A stretch of 64,000 bases of DNA. Source: Styela clava (lineage: Eukaryota). Both the position numbers and the translations under genes were made by a program. Shown in pieces: positions 1-64,000 of the stretch (positions are counted from its first letter, which is position 1; each line of letters starts with the position of its first letter). The DNA lies in contig NC_135251.1 in assembly GCF_964204865.1 (NCBI RefSeq), positions 22,630,001 through 22,694,000 of the forward strand, read 5' to 3'. Below the pieces are notes generated by a model. The model ran no database searches. It saw only the letters and a program-made list of their open reading frames with translations, and had not been told where the DNA came from.

Positions 1-1267
1 CGCGCCAAGAATCTGTAAATTGATAAAAGACAGGTAGGGGTAACAGGAATTTACAATTTTCAAAATAATGAGTATTCATATCATGACTCGACGATTTTTC
101 CTTGTAGAAAGGTTTACCATTGGTGCTATCCTGTTATACAGAAGAAACAGTATCTTCTTAAATTACTGCTTATATTGTCAGTATGGCATTTCCGAAATTT
201 CCAAAGAGAAATATTATTATTTATTTATCAATAATTTTTTCTGTACAGACATTTAATCAGTTTAGTCAAGTACAAATGAAAAATAGTTAATGCAAACGCT
301 ATTAAATAAGTTCCAATTGAAGTTGAGATGGCTCACAAACAGTCAATGCTATGGATGAAAATAAATCAGAAAATAATCATGAACGGAAATTCGATTTGAA
401 ATTCAATATTCTTCCTCTCACCCACAGAAAATCAACGAATGTGATAGGCAGAAGCTCGTCTATCTGCCCCATGTCTTTGGAAAATCTGTTTAGGATTCTT
501 CCTAAATTATCAACAGAATAAAGATTTATAAATTGTAACTTTATGTGAAATACCGCGCAAATTACATTTGACTAACAATTTGCAGAATCAATTCTCTTCA
601 ATACATGAGAGTGATTTCCAAATTATGGACACGGAAGCCAGAACGAAGTAGTACGGGTATGCAATCTGTCACAGTAAGCTACCGGTACCGCCTGACCACC
701 AGATAGCCCACGCGAACGCGGAACCGCCACAACGTGAGCAATTTTTAATTTCGATGACGTCAATGCACACAAAAAACGAATCCCTTAAAGCCCAAGAATT
801 TTTTTTTAAATAAAAGAGATAATAGCTTTCTAGCGAAAAATATAATTTTGAATGACTGAAAAATTTCAAGTCGAGAGCAAGAACATGTAAAAGAATTCAT
901 AATAGAAAACATAACACAATATACCAAAACAATCCATATGCACATATCGTGTCCAATAAAAGCAATAAATAGGAAAATGCCTGCTTACCTAATGGATTGG
1001 TATCAAAAAATCTGATCGGGGGTCGTAGGATTGCTTTAAACATCTTCTTATGCATGTGAATACCGGAAGTGACGCAAATATAAAAATGTAAATTTGCACG
1101 AAGCAACACAATCAAAAACACCATCGCCGAAAGAACTAAAAAATAGTGTCTCCTGCATTAGTTTGGTTATTTATTTACAAATATTGGAATTTTTCTCCAA
1201 CCAGTTTCCGCTTTATCTCCCTACTCAATCAAGATAAGCAAATGCCCACGACAATGATGTTCCAGAT

Positions 1268-2548
1268 CAGGGGTGTCAAACTCGTGGGTTTTCGAGGGCC
1301 GAATTGCATGTTGGGAATTGTGAAAGGGCCGCAAACAGTTTTTGATATATTTTCATAATGTATATTTGTGACATATATTTTGATTTGTGATGCAATTGAA
1401 CAGCTGAATGAAGTTTTGTTAAATTCTTAAAATCTTCTTAAATTTTCAATGAATTTACATTTTAATTTTTGCATTTCACTATAATTGCAATTTGCAGTAT
1501 TTTTTACCAAAAATCATAAATTTTTATGTACAACTATCCAAAACATTTTTGCAAAAAGTTTTGTAAAGTAAAGAATAATACATACTGAAAATGACTAACC
1601 GTAATCTAAATATATAGACCTGAAATTTACAAAAATACTACAGAATAAACTCAATGTTTTTTTTTATCACATATATATATCCTGACGTTTGGCATCACTT
1701 TTGTGTCACCTGCTTTCTAAAATCAGGCTAAAATGATTTTACAGTACCAACTCCAATTAACGAAGTCACATAATCATCGGTTAATCTGGAGCGTTGAGAA
1801 TGTTCTATTAATTTCAGTAATGCAAAAATATTAGGTTTATCATTACATGTATAGTGGCAAACAAATGACTGACTTTTCGGACCTGAAATTTCGCGACACT
1901 TCCTATCATTACGTGGCATAGGACCGCTTGAGTTATGATTGATATCGATTTTTAGTAACTATAGGCAGTTGTATAATTATAATAATATACGAACCGAACA
2001 TAAAATTTTCTGTTCGAAGTTTATCTTTAAATTTATCATATTGACTGCTGAGCTTATTCTGATAATGTCTACTTATATTGTTCTCTTTCATTGTACTGAT
2101 GGAAATGTGACAAATTAAACTAAACTAAATTAAATGTGCTTTAGAATTTTGAGGAATGCAAAAATATTGCAACTTCCATTTGTCTTCAAAAATGCCCTTT
2201 TCTTTATGTACTTTGCGTTTCATTTAATCCCTGAAGTGTTTTATTCAAGTATTCGTTTGTTAGCTTGAGGTGTATCCCTAATTGGGTTAAATTGATAACA
2301 AAATTTTATTCCAAAACTACTATCAGTAAATTTTCTGTGTGAATAATCAGTTTCACTTCAAAAGGTTTGAAAAATGTATGACATTTAGATAAAAAAGTAA
2401 ATTTTCTGTGTGAATAATCAATTTCACTTCAAAAGGTTTGAAAAATGTATGACATTTAGATAAAAAAAAACTTACAAAATATTACAATTATTGTTAAGCG
2501 TTCAAGGGCCCTATTGGAAGTTCTCGGGACGCGAGTTTGACACCCCTG
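1268..2548 (-). mobile_element. Non-autonomous hAT (SPIN/Charlie-type) DNA transposon with a transposase C-terminal remnant
   Basis: 17-bp TIRs CAGGGGTGTCAAACTCG / CGAGTTTGACACCCCTG; 8-bp TSD ttccagat / ttctagat (7/8). Minus strand ~1680-1830 reads FALLKLIEHSQRSRLTDDYVTSLIGVGTVKSF*PDFRKQVTQK*CQTSG, typical of the hAT dimerisation-domain end. Confidence 0.9.
2325..2466. repeat. 71-bp tandem duplication inside the hAT element
   Basis: agtaaattttctgtgtgaataatca..catttagataaaaa occurs at 2325 and 2396 with about one mismatch. Confidence 0.9.
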
Positions 2549-4253
2549 TTCTAGATTACCTGCATATATCTTTATGTAATAGCTAGTATCAAACGTGCTT
2601 GTTTTGTGAACACTTGTAAACGAGGTAGTCGAATTAAAATCCTTAGACAGTTCATTTTGTCCTGTTCCAGAACAAGATTCTGTAATCGTTGATGACAAAT
2701 TTGAGAGATACTTTTGATATGACGTTGTCCTGTTGATATATTATCACCAGAAATAAAATGCACAAGTGGTAATGTTTTGCTGTTAAATAGATTCTAGGAG
2801 TTCTAGGAAATAAACAAATATGTAGCATGTGAAAATTACACATAGTCACGCCAAACTCATTAACCGATACATTAGGTAAATAATTGTCATTTACCTACAA
2901 CTCCAACTGACCAAGCTGGAGCAAAATGTTGCCCTGAGGAATAAGTAGACTCACCATTTTAATAACCGACAGTCGTTCATTATGTATAGCACGTGACTCG
3001 CTATAACAATAATAAAAAATAAAACGAGTAAGAATGCGTTTGCCGCAACTCTGAAATATTCGAGATAAACTTTACTCCAATACTTCCTTGTTCTCTTATT
3101 TCCTCTGCATTGATCTTTCTCGATTCTTCCTAAATTGAGGTTTCACATTTTGATCTTTAACATTTTGCATAGAAGGTAATTTGATTAACAGAACATTACT
3201 CAACTCATATATAAAAGAGAATATATGAATTTCTTCATCAAAAAACCATGAATTACAAACAAATTTGAAAAAAAAATATATCTATATATTCTATTCAGCA
3301 GATTATAAAGGAGGGAACTGGTTACTATAGGCGGTGATGCTAAACGTAACAACCAGCAATTTAAAAATAAAATGGTATTAGATGATATGAACCTCTTTCT
3401 CCTTGTCTTCGATTGATAGATCTGGAACTATAGATGTTTGTGGTGAGTCATGTGAGTTTGCTACCAAGCTAATAGTGGATCCTGTAACTGTTTGTCGTTT
3501 TGCTTAAGTAAATCAAAATAAAAAATATTGTCATTGCTAGTGAAAATGTTTGTTATATTTTATTCTTATTGGATTAAAAACATTTTTTATCATACAAATG
3601 AATGAGAACTTATACCCCCCAAAATTGATTCGTTTTTGTCTTCTTTTTTCCTAAGCAAAACAGCAAAATCAACTGAACTATCCTGAAGTTCGGCATAAGT
3701 TCCGCGAACATATACTCTTCCCTGAATGATGAATACAATTTAGACAAGAATATGATAGGACATGGATACAGAAAAAAATGATTGAATTGCTTTATATGTC
3801 ACACTGATTATAATATAATTGTCTCCACTGGAAGACGATGAGAACAGTTTTTTTTAACCGGAAGTGTATAATAGGATATTGTGTTAAAATGAACGCTATG
3901 AAAACATAAAACCTCTTGAAAATGAGAATCTCATCCACTCTTTTCAATAATTGCAGTTGATGAGTAACGAGTATTCGCGCCTACAGAAGAATAATATAAG
4001 TTTGAATGTTAGCAATGGTATGTAATGTAGCTAAAAGTATGAATACTTCATGGAAAATTAAATATTTACCAGAACCGTAATCAGCAAATCAAATTAATTA
4101 CTTTAAATCTAACAACTGATGTGGTGATTGGTTGTAATAATAATATACTTAAAAATCAACTCCTACCTTCTTTTTCATCATTCCACAGATGCAGTGTTCG
4201 AATATATGACTTGCCACAGGGATATCTACTGCATTCAGTGGATCGTCCAATCA

Positions 4254-4406
<153 letters not shown>

Positions 4407-6763
4407 TTAAAAAGACCAGAATTATTGTCAGTCTAACATAAACGGATAGAAATTCATCTTTCAAAATAGAAAACAATAACTCAAGCTGATATATTATAAT
4501 CAAAATAATAAAATCTGGAAAATCTTATTATTCGTCATTGTCGTTTCCTTCATTTAGTCATTAGTGTAACAATATCGAAGCATCATTGTTCATTACAAAT
4601 TTTAACTTCGCGTGACCTGACAGAATTTTGTTTTCAACTGTCAAATGAGTTATGCGGTAAGACTATGCGATATTCGTTCGTACCTTATTTAGTCAGCATG
4701 CGTGGATTACTTCCTGGTAACGTACTTCGTCGAATTCCGCGCCAAGTAAAATATTTTCTCGTACAGTACCGGAGAAAATCCAAGGAACTTGATTGGAGTA
4801 GACAACATTTCCATAAACTGTAGTCTTCCCTTCAGCCGCAGGTAATTCACCGAGTATTGCACGCAAGAGCGAGGACTGAAACAAAACTCTTGTTTATGCA
4901 CAGAATTCACTGTTATTGAAGGAAATTCAGTCGTGTGACTTCCCTGGCAGTTTTGATCAGTTGTTTGTGGTCAAATGTGGTCTCGAACTCGTATACAAAC
5001 ATCTTCGTTAGTGACTTGCGATTCCCGTTTATTTAAAATTAAGTTAAATTAAAATGATATACCCCCTTTGTGTTCCTACTTTGACTATTCGTTCTAGAAG
5101 GAAAGTACAATAATTTTTGTTTCGTTACCTTTCCTGAGCCGACCGGTCCAATAACTGCGACCAACTTTCCTGCGTCTACTCGAACATTTACACAATTCAA
5201 CGCAATATCGAATCTCTCATTAGCATCATCATTCTGCACAAAAAAAATCAAAATTTGAAAACTTTGATTACAATATTTAAACATTTTGTGCTTATATGAA
5301 TGGGTTTAGCAAAGTGAACATTGCCGAATATAATTTGCAATCCGGTTCATTTAAAAGTTATCTTCAATATTATTATGATTTATCACAATACCCGATTATA
5401 AGTACTCTCATATCTTATAACAAGTATAACTAAACTAGTCAAAACTTCTGATTCAACGCAAACACTTTTTCTTTCCTAATAAACTTTTGATATAAACAAA
5501 TTTAAATTAAAAATAAAACACAATCTATTTTGTAGCGAAATTCATGCATTTTGTTTTACGAAAAAATGGTTACGTATCAGTGGAAAACTTTCCGCAGAGC
5601 CTCATAGGAGAGGATTCACAAAAACGCTATATAAAACAAATCATTCGCGCGATTACTATAAATCCCTTATTTGTCTTCTTACCAATTCCCATTTAGCAGT
5701 GAAGTTTTCAAGATCTACGTAAACTTCTTGGTCGGAGTTTGATCTTAAATTATTTCCAATATCAGAAAATTCCTCCATCAGCAAATATTTCTGACAAAAG
5801 TGTTCAATGTCATTTCTGAAACAAATGATCAGTGCAATAGGAATTAATACTTTACAATAACAAATTCAAAAACTAATATAACTTAAAATAATTGTAAAGG
5901 TCACTTTCGTTATAAAGTCATATGTCGTAGTTAAGCCAAGCCGATCTTTTAAATGCCATTAGCCCTACACCTCTGCGTAATGTGCTCTGTCTAAGAATGT
6001 ATACGAGGCCCAAACAAGACGGTTACATGTAATGACATGTTTTATTTAGATAGTCATGCAATATTCTTTATTTATAGTTCATAATGGTTAGTACAGTACA
6101 GCGTGTAAAATGAAGACACCATTCAAAACTTCAATAATAAATTAATATCCGTGTAAATAGGTTATTTTTAGAAAACGAATGAATTGAGTACAAACAAACA
6201 AGCAACATACTCGTGACACAAATGATGAATATTTACCGCCGCGTCTGTGCAAATTTGCCATATTGAAGAACTAAACAAATGAATGTGATATCAATGACAC
6301 AAAGATTTGAAATTTAAATGATAATGGCAATTTGGCAATAATTTTCTCTTTACATCATTTGAAAGGGGACACGACCGATTACCACTGGTAATATTTTTAA
6401 CCATATAATATACGATAAAACAATAATGGGTATATTTTTGTCATGGATAAAAGGATAACGGTATAATGGTATTGATAATTATCATTATAACGAGTACATA
6501 TATATGCGTACATAAAATATAAATAACAAGAAAATGATTAAAAAAAGAAACGATCATACCGGACCTTTCTTTACCAGGATATTGACGCATGACCTAATGT
6601 AAACATACCTGTATTATCTTCATTGATACGTTAGTTGTTGACATATATTCAATTGCTAGCGCGAAACAAGTAGTAGAAAGTTTCAAAGATGAGCTGAGTC
6701 CCATTACTATGAATATCTAAAATAGGTGTATGATTTGAATAATTTTAAAAGCACAGCTAGACG

Positions 6764-7594
6764 CAGTGGTTCCTAAACTTTTTTTTTTTCGCGACCCCAA
6801 TTTTCATAAAATCAAAACCCACAGATACTCGCGACCCCACAACTAGAAACGTTGAGAAACTTTAAAAAATAGTACTGTATATCAGTTTAATTACCTCAAT
6901 GGGAACAATGTACCTGTATATCGATTGCAAATGGAAGTTGACGGTGAACATTGGCCCAAAAATATACGAACGAGTCCGGCAATGCACCGAAAAACGGGAA
7001 AACTTCGAAGGATTTCATAACACAAGGCATCGTATGAAAACCACGATGTAAAAATATCTTAGATCAGAATTATAACGGTTCTTTGGCGAAACACAGACGG
7101 ACTTGATAAAATGTGGTAGATTGTAATTTTCCTTATTTTAGTCCTATTATCAGTTCGACGACTAGCCAAGAACCTCCCGTAGTATTTATACCTAAAATTA
7201 TGGCCTAACCCTAACCTAGTACACATATTACATTCCGATGTCCGCCATCTTGGTTCGCATACTTCGGGAGCCCCCATAAAAGTAGTATAGGAATAACGTG
7301 TTCGGAATCACATCCTTCAGGTGCTTTTTATTATGCTAGAACTTGTTGGGGTTGTTTGTTTGACAACTCGGAACGCTTCGAAAGTATGTATGAAACAACT
7401 AAATACGCAATATGAGGCGTTTTGGACAAAACACAAGACCGACTCGTAGATTTTGGACACGTGCGCAAATTAACAAAGCGCTTTCGCAACTGATCAAAAC
7501 CTAAAGTGTACCTACTCACTTGTGTGCGCATGCAACCCTTGAAAATTTTCACGCGACCCCGTCCGGGGTCGCGACCCACAGTTTGGAAGCAATG
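6764..7594. mobile_element. hAT-type non-autonomous element in an ABCC intron, carrying a nested partial MITE (~7128-7269)
   Basis: Imperfect TIRs CAGTGGTTCCTAAACT / AGTTTGGAAGCAATG and subterminal CGCGACCCC repeats at both ends. No clear TSD. Confidence 0.6.
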
Positions 7595-7663
7595 AGTTCT
7601 CTTCTGCGAAAAGACGCGCATATAATATTGCTATAAATATGCGATCTTATGTCAAAAAATTGC

Positions 7664-7889
7664 TACTGCTGAAGTATGCGCACCAAGATGGCGGACACCG
7701 GAACGTAGTGTGTGTACCAGATTAGGACATAATTTTGGGTACAAATATTACGGGAGTCACGTGGCTAGTCCCCGAACTCGTAATAGAAATAAAATAAAGA
7801 AAATTGGAATAAAATTATGGCCTAACCCTAACCTGGTACACATACTACGTTCCGTTGTCCGCCATTTTGGTACGCATACTTCAGGAATA
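7664..7889. mobile_element. MITE (TA-flanked, Tc1/mariner-type), family copy 1
   Basis: ~55-bp TIRs CTGAAGTATGCGCACCAAGATGGCGGACA..GTACCAG / CTGGTAC..TGTCCGCCATTTTGGTACGCATACTTCAG, with TA at both ends. Related copies at ~7128-7269, 19446-19678, ~21350-21555 and 59699-59800. Confidence 0.85.
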
Positions 7890-10046
7890 ATAAAAAACTT
7901 GAATGTTATTGCGCCTGATAGAGAGTTAAGCACTAATTATGAATAATTCACTTTAATTTGATCGTTTTCTTGTGCAAAACAATACCACAACCATTATCAT
8001 ACCGAGCCGAGTAATGAGTTGTATGATGAGAGTAACCGAGTTTTTCAACCGAGTAACCGAGAATTTCACAATTGTATTCACAGATTTGCAAACTCAACAC
8101 TTCACTCGATTTTATGACGTCATGCCCTAATTATTACTGCACAAAAGCTTCGAAAAGTAGAGAATGTAATAATTGTAGTAACACTATACTGTAATTGATA
8201 CCGATATTGAACCTATTTAGTTATTAGTATAATTAGGCAATATTTTATGTTTAATAAAAATTTGATTAATATTAGTACAGGTTATGAAAGTGTTGTTCAT
8301 ATAACATACCTTCGACGCTGTTATTGTACCTCCCAAGGCAACATATGCCAATAACGTAACAAAAGTCAGTATTTTATCTTGGCAAACCTAGAAGCAGAAA
8401 TGAAAAGCTTTCACTGAAGACGATAGAATAATTTTTTGAACTTCCTTCCTACAGAACAATTGCATCATGAATATTATGTTTGAAATTTGGTTCGGGAAAA
8501 AAAAAAAATTGGTACACATATGGGATAATATCCATTAAAACTGTAGCACAGTTCCTAGAAAAAAAATTAATTTACGTAACATATAGCAACTGCCGTATAG
8601 ATTGAGTTGTGTACCCTTTTCTGCCACTTACAAAACAAAAAAACAACAACCCGCATACACCCACACCAAGTTGAGATGTAAATGGTGCAGGTAATCAAGA
8701 AGATACTATCGATACACATAACATTCGATATTTGCGGTACAAATGGTACGCACGTTACTTATGGAACATACGATACACACAAGGCAGAATTCGAGACACC
8801 CTGTTACGAATATTTGAATCTCATTGTGTTTGTTCCCTACATCGTTTGCTACACAGAAAGTTTCTCCGTTATATTGCGTATCAAATTATATAGCCTTATT
8901 GAACCAATGTAAATGAAATTACCTCCTAGTGTTCGAAACAAGTTTTGCAAATGGTTTTTCCCAAGCATACATTTTTATAATTCTCATTCCAGTTATTACT
9001 TCGTTCATTAGACGTATGCGTTCATCTGTAATAACCGCTGCCATACTTCTGTATTTCACAAAATAGTGTTAATATTGAAGAATTAGAATACAACGTACAA
9101 CTAGAAAATTGTATGGGCAAAGTGGGACATTTATCTGAAAACAACACAAATATTGAACGCAGGGTATGAAGTTAGTATAAAATAAACACCGCAAACATGA
9201 GTTAACTGCCACGCCAATACAAGTGAATGAAAAAGCAGTAGGATAAAAAATCTGTTATATTTAATGAGGTACGTGTTCAAATGTTTTGGGTGATAGATGG
9301 TTACCTGAATTTGCCGAATGGCCGTCCGGAGAATGTTTGCAAAAACATTATTATAATCAAGACTCCCATTCCAGATAAAGCAACAATTCCAATTTCTTGC
9401 CAGAGTATAATTCCAACAATTAAACATTGCAGCGGTGCGACCCAGAGATAATGCAAAGACATAGGGAGCTAAATAAATAGGCATACACATGTAATATGTA
9501 CAAAACCCTTTTTACAACTAGCAAAAAGAATGCTATCCATGAATTGATATATATGTGTCATTTTTAGATGAACGTCCATTTTGATTGTATAACACTTATA
9601 CCCAAGTGTTTTTTTTGCAAAACAACTGCCAATATGGAGTTGGAAAATACAGTTTTAAAGTTAGCCAGTTTTCTGAATCTAAATCTCGAAATCGGAATTG
9701 GAGTTCATTTTGCTGCGTTTACCGGCTTTTTTAAGGTCACAGTTGGCCGAAACTTAACTGGCCATCTCTGTTACAAGGCTCATTTCATACGTTTATTTTA
9801 TTATTTATTTCTATTGAACGTCATTGACGTGCTGAAAAACGAGAAGAAAAATTTTCATTGGGTCACAAGCTTGAAAAATATATGTATTCGAAAAAATCAG
9901 ATATTTTATATGAGCGTTTGACATTTACTCACCTTATCAAATCGAAGAACATCAGTGGCTCCGAGATTAACTATTTTACCTGTCGTTGTATTATTCAATG
10001 ATTTCTGACTCAAGCGAAGTGTCTGCAAAACGAACTTAATATAGAG

Positions 10047-11271
10047 CAGGGGTCACCAAACTATTTTGACCGCGGGCCGGGTATGACTCAAACTGTGTTG
10101 AAACGGGCCGGACAAATATTTTTGTCAGTACAATACAATAAATTCACAAATCTCAAACTAACATGCACAACTCCAGCGTTTATTTGCGACGATCTTTCGG
10201 CGGTGTCAAGACCGTTGCCAGAATAAAATCCTGAAATAATCTCAATATTCCATAGATGTGACGCAGATCGAAAGATTAGTGATTGATATGGGTTCTTTTT
10301 TATATTTATTGCAGTTTTTATCAAAAAAGTAGTACAATCCTTATGAAAAAAATTGGCCTGGGGTGGTACTAAAATACCGTTGTCTCTGTTATTTATTGAC
10401 CGTTTTTTTTATAAACTTGGTATTGTTTTCTTATTTTCACTCAGATCTATCCAATGGCGCAGTTTTTATATAAATCGGATAAACTTTTTTTGTAACATAC
10501 CCACATGGATATTTGCATTTATGCAGTATAGAATAGGGTTGCCATACCGTCCGGAAAATTCCGGACATGCCCGGAATTTAGGGTTAAATTTTGTGTCCGG
10601 GAAGAATTTGAAAATGTCCGGAATCCAGAATTTTACTGCACCTGCAATCTTACTATGCATACTGCTAATACAGAACATTGTTATTTCGTACCGCGCGCAT
10701 ATTTTTATTACGAAGTCATGAAAATAGTTATGCACCGTCCGGAATTTTGCTTTTTCAAATATGGTGACCCAAGTATAGAAGTTAGTCTGAGTTGTGAAAT
10801 TGGAGCAGTACGCGAGGGATTACAGTACTGTTTGCGCAAAATGCACATTCGAAGTTCTTTTTAGCACAAGAAACGTAAGCAGTTTCGTCGAAAGCACGCG
10901 CCACGAGTGAACGAGTGCATCTTTCGCAGAAAGCGTTGCGTACCGGTATGGAATTTTGGCCTATCACAGCTATTTCTAGACTAATTTTTCATTACTACTA
11001 CAACATTAAAACTACAGCTTCTCATGAGGCAAATGATGATTGACTTGTTTGATTCATACAAAAGTGTCTGAGCGGATGCGAAAAGACCTATTATTACGTC
11101 ACTTTTTTGCATCTTGCTGATTGGCCAATGTTACGAAATAAACAAGAAAGACGAGGCTCGGGAAAATTTCCCTTGGAAAAAAATTTCGCCATTTTTGCGT
11201 GTTATTGCGGGCCGGATAAAATGACGCCGCGGGCCGGATCCGGCCCGCGGGCCGTAGTTTGGTGACCCCTG
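10047..11271. mobile_element. Non-autonomous hAT element
   Basis: TIRs CAGGGGTCACCAAACTA / TAGTTTGGTGACCCCTG; perfect 8-bp TSD atatagag (10039-10046, 11272-11279); GC-rich CGCGGGCCGG subterminal repeats. Confidence 0.93.
10534..10772. mobile_element. Small hAT MITE nested in the 10047-11271 element
   Basis: TIRs TAGGGTTGCCATA / TATGGTGACCCAA; perfect 8-bp TSD gtatagaa (10526-10533, 10773-10780); internal TCCGGA repeats. Confidence 0.9.
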
Positions 11272-11390
11272 ATATAGAGTATAGAAGACCAACGGTGCAC
11301 ACAACCTGCGACCGTCGAGACAAAATAATGCGGCCGTCCACATACAAAATCCTATGTCCTATGAACGAAAAAAATTTCAAAATATAATAT

Positions 11391-11693
11391 TTGGCGGATA
11401 TGCTGGTGCAAAAAGAATGATGAACAGCTTGTGCAGAAGTTTAAAGACGAGGAAAATCTGCTGGACACATGGAAAGGCGCAGTTGAATATCCAGTGTTAC
11501 AAGAATTGGCAAGAAAAATTCTCGTTCTTTTTGAAAGCACTTACACGTGCGAAGAATGACGTACCTGAAGAATGAGTACCGAACCAGATTGTTAGACGTC
11601 AACCTGCAGTCTGAACTAAGGCTGATGGTATCCAGCCAGTTACCCGACTTTGCAAGTTTATCTGCCTACATGCACGACCAAGAGAGTCATTAA
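11391..11693 (+). pseudogene. hAT (Charlie/Buster/SPIN-like) transposase C-terminal fragment
   Basis: With frameshifts it reads ..LDTWKGAVEYPVLQELARKILVLFESTYTCE..MTYLKNEYRTRLLDVNLQSELRLMVSSQLPDFASLSAYMHDQESH*, matching the F.STY.CE / R.RL / Q.SH* dimerisation-domain pattern. Confidence 0.8.
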
Positions 11694-12102
11694 ATTGCTG
11701 CAATGCTTTGCAAACTTTTATAGAATAAATTCAATAAAATATTTGACATTTTATTAGACTTTCGGGGACAAGAAAATGGGAGCAACCGCCTCCTCCCCCT
11801 CCCCGACTTTCGATTTTTTTCAAAAATGTGCAACCATTATGCAACTTGCTGCAATATATCTGCTCAAGAATAGGTCCACCGAAAAGAAAAATCCGTCTAA
11901 AATGCAAATATTGATCTTCCAAGTAGACTTACATATTTTATAATTGGGCAGACTGCACCTCGCATGCGTCAAACACGCGGTTATGGCGTCATAAAAGCAA
12001 AAAAAAATCACGCGCCTTCGCCGCGCTCATCAACCCCCTTACGTTCGTATTAAATACAAACAAATGCAATGTGGCCGCCAATGAACCTTTCCCCAAGCAT
12101 CG

Positions 12103-12411
12103 ACTTCCTTGTTTACTTCGTGACATTGGCCAATCAGCAAAATGCAAAATGTGACGTAACAATGCCCCTTTTCGCATCCGCTCAGACACTTTTTTCACTT
12201 AGACAGATTTTCAAGCGTGGTTGTAAACATCACCTCGTTTTCGGGTTTTTGAACTCTATTCGTTAGTTTTCAGTTGTGTTTTGGAAACTTAAATATAAAT
12301 CAGATAATTCAATAATTACTCTGTCTTCCTAGGAGTTTTAATTTAATTGCAGTAAGAAAAATTAGTGTTGAAATAGCTGTGATAGACTAGCCTGAAATTC
12401 TTTACCGGTAC
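12103..12411 (+). repeat. Dispersed ~300-bp repeat (other copies 18374-18670 +, ~10944-11150 -, partial ~17240-17320 -)
   Basis: Shared block TTCCTTGTTTACT.CGTGACATTGGCCAAT.AGCAA.ATGCA.AA.TGTGACGTAACA..CCGCTCAGACACTTTTTTC..ATAGCTGTGAT..AAATTCTTTACCGGTA. Confidence 0.85.
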
Positions 12412-14616
12412 CTTTAAAAAACAGATTGTAGTATGCAATAAATCACAATGATGGTTTGAAACATATACCCCATTTTACAGACGCCAACTTGCAAAAGCAC
12501 TCTTAAAATAGCCCCGAAAATTTTGTAATGGTTAAGTATAGGAAGAATTTTCTGGGAGTTAGAAGTCGGGGAAAGGTCCATAGCAAAAGGTTGTGCACCC
12601 CTTAGACGGACTTAGACGGATATACAGGTATGGTGATGATCGTTAGCTCGTATTCGTGGTTTTACTAGATATTTGTCAGTTTTTACCTTTATTTCCAAAA
12701 TTTTGATGGAAGTTGAATAACTCAATGCCCATTTTGTTTTCAGGAAAGTTTTATATTATTTGCAGCTTTGTTGTAATCAAAAATTAGTCTCAAAGCTGTG
12801 ATAGACTAGGATAAAATTATCTATCGTTAAGTAGCCTACCTCAGAAGGGCGGGTGTTTGAATATTTTGAATCAAAATGATGTTTTGTAACATGAGAAGTT
12901 GGTTGTAAGCGCCAACTCGCGAAAAACATTCTGAAAATAAGCATCAGAAACTTTGCAATGCTATATTTCAAAGGTCGGGGAAACATCCATTTAAATTTTT
13001 CTATTAAATTAGATTGTGCAAACTTACATACTCGATATTGTGAAATTGTAAATCGACAATATACAGATTTCATGCCCGGTTATCGCGCTGCAATGTTCTG
13101 CAGTTCTGTGCAGTAAATCTTGCACCTAATATTTTATTTGTACCATATATACAAACTGTTGAAAATACTTGGTTTGCAAAAAAAGAGGAATTCTCGTGAA
13201 AACAAATCACAATTTCGAATATTTCTGGTATTCGTATAACACTGAAATAATTGTTGTAACTCTAGTTTGGTACTTTTTAATATATTTAACTTTACAATCT
13301 AAATCAAGAAGTCGATTTAGGAAAATATTAGTTTTTGAACCAATGGCTCAAATTGCCAAGCAGTTTCTATAGTCTGTATTTACCGAAAGGGCAAAAAGAC
13401 AAAGTCCTAAAATTTAGATGAAATGATAGCTTGGCTTCAGAAAATCGGGGCTTCAGCAGTCCATTGCAGAGATTTTCAACCAGGGTTCCGCCAGTGCAAT
13501 CCAAGGGTTCCGCAAGTTTTAATATCATTTTGTTTTACCAGTAATGTGGTTTCTTTTGGTTCCCGTACATTGGAACCCACGACAATTACACCTACATACT
13601 ATTGCACCTATGGAAATTTTGTTTGTTTTGCGGATATTTGAACCCATACTAACCCTAACCCATGGGTTAAAATGTACGGTCACAGTTTCTTTTATATATA
13701 TATATTTATAGTTTATATCGACAGTATTGCTAAATTCTTCCCCGAAATTTCCACACTATTGATTGTAGAAGTGTTGGACATAGAGTCTACTCTACTAGAC
13801 ACTCCGAATACAATGTTTTATAGTTATTATTTATTAGTAAGCTAAAAAAGTATGGCAAAATATATATTTTGGCATATTCATCTAGCTGCATTGAGTACTA
13901 TCAAGTCATCATTTCCAAAAAATTAAACTGATGGTACCTGAAATGGTAATGTTAATGCATGTATGATAATTAATTATGTAATTTATATAGCATATGTGGG
14001 ATGACATATATATGGACATAACTTGTGAGAAAACTAAATAATGAAAACGTAGAAAAGCCCCCCTACATTAACAAGAATATTAATACTGTATAAGTTTAAC
14101 AAAAGATCGGAGAGGGTCGGGCGATACGGAATAAAAATGTTCTCTCTTAAAATAACACAGTCAATTTTTTGGCGAAATATTGGGTCCCGTGGGATTCACA
14201 GCAAATTCGACCTTCTTCCATATTTATCTACCGAAATTTAGAATACAATTGTTTGCAGAAAAAAGCGATTTTCACAACGACAATCACCTCAACAAGAACA
14301 ATAATTTATCAAAAGGTGCCCTAGATCAACTTCGAGACAAAATACTGTATGTATATAGCATTTGTACGTACAAATATGAGACCATGCTCTTCAAATCACC
14401 ATCTGAATAAAGTTTATAAATGTGTACGGCGTTTGAATTAAATATTAAAGTTGGCTAATGAAGCAAATAAAATATCATTGATTACGTCACTGCTGAAAGA
14501 GTTGTGAAAATCTAAATCGTAAAAATATAGGCTACAGATTTAAGTGATTCGAGAATTCATTCTTAGAACGATTCATGCTAAATATGAGAACTTATCACGA
14601 TCTAAAGACAATTTTA

Positions 14617-16057
14617 TCATGCCTTTAATAAAGCAAATTGACTGGGCCTTCTCTTCTTCTTTCCAAGTGTGCAGCGATGAATCATCATCCTCATATGGTA
14701 AAATGAAAATATGACTGAGTGCAGTACGATTGGTGCCACAAATACATTCGCAAGAAGAACTCCTGCTACAAATCCGGGGGAGTTGACAAAATCGAGAAAT
14801 CCGTATATTTGGGAGTTTATTCCAGCGAAGTGTACGATAACTGCGGTGAATGCATAGAACAAGGCGAACACGCTAGTGTAAACAAACTGTATCCAGCGTG
14901 TCTGAATAGAGACTACAAAATATCTATTAGAAGCATTATTCCTTGCACGCTATGTTTATGTTGGCCGAGAGGTTGTTTCAGTGTTTCCGCAGAAAGCCCG
15001 GGTGCCGTAAGTCCCCAGTATAAAACAGTAACGAAAAGCACAAAATTCATTGCTTGTACATGAAAGAACCAAGTGAGTTTATGAAAAAACTGCAATCCAC
15101 CTGGGAATAAAGAAAATAAACTTTTAAATACGACTACAATAGCTATAGTAATCACAAAATTTTATTTCTATCTATCACTAAAGCACTATATTATATAGAT
15201 ATATATAATGTTTCTAGCAGAAACGAATGAATATTTCAATTTATAGCGTAAAGGCCATGAATGAAAAGAGAAATTAACATGTGCCCTCATTTAATTTTAG
15301 AACGATTCGCCTTCAGTTTTATTTTGAATAAACCCAGAATGAGTTTTTTCTTCCGCGTATTCAATGGGTGCCATAATTAAGTGGGGATTGCAAAGTTCAA
15401 ATATTCAAGCTTGAATATTAAATATATTACTACAAATACCACAAATACTTTTGTATCTTTACCTGGATTCTCTGACTTCCCGTTATTTGATTCTTCGTTG
15501 TTTTCAATTTTACGGTCATTCCGTGCAGTTAGTCCATACAATGCAGTGATAAACGCGCAAAGATAATAAATTCCGGTAAAGAAAAAACTCCAATTACTTG
15601 CAGTGTAAGCAGCATCTTCTTTCGCAAACGCCCAGCTTGCTATTAGCCAGCCCCAGTGATAAAACATGGTGAAAGCACGATATAAAACAAAGTATATTTT
15701 CTTCTTCGACCACTTTAAAATACAAAATAATAGATTCTTGATGTACGCAAGCTTTTTATCTGAGATTGTGAAATGCTATTTTCACATATATATTAAAAGT
15801 GTAGTATATATATCAATGCTAATCATCACATGCATTATATTTTATTTTAAAACGTCACTTCAAGAATGAGAATTATGTGAATGTCACCATTTTGAAGTTA
15901 TAATAATGAAAATAAGCAATGGAGCAATGAATGTCATGACCACTGGGATAAATTTAAAAGTATACTGACTTACTTGGAATTCATAAAAATTGTTTTCGTT
16001 CGCGCTTTCGAGTCGTAGATGCTTTAGTTGAAATTCGTATCCACAGCTTGTTGCCAT
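14617..16057 (-). pseudogene. Protein rolling stone-like multipass membrane protein, copy 1 (1-nt frameshift)
   Basis: Exons 15974-16057 (MATSCGYEFQLKHLRLESANENNFYEFQ), 15463-15712 (WSKKKIYFVLYRAF..SNWSFFFTGIY) and 14617-15100 (KLTWFF..FVTVLYWG..HSVQGIMLLID..IYGFLDF). An A4 run at 14917-14920, versus A5 in copy 2, gives IDIL* instead of IDIFVVSIP. Confidence 0.8.
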
Positions 16058-18373
16058 TTCAAAACGTAAAAAGTTTTTACTTAGGCCTACTTACTGAATA
16101 AATTTCATATGTTGTTTGCTGAATAAGTTTAAAGACTAGAATAAGAAGATGTTTTGATTTCATTTCATGGCTTAAAACACATTTTAGAACTAATTTTTCG
16201 ATAATCAGGTAATAGCAAACCCACAAGAATTTCACAAACCGCGCTTTTGGTCTGTTTTATTCCTTCCACGATGGATTTGAGAAATGTACTTGACGTAATT
16301 CGAATTTTTGAGTTTTCACACCTAAGCATACCAGTTGGCATATATTATATATTTGTGGTATATATATTATATATTTATATATATATTAGCAAAAAATTAA
16401 ATAATACTAAAATAATGATTGATGTTTCTAACCAACTCGAATTGAATTAAAGTTCGGAATTAGTTATTTCCTTGCTACATTTTCCTTCTTATGCTTGAAT
16501 TAAAATATATATTTTTTAACTCGAACTTCGTAGCAAATGTCTCTTTCATATTTGCTACGCATAGCGATATTAGGGCGCGTTATGTAAAGCAGTTTGTAAA
16601 AATATATCGAGTTTTAAACATGCGTGATTATCTCCACCCATCTCTATGACAATATTGAATAACCGCAGCCCTATATTATTGCCAAAGGCGTGTATCGAAT
16701 GTCAGTGTCTAATGAACCCAGATTGCCTTGAGTCTTCAAGAATCCTTTTATCCAAATGTTTTACAAGATACTGCATAGCTTTTGACCCTTAGGCATATAT
16801 TTAGCTTCATTAGACCAATGAAATGCTATATGGCATCATATATATATGTTTACCTCATGTTAGGTGTATCCAGATAAGTGTGTCTTCAAAGTTAAAAACA
16901 GTCTGTTCCAAAATATGGCGATTAAAAAACTGACGAGGAACTGCTTAATTTGGGGTAGAAGGAATAAAAATACATCGCAAACCCAGCGCTCTATTTTTGC
17001 GCCTGTATAAACCCAAATCAAAAAATAGCCTCCATTCAACGTTACTTACAGTTTATTTCGCCACTTCCTTAGTAATGCTATAACAAACATTAAAACTGAG
17101 TAATACATTCCACGATGTCTCATAATGTTATATTCCATACCTTTTCAGTCTGTTCACTTGTAGCACAAAGTCTTAACTCACCAGTGAAACAATACAATTT
17201 TAGTAATAGAACCATAGGGGTTCGGTTTAACAAATAGTGCTTAAAACAACGAAAACGAGTCAAACTCATTCTTCTTCATGCTTGAAAATCTGTCTAAGTG
17301 AAAAGGTGTCTGAACGGCTTGAATTTCAATTGTACGCCATTGTTTATTTTTCACTGATTATGCGTTGCTACGCAGCTGAATACGATTAAATTAGCAACGT
17401 GACATACATACGCAGTCAAAATATACATTCAAAGCCAACTCTCATATATACAGTTAATGTCATATACGCATAAAGCCATTTTAAGTGATGCCACACATAC
17501 AGTGAATCGATTTTAAAGACATATACTCTATGTAGAGCTGTACAATACAGGCTGAGTCTACATGTTGTGTGCATGAAGATACATACAGAATCATTCATTC
17601 ACAGCGATTGAATACACAGAGGAAGTCGCAATTTTTTTGAGTCATAATGCCACTTGAAGTTCAGGGCAAACCATCATTACCCACGTTACATTTTGTTTAA
17701 TTTATAAAGCTTAGTCATATCAATTTTGTATGGCAAAGCGAATCTCGATGACAAAATGGGGTAGTGCTATTTCTTTTAGAGAAACTCTAAAAGGGCTATT
17801 GAACTCTAAAAGGGCTATTGATCGAGAGAGAGCAACGCTCAAATATATGAACATGAAATGCAAAACGATTTTTTTCTAACCAAAATTATCCCAAATATCA
17901 TATCCTGAACAAAGCTAGAACCGTGGAACATGTACGGTAGCTTACAGCAGGGCTATTCAATTGGAAGATCGCAGTCGCAATTGTATTATCGAACATTTTA
18001 CAGTACCAGCACCGTAGACTGCCGTGGAAAAATTTCGACTTTCGCTAACCTGACCTGAGGTCGCGAAACCGCTACAAATAATTTTTAATTTTGTTGACAT
18101 CATACCACGAAACGTCAAATAGACTGACGAATCACACAGAGCCTACACGAAGTTTGAAATTAATGAAAGTAATAGCCTTCTAGCAACAACAAGAATATTG
18201 AGCCATTGAAGATTTCAAAGCAATTGGTCCCGTAGTTTAGGGGTGCACAACACGAGCACGCGTGCAAAATTTAGCACGCCATACGATCGAACGTGACACG
18301 CGAACGATTTTGTAAAAAAAAAATTATCCATGATATACATTAAAATATCACGTTTATATCAAAATCAGAAGAT

Positions 18374-18670
18374 TTCCTTGTTTACTACGTGACATTGGCC
18401 AATAAGCAAGATGCATAAAGTGACGTAACATAGCTTCCGCTCAGACACTTTTTTCGCTCAGACAGATTTTAAGACGTGGCTGTAAAAATTACCTCGTTTT
18501 CGCGTTTTTGAGTTCTATTCGTTAGTTTTCAGTTGTGTTTCGGATATGTAAATATATATCAAATAATTCAATGATCACTTTGTCTTTTAAGGAGTTTCAG
18601 TTTAATTGCCGTAATCAAAAATTAATGTAGATATAGCTGTGATGAACTAGGCTAAAATTCTTTACCGGTA
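18374..18670 (+). repeat. Second full copy of the 12103-12411 dispersed repeat, within hAT-like ends (~17948 and ~18238 left ends, ~19094 right end)
   Basis: Direct sequence similarity to 12103-12411; nearby hAT-like termini CAGGGCTATTCAATTG and CAACTGAACAGCCCTA. Confidence 0.75.
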
Positions 18671-19445
18671 TTTTTAATAAAAACTAAAGTAGTAATCATA
18701 AACAGTAAAACATTAAGTTTCCCAAGAAGCCCGCTGTAAAGTCTCTGATCCTTGTTTTGTCTGTATATTATAAAGTTCTTTTAAAACGATGTAGCCTAAG
18801 ATACAAAACGACAGGAGGAAACGGTAAACAACTTAACTTCAATTTAGATAAAAGCTTGAGGAATCAGGTAGAATCCTGCGTTTGCGTTTGAGATGTATGT
18901 CTTGCCGTAACAAAATGTAGAGTGTCCCCGATTTTTAGAGACTAACTTGGTCAGCGTAGCGACGCGAGACATCGGCCAATCACCGGGCGACACAAGTTAG
19001 GTCTCACTATCAATATATCTAAATTTCCAAGTCGTGCATATTTTTGTTAAAGTATCTAACATAAATGCTTCTCAATTACAACTGAACAGCCCTATAAAGT
19101 CTCCCATTGGCATTAGTACTCAAAATCAATTTCTAATATTCAAAACAATTCGCCAAGGAGGCCAAATGAACGCAAAGTTTCCGCTAAGTAACTAATTAAC
19201 TAAGCTAATAACTTTTAAGTTACGAATTGCTTGTAGCAAACGACGTTTGGTGGCGTTGTGAGCCAAGAAAAAAGATGCAAGCATAAATCTTTAATATGTG
19301 TGTGTGGGCCTAGTAACGAAAGCTACACGTTTTGATTTTGCATTGGGAGCGTGTAAACTTAGTGTCATGTTGGCGTAGTGAAGGAAAATATTGATTAGCA
19401 AAAATTTATATAGCCTATATATGCTGGGAAATACAGTCAAAAGAG

Positions 19446-19678
19446 TACTCCCGTAGTATGTGAACCAAGATGGAGGACGCCTGAACGTAGTATGTGTACC
19501 AGGTTGGGGTTGAGCCATAATTTCAGGTATAAATCCTACGGGAGTCATTTGGCTAGTCCCCGAACTCGTAATAGAACTAAAATAAGAAAAGTTGAAAAAA
19601 AAACTATGATCTATCGCTAACTTGGTACACATACTGAGTTCCGGTGTTTGCAATCTTGGTTCACATAGTACGGGAGTA
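19446..19678. mobile_element. MITE, same family as 7664-7889
   Basis: TACTCCCGTAGTATGTGAACCAAGAT.. / ..ATCTTGGTTCACATAGTACGGGAGTA; shared internal GGCTAGTCCCCGAACTCGTAATAGAA. Confidence 0.85.
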
Positions 19679-22600
19679 CCAAAATACACCGCTGATCGAT
19701 GTCATAGTAATTCCAATAGCTAGCGAAATGGTGTCATGCGCATAAAGTTATAAATCCTGTAATGTTGTAAAGCTCGCATCATTATTTCCAAACTTCTGAG
19801 CACATCAACAATAAATTTTAGTTGTGAGACGTCTGCTTTACATTTTTTAGGATTTGGTATAAGTGTCGCTTACAATCAATCTTCCGAATCGTGAGTGCAT
19901 GTGAATTAAGTCGCGATAATTTGATCGGAGCAAAATCCTGCTCAGTAAAAACGAAATAAGAGAGAGGTAATTTCAAGCGAGTAATACTCAAAAATTGCGG
20001 TCACTTGAAAACAATTCCAAAAAACAATGGTTTATAATTGTATTCGTTCTGTTTAAAACACAACAGGCGCAGCATGAAACTGGTTCGAGGAAATTTTTTG
20101 GGGTATGTTATTAAGTTCACCAATACCAGACGTGGCAATCAACGTGTTGGCCAGCCCTGTTTTAGCTGATTGTGGTTGATGGATAGAAAGATTAAGTTAT
20201 AGTACTGTACATGTGCAAAATACGATATACACATACAGTAATGAAGTCTGGGCTCGTCATTGTCAAGGTCTTAAATGAAAGTGTCAAGATCGTGTGCCTT
20301 TGACTGACAAACGATCCTCCAATAACTTCCGCAGTACGCGAAAGCCCAGCTTATTGGCAGCAGTGCATTTTTTGTATGCGTGTGAGTACTCACTCATCTG
20401 TATACTCATATGTATACGATCAGTCGAGCGCGAGCTATTTTGAAGATTTTAGTCGATCGCGGTCGAAAGCAGGTTGGCCACCCCACCCCTGCTAGAACAT
20501 TAAATCATTTCAGTGTCAGATCTGTCGACGTAAGTCTATTAAAATGTATTTTGTTTATGCATTAATTGCATTGTAGATTTTAATTGTTGGTGATAATAAA
20601 ACATCATAGAAGTATTCATATGGTCTTTACTGTTATATCAAAATAACAGCAATTCCAGTTTGAACACGTAGTCTATATTATTCTTTTATATTATTGGAGT
20701 TCATGTCGGGAATCTATACCGTATTCAGTTAGTTAATAGTAGATATAACACACGTAACAACAGCCGCTAGTCATCCATCATTTTTCGTAATCCAAAATCT
20801 ATCGGTCATAAAAACATGTATAATACGTCCGTTGTTTTTTCAGGCATGGAATCTTAGACAAAGCTAAGTATACATTTCGCATGCAACGTTGGTTTTCTTT
20901 AGCGTAGGACAATATGCGGGGGATCGCATAGATTGAAGTTTATTTCATAAAATATTGGATGGATATGTGGTCCATAGATGTCATTGCAGTGCAGACGTCT
21001 TTTCTATTCAAAACGTGTGTATGTAGTTTTAGAGCAAATAATTCAAATCCGCTGCACTTAACTATTCAGTTAAGTCAGTATACATACATTACAAACAATG
21101 TGATTACTGAAGCAGCGAGCAAAAAGGAATCATTTTTAATCAGTCTAGATTCTAGGAAATGAAATAGGATTTGATCAACTGCTGGGAGTTTAAATAGCAT
21201 AACATTTGGGAGTTTGAATAGCATAACAGACTTGAGGAATATAAATAAGAATATGGAGAAATAGGTTTAGCAATTGCCTTACAAAACATAAAGGAGGCTA
21301 CGATTATTGTCGCCCTTTTATTATCAGCGGGGCTAGTGAATTAAAGCCGCTCCAGAAGTATATGTACCAATATGGAGGTAATTAATTTTGTTCGCCTACT
21401 TTACATCAAGTTGCGTAAATGGACGAAAGCCTATGGGCAGGGGGTATATTCGCTTGGCTAACACAGAAAGTCCCTGTACTAATAATAGAACTAAAATAAG
21501 GAAAATTGGAATAAAATTATTCCTTAACTCGAATCTGGTACACATACTACGGGTGTACCGAATTGAAAAAGATAAAGGAATAATGAGGTCTCAAATTATT
21601 GGTAAATAAATGTAGACATAACACCGAGTTACACTTTATTCAGTATATGATATAATATATGATTTTAATACAGACATGAAATAGGTAATCATGGCCATGG
21701 GCAATTTTATTGTATTAAATAAAAGACAAGAAAATATAATTACAACATAGTTTTGCCATATGAGTGGGCAGTTGTCACATACATTGGATAATTCGGGTGA
21801 ATTCTAAGATATTCAAATTCCATATCTATAAGTATAAATCAAATAGATTTCGTCGCTGGAATTACCGTATACCACCTTTCTTGAGACAGTTTCACGGGAC
21901 GTGCAAGGCGTGACCCGGTTTTCAATTGCCGAAATCTCTTCAAAAATGTCAGACATTCCAATTTGGCGGCATTTCCCATCCTTAGCTCTCAGTTTTCATT
22001 TTCGTATCGAAGTCATCGATGTTACAAAAGACGCTATCCTTACGGCCAATCAGCTTATGACATAAACAAGTCCCGTATGGCACTTGGCAATCCTGTGCCA
22101 AAGTTTTCGTTTGTCGGTATCTTGGGGTGACAAATATGTGATGTGATAAGTTGTCTTGTGTTGAATTTTGTTTCATTTGATGATCAATACCTTATATTAA
22201 TTACCTCGATCGACGAGTTTTTGTTTATCCAGAATATATTCTTTCTACAGAAGTGTGTGAATCGACTGATAGATAAAGATAAATTAAAAATTTGAATTGA
22301 AAGCATATCGACTCAAATGTTCATTCTATGGAAAAAGTGATCATATTTTTAAATAAAGCCAAGCATGACAGACATAAAAATATGACCATTGTTTAAAATA
22401 ACATCAGCCTGGCTGTTTTCAAAGATTCCTTTTAATTTTGCTCGCAATGTTATTTGTGTACACAGTTCAGATGGAATTTAACAGTTCGAAAACACGAAAT
22501 TGCTCTACGAAAATTCAAGGAAGTATGAGAGACAATTGGTCACAACGATGAGAGAGAGACGATGAGCCACAAAAACAAGATAGTTCTTTTTGCGCTGGGT

Positions 22601-23509
22601 GGTCGGCGCGACGTTACCCCCTGTCTGAATGCATCGTTATATTCATCTCATGCTCCAATATTGTGTTAGGACAACGTTATTCCAATTGTTTTGCTGTGTT
22701 TGCTAAATTGATTTCACTTTGATTTTACGACAGTACTATTTTCTGTTTCATTCTCCTAGTCTGCATGGATTTGTGTATGCGTACCAAAAATCCAATATTA
22801 GCAATCCAGTCTAGAATTTATTACTTCATAGCATCAGTTCACCTCACTTCGCGATTTAATTTTGAAAGAATAAATTCTGTCTTCTGATATTTATATCCTC
22901 GTTAAACCTTTGTTAAGTGTGGCACACCAACCATTTGGTTGCTTTGACATATACGAACAGATTTATGACGCTATATCTGGGAAAGATTACATTTTGTTGA
23001 TACTGTTGGCTGACACCTTCTATATACGTGTTTGGAATTTTAGAAAACGATTAACATACGATGGGGGGAAAAGTTACTCGTAAGGTGTATCATTTTATGT
23101 GGTATTATGGTTTATCAAGTCAATAAAGAATATTTAGAACTTGATTAGTCAAGTTGAAATTAGTAAAATATAACGTTTCATGTTTTGAGAAATTTGCTAT
23201 AATCTACTATGTTTCAATAAAGATATCATCACGAGATTAGCAGCAGAATCTTAGTAGAAAGTATGGAATATACAGCTGAGTTCTGATTTGACCGAGCAGG
23301 AGATGTACCAATTTGACAGGAGTTGGAACTCTAGTGTAATAATCATTAACCATTTTCATATTGCAAATTTTGCAGGATTGTTCTCTCTCGGATATGGCTA
23401 CACTAATTTTATTATTGACCGGTTAACTAGCGACTATTCTTTCTTTGACAGAATTCATGAGTAATTAAACGATATAAATTGTGTTAGTTTTGACATAAGA
23501 TCCAGTAAT

Positions 23510-26500
23510 ATGGTCTCCACATTCACCTCCAATAGAAGAGCAATTTTCTTTGTTCTTTTTTTAATGATATCGGTTACAGTATATGTTACAAGATTCTCGG
23601 GATACAGGTGAATGAAAGGAATAAATTTTACTGATTTTACTGTCACTACCAACAACGACGAAATGTATTTTACCACTATAAACTGACTAAATTGCTTGAA
23701 ATTTGATCCACCCATTGTTTTGAAATTTTTAACACACATGTATATTTTCAAAATATAAACAATCTAATTTTGTTGTAGCGTCCACCGCACGAACGAGTGT
23801 AATTCCGTCGGTGCTCCTTCGGTCGTACCAATTGCATTTACGTCTTTAAAACGTACCATATATTCAATATCACTCAAAAACACTAAATGCTGAATATAGC
23901 TTTGGACTCCGTACAGAATTCAAATGAAAAAATGGTAGACAAAGAAAGACTAGTAGCAACTGGGCCAATTGTAGAGGAAGCATTTTATCTCTAAAATTTC
24001 TTCAAAGAGTCTAATTTTATAAGTGTTTGAATTGTCAAAGTTAAAAAAAAAACGTTTAAAAAATTGTTTTGGTTATCAAATTTAGTGTTTATTATTTAAT
24101 ACATTTCAATTTTTCCATTAATAGTTTGAGAATTTAATATTATCAAACCGGTCAATGAATGAAATGATCAGAATGACTAGCTTTATTTGCCACCCTTCGT
24201 TAAAATTTAATATTCAACAAATATATTTTACAAACTAAGAATCAACTTTCAAAATATGGGGAAAGATGCTGTACAAACGATGCAAAAGCATTTTAAAGAT
24301 TACTGGACATCAATTTCTTTTACCACATTAAAAAACGCGACAGAAGAAGGGGGAAAAGATGCATCGATACTTCAGGACGTTTACAAGTAAGATTTCTCAT
24401 CAAACGACATTATTCAAGCCTCGCCGTTAGAATACATAATTTGTTTCAAAATTATTTCATCTTTTTCTATTCTATATTGGAGGCTTATGAAATAATATAC
24501 ACTTGATATGGGAATAGGAAATATGTGTTTTCATAAACAAAAGTGATGTGTGAATGGTTTCAATCTACATTCGGAAGCGAGACCAAGGGGGCTTTGGTCG
24601 ATAGTCTCTTATATTGGGATCTATCACGACGTAAAAAAAAGTCGTGAACAAAATATCTCTACTCTGTTAATTATGTCATTACCGCTGAATTGTCTGAGCT
24701 AATTTTTAGTTAAATAACTAAAGTCGTCACTGCATATACCAGCACGATGACGAATCCAATCAATCAGCGTAATCTTACCAGGTTAAATTAACGATTACAT
24801 CGACAATGATATATTTCTACGCAGTCTAAATAATAGTTTTGTTTATGATACCAAAAATCCTTTTCTCAATTACCAAATAAAATGCAACTGTTGCTTAGAT
24901 TTTTCCTAACATTCATGCCAACACCCTTAATAAACATAAATTTCAGACATCGTAACTTCCGCGATATACACAAGATGTCGAAATCACAAAGATTTATAAA
25001 CTTTGGCAATTAGGTCAACCACATCACATGTAATTAACTGAATTCTAGGCAATTTTTCACTTGTGGCATCGTCAGTATTCTTGCCTTATGCTTATTTTAT
25101 GAGAAAACACACGTCAAGCCGGTCGTAGATTTCATCTTGTACGACCGTAAGTTGTGCACTTAGGGCCTAGAGCAGGGGTCTGCAACCTTTTGTCGCTCGC
25201 GGGCAAAAATTAAGGGCTGCAAGTCATTGGCGGGCCGCACATATTTTTAGAAAGTTGAAAACCGAACGGATGATTGATACTTTTTATAATAAAAATCAAG
25301 CAGTGATACATCTCTCGAATAGAATATAGATTTGTTCCCTCGTGGCAGCTCATAAAAGTCCATTTGAATATTTTCAGCGCCATTGAACCCTTTGCACTTA
25401 CCATCATGTTTCTGCGTTTTGTTGCCATTTGTCTAATCATAATTATTGGACACGTAGTGGACATAACGATCGTTTCAATATTATGTTGTTGTCGTTTTTC
25501 GTCATCATTATCACAAATCGCTTTTCTCTTCGAATACAGGACCAAGTGCATTGAAATTTTCAGTGGTTAAAGATAGGGTTCTCGAGAGGGCTATCACTTT
25601 TATTTTCTTTCAAACTTTCTGTGAATCCCATGAGATTTAATATTTCATCAAATATTTCGCTGTGTTACTTTTTAATCACGGGAACACGATATTTAATCCG
25701 CCAAGCGTGACGGCCAATTCTGGAAAGTCTTTCTCAAAAACTCGGAAGATTTATGAGCTTACCGGTACGCGTAATGTTGTGAACTATTGCTCTGCTTGCT
25801 GTCCATATATTTTCAGACTGCGGTATCTACTGTTATGATACCGTAGTAACTCGAATCAGTTAGTATTTCAACTCAAGTTGAAACGGAATCGTTACAGAAC
25901 CTGGAAAGTCCGTGTACCTGAAAGTCTTCATATTTAAGAGGGTCCCGCAACCTGCAAGATGTTTGATTCGTCTATTGTTTTCAAATTTCTAAAGATGTAA
26001 ATAGCTCTGAAATATGAAACCTTTAATTTTAAGCGTCAACTACACGGCCAAGCTGCAGGACGTGAAATTTCCAACGCTGACGAATGAGAAGTCAAATAAC
26101 GAAAGGTACGTTTTCCAGGTATACTAGTTCTGTATGACCTCATTTTCACCATGTTCATCACATCACATTAAGCTGGAGTTTTGAAATAAAATACCATCAT
26201 TAATAATAATAATGCTCAAGATGTATCATGTATAATTGTTTTCACTTTTTTGTCTCCGAAACTTACAATAAAATGAACGGATTGGCACTGTAAAACGCTA
26301 TATATTGGATACGGCAATTGTAAGGAATATAAGGATGGTTGGTAAGGTTTGGTGAAAGTACGGTCAATTGTAGTCGACCCATTTTTATCTGTAAAAATTT
26401 CATACAGATGTGTTCGAACTGGCTTAATGTTCGCACATATTTTTGGATAAAAAAAACTTTTAAGTTTAGAAATGCTGTTTATTGTTTAATAATATTATAT

Positions 26501-29500
26501 TTTTAATTTTAATAGTTTGATAAATGCGTTATTTTTCAAGGCGATGCTCAGAATGACTGGTTTCATTTTGTCGCGTTTCATGTTTAGACAATTCATCAAT
26601 TTTTTACACCTAAAAATATTAATTAAGAATCAAAATTCGAAATTTGAAAAAGAATGCTGTACGAAACATGCGAAAACAATTCAAAGAGTACTGGAAATCA
26701 ATTTCTTCTATCATATTAAAAAACCCGACGGAAGAAGGGAAAAAAGATGCATTGGCACTTCAGGATGGTTTCAAGTAAGATTTCCAATCAAACAACATTA
26801 ATCGTCTTTAAATATATAGGGTATATTATTACGATAATACAATCAACCACATTGATTTAGTTTGAATGCATTCGAACACTTGCTAAACAAAGTTATAAAA
26901 ACACTTAAAATCAAAGTTGTTTATTCGGGTAAATGATTCTCGCGTGTTTTTACTTATACTTTACACGTTAATTCCACACATTCACACATCATATGTACGC
27001 AATAATTGTATATTTGTTTGAAATTATCCCAGCTCGACTTATCGGTAGGCTCACGTCACTAAGTTTATGCTAGTCAAGAATTTTGCTATAATACGAAATA
27101 CTCATGAAAAACGCAATTTTAACTAAAAAATAAACTTCAAATTTATTTGATTTCAATAATCTACATTGTTAACAGAGTTTTGGACATTCGATATGAAGAA
27201 ATAGGAAACTTTTTTGACGATAAAATTGAAGTAAATAACGACTACTTTAACGGAACTGTGAGTCTGATGATTTTACTTAAATATTCAGTAGACTACTATA
27301 TTTGTGTATTGAGCAAAAATTTTTTTAATTCGTTTTATAAATAGTTAGACTGGGTTGTTGATCCTAATCAAATATTGTTTTTTTTATATCGATTTTGTGT
27401 TGGATTACTGAAACCTAATCGCCAAGCAACTCTCAAAAATGGAACGTTTGCTAATATGGTAAAAAAGTCGCGCGGCCAAAGTATTGCGCCTAAATAGCAA
27501 TATAAAAAACGGTACAAAATTATCAATGCAACTACACACACACAATTATAAACATGCTAATTACTTATTGCAATTCTGTTCTAGCACTACTATTATTTAT
27601 TTGCTATTTTACACGCAATCTCTTGGACGCCTTATGCAAACAGTATAATTTCGCGCTTCAATGTATTCGGCTGAGTCATAAATATTAGAAAGAATTCTAA
27701 TGTAATTGAATATGATAGATGGCAACTCAATTGACAGTTTTTAGGGAAATATTCTTCAAATTAAGCCTTAACCATTCGACCACATTCGCGATCAAAATAA
27801 CAGTCAGCGAGCTAGCTTAACTGAAAACAGTAGAATGAGTAATAGACAGGGAAATCCATTGGCGTCACAATATGCTGTATACATGACTATGCGCATGAAT
27901 GTCTACCAATGCACAGTTGGGAAGGAAGAATAAAATTCAAAATGGGCTAAGGGAGGAATTAATCGGAAAAGTTTGAAAACCACTGTACTAGTTCAACAGT
28001 ATTTGAGTATACCTTATATTATATTTCCCATAATTTGAAACCTGGATACTGAATTGGCTACCAAATATCACTAATTTCAGTATAAATTATCTGAAACCAG
28101 CTTACTAAAAATACAAATGGTTTGATATAAATTTCAACTTCGATTACAGCTTCCGAGCCTGGGTTAAATAACAATTCGACACCGACTCAGAATCGGGAAG
28201 AACAGAACAGACACAATTGCAAATTCTTTGCAGTTTTTACTCCCTATTTCACGGTTTGAGAACTCTGAGGTTCTAATTTAAATACATAGGATTTTAAATA
28301 CGCATCCGGTTCCGAAGTAAACGAAAATGGAGACTCTGTCTACGAACAGAATATCCAGTAACCAATTTCTTGTGATTTATTTATGATTCAATCAGCGACG
28401 TTCCCTGTCTCGTACCCAGCCTTCCTTCTTGTGAATCGGAGAACATCGTTTCGCTGAACTCAATAAATCCTTATTTTATTTCCAGTCAACCGAATTCTAC
28501 ATGCTCTCAAATCTCCTTACTGATCTGAAATACTACTGGTTGCATATATCATCGGTAATTAAAAGATTAGGTCTTTCAAGCAACATGCAAGAATTTGTGA
28601 ACAATGGATACATGTGAGTTTACAATATTTTGTACTTTGCACAGGTCTTACCACCTGAATGGGATTCAAAAAGTGAATAAAATCTCATTTTAATATTTAA
28701 CATGAGACAAAAAGAATTTTTTTCGCTATTCCCGGTTTAGATTGAGTAATTTGTATTAATTTTCTGCTTGCTATGCAGATATCGAATGTATAGGTTATAA
28801 ATGGAATTACATTCAGTGAATTGGTCTAGTATTTTCGAGTATTTTGATGTAGATTGAAATGAATACCAGTCAAATGATTTTTTTTAAATAATATTTTATC
28901 TAGAAAATCGAAGAAAGAACTTAAAAACCTGATTGAAGAATCTGAAACGATCGCCCGTAAAAATATGGATGACTTGCAGATGTACGTTCAAAAAAGAATA
29001 AACGAGCTGCAGGTAATTGAATAACTAATAATAATAAATCATTTTCGTAATAATTGGGTTTTTGTTAATAACTGGACCAATTTCTTTGAAATTTCCAGTG
29101 ATTAAAGATTATATTTTTCGCTAGAAGGTGCGCGTTCGCGATTCGGTGGCCAGGCGAAGTCGTGAACACTATAAATAATTATGGTACAGGTAGACTACTG
29201 TTACAGATTGTTTTTCGTATCCAAATATTCGAGCATCGCATCGCTGTCTTTGTCGAATGTTAGTTCATTAACTTTGGGTACAAATTAGCCCAATAGTCTC
29301 CATAATAAAGAAATATTTGGAAAAACAATCTTTGGAAACAAGAATTCAACAAAACGATACATATTTTCAGTTCGTGTTCAAAAATCGTGATGTTGTTTCA
29401 CCATTGTCTGCTTCTCACAGTTTAATATCTCTGAAGCAAGATCTTATTCTGGCAAGATTTTATCTATCAGAGGTCAAATAACGATCATTGCGAAGCACTA

Positions 29501-32500
29501 TCACTGAGAACAAACAGGACTCCGATTAGGTTTTTGATAAACAAGAGCGTGAATATATCAGTCCCAACTAAATCGGCAATGTTTTTTTCAAGTCATGTCG
29601 ATATCAAACATTCCTTCCTCTCTCACAAGCTATACACTTGTGTCATGTCCCTAGACAGCGAAACTGAATGCTTGAGTGCTACAAATATATGCTAAATGTT
29701 TATGTAGCTTACTCATACGGACTGGGAGTAAGTAATCATTAAGACGTAAATGTGTTTCAGTATTTTTGTTAGGGTCAGAATATTCCTATTGATGAATGTT
29801 TTCCACCAATGGGTTGAGTCTGAATCAGTTGTTTTGTAGTAATTATATCTGACAATTTATTGCGGGTATTAAATCTTTGCTATTCTGAAGAACCACTAAC
29901 CGGGTTGCAGGACAATGTGCTTGTATCCATTGTGGTGACTGGTAACGGCCGATCGGAGTCCGTCGTAAGAGAAACTGGCGGTTAATGGTAATGGCAAACA
30001 TGCATGATAGCAGAAGTTTTCCTGTCATTAGGATCTCTTTGACGCCTCGTATCTTTATCTGGTCAAAATGATTGATTATTTTCAGCTCTAAAATATTTAA
30101 CCGCTTTAGGTATTTTTATTATACTGAATAGTCACAGACAAGTAAAACCCAACATATTGTTTGTCAACTGCTGTCAGTTGTAACATACACTTAGATGTGA
30201 AGACAGCTATGACTGTTATTCAACTGTTCAGACTTCAGAGTTGGACTAAACCTTGCTGAACATTAGAGGTGACTTACACGGCAGTTACACAACAATGGCT
30301 AGTTCGATTACGTTGTTGATATTTATCTCAAGATTGTTACGGCTCCAAGTTTTTACGCTCGTGTGTCAACCATCACGTTACGCGCTCCAGTATTGTACAA
30401 ATTTGCAGGATTCTCTCCCATAAGGATCAATATTCATCCATAATTATCCGCAGTCTATTATGCTGTGCATACTGACATATTCTTTGATTAGTGCTTTGAA
30501 GGAATATTCACTAGCACTGTCGGTGTTGTAAAACCAAATTATAAAACGAAGAATTTCACGCTGACAGAAGCCTATACGTTCAATATTTGTTTACTACTTA
30601 AGATTGTTTCGATTAACACCGCATATGTGTGTATGTTTTCTCTGTTTAGAATCCAAACAATTGCAACAGTGCATCAGTTTATGTATGTAATATGGTAAAT
30701 GGAGCTGGATTTGGCAGCGAGTTGCACAGCATACTCAAATGTTTTCTACCGGCGTTTAAACAACAAAGAACTTTGATTTATTATATGAATGGATGGAAAT
30801 ATGATCCTGAAGGATGGAGTCATCTCTTTGCCCCACTCAGTGATTGTGACGAAACACAATATACAAGTATTACAACCTTTGTAAATACTACCACGTTAAA
30901 TCAAGTTTTATGATAATACATCTTAATATTTAAAATTAATTTGAGATTTTTTCGAAAAATGCAGTTTGAGAAATCACTGGTCTCTCTTTATTAGTGTTAC
31001 AGTTAAATTAGCTATGTCTAAACAAGTCTGACAATATGATATATGTCATTGCTAGTGTGCAACAATACACTTGAATAATTTGTATCAGCATAGAATTAGG
31101 TTGAATTTTTTTATACAGAATATATCTTTTTGTGAACACTATACCTTGAAATTATTTTCAAATTTCCATTCGTTTTCAGGTCTGAGTAACTCACAAATTG
31201 TGAATGGCAATGCCGTTTATCCAACTGGATACGACTTTATATCAATTCCAGAGGAAATATCTCAATTTATTATTCGAAATCATGCGGATCCATTTGCCTG
31301 GTGGATTGCGCAATTCATTGGATATGCGATGAGAATAAGGCCTGACTTTGTGAATCAACTCAACATCACCGCTCAGAAAATAAACTTTACTAAACCCATA
31401 GCCGGGTAAGTGAATGATAAACTATGCTAAATTATTGTTGTTTTTGTTGTTGTAAAAATTTTTTCCTCAAAACCTAATATACCAAAATTGCCAGTACTTA
31501 GAGATAGATGGTAAATAAATGGGATGTCACCGTATATCTAATTCGTAGACCGTCTCTGTCTTGCAAGTCACCCGTTCACCATTCAGCGTCAACGCCCACG
31601 TGAATGAAGATACTTTAGAAAATCTCAATTTCATTTTATTCGTAGATTTTCACAACACACAGAATACAGAACTTAACATCCTCCAGCATAGACTAGTAAT
31701 TTAGTTACATTGAAAGGAGCGGATGAAGATTTAGGATTCGTGGCCTCCACGAAAGAGAAATTTTCACCAACATGCAACAGAAGTGGGAGACATTTCTCAA
31801 TTTGCTCCACCTGAAACATATGACCTCCTGATACCATTTCTTGAACACTTGGTTGGAAGTTTACTAAAGTTGAGATAGTCATTTGACCTCCGTGTCCATT
31901 TATTTGAGCATTACCTTATTCTGTTGTGGCCTCAATTTCGAGTAAAGTCAACTAACAGCATGAATAACCCTAATTTCCCATCCTCTAACACTGAAATGTA
32001 GTATACAATATTAAATTTCCTAATGAGAATAACTTTCACAGATATTGATCATAAAAGTTAAACTACTAACATGTTAATTTCTCATTTCAATCCATTTTTT
32101 TCAGAGTTCATATTCGTCGTGGAGACAAAATAAAATGGGAGGCAAAGAAACACGAAGTACAAGAATATATGTTTTTTATAAAAAATTGGTTCGACGAACA
32201 AAATATAGAACAAAGAACTGTATATGTGGCAACTGATGACGATGGAGTTCATCAGGAATTGAAAACGAAGTAAGAAATTTCATGATATGAACACTTTCTC
32301 GACCACAGCTCTGATTGAGACTGCAAAGAATAAAAGACGATATGGATTTTTAGCTCTAGATCTCTCAATAGTTTGTCCCATATAACGAAGTTATGATATA
32401 CATATATAATCAAATTTCTCTTCTATATTAACAAGATATCCTTCATACAAATTCATCACAACCCCAACTGACACTATGCGAAAAGGACTTAGTGCTCTTC

Positions 32501-33133
32501 AGGGAATAGTCAAGGACATATATCTACTTTCACAATGCGATTTTGTGGCATGCACCGGTTCTTCCAATGTAAGTAACTGGAATAATAATCAAGTAATTTT
32601 TTCCTATTTTTTTCACAAGAATAAAAATATACAGTTTCATTATAATTGTAACGTTTTCATAAAATAAATTCAATCATGGAAATAATGAATTTGCATTCAA
32701 ATTCAAAGTGCCATAAACTATTTGCTAATTTGAATATAAAAACATGTTGTCTTTTACTATATATAACATCATGAAAATAGCAATGACATAAAGCTTACTT
32801 CTGTTCATTATTTAGATATGCCACCTCGTTTACGAATTATTCAGCTTTCATCATCACGACGCATCTACCAGGTGGCAATCAATAGACCATATGTATTATT
32901 TGAATGATGCAATATTTCCATACGTTGCAATATCAGACCATACGGCGAGGAAAGATAAGAGTGAGATTAATTTTAGGAAGGGTGATATTATTAGAGTGAC
33001 TCATGGTTGTCCCACAGATGGGTTCATAAATAGCGAGAATACCAACAATCGCGAAAAAGGAAGAGTTCCATTGTATAAACTAAGATCGAAGCCATCGATT
33101 GATAGTTTTCCGATTCTCCGTAGACCTTCATAG
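23510..33133 (+). CDS. Alpha-(1,6)-fucosyltransferase-like (FUT8 / GT23 family) multi-exon gene
   Basis: Putative first exon 23510-23607 encodes a type II anchor (MVSTFTSNRRAIFFVLFLMISVTVYVT). ~28904-29012 LQMYVQKRINELQ; ~30650-30880 NPNNC..GAGFGSELH..QRTLI..WKY..GW; ~31180-31405 HADPFAWWIAQF; 32105-32269 motif I VHIRRGDK and motif II VYVATDD; ~32435-32568 motif III DIYLLSQCDFVACTGSSN; last exon ~32816-33133 SH3-like domain (EINFRKGDII..KGRVPLYKL). The 5' exon structure is tentative. Confidence 0.88.
25173..25870. repeat. hAT-like left end followed by a module also found in both flanks of the Helentron
   Basis: CAGGGGTCTGCAACCTTTT at 25173. 25447-25625 (tggacacgtagtggacataacgatcgtttcaatattatgttgttg..) matches 42815-43025 and 53221-53415; ~25795-25870 matches ~43259-43313. 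Confidence 0.75.
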
Positions 33134-33840
33134 TACCCCGTCGAAATATTGCCAACGCAAAGTTAGTCCAGTTGAAGAAACAAAAATTCACAATATTGAA
33201 AAATATGTTTTGCAGTGGAAAGACGACCATTCTTTGTCTTGATTATTAAATTATTACGCATTCAACAAAATATCTATGCTTTATATATTTTGAACTTGAA
33301 TCAAATATCTTTTTGTTTAAATTTCAGAAATAAAATACTAATTTGATATATATTGACCATAAAAATACTTTTATACATATAAATGTCTGTATAGTAACTT
33401 TCCTCAAAAGGTAATGTTTCCTACAATAGGATGTAACGACCCATTGACTCTCCTGATTTTTCGTGTCGGCGTGAATCATAATGGAGCAAGTGCGCAATTT
33501 GTCAAGCGCTGGCTTCGCTCATTCTATGGGTGAGAGATTTGATTAGACAATATAGATCTACCAGTATTGTGCATTTCACTTCGATAACGGTAATTCACTT
33601 TATGCATTTACGAAAGCTAACTGCAGACTCGAGAACACTTGAAAATGAATATTTTTCATTGGTTACGAAACACTAAATACGATAAAAACCTTCTTTGATG
33701 TGTATCCCTCTACTTCACTAAGCATTTTTAAGATAGGTGTCCTAAATATAACTTTAGCCGGCGTACGAGATCTTTCGTAGCCTTTTAATCGGAGCACGGG
33801 CTCTTAGCTTTTAACTTGCACGAATTGTTCTTCACCTCTA

Positions 33841-34324
33841 TGTTCAGTTTGTAGGCGCTCGCCCCCAGCAGACAATGGATGATAGTAGACAAACGACAAT
33901 TGCGACAATTCTTCTTTACTTTATTGAGCAGTATACACGTCAATGTTGTATTTACAAGACTGAATAATACTACAGAGAAAGCGATCCTTATATACAGAAA
34001 ACGAACGATAATTATGTCTCACCCAGGATTTTAACATAAACAGAATTTTAAAGAATACTGTAAGGATTTAATCTATAAATCTATATTCCGGGAATTAAAA
34101 TGGTGCTATCGATCCCATTAGCCTTATTGATCGAAGTTTTGAATACTAATTACCACCTGGACGTTATTGATCCAGTTATTTTTCGTTGCCATATGTTGTC
34201 TAATTTAAAATGGGTTTTTTATCGATCTAATTTACGAATTCGGAGAATTTCGTCAATACTAATTATTAGCCTTTTTCTATGTATTCAAAATTGTTTGTCC
34301 AAATCAATAATCTTTCCCTATAAA
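33841..34324 (-). repeat. Putative 3' LTR (~484 bp) with TATA box and polyadenylation signal
   Basis: PPT immediately upstream, TATATAA then AATAAA in U3-R order, ends in CA. Its first 165 bp are shared with the truncated 5' LTR. Confidence 0.65.
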
Positions 34325-34751
34325 ATACTCCCTTCTTTTGGAATGAAATTCCGGGTTTTGGGACATAACTATCGTGCCTATACGTTCTAAAAATAAAATC
34401 AAAAAAACATTCAAAATTGCGAAACACGAAAAATATGTAAGGTCAAGAAGAAAAGATGCAAAACGATAAAATTTAGTCGACTGAAAATAGTTTCTCTTCT
34501 CTGTTACGATATTGAAAGATGTTTGTTACATATTCTTTAAACGAATTATTAGATACATTTTTTTTTTTCACGTATATATATATATATATTACATTTAGTA
34601 CGTATACATTTGAATAAACAAACACAATTCATGAAAACTAACACAAATCGCCAAGGGAGGCAAAAAATCAAGAAGAAAGAGTGGGGTATAGGTTAGGGTG
34701 GGAATTGGGAACGTGGGGAGCATGAATGGGCACAATAGTCTCGATGTCTTC

Positions 34752-36635
34752 TCAATTTGATCTATTATTATTCTGAGTTGTTTCTGCTATGGTTGGTTGA
34801 GTAGGATTCTCATAATCGACCCAGTGTTGACTTATTGTTTGAATATAAGGGGTTGATTTGTCTCTAAGCATTGGAATCATACGCTTTATATAGCATATGG
34901 TCCATACAACGCCCCAAAACATTCCTAAGTGAAAAGCTAACATGTATAGCGCTGATAAAATTGGATGATAAATGAACGACAATGCATTCACGAAGTTATC
35001 TTCCACTTCGTTTTTGGCCATAATATAATTGTTGTTTTTGTTTGCTTTGATGGACGGCTTGTGGTCCAATAATATCCTTTCTCTAACCAAATTTAAATGA
35101 TTGATCGATTTTAAGATATTATTGAAATCCTCAAAGCCTGAATGTCCAACATGAGGCATATTTTGAAATATGGTTTCATATTCCAATGCTTTGAAAGCCT
35201 CTTTCATTGGTTTCAATGTTGGCCTCAATGCTTTGATGTTGGCATTTGTATGCCTTAATGTATAGTTAGTATAAGTATAATAACGGCCATCTATTAAAAA
35301 AGTAAAAGTACGACCAGAGACATAATTTTCATGAATACCAGCATAGACATTCGTGTCTGTGAACATCTGTGCTATTACGGTTTCATTATTTTTGTTTAAC
35401 AATGACAGAAGCGGCCGTGTTGCGTATGTATCATTGAAAATTATTGTTTTTAGAACGGTAGCGTTTATTTTCTCACATTGTATTTTTGTAAGAATATCTC
35501 CTACCGTTATTACAGCGCGATTATCACCTAATATTTCCTCTAAAATTTGACCTGGGTATTGCTTACTTAAAATTTTATCCACTCTGGTAAGAATAGTTTC
35601 TAGTTGACATTCAAGATGATTGATATCTGATGTGAAATCAGCAATCACCTCGGATATTCTGTCCGTATTTTCCTGAATGAAACCGGTAATAGTCCTAGAT
35701 GCAGAACTCCCCACCACGGAAAGATAATTAAGTTTTGGGTATTTGGATTTGAGGAACTTCGATGTATCCAATGAATCACATTGTTTCGTTTCGAATAGAA
35801 GGCCATCGTTAGTACAGAATGTTTTAGTACTAAAACACCGTTGTACATATGAACCACATGTGCCCCAATGATGGATACTGGTTCCCAATTCCGGCAAATC
35901 TAATCTATAAATATCACTTGAAGTATTATAGTGCAATGCCATTTTCGAATTATAATTCTCAAACTCTGGACAATCTATCAAGGGGTAACTCTTCCAAATT
36001 ATTGTTTGGGTACCTATAGTACAAGAACCGGTATTTATATTACAAGATGACAAACCTGAATAGGGACCTAATAAAACACCTTTGATGTGATCATAATAAA
36101 TTTTGGTTAGGGCCAAATGAGCATTATAAATTTTGCCTGTAGTTGTTGTTGGCCACTTATAGACATATTCTACATCATTATCTGTGGACCAAGTATTTGC
36201 TGATGTAGATTTTAATTTACCTATGTTTTCTGCTTTGAATGTATGTGCCCAATCTTGACAATATAATGCGGTTGGAGGGTCGGCCATGTAGGATTTGGAT
36301 TTATCATAAATAGAGCCGAAAAAGAATTTAGTTGATTGCCATTCTGTGACAGATTTTTGACAAACATATGCCGTAATGTTAGTGTAGGCCGAGGATAATT
36401 TGTGAACCGTGGCATTGCAATAATCTACTCGAGTGATCGGTTGTTTTTTACATTTCGGTGGTTCCGGTATGGAGTACTCTGCGACAGGTCTATTAGGATT
36501 ACAAAAATTCACCGATACTGTTGGGCTTGATGGGTTAAAAGCAAAAGAGGTAGAATATAGACAATACAAGAAATTAAAAATAGGTGAAATAATTTTGTCT
36601 ATTCTGGTGGGATGTTTTGCCGGAACGCGTGGACG
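34752..36635 (-). CDS. Envelope glycoprotein, class III viral fusion protein-like (rhabdovirus G / herpesvirus gB / chuvirus GP type)
   Basis: Stop-free frame of 627 codons; the track start at 36569 is a TTG. Signal-like IISPIFNFLYCLYSTSFA, Cys-rich ectodomain, several NxS/T sequons, fusion-loop-like TKFFFGS and YKWP, long helix GFIQENTDRISEVIADFTSDINHLECQLE, gB-like GDNRAVITVGDILTKIQC and TFLIDGRYYTYTNY, C-terminal TM PILSALYMLAFHLGMFWGVVWTICYI plus cytoplasmic tail. Confidence 0.8.
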   Translation of the reverse strand, partial: RPRVPAKHPTRIDKIISPIFNFLYCLYSTSFAFNPSSPTVSVNFCNPNRPVAEYSIPEPPKCKKQPITRVDYCNATVHKLSSAYTNITAYVCQKSVTEWQSTKFFFGSIYDKSKSYMADPPTALYCQDWAHTFKAENIGKLKSTSANTWSTDNDVEYVYKWPTTTTGKIYNAHLALTKIYYDHIKGVLLGPYSGLSSCNINTGSCTIGTQTIIWKSYPLIDCPEFENYNSKMALHYNTSSDIYRLDLPELGTSIHHWGTCGSYVQRCFSTKTFCTNDGLLFETKQCDSLDTSKFLKSKYPKLNYLSVVGSSASRTITGFIQENTDRISEVIADFTSDINHLECQLETILTRVDKILSKQYPGQILEEILGDNRAVITVGDILTKIQCEKINATVLKTIIFNDTYATRPLLSLLNKNNETVIAQMFTDTNVYAGIHENYVSGRTFTFLIDGRYYTYTNYTLRHTNANIKALRPTLKPMKEAFKALEYETIFQNMPHVGHSGFEDFNNILKSINHLNLVRERILLDHKPSIKANKNNNYIMAKNEVEDNFVNALSFIYHPILSALYMLAFHLGMFWGVVWTICYIKRMIPMLRDKSTPYIQTISQHWVDYENPTQPTIAETTQNNNRSN

Positions 36636-36796
36636 TTATTGATCCAGTTATTTTTCGTTGCCATATGTTGTCTAATTTAAAATGGGTTTTTTATCGATCT
36701 AATTTACGAATTCGGAGAATTTCGTCAATACTAATTATTAGCCTTTTTCTATGTATTTAAAAATGTTTGTCCAAATTAATAATCTTTCCCTATACA
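36630..36796 (-). repeat. Truncated 5' LTR (U3 start only)
   Basis: About 98% identical to 34158-34322; joined directly to the env frame at 36629/36630. Confidence 0.7.
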
Positions 36797-37855
36797 TTCT
36801 CCTCGTAATAATTGCTTTTTTCAGGAAATGAATATTTTGGAGAAACTTTTCACGTCAAATACTTGTTGTAATTTAGTAATCCAAGCACTGATTGCGCCAA
36901 AAAATGAGCAATTGCTAACTGCAATAGACCATAATTCTCCAATAAAACAACTTCAAAATGACTTCAAATATTTAAAAATTCATGAGGTATTAAGATTTCT
37001 GCCGACGATATCCTAAAATCGGTAGTTTCCTGCTAATCTAACTCGACTGACCGCGAAGTGACGATATAATTCCTCATTAAGTAAATTTGCCAAATATGCA
37101 CTAAGAACGTATAATAATGTATTAACTAAAGATTCATGACATATGGAATTAGGCATCAATCTGTAATCAATACGTATGTGGAATGACATATTATGAGCAT
37201 AACTTTACAACGCCAAAGCATAATTACTTTGCAAAGCCATCTTCAAATTCAACAAAATATTATTGGTAGTTAAATAAATCCTAAAATGCAGTGCGTACAA
37301 ATATGAGGTAGTTTCAATATGATAAAATCATCATTATCAGTATTAGCATCATCAAACAAAATTCAATAATTTGTACGGCTTTGAAATTCGAAATAAATTT
37401 ATCTTAAATAAAAAAATATGATGTCGCAGATTACGTTACTGACGGAAAAGGTATGGTAATGCGTACAACTCAGAAATGAAATAATCTTTACTAATGATGA
37501 GAGACACGAACCGCAAAAGTTTTAACATAAATATTTACTTTATTCGTCGTTTTGACAAACGTAAAACGCTTGACTTTATTGTCACGTATTTCATGTCTGA
37601 CAAATATGGCAATAGTTGAATGTGATCTGCGTAGTTTATCGTCCTGGAATCAGAACACGATTTAATTTAATTGATATTAAGCTTTATTTACTTCAGACAT
37701 ATGTTTTTGTTTGTGAAATTTTTTCATGTAGCGGGTGGCCGCCATTCTTGTATAGATTCGAACATGATATCCGGATGTTGTTCCTAATCGAACGATGAAT
37801 CGAAAATTGGCCCTTTGAAAAATGTTGCAATATTCATCATGAATATGGGAACGCA

Positions 37856-39214
37856 TCACGATGAAAAGGCAACATTGTCATGCCCCGTATTGAATGTAGC
37901 TGGTTGATCGGACATTCTCTGCTTCTTTCCAAGTGTGCAGCGATAAATCAACATCTTCAGATGATAAAATGCAAATGTGATTGTGTGCAATATGATAGGC
38001 ACCACAAATACATTCATAAGAAGAACTCCTGCCACTATGCCGGGAGAGTTGACAAAATCGAGAAATCCGTATATTTGGGAGTTTATTCCGGCAAAGTGTA
38101 CGATAACTGTGTTGATTGCGTAGAACAATGCGAACAAGGCACTGTAAACAAACTGTATCCAACGTGTGGGAATAGAGACTACAAAAATATCTATCAGAAG
38201 CATTATCCCTTGCACACTATGTTTATGTTGGCCGATAGGCATTCTCAGTGTTTCTGCTGGGACATCCGGTGCCAGAAGTGCCCAGTACAGAACTGTGACA
38301 AAAATAACAAAATCAATTGCTTGTACCTGAAAGAACCAAGTAACTTTGTGGAAGAATCTCAGTCCACCTAAAAAAAAACCAAAAGACGATCATAACGTTG
38401 CAAGCTGTGATTGACTAAATACTTTAATTTACAGGACTTTTTAATAACGAAAGATAGAAATAAAGAGAGAACTTTAGGACGTGCCATCGCCTGACTAATT
38501 ATAAAACAATCAGACTTTAAATTTACTTCAAATTAGTACTGTTTTAAAAAATAGTACTTTCTGATGGAACACGCATATACTACAGAATAAATTCATTTAA
38601 GATTGAATAGTGATATATTACTAAGTCAGCTATACTACAAACATTTTGTATCAGTACCTGGATTTTCTGTTTTATGTGACCTGCCGGTATTTGGTGCTTC
38701 TTGATTTTCGACTTTATGGTCGTTTCGCGCAATTAGTCCATATAATGCAGTGATAAACGCGCATAAGTAATAAATGCCGGTAAAGAAAAAACTCCAATTA
38801 CTTGCAGTGTAAGCAATGTCTTCTTTGGCAAACACCCAGCTTGCTATTAACCAGCCCCAGTGATAGAGCAGGGTGAAAGCACGATACAAAACAAAATATA
38901 ATTTCTTCTTTGACCACTTAAAAGACGAAAATAATTCATGTTTAAAATATCCATGCATAAATTTACTTTAAAAACTTATAAATGTAATTCTTAAATAACA
39001 AAAAGTACTGTCTTCGATACCAAACGCCATTAGCAATAAATTATGCCATGGTCAGTAGTATAAGTTCAACCCAGACGCATAGGTCATAGCAACAATATAT
39101 TTATATATATATATACTTGAAATAACTTACTTGAAATTCATAAAAATTGTTTTCGTTCGCGCTTTCGAATCGCAGATGCTTTGATTGAAATTCGTATCCA
39201 CAGCTTGTAGCCAT
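37856..39214 (-). CDS. Protein rolling stone-like multipass membrane protein, copy 2 (intact)
   Basis: Exons 39131-39214 (MATSCGYEFQSKHLRFESANENNFYEFQ), 38658-38916 and 37856-38367 splice in frame to ..IDIFVVSIPTRWIQFVYSALF..IYGFLDF..NVAFSS*. Same intron positions as copy 1. Confidence 0.85.
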
Positions 39215-42200
39215 TTTAAAATGTAAAAAAATGCAAATTCCTTAGTTATGATTATATTTATTTTATTTGTTCTAAATATAAAATTTCTAGTTTTATTAGG
39301 TTTTAATATCGCATTGCCCTACTAGGAACTCTGTAGCATATTCTTTAATGCAAGGCAGATCCACAAGCTTGCTTATACCAAGCGTTTGATTTTCATTTTC
39401 TAACCTAACACTGTAAAATTGACATACATTCTATTATGGTGATCACCCATGTTTGTTTATGCCATATTGCATATTATGCAATACTCCTGTACACGTGATT
39501 TGTAGTTTTCTCTTCTTTATCATATAATCACCCTACTTAGTTATAACTTAGTTGCAACGCTTGGTTTTCTATTACATTTACTGAATTAAAATATTGTTGT
39601 TTTTGAATTCAAATTCATTTAAACGACTTGTCGACGAAACGCTTAATCTAAGGTTCTAAACCACATAATCTCGATGAAGCGCCCAACTTTTTCTGCCTGT
39701 TTTAAATTATCTATAATTTTATTTCGATTGTGTATTCAAAAACTCTTTTAGTCGCTCACTTCATTATGAAACTAGATTGTTTCGATGTTTTCCAAAGAAG
39801 TTAGTATTATTACCGTGACCAAATTGTGACTAGAAAGTGATTAGTCTCTACGTTCACTATGATCGGAAAATAGTATATCATGGACTCATAGCATGAAAAT
39901 ATAGTACATATACGCCAGAACACGTTTTACAATCTATTCCTCGAATATTACAGTAGGTATATGCAAACATGCAAGAATTTGAAGGAAAATATACGCTTGC
40001 GGTCTCCCTCAGTCTTTTTCCCTAGTATAGTCACGGTGACTTTGGTCAAACGTGAACGCAATTTCAGACATAAAAAGTATTTTACAAGCGAATCAGTTGG
40101 CTCTTATATCGGCAAAACGTCACTCGTATCCAAAACGTTTTGACAGTATACGACGTCGGACAACTTCCTGAATAAACATATTGAAATTAGTGAAATGACA
40201 GAGCATCTTGATTATGTTGATTAAATCGAGCGTAGTTAAAAAATCTAGGTATGACGCAACATTAATCAATTCTCTAATGATGTCTGCGTGCAATGCTTCA
40301 ATGCCACGTCATGATCTGTATCATGATGATCATGTCGTGACTAAGACTTTTTATATCCCACTTTGTAGCTCGTTAATTATTATCGTGCAATGCATTCATG
40401 AGCTACTATTTTGAAACCTTCATGTCTAGATCGCTTTAAGATATTAAATATATATTTCAACTTTCAAGTTTATTAATACTGATCGCTGTTTTTATTCCAA
40501 ATCATTTTTTAGAAAGCCGCTCATTAAGTTCGCCATATCCAGGAACTTTTTTCTTCTTGACTCAAACCAGACTAACTTTTCTAATTTGAACTACGTGACA
40601 GATATCGATCCTATATATATTTGCTACAGTTTTCGATACGTTGTTTTTTTTATTCGCAATGTGTAATAGTCAGTACCGGATTTATCATTAGGGAAGGTAG
40701 GCTGGAGCCTATGAGCCTCGTCGTGCAGTTTCGAACTATTATGTTTTTAAATCAATTTAGCATACTTGCACTCCAATCGCCTTGGATGGTTAGCTTTCGT
40801 ATCACGTAATTCATTTATGACATCATAGTATATTTCTAACAAACCTTGAAAATATATTTTGACATCATAATGAATTATTATTATGTCATTGTTGCTGATG
40901 TCTCCTCCTAAGTTTTGATTTTTTCAATGTTAACTAATGAGTTCTGAGCTCTGTATCTCGAATGTCGAAGGCTTGTATAGAATACCACATTTAAATTACC
41001 CCTCATTACTCCAAATTAGGCCGCAAGGTCTTTCAAAAATTTTTATTCAACTATTTTTCAAGATAAGGCTAAGCTTGTTACCTCTGGGCATATTTTAGCT
41101 ATTATTATAACAATGCAATGAAGTGTTATATATATGGCATAAAATATGTTTACTTTACGGCGCAATCGGAATATGAGAATAGCTATCCATAGATGGCGGT
41201 AAAGATAGATTACTGGAAACAAATCAATTTACTTCGGTCAGTGTTCATCTTCCAGCTCATGTATTATAAAACAGCACCGTGAGATAAGGCCCATGCTATG
41301 CCTACCAGTAAGTGCAGGAGATTTTGTCAAGAGAATTTTGTCACCATCTCATAGGAATTGAGTTGGGTTTTTAGTGGCTCGGAACGCGTCATGGAAAGTC
41401 GTATTTCTTAACTGTGCACGCCGATATTTGTTCGGTAAATGCATACTTCACTTGTTCTAATCACTAATACGTCCACGCCAAATTCAAAAAGAATATCAAA
41501 TATGCTTCCAATTGGCGTCCAAATTGCGAAGTGCAAACTCTTTCCCATTAACAAAATGTTGCGTCGGTGTGTGCATTTTACAACTATTACAGTGTTTTCC
41601 GAACTTTCGAAACTTGTTCCCCCAAAATGTTTTATGACGTAATATTTGGTTGTGAACTCCCAATCATTTACAGTCAGTGTGCCGATTTTATGCCTAGAGT
41701 TTTTTTAAGAACCTTTTGTTACATATATATATATGTGAAATTCACAACCTAATAGCTGTTTTCGTGAACACAATAAATTCTTCACTATAATTCCTTATAT
41801 CAGGGAATCTCAGGTCTCAGTATCTCTTAGCATTTTAGTGCTCATTCGTACATTCCCTCTGAAAACAATCACCCTAATTTCTATGTCAGTACGCCAGGGT
41901 TTGAGCAAATTTCCTTAAAAAATAGTACAATGCAACAAATAGAGTGATCGAGTACTGTTCCCGCACTTTGGTCTGTTCGCAAATTTAGCAAATTCATTGT
42001 TGGTATTCAAGAACTGAATAACCCCAGATATATGCACTAGATCGGACATATAAGATACTTATACAAAGATAAGAATCAATGTGATTCTATCTTCAATTTT
42101 TTTCCCCTTCTGTTAAAGAAATCCTATAAAAATTGATCAAACCACTTAATTTGCTACTTTTTATACTATTTACATCTATGTATTCACACACAATCTAATC

Positions 42201-43649
42201 TTGTATATTAGATTGAACGCATCCTGCAAATTTTAGTGGAACTTTGTCCCATCCTCCTCCTATTTCAACCAGTTTATTATGTACCAACAAAATATCTTCT
42301 GCCGTGGGCTGTGGAGTTTTTGTATAAATCCATATATATCGCTGACCTGAAACATTAAAGAATAATTGCATACACTAGGCAAATAGAAATTTCCATTTAC
42401 GCCAACCTTTTTTCTTCCAAATTAGTAATTTGTCAAATAGTATTTTAGTAGAGTAGTGAATATTAAATTAATATCTGTTGTGGGTATAGGTACGAATTTG
42501 CATCTTGTAAAAAAGAATTTTCATTGAAATTACTTTTGAATAAATCGTATACTTTTAAGTTACAAAAGTTCCATTTTCACTATTGCTGCAAAAATATCAG
42601 TAAGGATTCTGAGTTTCAAGTAAAAAAATAATTCACAAATTAATCTTAATCGATTCACCCTCTTAGTTGTTACTTTAGACGAGTTAATATCAATTAAGAC
42701 ATCCAATCTATTTTTCACCAGCAAGGCATACTTGCATAAGACATTTAACATTTTACTATATTGTGCCTCGAATCATTTGGCTTTACTGAAAGGACTCAAC
42801 TCAAGCCTAGTTATTGGACACGTAGTGGACATAACGATCGTTTCAATATTATGTTGTTGTTGTTGTTGTTGTTGTTCTTGTTCTTGTTCTTGTTCTTTGA
42901 CACGTTTTTAAAAAGTCGCTTTTCTCTTCGAATACTGGACCAATTGCTTTGAAATTTTCAGTGGTTGAAGATAAAATTTTTCTCCAGAAGGCTATTACTT
43001 TTATTTATTTTAAAATTTCCTGTGGACTTCGAGAGATTCGTTTTTTGTGTTCAAAGAAGTGATCAGAATAAAAAATAGTGACACCTTGTGGCGATTGCGC
43101 GAAGGCATATCAACTGAGAAGCGATCGTAATTCTTGCTCCGCTAAGAGTTGTTTATGGGGAATCGAGATGTTTGGGGTTACCGGTACCGGTACCCGCAAT
43201 GCAGCAATGCAACGGTTTGCGATAACTTCTTAGCTAGTTGACTATTACTACAGCTTCGCTTGCTGACCATATATTTGTTGACTGCGGTATTTACTGTTAT
43301 CAGTTGGTATTTCAAATTATTTCTCAATAAACTCGAAAGGTTTTTGAGGTTAAGTTAAACTACCGGTAGCTATGACAGTCCCTGTGGCCTGTACGGCACG
43401 TACCGGTACCGTTTACAGGTTTACGTACCGTCTTACCGGTACCGTAGTCCGTTACGGTACCGGTACGTAGAGTGTGTGCCTGCATTGAAATTAAGTTTTT
43501 GTAATGAGCCAGCATGTCTGCACAGCTGCTATGCCTTCCTAATTTTTCGCTGTTTCGTTACATTTTTTTGGAAACAACAGTTGCATAAATAGGTATGGTA
43601 CCGTATGCAGAGGAAGAAACTTCACAAAAATTTCAACATGTGCAGCAGG

Positions 43650-44193
43650 TTAGTCGTTAGTGTACATAAATCAGTAAATACAGAAATATGCAGAGGAAAA
43701 GTCTTTACAAAAAGGATGAGATTTACATAATTATCCCGATGGAGAGGAAAGCCTATAGAACGGCTTAACCATATTGCGAACCACAGCCTCTTGTCTGGTT
43801 ACCGGTAAGGTACCATTCCAAGTCTGGTATGGCTGTATGGGATTAGTTAGTTATTTGTTTTCGGAAGCATGGATTTGATTAGTTTAAGTGGCCAGCATAT
43901 CAAATGTCTAATAGTGAAATATTAGTCGTTAGTGTACATAAATCAGTAAATACAGAAATATGCAGAGGAAAAGTCTTTACAAAAAGGATGAGATTTACAT
44001 AATTATCCCGATGGAGAGGAAAGCCTATAGAACGGCTTAACCATATTGCGAACCACAGCCTCTTGTCTGGTTACCGGTAAGGTACCATTCCAAGTCTGGT
44101 ATGGCTGTATGGGATTAGTTAGTTATTTGTTTTCGGAAGCATGGATTTGATTAGTTTAAGTGGCCAGCATATCAAATGTCTAATAGTGAAATA
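43650..44193. repeat. Perfect 272-bp tandem duplication in the Helentron leader intron
   Basis: 43650-43921 equals 43922-44193 (ttagtcgttagtgtacataaatc..atagtgaaata). Confidence 0.95.
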
Positions 44194-44487
44194 TATTTCA
44201 TATTTTCGCTATTTTATCTTTTCCCTTCTTTCTTACAGTTTTGCTGGAAACAACAGATAGGCTAAGGAGAAAGCATTACAACTTCACCAATAATTTTCAA
44301 CGAGATACACAGGTAAGTAAGTCTTAGTGACGCAGCATATCAGGTTCATTCCATTTACATGTTTACTACTACCATACCTGCATCTACACATAAACTTATT
44401 CTATTTCACTTATATGCCTGCAAATATGCCCTGTTCATGCTCATCTTTTTGCTTTTTTGTTACAGTTCTGCTGTAAACAACATAAAT

Positions 44488-47400
44488 ATGCCAAGAAAGA
44501 AGCATTATAACCTTTCCAATAGTGTTCAACATGTTCTGAAATATGGTGGCCGAGGTCTTACCAATACAAAGAATATTTGCTGGGTTAACAGTGTGTTACA
44601 AATATTGGTTCGGCTTCCACTTCATGTACAACATGATTTTCGCTTGTGCTCAATAACACAAGTATGTAATTTCTGCAAGCTGATATCTCTAAGACGCAGA
44701 ATGCTATATTCACCAGCTAAAGCAACAAGACGTATTTCAGCATATGAATTTTCTCTGTTTGTTCACGATTTCCATGCTAGGCCATTTGAAATGTTTGATG
44801 CTGCTGAATTTCTAAGCATGATTTTATCTAAGATTACAGATGACCAAATTAGGTACCATAATGAAGTTGCTAATACCCTCCGTTCTATGTGCCTTTTCTC
44901 AGCATCCATTTTTGAACGGTGTTGCTGTGGTGAATATTCTCGTATCCTCAGTGCAATGACATTTAACATTTTCAATTTCAATCAGGGAGAAAATTTCAAA
45001 GACATTTTAAAGCATCAAGAAGAAATATGTCACAAATGCAATTCTCTTAAATGTGTTAATTATTCATATAGAACATTGCCTTCTGTTTTATTTATTGCAA
45101 TTTGCAGAGTTGATCATGAGCATAAAAAAAATGTTAATACGCTGCGGTATTTTTCTAATCTCGAATTAGGAGGAAACAAATATAAACTTCTTGGTGTTGT
45201 ATCTCACGAAGGATCGACTATTCAGTCTGGTCATTATGTTTCATACTGTTTATCTGGAAATGAGTTCTTCAAATACTGTGATTCGGTTGTAACCTGGTCT
45301 GGCACAGAAAATGTAGAATGTCGGCCAGATGCATGTACACTGTGTTTTGTGAAAACTGATGTGCTATTGGATCCATTGATTTATGATACACCTCCAACAT
45401 CACAAATTCATGATTACTTGGTATCAAACACATACTCCCTTTCAGACTGTTCATTTGCTGCTTCGCAACAGTGCCTTTCTGGAGAGTATGCCGAAAATGT
45501 GGCAAGCAACTCAAATCAAGGGAAAGATTTCAAGATGTTTGATGCTCCTGAAAAGTCACTGACAGACGTTTCCTCAGACCATTCCTTTGACTCTTCTCTG
45601 CTACCTGCTGATGAGAATAGTGGATGTGCGACAAACAATTCAGACAACAATATAACGACTGTAGAAATTTTATTTCAAACATGTAACACTATGAAAAGAC
45701 ATCGACGTCAACACAATATTCAAAAAGCTGGAACAATTAAAACAAAAAAGGCATTGTATTATCAGAAAAATGCTGGAACTATTAGAAAAAAGCAAGCAAT
45801 CTATGATGCTAATAATGCTGGGACCATTAGAAAAAAACGAGCGTTGTATAATGTGGTCAATGCTGGTGCCATTAGAAAAAAGCAAGCAATCTATGATGCT
45901 AATAATGCTGGGACCATTAAAAAAAAACAAGCATTGTATAATGTGGTCAATGCTGGTGCCATTAGAAAAAAGCAAGCAATCTATGATGCTAATAATGCTG
46001 GGACCATTAAAAAAAAACAAGCGTTGTATAATGTGGTCAATGCTGGTGCCATTAGAAAAAAGCAAGCAATCTATGATGCTAATAATGCTGGGACCATTAA
46101 AAAAAAACAAGCATTGTATAATGTGGTCAATGCTGGTGCCATTAGAAAAAAGCAAGCAATCTATGATGCTAATAATGCTGGGACCATTAAAAAAAAACAA
46201 GCGTTGTATAATATGATCAATGCTGGGACTATTAGAAAAAAACAAGCGCTGTATAATATGATTAATGCTGGGACTATTAGAAAAAAACAAGCGCTGTATA
46301 ATATGATTAATGCTGGGACAATTAGAAAAAAACAAGCGCTGTATAATATGTTTAATGCTGGGACTATTAGAAAAAAACAAGCGCTGTATAATATGTTTAA
46401 TGCTGGGACTATTAGAAAAAAACAAGCATTGTACAATGACATTAATGTTGCTACAATCAGACAAAAACAAACGAAATATAATCACAAGAATGCTCTCAAA
46501 ATTAGGAAAAAAAGAATAGAATATTATCGTCAAAAGAAATGGCCACAGAAACAGATGTTTTACAATTTTGCCAAGCTTGATAACCTATGTTTCATCCAGG
46601 AGAAGTATCGCTATGTGAACGCAAGAAATCTCAACCTACATAGACAAACACTTTGTTCATTACCTTACACAAACTTGGAATTTAGGAGAAGGGTATTGTA
46701 CACCCACAAACATTTAAAACTAATTCATCTCAAACAAAGAAAGTTTACTTCTGACTTCAATTCTAGACAAAAACAGTATCAACTTGCTAAAGTCGTTAAT
46801 AAATCCTATTTGGCAGCTTTTCAGCATGCCCGTCAAGCATTGCTACAAGGACCAGTATACGTTTGTGTTTGTTGTGCACGGCTACTTTTCAAAAAGGCTG
46901 TAAAACAAGTTAATATGGTCCGCTTCAAGAACCTTGAAAAAGTGGACCAATGTCTTTCCAGCATGGAATCCTTTGATGGAGTTGAATGGATATGTTCATA
47001 TTGTGTAACATATTTAAACAAGGGCAAAATGCCGCCAATGGCTATTGCTAATTCATTGTCTCTAGATGCCATACCCGACGAGTTATCTTGTTTGTCAACA
47101 ATTGATGAGCATTTGCTGAAATTGCAAATTCCTTTTGCAAAAATAGGAAACCTTGTGAGGGGACAAAAAAGGATTAAAGGTCCTGTAATTAATGTGCCTT
47201 CAGAGGTTCAAAAAACAGTGTCGGTACTTCCCAGATGTGTCAATGACAATCATTTTCACCCGATTCAGTTGAAAAGAAGGTTAAAATACACTGGATATTA
47301 TAAGTTCCGCATGTCCAATATATACAATGTTTTAAAGGGTCTTACATGGCTCAAAGTACACAATGATCTCTATAGAAAAATTGAGCTTAATGGTAACATT

Positions 47401-50400
47401 AACGTTCATGAAATAGACCCTTTTGCACACAATGATAATATTGATTCTCCTGGTTCTGAAATCGGAGAAATGAATGAAAATTATATTCGGGGTTCCAATC
47501 CTGTTCCAATTGGAAATAGATTGCTAAACAATTCTGCTGAAGACCCAGTGGATGTATGCAAATCAGAATCACCAGTTACATCAGGTGATGAAATGGAGGT
47601 GCAAGGTGGGTGTGTCTTAGACAGTTGCATGCAACCTGTGAATGGGCCTTTGGCTGCTGCGGACACAGTCATCCACAGAATGGCGGATTCTTTACACAGC
47701 ACTATTATAATTGCACCTGCCGAGGCGAATGCGCCTACAAATTTTTTTGATCCCATAAGTAAGACACAAGAAGAAGAGAGCTTTCCGAAGTTTTTTCCTT
47801 TCGGGTGTGGAGGTTATCACTCAGCAAGAGAGATGCCATGCTCTTTCACGACCTATATAAATTGCAGATTAAGAAATGTGGATGGAAGGTTTCGGGATTT
47901 GACCTACCTTTTTTGGTGCCAATATGTGAAAGAAATTCTTCAGATTCGTGGGGTACAATCTGTTTATTTGCGGCAGATGCTCACCAGAGGTGTTAATACA
48001 AAACAGCATATTCATGAAAAAGGTGGTTTGGAAAACCTTATTAATTCCGATGCTGCATTCAATGCATACAAAACTATCAGAGGTACTCCTGCATATTGGC
48101 AGAACAAGAAAAAGGATGTTTTTGCAATGGTCAGACAATTAGGGAAACCTCATATATTTTTCACTCTTAGTGCAGCCGAAACAAGGTGGTCAGAGCTTTG
48201 GCAAATATTACATCGTGCAAAGTTCAAAAAAGATCTGTCTGAAGAATCTGCCCTCGGTTTATCATATACGGAAAAAATGAAACTCATACAAGATGATCCA
48301 GTTACCACAGCTTTGTATTTTCATCATCGTGTTACAGAGGTCCTCAAGTTTGTCAAATCGCCATGTAAACCATTGCTTTGCGCAGTTAAAGACCATTTTT
48401 ATCGAGTTGAATTTCAGGCAAGAGGCTCGCCACATGTCCATGGCTTAATATGGTTAGACATCGGCAATAATGATAATGATACCATTGTCCAATACACAGA
48501 GAAGATTATCAGTTGCTCTATTCCTGATGCACAAAATGATCCTGAACTATACAAGCTCGTCACTGCACTACAAGTACATCATCACACATCTACCTGTTTG
48601 AAAGGCAATAATGCCGGTACTTGTAGATTTTTCTATCCAAGATTACCTTTGCCACAAACAATGCTTTTATCAGGCATACCCGATTCCACCTCCGATGCAG
48701 ATATCAGAAAATTCAAAAGAATTAGGAATAAGCTCCAGGAAAAGCTGTGTGACCTACTACAAAATTCTAATGATACTGAAGTTTCATTTATAGATTTTTT
48801 AAAATTATGTGACGTTGACGAAGAAACGTATATAAATGCCATAAAAACATCTATTAAAGGCGAAGCAGCAATTTTTTTAGGTAGAAAGACATCAGAGGCT
48901 TTTGTTAATAATTATAATCCGAATATTCTCAGGCTACATCAAGCTAACATGGATATTCAATTTATTGTTGATGAGTATGCTTGTGCTAATTACGTATTAT
49001 CTTATATAAATAAGAATGAAAGTGGTATGTCAAAACTACTGAACGAACTGAATGAAGAAGCCAAAACTTCCGGAAGCACAATGAAGGAGCGTTTGCGATC
49101 TTTAGGCAATTGTTGGACACATCACAGAGAGGTGTCAGCACAAGAAGCTGCGTATCGCGCTCTGAGCATCCCTTTGGCAGCTTCATCAAGGATAACTAAA
49201 TTCATTCCCACGTCTCCGATGCAGAAAAGGTATGCTTGTTTAAAGCAAAACTGGTCTGAACTTCCTGAAACTGAAAATGTATTGAAAAATGGTGTCATTG
49301 AATACTACATATGTCGGCCAATTGAATTGGAAAATACCTCGCTTGCAGAATTTGTTGCCAATTATGATATTATGCCTGGTACAATATCTGGTGACATCAC
49401 AGAAACAGAAGAAGGGGAAAATTTTAACCACAATTCAAACAATCGTGCTGAACAACGTTCAAATATTTTGCAGATGAAAGAAAACATGGGATGCCTCAGA
49501 AAACGTAGGAAGGAAGCAGTTTTGAAGTACTTTCGCCATTACAAGACTGCTGCTGAAGAATCCTTTGCACTATGTATCCTTTTTGTTCCTTGGCGAAATG
49601 AGTCTGTTGATTTGGGCAATACCAACATGCTTTGTGACAAGAGAAAAACGACCATTTTGCAGCAGTTGCGTCATTTCGAAAAAAATGCTTCGTTCGAACA
49701 TCTCGTGAATAACATTTTGAATGAACTACCGGAGGATCAACTTGAGGAACATTTTGAATATGAAGAGACAACAGATGAGAAAGATATCAACAATCACATA
49801 TCAACTCGACTGATGTCTGCACCTCGGATTCTTCATGCAAAGGAAGACATTTTGATTTCTTTGCGTAAATTAAATATTTTACAAAGAGAGTTTTTCGATG
49901 ATGTTCTTGCACATTTAAAAACTCCGGAAAATGAGAGAAAATCGAAGTATGTTTTTCTTTCTGGTGGCGCAGGGACAGGAAAATCATTCGCTCTTCAAGT
50001 GCTTACACAGGCTATCGATTATACTCTTATGCAGAGGGCAGATGTGGATCCGGAAGAAATCAGGTGGCTTGTGGTTGCACCTACTGGTTGTGCAGCTTTT
50101 AATGTTAACGGCTCAACTATACATTCGGCCTTTGGCATCCCAATGTTAGGAAGTACCAGGTCATATTGCAAACTTTCAAATGATAAATTGAACAGCTATA
50201 TGCGAAAATATTTCTATTTACAAGTCTTGTTCATCGACGAAATTAGCATGGTTGGTGCTACATTGTTCTCATGGATTGACCAGCGACTGCGAGAAATAAA
50301 AAAAAGTAATATTTCGTTTGGGAATGTTTCAGTTATAGTTATAGGTGACTTATTCCAACTTCCACCTGTAATGGATTCATGGATTTTCTGTACTCCAACT

Positions 50401-51606
50401 ATTCATGGAGAAGCAGGTTGCTTGTCTACTAGTATATGGTCGAAATTTTCCCTGATCGAATTGACGGATATATTAAGGCAAAAAAATGATCTTGAATTTT
50501 GCCAGATTTGCAACAGAGTGAGAGAAGGAAAGCAAACTCAAAATGACATTGACTTCTTTAACAAGAAACTTCACACAGTATGTCAACAGGAAGATACTAT
50601 TTGTACACTGCTTTTTAAAGAAAATGCATTTGTCGATCAGTATAATGCCCAAAAATTAGCATCACTTGATAGTGAAGTTGTAGAGTTTTTTTCAGTTGAT
50701 GTTTCAGCAGATACTATGGAGAAGTGTGACATACCTGCTTCCTTGCCTCTTTCTAGAACAGCAGGTCTTTCCAGAAGTCTTCAACTAAAGGTTGGTTGTC
50801 CAGTTATGGTCACATGCAATGTTGATACCAAATGTGGTCTTACAAACGGAGTACGGGGAGTCGTGCAACATTTAGAAAATACTAACAGTATGGTCGTGTG
50901 GGTAAAATTTGATGATCCAGCTATCGGAAATACTATTCGAAATAAAACCCGTTTGCAGAGGCCAGACAACTTCTCTGTGCCTATTGTGCATTTGAAATGC
51001 AATTTTTTATACAAGAAAAAAACTGTAAGTCGTCGACAAATACCATTACGTTTGTGTTTTGCTTTGACAGTTCATAAAGCGCAGGGGCAGACACTTGATG
51101 GGGCAATCATATCGATGGATGGTAAGAGACGCACAGTTGAAAATGGTCTTTTTTATGTTGCGATAACCAGAATAAGATCAAGCAATCATTTGCACTTAAA
51201 GAATTTCAACGAAAGTTACATCAGAATCAGTGCACAAGTGTCACAAGAAATGAAAAGACTTCGGAGCAAACTATATGATTATTGTGAAACACCATTACGA
51301 ATAAAGACACACAGAAAAGAAATTTCAATTTCATACTTGAATATCTCATCTCTTAGAAAACACATTAATGATTTGAAATCTGACTTCAATTTATTAGATT
51401 CAACAGTTCTATGCATTGCAGAAACCTGGCTTAGGCCATCGGATTCTGGTCCAAATTACTACTTGGAAAATTTCAACATTTTAGAAAGATTTGATGGACT
51501 TATTCAGACAAATGGAAAAGGATTGCTTCTTTATTCAAAAAGTAATATCAGATATTCAATATACAACTCTGGAAATGACGAAATTCAGTGGATCATGGCA
51601 ATATAG
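44488..51606 (+). CDS. Helentron polyprotein: USP/C19 protease - 15-aa repeats - Cys-rich/DUF6570-like region - HUH Rep - PIF1 helicase - AP endonuclease N-half
   Basis: USP: GLTNTKNICWVNSVLQ, DAAEFL, YKLLGVVSHEG..SGHY, YCDSVV. Rep: FFTLSAAE, YRVEFQARGSPHVHGLIW (the Ser is Helentron-type), YVLSYINK. PIF1: SGGAGTGKS, VAPTG, IDEISMV, GDLFQLPPV, RQKND, TVHKAQGQTL, YVAITR. EN: YLNISSL, IAETWL, GLLLY. The ATG at 44488 follows a splice acceptor at 44465, so the track's 44359 start is probably intronic. Confidence 0.93.
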   Translation: MPRKKHYNLSNSVQHVLKYGGRGLTNTKNICWVNSVLQILVRLPLHVQHDFRLCSITQVCNFCKLISLRRRMLYSPAKATRRISAYEFSLFVHDFHARPFEMFDAAEFLSMILSKITDDQIRYHNEVANTLRSMCLFSASIFERCCCGEYSRILSAMTFNIFNFNQGENFKDILKHQEEICHKCNSLKCVNYSYRTLPSVLFIAICRVDHEHKKNVNTLRYFSNLELGGNKYKLLGVVSHEGSTIQSGHYVSYCLSGNEFFKYCDSVVTWSGTENVECRPDACTLCFVKTDVLLDPLIYDTPPTSQIHDYLVSNTYSLSDCSFAASQQCLSGEYAENVASNSNQGKDFKMFDAPEKSLTDVSSDHSFDSSLLPADENSGCATNNSDNNITTVEILFQTCNTMKRHRRQHNIQKAGTIKTKKALYYQKNAGTIRKKQAIYDANNAGTIRKKRALYNVVNAGAIRKKQAIYDANNAGTIKKKQALYNVVNAGAIRKKQAIYDANNAGTIKKKQALYNVVNAGAIRKKQAIYDANNAGTIKKKQALYNVVNAGAIRKKQAIYDANNAGTIKKKQALYNMINAGTIRKKQALYNMINAGTIRKKQALYNMINAGTIRKKQALYNMFNAGTIRKKQALYNMFNAGTIRKKQALYNDINVATIRQKQTKYNHKNALKIRKKRIEYYRQKKWPQKQMFYNFAKLDNLCFIQEKYRYVNARNLNLHRQTLCSLPYTNLEFRRRVLYTHKHLKLIHLKQRKFTSDFNSRQKQYQLAKVVNKSYLAAFQHARQALLQGPVYVCVCCARLLFKKAVKQVNMVRFKNLEKVDQCLSSMESFDGVEWICSYCVTYLNKGKMPPMAIANSLSLDAIPDELSCLSTIDEHLLKLQIPFAKIGNLVRGQKRIKGPVINVPSEVQKTVSVLPRCVNDNHFHPIQLKRRLKYTGYYKFRMSNIYNVLKGLTWLKVHNDLYRKIELNGNINVHEIDPFAHNDNIDSPGSEIGEMNENYIRGSNPVPIGNRLLNNSAEDPVDVCKSESPVTSGDEMEVQGGCVLDSCMQPVNGPLAAADTVIHRMADSLHSTIIIAPAEANAPTNFFDPISKTQEEESFPKFFPFGCGGYHSAREMPCSFTTYINCRLRNVDGRFRDLTYLFWCQYVKEILQIRGVQSVYLRQMLTRGVNTKQHIHEKGGLENLINSDAAFNAYKTIRGTPAYWQNKKKDVFAMVRQLGKPHIFFTLSAAETRWSELWQILHRAKFKKDLSEESALGLSYTEKMKLIQDDPVTTALYFHHRVTEVLKFVKSPCKPLLCAVKDHFYRVEFQARGSPHVHGLIWLDIGNNDNDTIVQYTEKIISCSIPDAQNDPELYKLVTALQVHHHTSTCLKGNNAGTCRFFYPRLPLPQTMLLSGIPDSTSDADIRKFKRIRNKLQEKLCDLLQNSNDTEVSFIDFLKLCDVDEETYINAIKTSIKGEAAIFLGRKTSEAFVNNYNPNILRLHQANMDIQFIVDEYACANYVLSYINKNESGMSKLLNELNEEAKTSGSTMKERLRSLGNCWTHHREVSAQEAAYRALSIPLAASSRITKFIPTSPMQKRYACLKQNWSELPETENVLKNGVIEYYICRPIELENTSLAEFVANYDIMPGTISGDITETEEGENFNHNSNNRAEQRSNILQMKENMGCLRKRRKEAVLKYFRHYKTAAEESFALCILFVPWRNESVDLGNTNMLCDKRKTTILQQLRHFEKNASFEHLVNNILNELPEDQLEEHFEYEETTDEKDINNHISTRLMSAPRILHAKEDILISLRKLNILQREFFDDVLAHLKTPENERKSKYVFLSGGAGTGKSFALQVLTQAIDYTLMQRADVDPEEIRWLVVAPTGCAAFNVNGSTIHSAFGIPMLGSTRSYCKLSNDKLNSYMRKYFYLQVLFIDEISMVGATLFSWIDQRLREIKKSNISFGNVSVIVIGDLFQLPPVMDSWIFCTPTIHGEAGCLSTSIWSKFSLIELTDILRQKNDLEFCQICNRVREGKQTQNDIDFFNKKLHTVCQQEDTICTLLFKENAFVDQYNAQKLASLDSEVVEFFSVDVSADTMEKCDIPASLPLSRTAGLSRSLQLKVGCPVMVTCNVDTKCGLTNGVRGVVQHLENTNSMVVWVKFDDPAIGNTIRNKTRLQRPDNFSVPIVHLKCNFLYKKKTVSRRQIPLRLCFALTVHKAQGQTLDGAIISMDGKRRTVENGLFYVAITRIRSSNHLHLKNFNESYIRISAQVSQEMKRLRSKLYDYCETPLRIKTHRKEISISYLNISSLRKHINDLKSDFNLLDSTVLCIAETWLRPSDSGPNYYLENFNILERFDGLIQTNGKGLLLYSKSNIRYSIYNSGNDEIQWIMAI
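45724..46533 (+). repeat. Coding minisatellite: 18 x 45 bp (15 aa, NAGTIRKKQALYNxx), partly organised as 90-bp dimers
   Basis: Directly visible: alternating ..QAIYDAN / ..QALYNVV dimers with a 90-bp period, then 45-bp ..QALYNM(I/F) monomers. Confidence 0.95.
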
Positions 51607-52314
51607 ATGATCTAATTTGCTGTTTCGTATATTTCCCACCAGGAACTGCTTTGTATATGATGTCTGATTTGTTCTTATCATGGTTCAGTTCTCAAACAGT
51701 ACCGGATTTAATCATTGGTGATTTCAACAAGTCAACTGCAGAAATGGAAGTGTTATCATCAAAATACTCCTTGCTGTGTTTGACAGAAAGCAAGACTACT
51801 AGAGGTTCAAGGGATATCGATCACATTTTCTGGAGGAAATCTGATCACATGTCGGTATCTGCACAAGTTTACAATGTGTTCTACTCTGATCATGATGCAG
51901 TTTCAGTACGTGTGGAAAAAAGGGAAAACTCAATGCTTCTTTGCAATGTGGAACTACCAACAGGTAAGGATAATATGATTTCTGATACAGAAGTATTTCA
52001 AATGTGTTTTTTTCATATTGTTGAGGAAATTAAAATGACACTGTTGCAATGAGAAATATACTTTTGTCATCTCCCACATAAAACCCAACCTTTATATGTG
52101 ACAATCTCATCTAATAAATGTAAAGTATTATTTGGCAGTGAGAAATTTTATTTTTATTTTTTTTCATCAAAATCCAACTATACCCCAGTTTGTCTTATGT
52201 ACTGTGTACATTTTTTATGATGCTGTAATCTGTTTAGTTTTATCAAATATAATTTATTATTATTCACTTCATTTTAAAATCAATACATTGTTATTTGCAG
52301 ATGTGATAATTTGA
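51588..52314 (+). CDS. C-terminal half of the Helentron AP endonuclease (-1 frame relative to the main ORF)
   Basis: CFVYFPP, IIGDFN, TTRGSRDIDHIFW and YSDHDAV are APE motifs. Adding one A at ~51600 fuses it to the main ORF. A probable intron 51964-52300 would end the protein ..ELPT/DVII*. Confidence 0.8.
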
Positions 52315-52724
52315 TAGCTGCTGAGCGTGAAACCATTCCTACAATTGTGAGCTGATGTGAAGAACCCCACCACCAAACATTTAAGCTTGAAATTCTTACT
52401 AGAGTTAGCTCGTCAAGTGCAATATTTTTCATGTTATATGTGTAAGAGCTATTATTGACATATTCTAATAAGTGGGAGTGGAGAATGTACTAGCATTGTC
52501 AATGTCTGATATTTTTCATGGTTTGAATACAATGTCTTCAGTCTCATATTAAACTTTGAGTTATAACACCAATGGTCCTCACCAATGAACAACTTCGTAA
52601 AACATGCTGTTTTCGTGAGTCTGGTTTTGAATGATTGAGTTCATTTAAATTTATAGTGTAACATTAAAAACTGGCTGATGTAAGTATCGCTGGATTTATT
52701 TCAAAGACACTTATGACAGATGAA

Positions 52725-53040
52725 TTTTTCTGTGGGTAATCTGATCATATGTCAGCATCTGCACAAGTTTATAATGTCCTCCACTATTTTAATGAGTCAA
52801 TGACGTAGGTATGTGCCAAATCATATCAAGTTTATTTACATGTTTACTCTTACTGCATTTGCAGTCAATGTTTATGCTCATTTTTTAGCCTTTTTTCATT
52901 ACAGTTCTGCGGTAAACAACATCAATATGCTAATAAAGAAGCATTACAATCTTTCCAATAGTGTTCAACATGTTATGAAATATGGTGGTCGCGGTTTCAT
53001 CAATGCAAAAAATATTTGCCGGTTTAACAGCGTGATGCAA
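52725..53040 (+). pseudogene. Diverged internal duplicate: EN 3' fragment joined to the USP-start exon
   Basis: 52725-52777 resembles 51826-51877. 52800-53040 resembles 44328-44601 and reads SSAVNNINMLIKKHYNLSNSVQHVMKYGGRGFINAKNICRFNSVMQ. Confidence 0.85.
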
Positions 53041-56000
53041 TTATTGCAAATAGTTTTCGTGTCCATATATTTGAGCATTGCTCTCTTGTCTTGAATATCC
53101 TCAAATACTTGTAAACTTACCGTCTTTTCCACATTGGAGCCACATTACGTAATTCTCGTAATTTGACACGTGATCTACTTCAATACGATACCAGCGATCA
53201 ATCTCTGAAAAATATATTTTTGGACACTGTAGTGGACCTATGGATCGTTTCAATATTATGTTGTTGTTCTTTGACACTTTTTGGACACCTAGTGAAAAAT
53301 CTAAAAAGTCGCTTTTCTCTTTGATTACTGGACCAATTGCCTTAAATTTCTTAGTGGTTAAAGATGATTTTTTTCTCCAGAAGGCTATTACTTTTATTTA
53401 TTTCAAATATTTCTGTTAGCTCTGTGAAATTTGTTTTTGTTTGCTATGACACCGAACGTTCTGCGGACGCCTATGCTGGCACTCCTCTTCATGTTCTTTT
53501 GATCACGTGCCATCGAACGTCGTTGGTTTGTAACTGAATCCTTGCTTCGCTAAGATTTGAGGAATGGTGAATAGAGAATAGGGCCGTACGTGGTGTTATA
53601 TTGCAGTAGTGACTCGGATAGTTGGTATTACTACAGTTGTGAGTCGGACCATCTTGCAATTTCAATTCACGCTGTCACAAGACAGGAACTGCTGAAGATA
53701 GGGCAGTTCCGGTACCGTAACACAGCGCAGTGACACTGAACTAACTCGTATCTGTCTGGTAAAAGCGGGGCTTGTATTTTAAATTTTGTTCCAATAATGA
53801 AGAAGGGAATGAAACGGATTACTTAGTATTTCAATTCATGTTGCAATTGAATGGAGAAGAATAGATCATTGCCTGGTGAGTAGTCTGTGTAGTCGAATTA
53901 TCCATCAGCCCTAAACGTTTATGACAGTCACTGTACCGAAATTTGTACCCCGATTCAGGTGGTTTTAAGTTGACGCATGTTATTTAGTAACGTTTTATGT
54001 GAAATGTTCGACTGTGGTTCGGTACCTGATCCGGTAATACGGTACATAATTGACTCATATTACGAGATATTTCAATTGATGTTTTAATATAATCGAGAAT
54101 AATGGATCATTGTCACAGGATCTAAAATATCTACGACAGTCCCTGTACCGTCACAGTACCCCGATACAGGTACTGGTAAATCACCGCATATGATTTTTTG
54201 GGGAATTGTTCTGCGTGTCCATATATTTGAGCATTACTCTCTTGTTATTGATATTTTACTATAATTCAGTAATACCATGAATCGATTCAATTATGTGTCA
54301 TATTTCTATGACTATATGGTTTGATAGAGTGCTCCAAACTACTATTCCTCTCTCTATGCTTAATTGTAAGTGCAGTGATTCTCTAACTTTTATGGTACAC
54401 CCTTCCGAACACTCTTAACACTTGCGGTCACCTGCTCTTGATTTGCGTTTAATGGTCGGTCAGTTTGTTCGCCACGTTTAAGAATGGAAAACTCAACAAA
54501 CAAAAAAAAAGGAGAAATGCATTAAATTCAAAGAATTAAAAAAAACCACAGTTGATTTACTTTAAATCATTGTAGTTATCGTGGATGGTACTTGCGACGA
54601 TATTTACCTGTGATCCTCAGAGAATTGCTCTGTGGCCCCGAGGGCCCAGTTTGACAAATCCCGTGTTAGAGGGATTCGTATGCGATTAATGTAATGATAG
54701 TGTAGCTAGAATTAACATCACACTTTCACAAACATTTGTTATGTAACGATTTGTCTAACCAGAGTCAGACTTCCTCAGACAATCAGTTCACAATAATCAT
54801 TTAGTTTAAATCTAAGACGAAATGTTACAAGACAAAATATTTGAAAGCGTGATGCAAGAAATTTGAACCATTCAGCATTTAAAAAAAATAATTACATTAG
54901 TTTTACAACTACTTTTTTACCTTTAAACGCGTCTTTTTTTTGTCCCATCTTTTTTGCAGCATCAAGCCATAAAAACTCTGAATACATACATATATAAGTT
55001 AATTTGACATGATTAATTTGACAAAATATGGTATATATATATAAAAAAAAAGTCAGAAATACCTTATTTCGGGTCCAGGTTGTCAATGGAGTTTCCTCTT
55101 GTATACCAATGTACTGGTACGAAATCATATTTTTTAAATCCTCTTTGAAACGAAATAATAGTAAAATATTAGCAGTATATAATTTTAATGAATTGCTGAG
55201 AGTGAATCTGAATGAAAAATCGAATTCGCAAAGTTTTATTGAAAACTTTCAACTAATTCACGAGTACAGATGCTTAAAAATTAAAATGCCTTGGCAGATT
55301 ATGATTTATGATTGGAAAATTAATTAATCCAATACGTTTCTTTTTACATTTGAGAAGTAGACTTACTCTGGGGTAGTATAACTGTGCTTGAATTCGACGT
55401 CAACACCCTTGGAGGTTTCTTTGGCATTTATGAACGACCAGCAAGGAGCCTCTCTCACGAATACATCGCCAACATTCAACACCTGGTACCATTCATCAGG
55501 GAACTGTCAAAGAAACTTTACAATTTTATTCAACTTCAATTAGTTAATTACGAATTTACATTTTTGAATTTATTCTCTCCTAAAATACAATTGGTTGCTT
55601 CTAGGGCTGCAGTATGAACGATGCAGTGGTTTACAGGAAATTCGCTAGATGGCGCAGTTTCTACAGCAAAACCTTTCAGAACTCTATTACTGTACCTTTC
55701 TCGGATTGACTGTGACACACCTTACTATTAAAATTCATACGATATTTGGGTGCATTTCTCTCGATGGGAATAAGGCTAAGACACGCTGCTCTGGCACACA
55801 ATCACATCGAAATTTTTGACTAAGGGATCAATAGGTAATAGGGGCAAAGGTATCTCAGACTGTTTTACTACATATAATTTCAAAACTACGGGTATTGGTT
55901 GTATCAGGTATAACCTTGTACAAAGTTCGTTTGAGTGAAAGCAAGACGACGAAATAATATAGATAAGAGGAAACACTGCAAACTGGACTTCTTCTGCTTG

Positions 56001-57600
56001 TACAGTGGCGTATATAAGTTGTAAATTCTTGCTTCACTAAATATCTCGTTATTAAACATATAGTTACGCTCTTACGAAATTACCATGTTCCAATCTGTAT
56101 CTTCTAGTTTGGGTAGTGAGCATTCATTGTTTGTTTCATGATTTCCATTTACTATCAGGGTGACACAAAGAAGACACGCAAGATATGAGAGCTGCATTTT
56201 TTGACGTTAGTATTTTATATACTTTCTAACACTGTAAACAGGGTTAGTTATAGGGTCGTTAGTGAGAACTACAGGTACAACACATATAAATCTCAATTAC
56301 TATGCTCAGGCGCGACTGCATCGCTATTTTTAAGTTGTTACAAAGCTTCTTATAATGGCGATCCATTCTCAAACTTTTCTAGGGCATTTCGCGCATATTA
56401 AAACTTGCAGAAAATCATATAAATGTTTATTTCTTGTTGAAAAGTGTTAGATTTTTTTTTACCGCAGTAGAACTAATTAGTTGCTCAGTCCTTTCCAAAT
56501 CAAGACAAATACATTCCTTTAAAAAACTTAGATCCACGTATCCACGACTATGCACAAACCTATCTATACTCAGCTACAAATTAATTACAAAACTGCTTCC
56601 AATGCCTCATAATTTGCAAGACTTGAGTATTTGTTGACTTTCCATCGATATCATGACAGTATCAGGAAATAACAAAACGTTACGGAAATGTGCAAAGTTG
56701 CGTTATCTGTGATCAATCAATCAACTGAATGGCTTATGTATTCATAATGTGCCTCGTTTTGTGATGCAGATATAAATTATTGTTGAATGGTAACTTTAGG
56801 CTGGCTGAATAAATTAACGATGCAATGCACTGAAACATGTATATCGATGTATTCACGTACAATCCAATTTAGAAAAGATCACCATATATTATTGCATTTG
56901 GCAAACTGTAGCTGTATTATTATCCCATCCTGCACTAATTGTAATGTACTAAAAGAATATCTTCTGCAGTGGCCTGTGCCTTTGGTATACACCCGTATGT
57001 ACCGCTGAGCTGAAACATTAGCGAATAATTCAATACATTGCGTAAATAGAAATTTTCATCTACTCCAACTTTTCATCTTGTAATGTAGTAAGATAGTCAA
57101 ATAGTAGCTCAGTACAGTAAGTAGCAAATGCTAAAGTATAAATGTGCACTTTTGAATTACGATGTAGCATTTCACTGACATTTTGAAATTTCCAAATTAT
57201 TGCATGCGTAGTCTAATCATACGACATTGCGCATATATCTATATATGTCATTGACTATGTATGTACATCACTCGAATATTTTTAGATAAATATTAAGTTG
57301 GCTGTACATAGCATTGAATTTCTTATGTTTATGAGTTGGTTGTATTAAATATGACGTTAACAATCTTATACATTCATACAATACATTCATACAAATCATA
57401 TACATATAGAGCCAAGGTATATATATACATAAAGAGTCAACCAAATATGCATATACAGCAAATGTCATATGTACATACAGCCAGTGCCGTATGCGTACGC
57501 AGCCAATGTCATATTCATATACAGCCAAGTCCACATTCATGCCTTATATGCATATCTTATTATATCACTGTATATAGTATATACAAAATATATTGACTGT

Positions 57601-58430
57601 ATATCGTCACGCTAATAACCGAATTGCGTAAGTCATTTTTGGCGATTTTGAGTTTTTTATAAAATAGGTATTTATGTAATGCTGCGCACCTGTCTGTTAA
57701 CTTGGATTTTATTTTAGGAATTCCGAAACCCATAAAAATGGAGATTTAGTATGACATGCACATTTGTGCAATTGTTTCGTCATAAAGAATTATCCTTGTT
57801 ACCGCAGTACTATTGTGACGTCACAAAGGCAAAATAACCTCGGCGAAGTATTTTCGAGTTTTTGCATCTCGGATTCTAGCTTAGCGCGTATTAATTTGAA
57901 TTTTTACTACAGTATAGGAAGACGTACACTTGTGATATTCACTGTCCGAGTCTAATTTACCCTGGTTGGCATTTATATTGGGTGCATTGCTGTTTTATTC
58001 TTTATATTTAATCTTAGTCCTATTTCGGTGGGTGTGCAGAACGTGTTATATTGATGAAATATATATTTTTAAACATAAAAAAATGATTTAATTGAAACTG
58101 ATTAGCTATTTTGGGGATTAGACATTGTAGATACTGAGAATTACATTCGTTTTTGGAATGTTTAGTTTTCAGGACTGGTGCACATAGTGAAGTTGCAAAT
58201 TGCGTATGTCACCAAGTCATAGACACATTTCTGCCTAAGTCACAGTGCGCCATTATGACGTCACTTAACTGCGTCATACAAATTAACTTAAATCCGGCTA
58301 CGACCAAAAAATTGAACCATGTCAAATTATTGACTCTCAATTGCATAACAAAATCATTAGGAAGTTTTTTACGTTTTTCTCAAAACTGCTAAAAATGACT
58401 TACGCAATTCGGTTATTAGCGTGACGATAT
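57601..58430. mobile_element. Non-autonomous TIR element (830 bp)
   Basis: Perfect 40-bp TIR ATATCGTCACGCTAATAACCGAATTGCGTAAGTCATTTTT, extending imperfectly to ~52 bp. Inserted in a CATATA-rich degenerate minisatellite (~57215-58740). Confidence 0.9.
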
Positions 58431-59510
58431 GCATATGCCATGCATATGGCATTGGATGTATATGTACATTGAGTTTACTTTGTATACATATATACATTAC
58501 TTGAACGCCTTCATATTATACTGAATTGTTTGAAAATGTATATGACATTGGCTGTGTATGTACATCATCAAAATGATAATATATGTATATATATATATAC
58601 GAGTATATAGTCAGTTAACAGTATATGCATATTACATTGGCTGTATGTACATCACCTAAATGGCTGTATATGTGTATCGAACTGGTCGGATATGCATATG
58701 ACGTTGTCTGTACAAACATATTTTTGACTTGTATATCGCGATTTCGTTGAATGTTTAAATTAAGCTATGTGCGGTCAGTCAGATTTTACAATTTCAAATT
58801 TATTTTAGCTTCTTCCATAAATGGCCTACAATTAGTCGCTTCCAGTGCCCGTCTGAATTTTGTTAACGTTGATGGACGTATTACACCAACGGGCCACACC
58901 GGGAACCCCATTATGAACATGAGGTGCGACTACCACAGATTGAGAACCACTCCGCTACATCAAAAAGGTTGAGAAAAAAAAACTGCACTAATAAGGGTAC
59001 GGGATGACGAAGTCCGTACATTAAAGCCTCTCTTCAACCCCCCAAAACTCCACTAATCTGTTTGGTAGCTGAATCACACCCCACTATTCAGATTCTCATT
59101 CATAAATTTTTGGTCAATCTCCTCGATACGAATAGGGTTACGACACGCTACTTTGTCATACAAATACCATCGAAATCTTTGCCAAGGGTTAATGGCCAAT
59201 GGGATCTGTAAAAACGCGGACTTATTTACAAAAAAAAATTGAAACCATAATCCAAAACAAAAACAGAACCCATAAATTTTTTTAACCCTTTTTGAGGAAA
59301 AAAAAAAGGTATTCAATTTTGTTTGCGCTGGAACTTGTTTGTGCAAGATTGTGCCCAAGAGTTTGAATACGGTTTATTGCAAAAATGTAATAGTATGCTG
59401 ATACACGTCGGAATATATATTATTCATAGCAAGTATTTATATGTGCCGGGAATAAAAATGAATTGAAAGCATAAACAAATACATCGATTCCTGTGACTTT
59501 TGAAGCCTTT

Positions 59511-64000
<4,490 letters not shown>

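Follow-up and report, generated by a model that had tools for sequence, protein, structure and literature searches.

The only type of rolling-circle transposon deubiquitinase shown to be active so far is the VTD (viral-tegument-like) domain, carried for example by the zebrafish Helentrons DrT1 and DrT2. In these elements a single ORF encodes an N-terminal papain-fold deubiquitinase together with DUF6570, Rep, PIF1 helicase and AP endonuclease domains; the catalytic residues are kept in autonomous copies and the presumed role of the domain is protection of the transposition machinery (PMC9741609). The zebrafish VTD domains cleave Ub-AMC, react with Ub-PA and cut K48, K63 and K11 chains (Erven et al. 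2022, PMC9741609). They also cleave NEDD8 (PMC9741609). Other Helentrons have a classical cysteine protease of the OTU family at the same position on the same chassis. According to PMC9741609, transposon OTU domains have never been assayed.

A further class, the ubiquitin-specific proteases (USP; peptidase C19; Pfam UCH, PF00443), has been tied to Helentron-group elements at the domain level. HELIANO (Li et al. 2024, NAR, PMC11417382) names 20 domains that are stably present in Helitron-like elements, UCH being one of them. Its occurrence there is nearly confined to the Helentron group (HLE2 subgroups c and d), and the listing comes with no catalytic analysis and no assay (PMC11417382).

Here we describe a Helentron of Styela clava whose main ORF begins with a USP domain. 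It lies within the window, the whole stretch of 64,000 nucleotides that was analysed. The initial annotation had presented this combination as potentially new, which holds only in part: the association of UCH with Helentrons is already known (PMC11417382), and what is added here is the one-ORF USP-RepHel-endonuclease architecture together with an analysis of the active site. By their description, the HELIANO elements differ from this one in that UCH enrichment is seen in subgroups c and d, whose members are mostly from lungfish and axolotl, whereas the endonuclease is enriched in subgroup b, and in that UCH is counted with the domains that mostly have ORFs of their own, apart from RepHel (PMC11417382). 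Compared with the VTD Helentrons, the domain order, the conservation of catalytic residues in autonomous copies and the presumed role are the same, but the USP fingers-palm-thumb fold belongs to an unrelated deubiquitinase class; moreover, the VTD domains have been assayed (PMC9741609), whereas the USP described here is known from its sequence and predicted structure. The OTU Helentrons likewise differ in deubiquitinase family, although many of the closest Rep-helicase relatives of the present element carry PF02338.

The element, its copies and its main ORF

The copy in the window occupies 42811..53089 on the forward strand (10,279 bp). Homology with three other genomic copies starts and stops exactly at these positions and the flanks of the four copies are unrelated to one another. 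The first and last base is T in all four, which fits insertion between T and T; this junction, as read from the four-copy boundaries, is consistent with such insertion rather than proven, and no target-site duplication is visible at the ends of the four-copy alignment. An alternative pair of ends (42750-54263, permuted and with an 11-bp target-site-like duplication) finds no support in the four-copy boundaries.

Direct reading of the 5' terminus gives TGGACACG (42815..42822, forward strand), with its inverted repeat subterminal at the 3' end. There, 53008..53065 (forward strand) holds a stem-loop with 12-nt arms and a 26-nt loop and, after it, CGTGTCCA, the inverted copy of the 5' end, located 24 nt short of the 3' terminus. 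The TGGACACG / CGTGTCCA pair is a Helentron-style asymmetric terminal inverted repeat. Two internal duplications were also found on the forward strand. An exact 272-bp tandem duplication in the 5' untranslated part (43650..44194; Tandem Repeats Finder: 2.0 copies, 100% identity) is present in the window copy only, when compared with the other copies (A, B and C). A duplicate of the ORF start region 44432-44607, 85% identical to it, lies at 52869..53046 and belongs to the 3' terminal region in all copies.

The main ORF (44488..51606, forward strand) extends from a conserved start, MPRKK, to the premature stop of the window copy. The mechanically defined ORF is longer (44359-51606) but its upstream ATG at 44359 sits in sequence unique to the window copy; comparison of the copies places the true start at 44488, the Met of MPRKK, as the coordinates of the initial annotation imply. 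The similar MPRKR opens the protein of a second intact family in this genome.

In order, the polyprotein includes the USP domain, basic 15-aa repeats, DUF6570, the HUH Rep, the PIF1 helicase and the AP endonuclease. The repeats derive from a 45-bp in-frame tandem repeat (45727..46470, forward strand; about 15 basic 15-aa units, NAGTIRKKQALYN..) whose number varies from 10 to 15 among copies. This region gave no significant Pfam match, and a role in nuclear localisation or DNA binding would be a guess. DUF6570 (47020..47391, forward strand; Pfam E=6.7e-16) is located upstream of Rep and is, according to HELIANO (PMC11417382), a marker of the Helentron (HLE2) group. The HUH Rep endonuclease (Helitron_like_N; 47857..48450, forward strand; Pfam E=4e-29) has legible catalytic motifs in translation, HVH (HxH) and the Tyr pair YVLSY (YxxxY). 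C-terminal to Rep is a PIF1-type helicase with 2B and C-terminal domains (49870..51171, forward strand; Pfam PIF1 E=5e-28, Pif1_2B, UvrD_C_2), whose Walker A motif is GAGTGKS. Of the domains that the initial annotation had expected from HMMER or InterPro, UCH, Helitron_like_N and PIF1 are found in one ORF, together with DUF6570 and Pif1_2B.

The expected AP-type endonuclease (Exo_endo_phos) lies at 51340..51998 (forward strand). At E<=1e-3 it is absent from the Pfam listing of the full protein, but a scan of the C-terminus only, using intact copy B, recovered PF03372 (E=6.3e-7, 29.8 bits versus a cut-off of 24.5). Matches of the C-terminus to ETV6 sequences in the PDB were spurious, being due to low complexity. 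In the four-copy alignment, the window copy has a 1-bp deletion after nt 51598 relative to the three others. Because of this deletion its ORF ends at 51606 and its endonuclease is split, the remainder continuing in a separate ORF (51588-52052). The window copy is therefore probably non-autonomous. The whole frame of about 2,500 aa is intact in two of the four copies, both on contig 8, in which USP to endonuclease form a single frame of 2,483 and 2,528 aa. The Rep-helicase-endonuclease ORF originally proposed for this locus exists as such in the contig-8 copies; in the window copy the endonuclease is out of frame.

The genome contains four autonomous-type copies, mutually 97-100% identical. The 3' end of the element recurs dozens to hundreds of times: from 762 candidates, all 41 places scored match the 3' terminal 150 bp at 93-100% identity, 11 of them at 100%. 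The element is a recently active, endonuclease-type Helentron.

Fold and active site of the USP domain

The initial annotation placed a USP domain at 44488-45350, and this is borne out by Pfam, by an AlphaFold2 model and by Foldseek. The PF00443 match covers 44551..45309 on the forward strand (aa 65-317 of the mechanical ORF 44359-51606) and scores 82 bits (cut-off 23.9; E=6.8e-23); it is likewise above threshold in the intact copies. Sequence matches in the PDB (Ubp8, USP15, Ubp6 and USP9X) span the Cys and His boxes. The model (pLDDT 83.8, pTM 0.86) retrieves more than 460 USP chains from the PDB at E<=1e-3, the best being USP35, USP36, Ubp8, USP12, USP18 and USP1; for the first five of these, E ranges from 3e-18 to 1e-15 and TM from 0.69 to 0.74. 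Sequence and predicted structure together identify the domain as a genuine member of the USP/C19 family with a fingers-palm-thumb fold. It is a minimal version of 250-290 aa that lacks both insertions and accessory domains. Its fold and its active-site boxes are shared with cellular compact USPs (USP35, USP36, Ubp8, USP12/46, USP18, USP1), and the ubiquitin docking predicted for it, which may echo solved complexes, is of the canonical kind. These USPs are only 17-23% identical to it and differ from this minimal domain with its third-position Cys and its fusion to a transposase.

All of the motifs cited in the initial annotation (Cys box GLTNTKNICWVNSVLQ, DAAEFL, ERCCCG, CHKC, LPSVLFIAICR, VSHEGSTIQSGHY and YCDSVV) are present in the forward-strand ORF. 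The catalytic Cys codon (44578..44580, forward strand; Cys box NICW) aligns with Cys146 of Ubp8, GLTNTKNICW corresponding to GLINMGNTCF, and occupies an invariant column of alignment A1 (C17; Cys in 87/89 aligned relatives). The oxyanion Asn, five residues before it, is also invariant (column N12). The catalytic His codon (45232..45234, forward strand; His box SGHY) falls in invariant column H235, with His in 146/146 relatives. The third and fourth critical positions form a Cys-Asp pair within YCDSVV (45277..45282, forward strand). The third residue of the USP triad is canonically Asp or Asn, or Ser in a few cases, and we know of no human USP with Cys at this position. Among 130 aligned relatives it is Asp in 60, Asn in 53, Cys in 7 and Ser in 6, Cys being a naturally occurring minority variant, whereas the fourth residue (D251) is Asp in 129 of the 130. 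In the zinc ribbon of the fingers, the second pair (CHKC) is present while the first knuckle is CCC, without CxxC spacing. Several active USPs function without zinc binding.

The site had been called apparently catalytically complete. This is accurate for the Cys, the His, the oxyanion Asn and the fourth Asp; it is not for the third position or the first zinc knuckle. Similarly, the Asp motif read in YCDSVV does retain the near-invariant Asp, but the canonical third position immediately before it is Cys. This substitution excludes neither C19 membership nor activity, because USP1, USP15, USP40 and USP48 can dispense with the third residue but not with the fourth Asp (Keijzer et al. 2024, PMC10867860).

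These departures raise an alternative, which we regard as unlikely: that the domain is a catalytically dead or weak pseudo-deubiquitinase that binds ubiquitin and recruits the transposase to ubiquitinated chromatin or replication factors. A Cys in place of Asp, Asn or Ser and an atypical zinc ribbon would both fit such a protein, and the fold and predicted ubiquitin docking suit binding as well as catalysis. However, the nucleophile, which pseudo-enzymes usually lose, is retained along with the His, the oxyanion Asn and the essential fourth Asp in both young and old copies, and the residue that is substituted is the one that several human USPs can do without (PMC10867860). Judged from the sequence and the model, the domain is probably a real, active deubiquitinase.

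Possible function of the USP domain

We modelled the domain in complex with the host's own ubiquitin. The predicted complex has an ipSAE of 0.79 (best control 0.44), a score that may reflect memory, since USP-ubiquitin complexes are already solved; the ipSAE mark is reached by 51/78 solved complexes and by 2/108 mismatched pairs. Docking runs share >=94% of contacts, with a partner pLDDT >=87. In the predicted complex, ubiquitin residues 70-76 touch the Cys and His boxes as well as the DAAEF loop, and its Ile44 patch touches the USP fingers.

We consider it likely, from sequence, modelling and analogy with other Helentrons, that the USP is an active, trans-acting isopeptidase for ubiquitin (or a ubiquitin-like protein) tethered to the Rep-helicase. 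In such an enzyme the fingers would bind the body of ubiquitin and its C-terminal tail would thread to Cys31 and His249, with Asp265 providing oxyanion and histidine support (numbering from MPRKK). Its most probable function would be to strip ubiquitin that acts as a degradative or signalling mark, either on the transposase or on replication or repair factors of the host where transposition takes place. Both types of trans-acting role (protection of the transposase and ubiquitin stripping at replication or repair sites) had been suggested in the initial annotation and are plausible. Removal of ubiquitin would stabilise the transposition machinery, and the same role has been proposed for the VTD domains of zebrafish Helentrons, which are biochemically active (PMC9741609). 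What we say here of the substrate of the domain, of its specificity among ubiquitin-like proteins and of its biological role is purely inferred.

It is also conceivable, though rather improbable, that the USP is specific for a ubiquitin-like modifier (ISG15-like, NEDD8 or Fubi) and counteracts a host defence pathway. The best structural matches include the ISG15-specific USP18 and the Fubi cross-reactive USP36, the best sequence matches include vertebrate USP18-like and USP17-like tandem arrays, and the Helentron VTDs accept NEDD8 as well as ubiquitin (PMC9741609). On the other hand, the structural scores of USP18 and USP36 are inseparable from those of ubiquitin-specific USPs, and ubiquitin, the sole partner tried in docking, scored above the best control, subject to the caveat given above.

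Processing of the polyprotein in cis, another function put forward initially, is unsupported and less probable still. According to this idea the USP would cut the polyprotein of about 2,500 aa into USP, Rep-helicase and endonuclease products. Its N-terminal position in a very long single ORF would suit this, and there is a parallel in the papain-like proteases of viruses that also work as deubiquitinases. But USPs need a folded ubiquitin body in order to bind their substrate. Pfam shows no ubiquitin-like domain in the protein, and its translation contains no LRGG-type site: the GG dipeptides (YGGRG, VQGGC, GCGGY, SGGAG) lack a Leu-x-Gly-Gly context. In addition, VTD domains from related Helentrons use free ubiquitin substrates (PMC9741609). 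A trans-acting isopeptidase remains the reading that we favour.

Retention, origin and significance

Capture of the domain as a one-off event would have left other copies of the family without it. It is in frame in all four autonomous-type copies, 98-100% identical, and is found, complete with its YCDSVV motif, in older decayed copies (42-80% identity) as well. A dN/dS comparison among copies had been suggested. Because the young copies differ by only 3-8 substitutions per pair, too few to be informative for dN/dS alone, the comparison was moved to the old copies; against these pseudogenised partners it gave values of 0.17-0.60 (Fisher p 3e-6 to 2.5e-3), which overestimate constraint. These sequence comparisons indicate that the USP is a stable, selected part of this Helentron family and is under purifying selection.

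The next best match to the domain in the genome is only 23% identical, leaving no close host paralogue, and an exhaustive HMMER search among 1.84 billion representative proteins found no close relative. The top HMMER matches (P0001, P0002, P0004 and P0006), considered as possible fusion relatives, are vertebrate tandem USP17/USP18-like gene models with 3 to 10 UCH domains, and are not Helitrons. Although gene capture is well known in Helitron-like elements (PMC11417382), it is extremely improbable that the USP is a piece of a host gene that was taken up passively and does nothing for the element. In every autonomous copy the transposase begins with it, fused in frame; it is present in old, diverged copies, is under purifying selection and lacks close relatives.

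The best 120 relatives of the Rep-helicase (32-34% identity) come from marine invertebrates (bivalves, corals, a sea cucumber and an acorn worm). They carry PF02338 (OTU) or PF04843 (VTD), N-terminal to DUF6570; none of the 120 has PF00443. The second intact Helentron family of this genome has VTD+OTU on the same chassis and is collinear with the USP protein from about aa 773 onward only, the N-terminal ~770 aa of the two not being homologous. A metagenomic Helentron (P0272/P0095) resembles the present element in being of the endonuclease type with an in-frame USP, but its order is Rep, PIF1, endonuclease and then UCH, so that the USP, only 25% identical, lies at the C-terminus instead of the N-terminus. 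In the helicase tree it joins the VTD+OTU family and not the USP Helentron (SH-aLRT 99), and a single clade of both USP-bearing lineages is rejected (AU p=0.00019).

Because the N-terminal slot is taken by OTU or VTD in the relatives and the P0272 lineage is not a sister group, phylogeny and domain content indicate that the acquisition of the USP was independent of the OTU and VTD domains found in related Helentrons, as the initial annotation had proposed. Since the deubiquitinase domains of the USP element and its relatives are unrelated, these transposons appear to have recruited deubiquitination several times. The USP represents a third class, and the best understood, at the same position on the same Helentron chassis.

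A broader proposal, for which we would put the chances a little short of even, is that endonuclease-type Helentrons need a tethered deubiquitinase to such an extent that at least three unrelated folds (OTU, VTD and USP), with USP at least twice, have filled the slot, and that the USP with a third-position Cys is fully active with its own linkage or substrate preference. The domain occurs N-terminally here and C-terminally in P0272. Two deubiquitinase solutions (USP and VTD+OTU) are currently intact in one genome, and the presence of the USP beside an intact VTD+OTU family strengthens the case that selection wants the activity itself and not a particular fold. If true, this would constitute a natural swap experiment on what deubiquitination does for rolling-circle transposition. 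With its near-identical intact copies and many recently mobilised derivatives, the host provides two natural and comparable constructs.

There is also a practical consequence for annotation: the isolated 'USP relics' that this genome contains are pieces of Helentrons and not host genes.

The element, its transposase and its copies

The mechanically called ORF of the window copy (44359-51606, + strand, 2,415 aa) includes a UCH/USP domain (PF00443) at aa 65-317 (Pfam E=6.8e-23, 82 bits against a cut-off of 23.9), followed by Pfam matches to DUF6570 (aa 888-1011), Helitron_like_N (aa 1167-1364) and the PIF1 helicase, 2B and C-terminal domains included (aa 1838-2271). The initial annotation described a Helentron transposase fused to a USP (C19) deubiquitinase. 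All of the motifs that it quoted were found in the ORF translation, and the domain assignment is borne out by a profile above cut-off on the same ORF as the downstream domains Helitron_like_N and PIF1. Between USP and DUF6570 there is an acidic linker rich in Ser. Next comes an in-frame 45-bp tandem repeat (45727-46470) encoding about 15 basic 15-aa units (NAGTIRKKQALYN..), for which Pfam gives no match and which may serve in nuclear localisation or DNA binding. The number of units varies from 10 to 15 across otherwise near-identical copies.

With the USP domain as query, the 377-Mb assembly from which the window comes yielded four copies (98-100% protein identity) and many decayed fragments (42-94% identity). 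Aligned to one another, the four loci are homologous from window position 42811 to 53089, between unrelated flanks, which gives the element a length of 10,279 bp. No target-site duplication was found at these four loci. T is the first and last base in all four copies, the 5' terminal TGGACACG recurs inverted as CGTGTCCA, 24 nt before the 3' end, and a 12-nt stem-loop lies immediately upstream of this inverted repeat. These are Helentron-type ends. Incomplete 5' ends belonging to related elements (83-98% identity with 42811-43024) are present at 53217-53416 and 25443-25623. One lies 128 bp downstream of the element's 3' end and could be a truncated tandem or nested insertion.

In the two contig 8 copies a single open frame (2,483 and 2,528 aa) runs from MPRKK through the end of the endonuclease, and Exo_endo_phos is recognised above threshold in their C-terminal 260 aa (E=6.3e-7, 29.8 bits; cut-off 24.5). 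The second contig 2 copy carries two frameshifts. The window copy has lost 1 bp after nt 51598 relative to the three others; as a result its ORF stops at 51606 and the rest of its endonuclease is found as an ORF at 51588-52052. Its 5' untranslated part has two features that none of the others shares: an exact tandem duplication of 272 bp (43650-44194), and further sequence at 43557-43699 and 44175-44439. Because the ATG at 44359 falls in such copy-specific sequence, the protein really starts with MPRKK at 44488, as it does in the other copies.

The Rep domain of this family occurs in these four loci only, whereas the 3' terminal 150 bp are 93-100% identical at all 41 places scored (of 762 candidates), 11 of them at 100%. 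The USP Helentron is thus a young, mobile family with many non-autonomous derivatives. The 3' terminal region also contains an 85%-identical duplicate (52869-53046) of the ORF start (44432-44607), degenerate Cys box included, which is kept in every autonomous copy and also in derivatives that are truncated. A short USP-like 'relic' elsewhere in the genome is hence often simply a Helentron 3' end.

Active site, fold and predicted ubiquitin docking

Comparison with PDB chains using phmmer aligns both the Cys box (GLTNTKNICW, against GLINMGNTCF in Ubp8) and the His box. When 31 single-domain relatives are aligned to the domain, four residues are invariant, namely the oxyanion Asn, catalytic Cys, Asp of DAAEF and catalytic His, and the Asp of YCDSVV is nearly so. 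An AlphaFold2 model built from this alignment (mean pLDDT 83.8, pTM 0.86) matches more than 460 PDB chains at E<=1e-3 in Foldseek, and all the matches listed are USPs; the best are USP35, USP36, Ubp8, USP12, USP18, USP46 and USP1 (E 3e-18 to 1e-15, TM 0.69-0.74). The domain clearly has a USP fold with nucleophile, general base, oxyanion Asn and essential Asp.

The description 'catalytically complete' holds for these four residues but not for the third triad position. Just ahead of the conserved Asp this is a Cys, which departs from the canonical USP. Among the 150 best relatives the column contains D (60), N (53), C (7), S (6), F (3) and A (1), and the column that follows is D in 129 of 130. 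In USP1, USP15, USP40 and USP48 the third residue is dispensable and the adjacent fourth Asp is the essential one, and USP16, USP30 and USP45 are active with Ser at the third position (Keijzer et al. 2024, PMC10867860). A Cys there, though unusual, is thus compatible with activity. Of the zinc knuckles the first is also atypical (CCC, not CxxC), and the second (CHKC) is canonical.

The USP domain was folded jointly with the ubiquitin of the host itself, as encoded by the polyubiquitin gene of contig 5. The predicted complex scored 0.79 against 0.44 for the best control; of 78 solved complexes 51 came up to that mark, and of 108 mismatched pairs 2 did so. Contact agreement between runs was at least 94% and partner pLDDT at least 87. 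The prediction places residues 70-76 of ubiquitin in contact with Cys box, DAAEF loop and His box, and the Ile44 patch in contact with the fingers. Since solved USP-ubiquitin complexes already exist, this is a likeness and not proof of binding. The host ubiquitin has Ser at positions 19 and 28, unlike human ubiquitin. Next to its gene, the canonical polyubiquitin gene (contig 5, 20797279-20799090), many divergent ORFs with ubiquitin domains are clustered upstream (~20750000-20791000); each has an open frame of ~235-246 aa that holds two or three ubiquitin-like domains.

Selection on the USP and its possible role

The USP is in frame in 4/4 autonomous copies, and older pseudogenised copies carry it too, including YCDSVV with its Cys. 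It is accordingly a trait of the family and not a one-off capture. The young copies differ at only 3-8 positions per pair, too few for a dN/dS test. Comparison with the old copies gives dN/dS values of 0.17-0.60 and a significant synonymous excess (Fisher p=3e-6, 2.5e-3 and 4e-5), which stands even though neutral decay of the old copies pushes dN/dS upward. Integration of the USP is thus stable, in frame and under selection.

We infer that the USP would act in trans, as an active deubiquitinase tethered to the Rep-helicase, most likely taking ubiquitin off the transposase or off host replication or repair factors. Most non-viral VTD domains occur in Helentron ORFs, some of which contain OTU as well; the VTD domains of zebrafish Helentrons react with Ub-PA and cut Ub-AMC as well as K48, K63 and K11 chains, and it was proposed that transposition proteins are shielded in this way from proteasomal degradation (Erven et al. 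2022, PMC9741609). The same authors noted that transposon OTUs were untested. A pseudo-enzyme that binds ubiquitin only is a possible alternative, as is an enzyme specific for another ubiquitin-like modifier. Processing of the polyprotein in cis, suggested in the initial annotation, is unlikely: Pfam reports no ubiquitin-like domain in the protein and no LRGG-type site is seen in the translation.

Exchange, probable repeated acquisition and origin of the module

A query spanning DUF6570 to the helicase retrieved 496 proteins. Identity is only 32-34% for the best 120 of these, most of which belong to marine invertebrates (Pinctada, Crassostrea, Solemya, Oculina, Paramuricea, Holothuria and Ptychodera). 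Their precomputed Pfam lists include OTU (PF02338) or Herpes_teg_N/VTD (PF04843), and none includes PF00443. In 3/3 re-scanned relatives OTU or VTD lies N-terminal to DUF6570, the place of the USP in the window family.

The genome itself contains a second Helentron family, with a Rep 38% identical to that of the USP family and at least three frames of 2,448-2,579 aa (L037 1257-8867, L038 1137-8855 and L039 850-8175, all + strand, on contigs 10, 4 and 1, respectively). The two scanned, L037 and L038, carry VTD (aa 25-174), OTU (aa 289-376), DUF6570, Rep, PIF1 and endonuclease. The start of this sister family, MPRKR, resembles the MPRKK of the USP family. The two families are collinear from ~aa 773 to the end (30% identity) and unrelated over the N-terminal ~770-820 aa. 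The two have a common chassis on which the deubiquitinase module has been exchanged. Three sister-family copies lie within 25 kb on contig 4 (10520341-10546754). A further Helitron-like locus on contig 16 (L040, 2198-3727 and 3799-8853, + strand) lacks DUF6570 and endonuclease; in it, a separate ORF with STPR DNA-binding repeats precedes the RepHel ORF.

Among the matches to the USP query is P0095, which shares a cluster with P0272; the two, on JGI metagenome contigs 5.7-7.5 kb long, represent a Helentron protein with PIF1, endonuclease and a USP. This USP is 25% identical to that of the window and ranks only 95th among the matches. It is C-terminal, after the endonuclease, whereas that of the window family is N-terminal. 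The P0272 helicase is 41% identical to that of the VTD+OTU family of this genome and groups with it in a maximum-likelihood tree (SH-aLRT 99), with the window family outside all 34 other endonuclease-type relatives. Constraining the two USP-bearing lineages together is 122 log-likelihood units worse (AU p=0.00019), with long branches as a caveat. The tree, the AU test and the opposite domain positions indicate that Helentrons acquired a USP independently at least twice.

The bare association of UCH with Helentrons, of whose characterisation the initial annotation was not aware, has been published: HELIANO lists 20 domains that Helitron-like elements stably carry, and Pfam UCH is one of them, almost only in HLE2 and enriched in subgroups c and d, mostly of lungfish and axolotl (Li et al. 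2024, PMC11417382). There, endonuclease and Herpes_teg_N are enriched in subgroup b, and UCH is counted with domains mostly in ORFs separate from RepHel. The literature searched contains no other link between Helitrons and USP/UCH. An in-frame N-terminal USP on an endonuclease-type chassis was not found published; the active-site analysis, the exchange with VTD+OTU in one genome and the evidence for repeated acquisition are likewise unpublished in that literature. With the USP family, the liking of Helentrons for deubiquitinases becomes a convergent, testable pattern.

The assembly search found no close host paralogue of the USP, the next genomic match being 23% identical. When 1.84 billion representative proteins were scanned exhaustively with HMMER, just six matched below 1e-10; those at the top are not transposon proteins but gene models from vertebrates that cover tandem USP17/USP18-like arrays. 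The USP is not a recent capture, and its source is not traceable by these searches. Compact USP-domain proteins are common in giant viruses (Nucleocytoviricota; P0115, a database protein, and ESM Atlas matches), which is a lead to the origin of such modules from similarity of features only. One match fuses an mRNA-capping enzyme with UCH.
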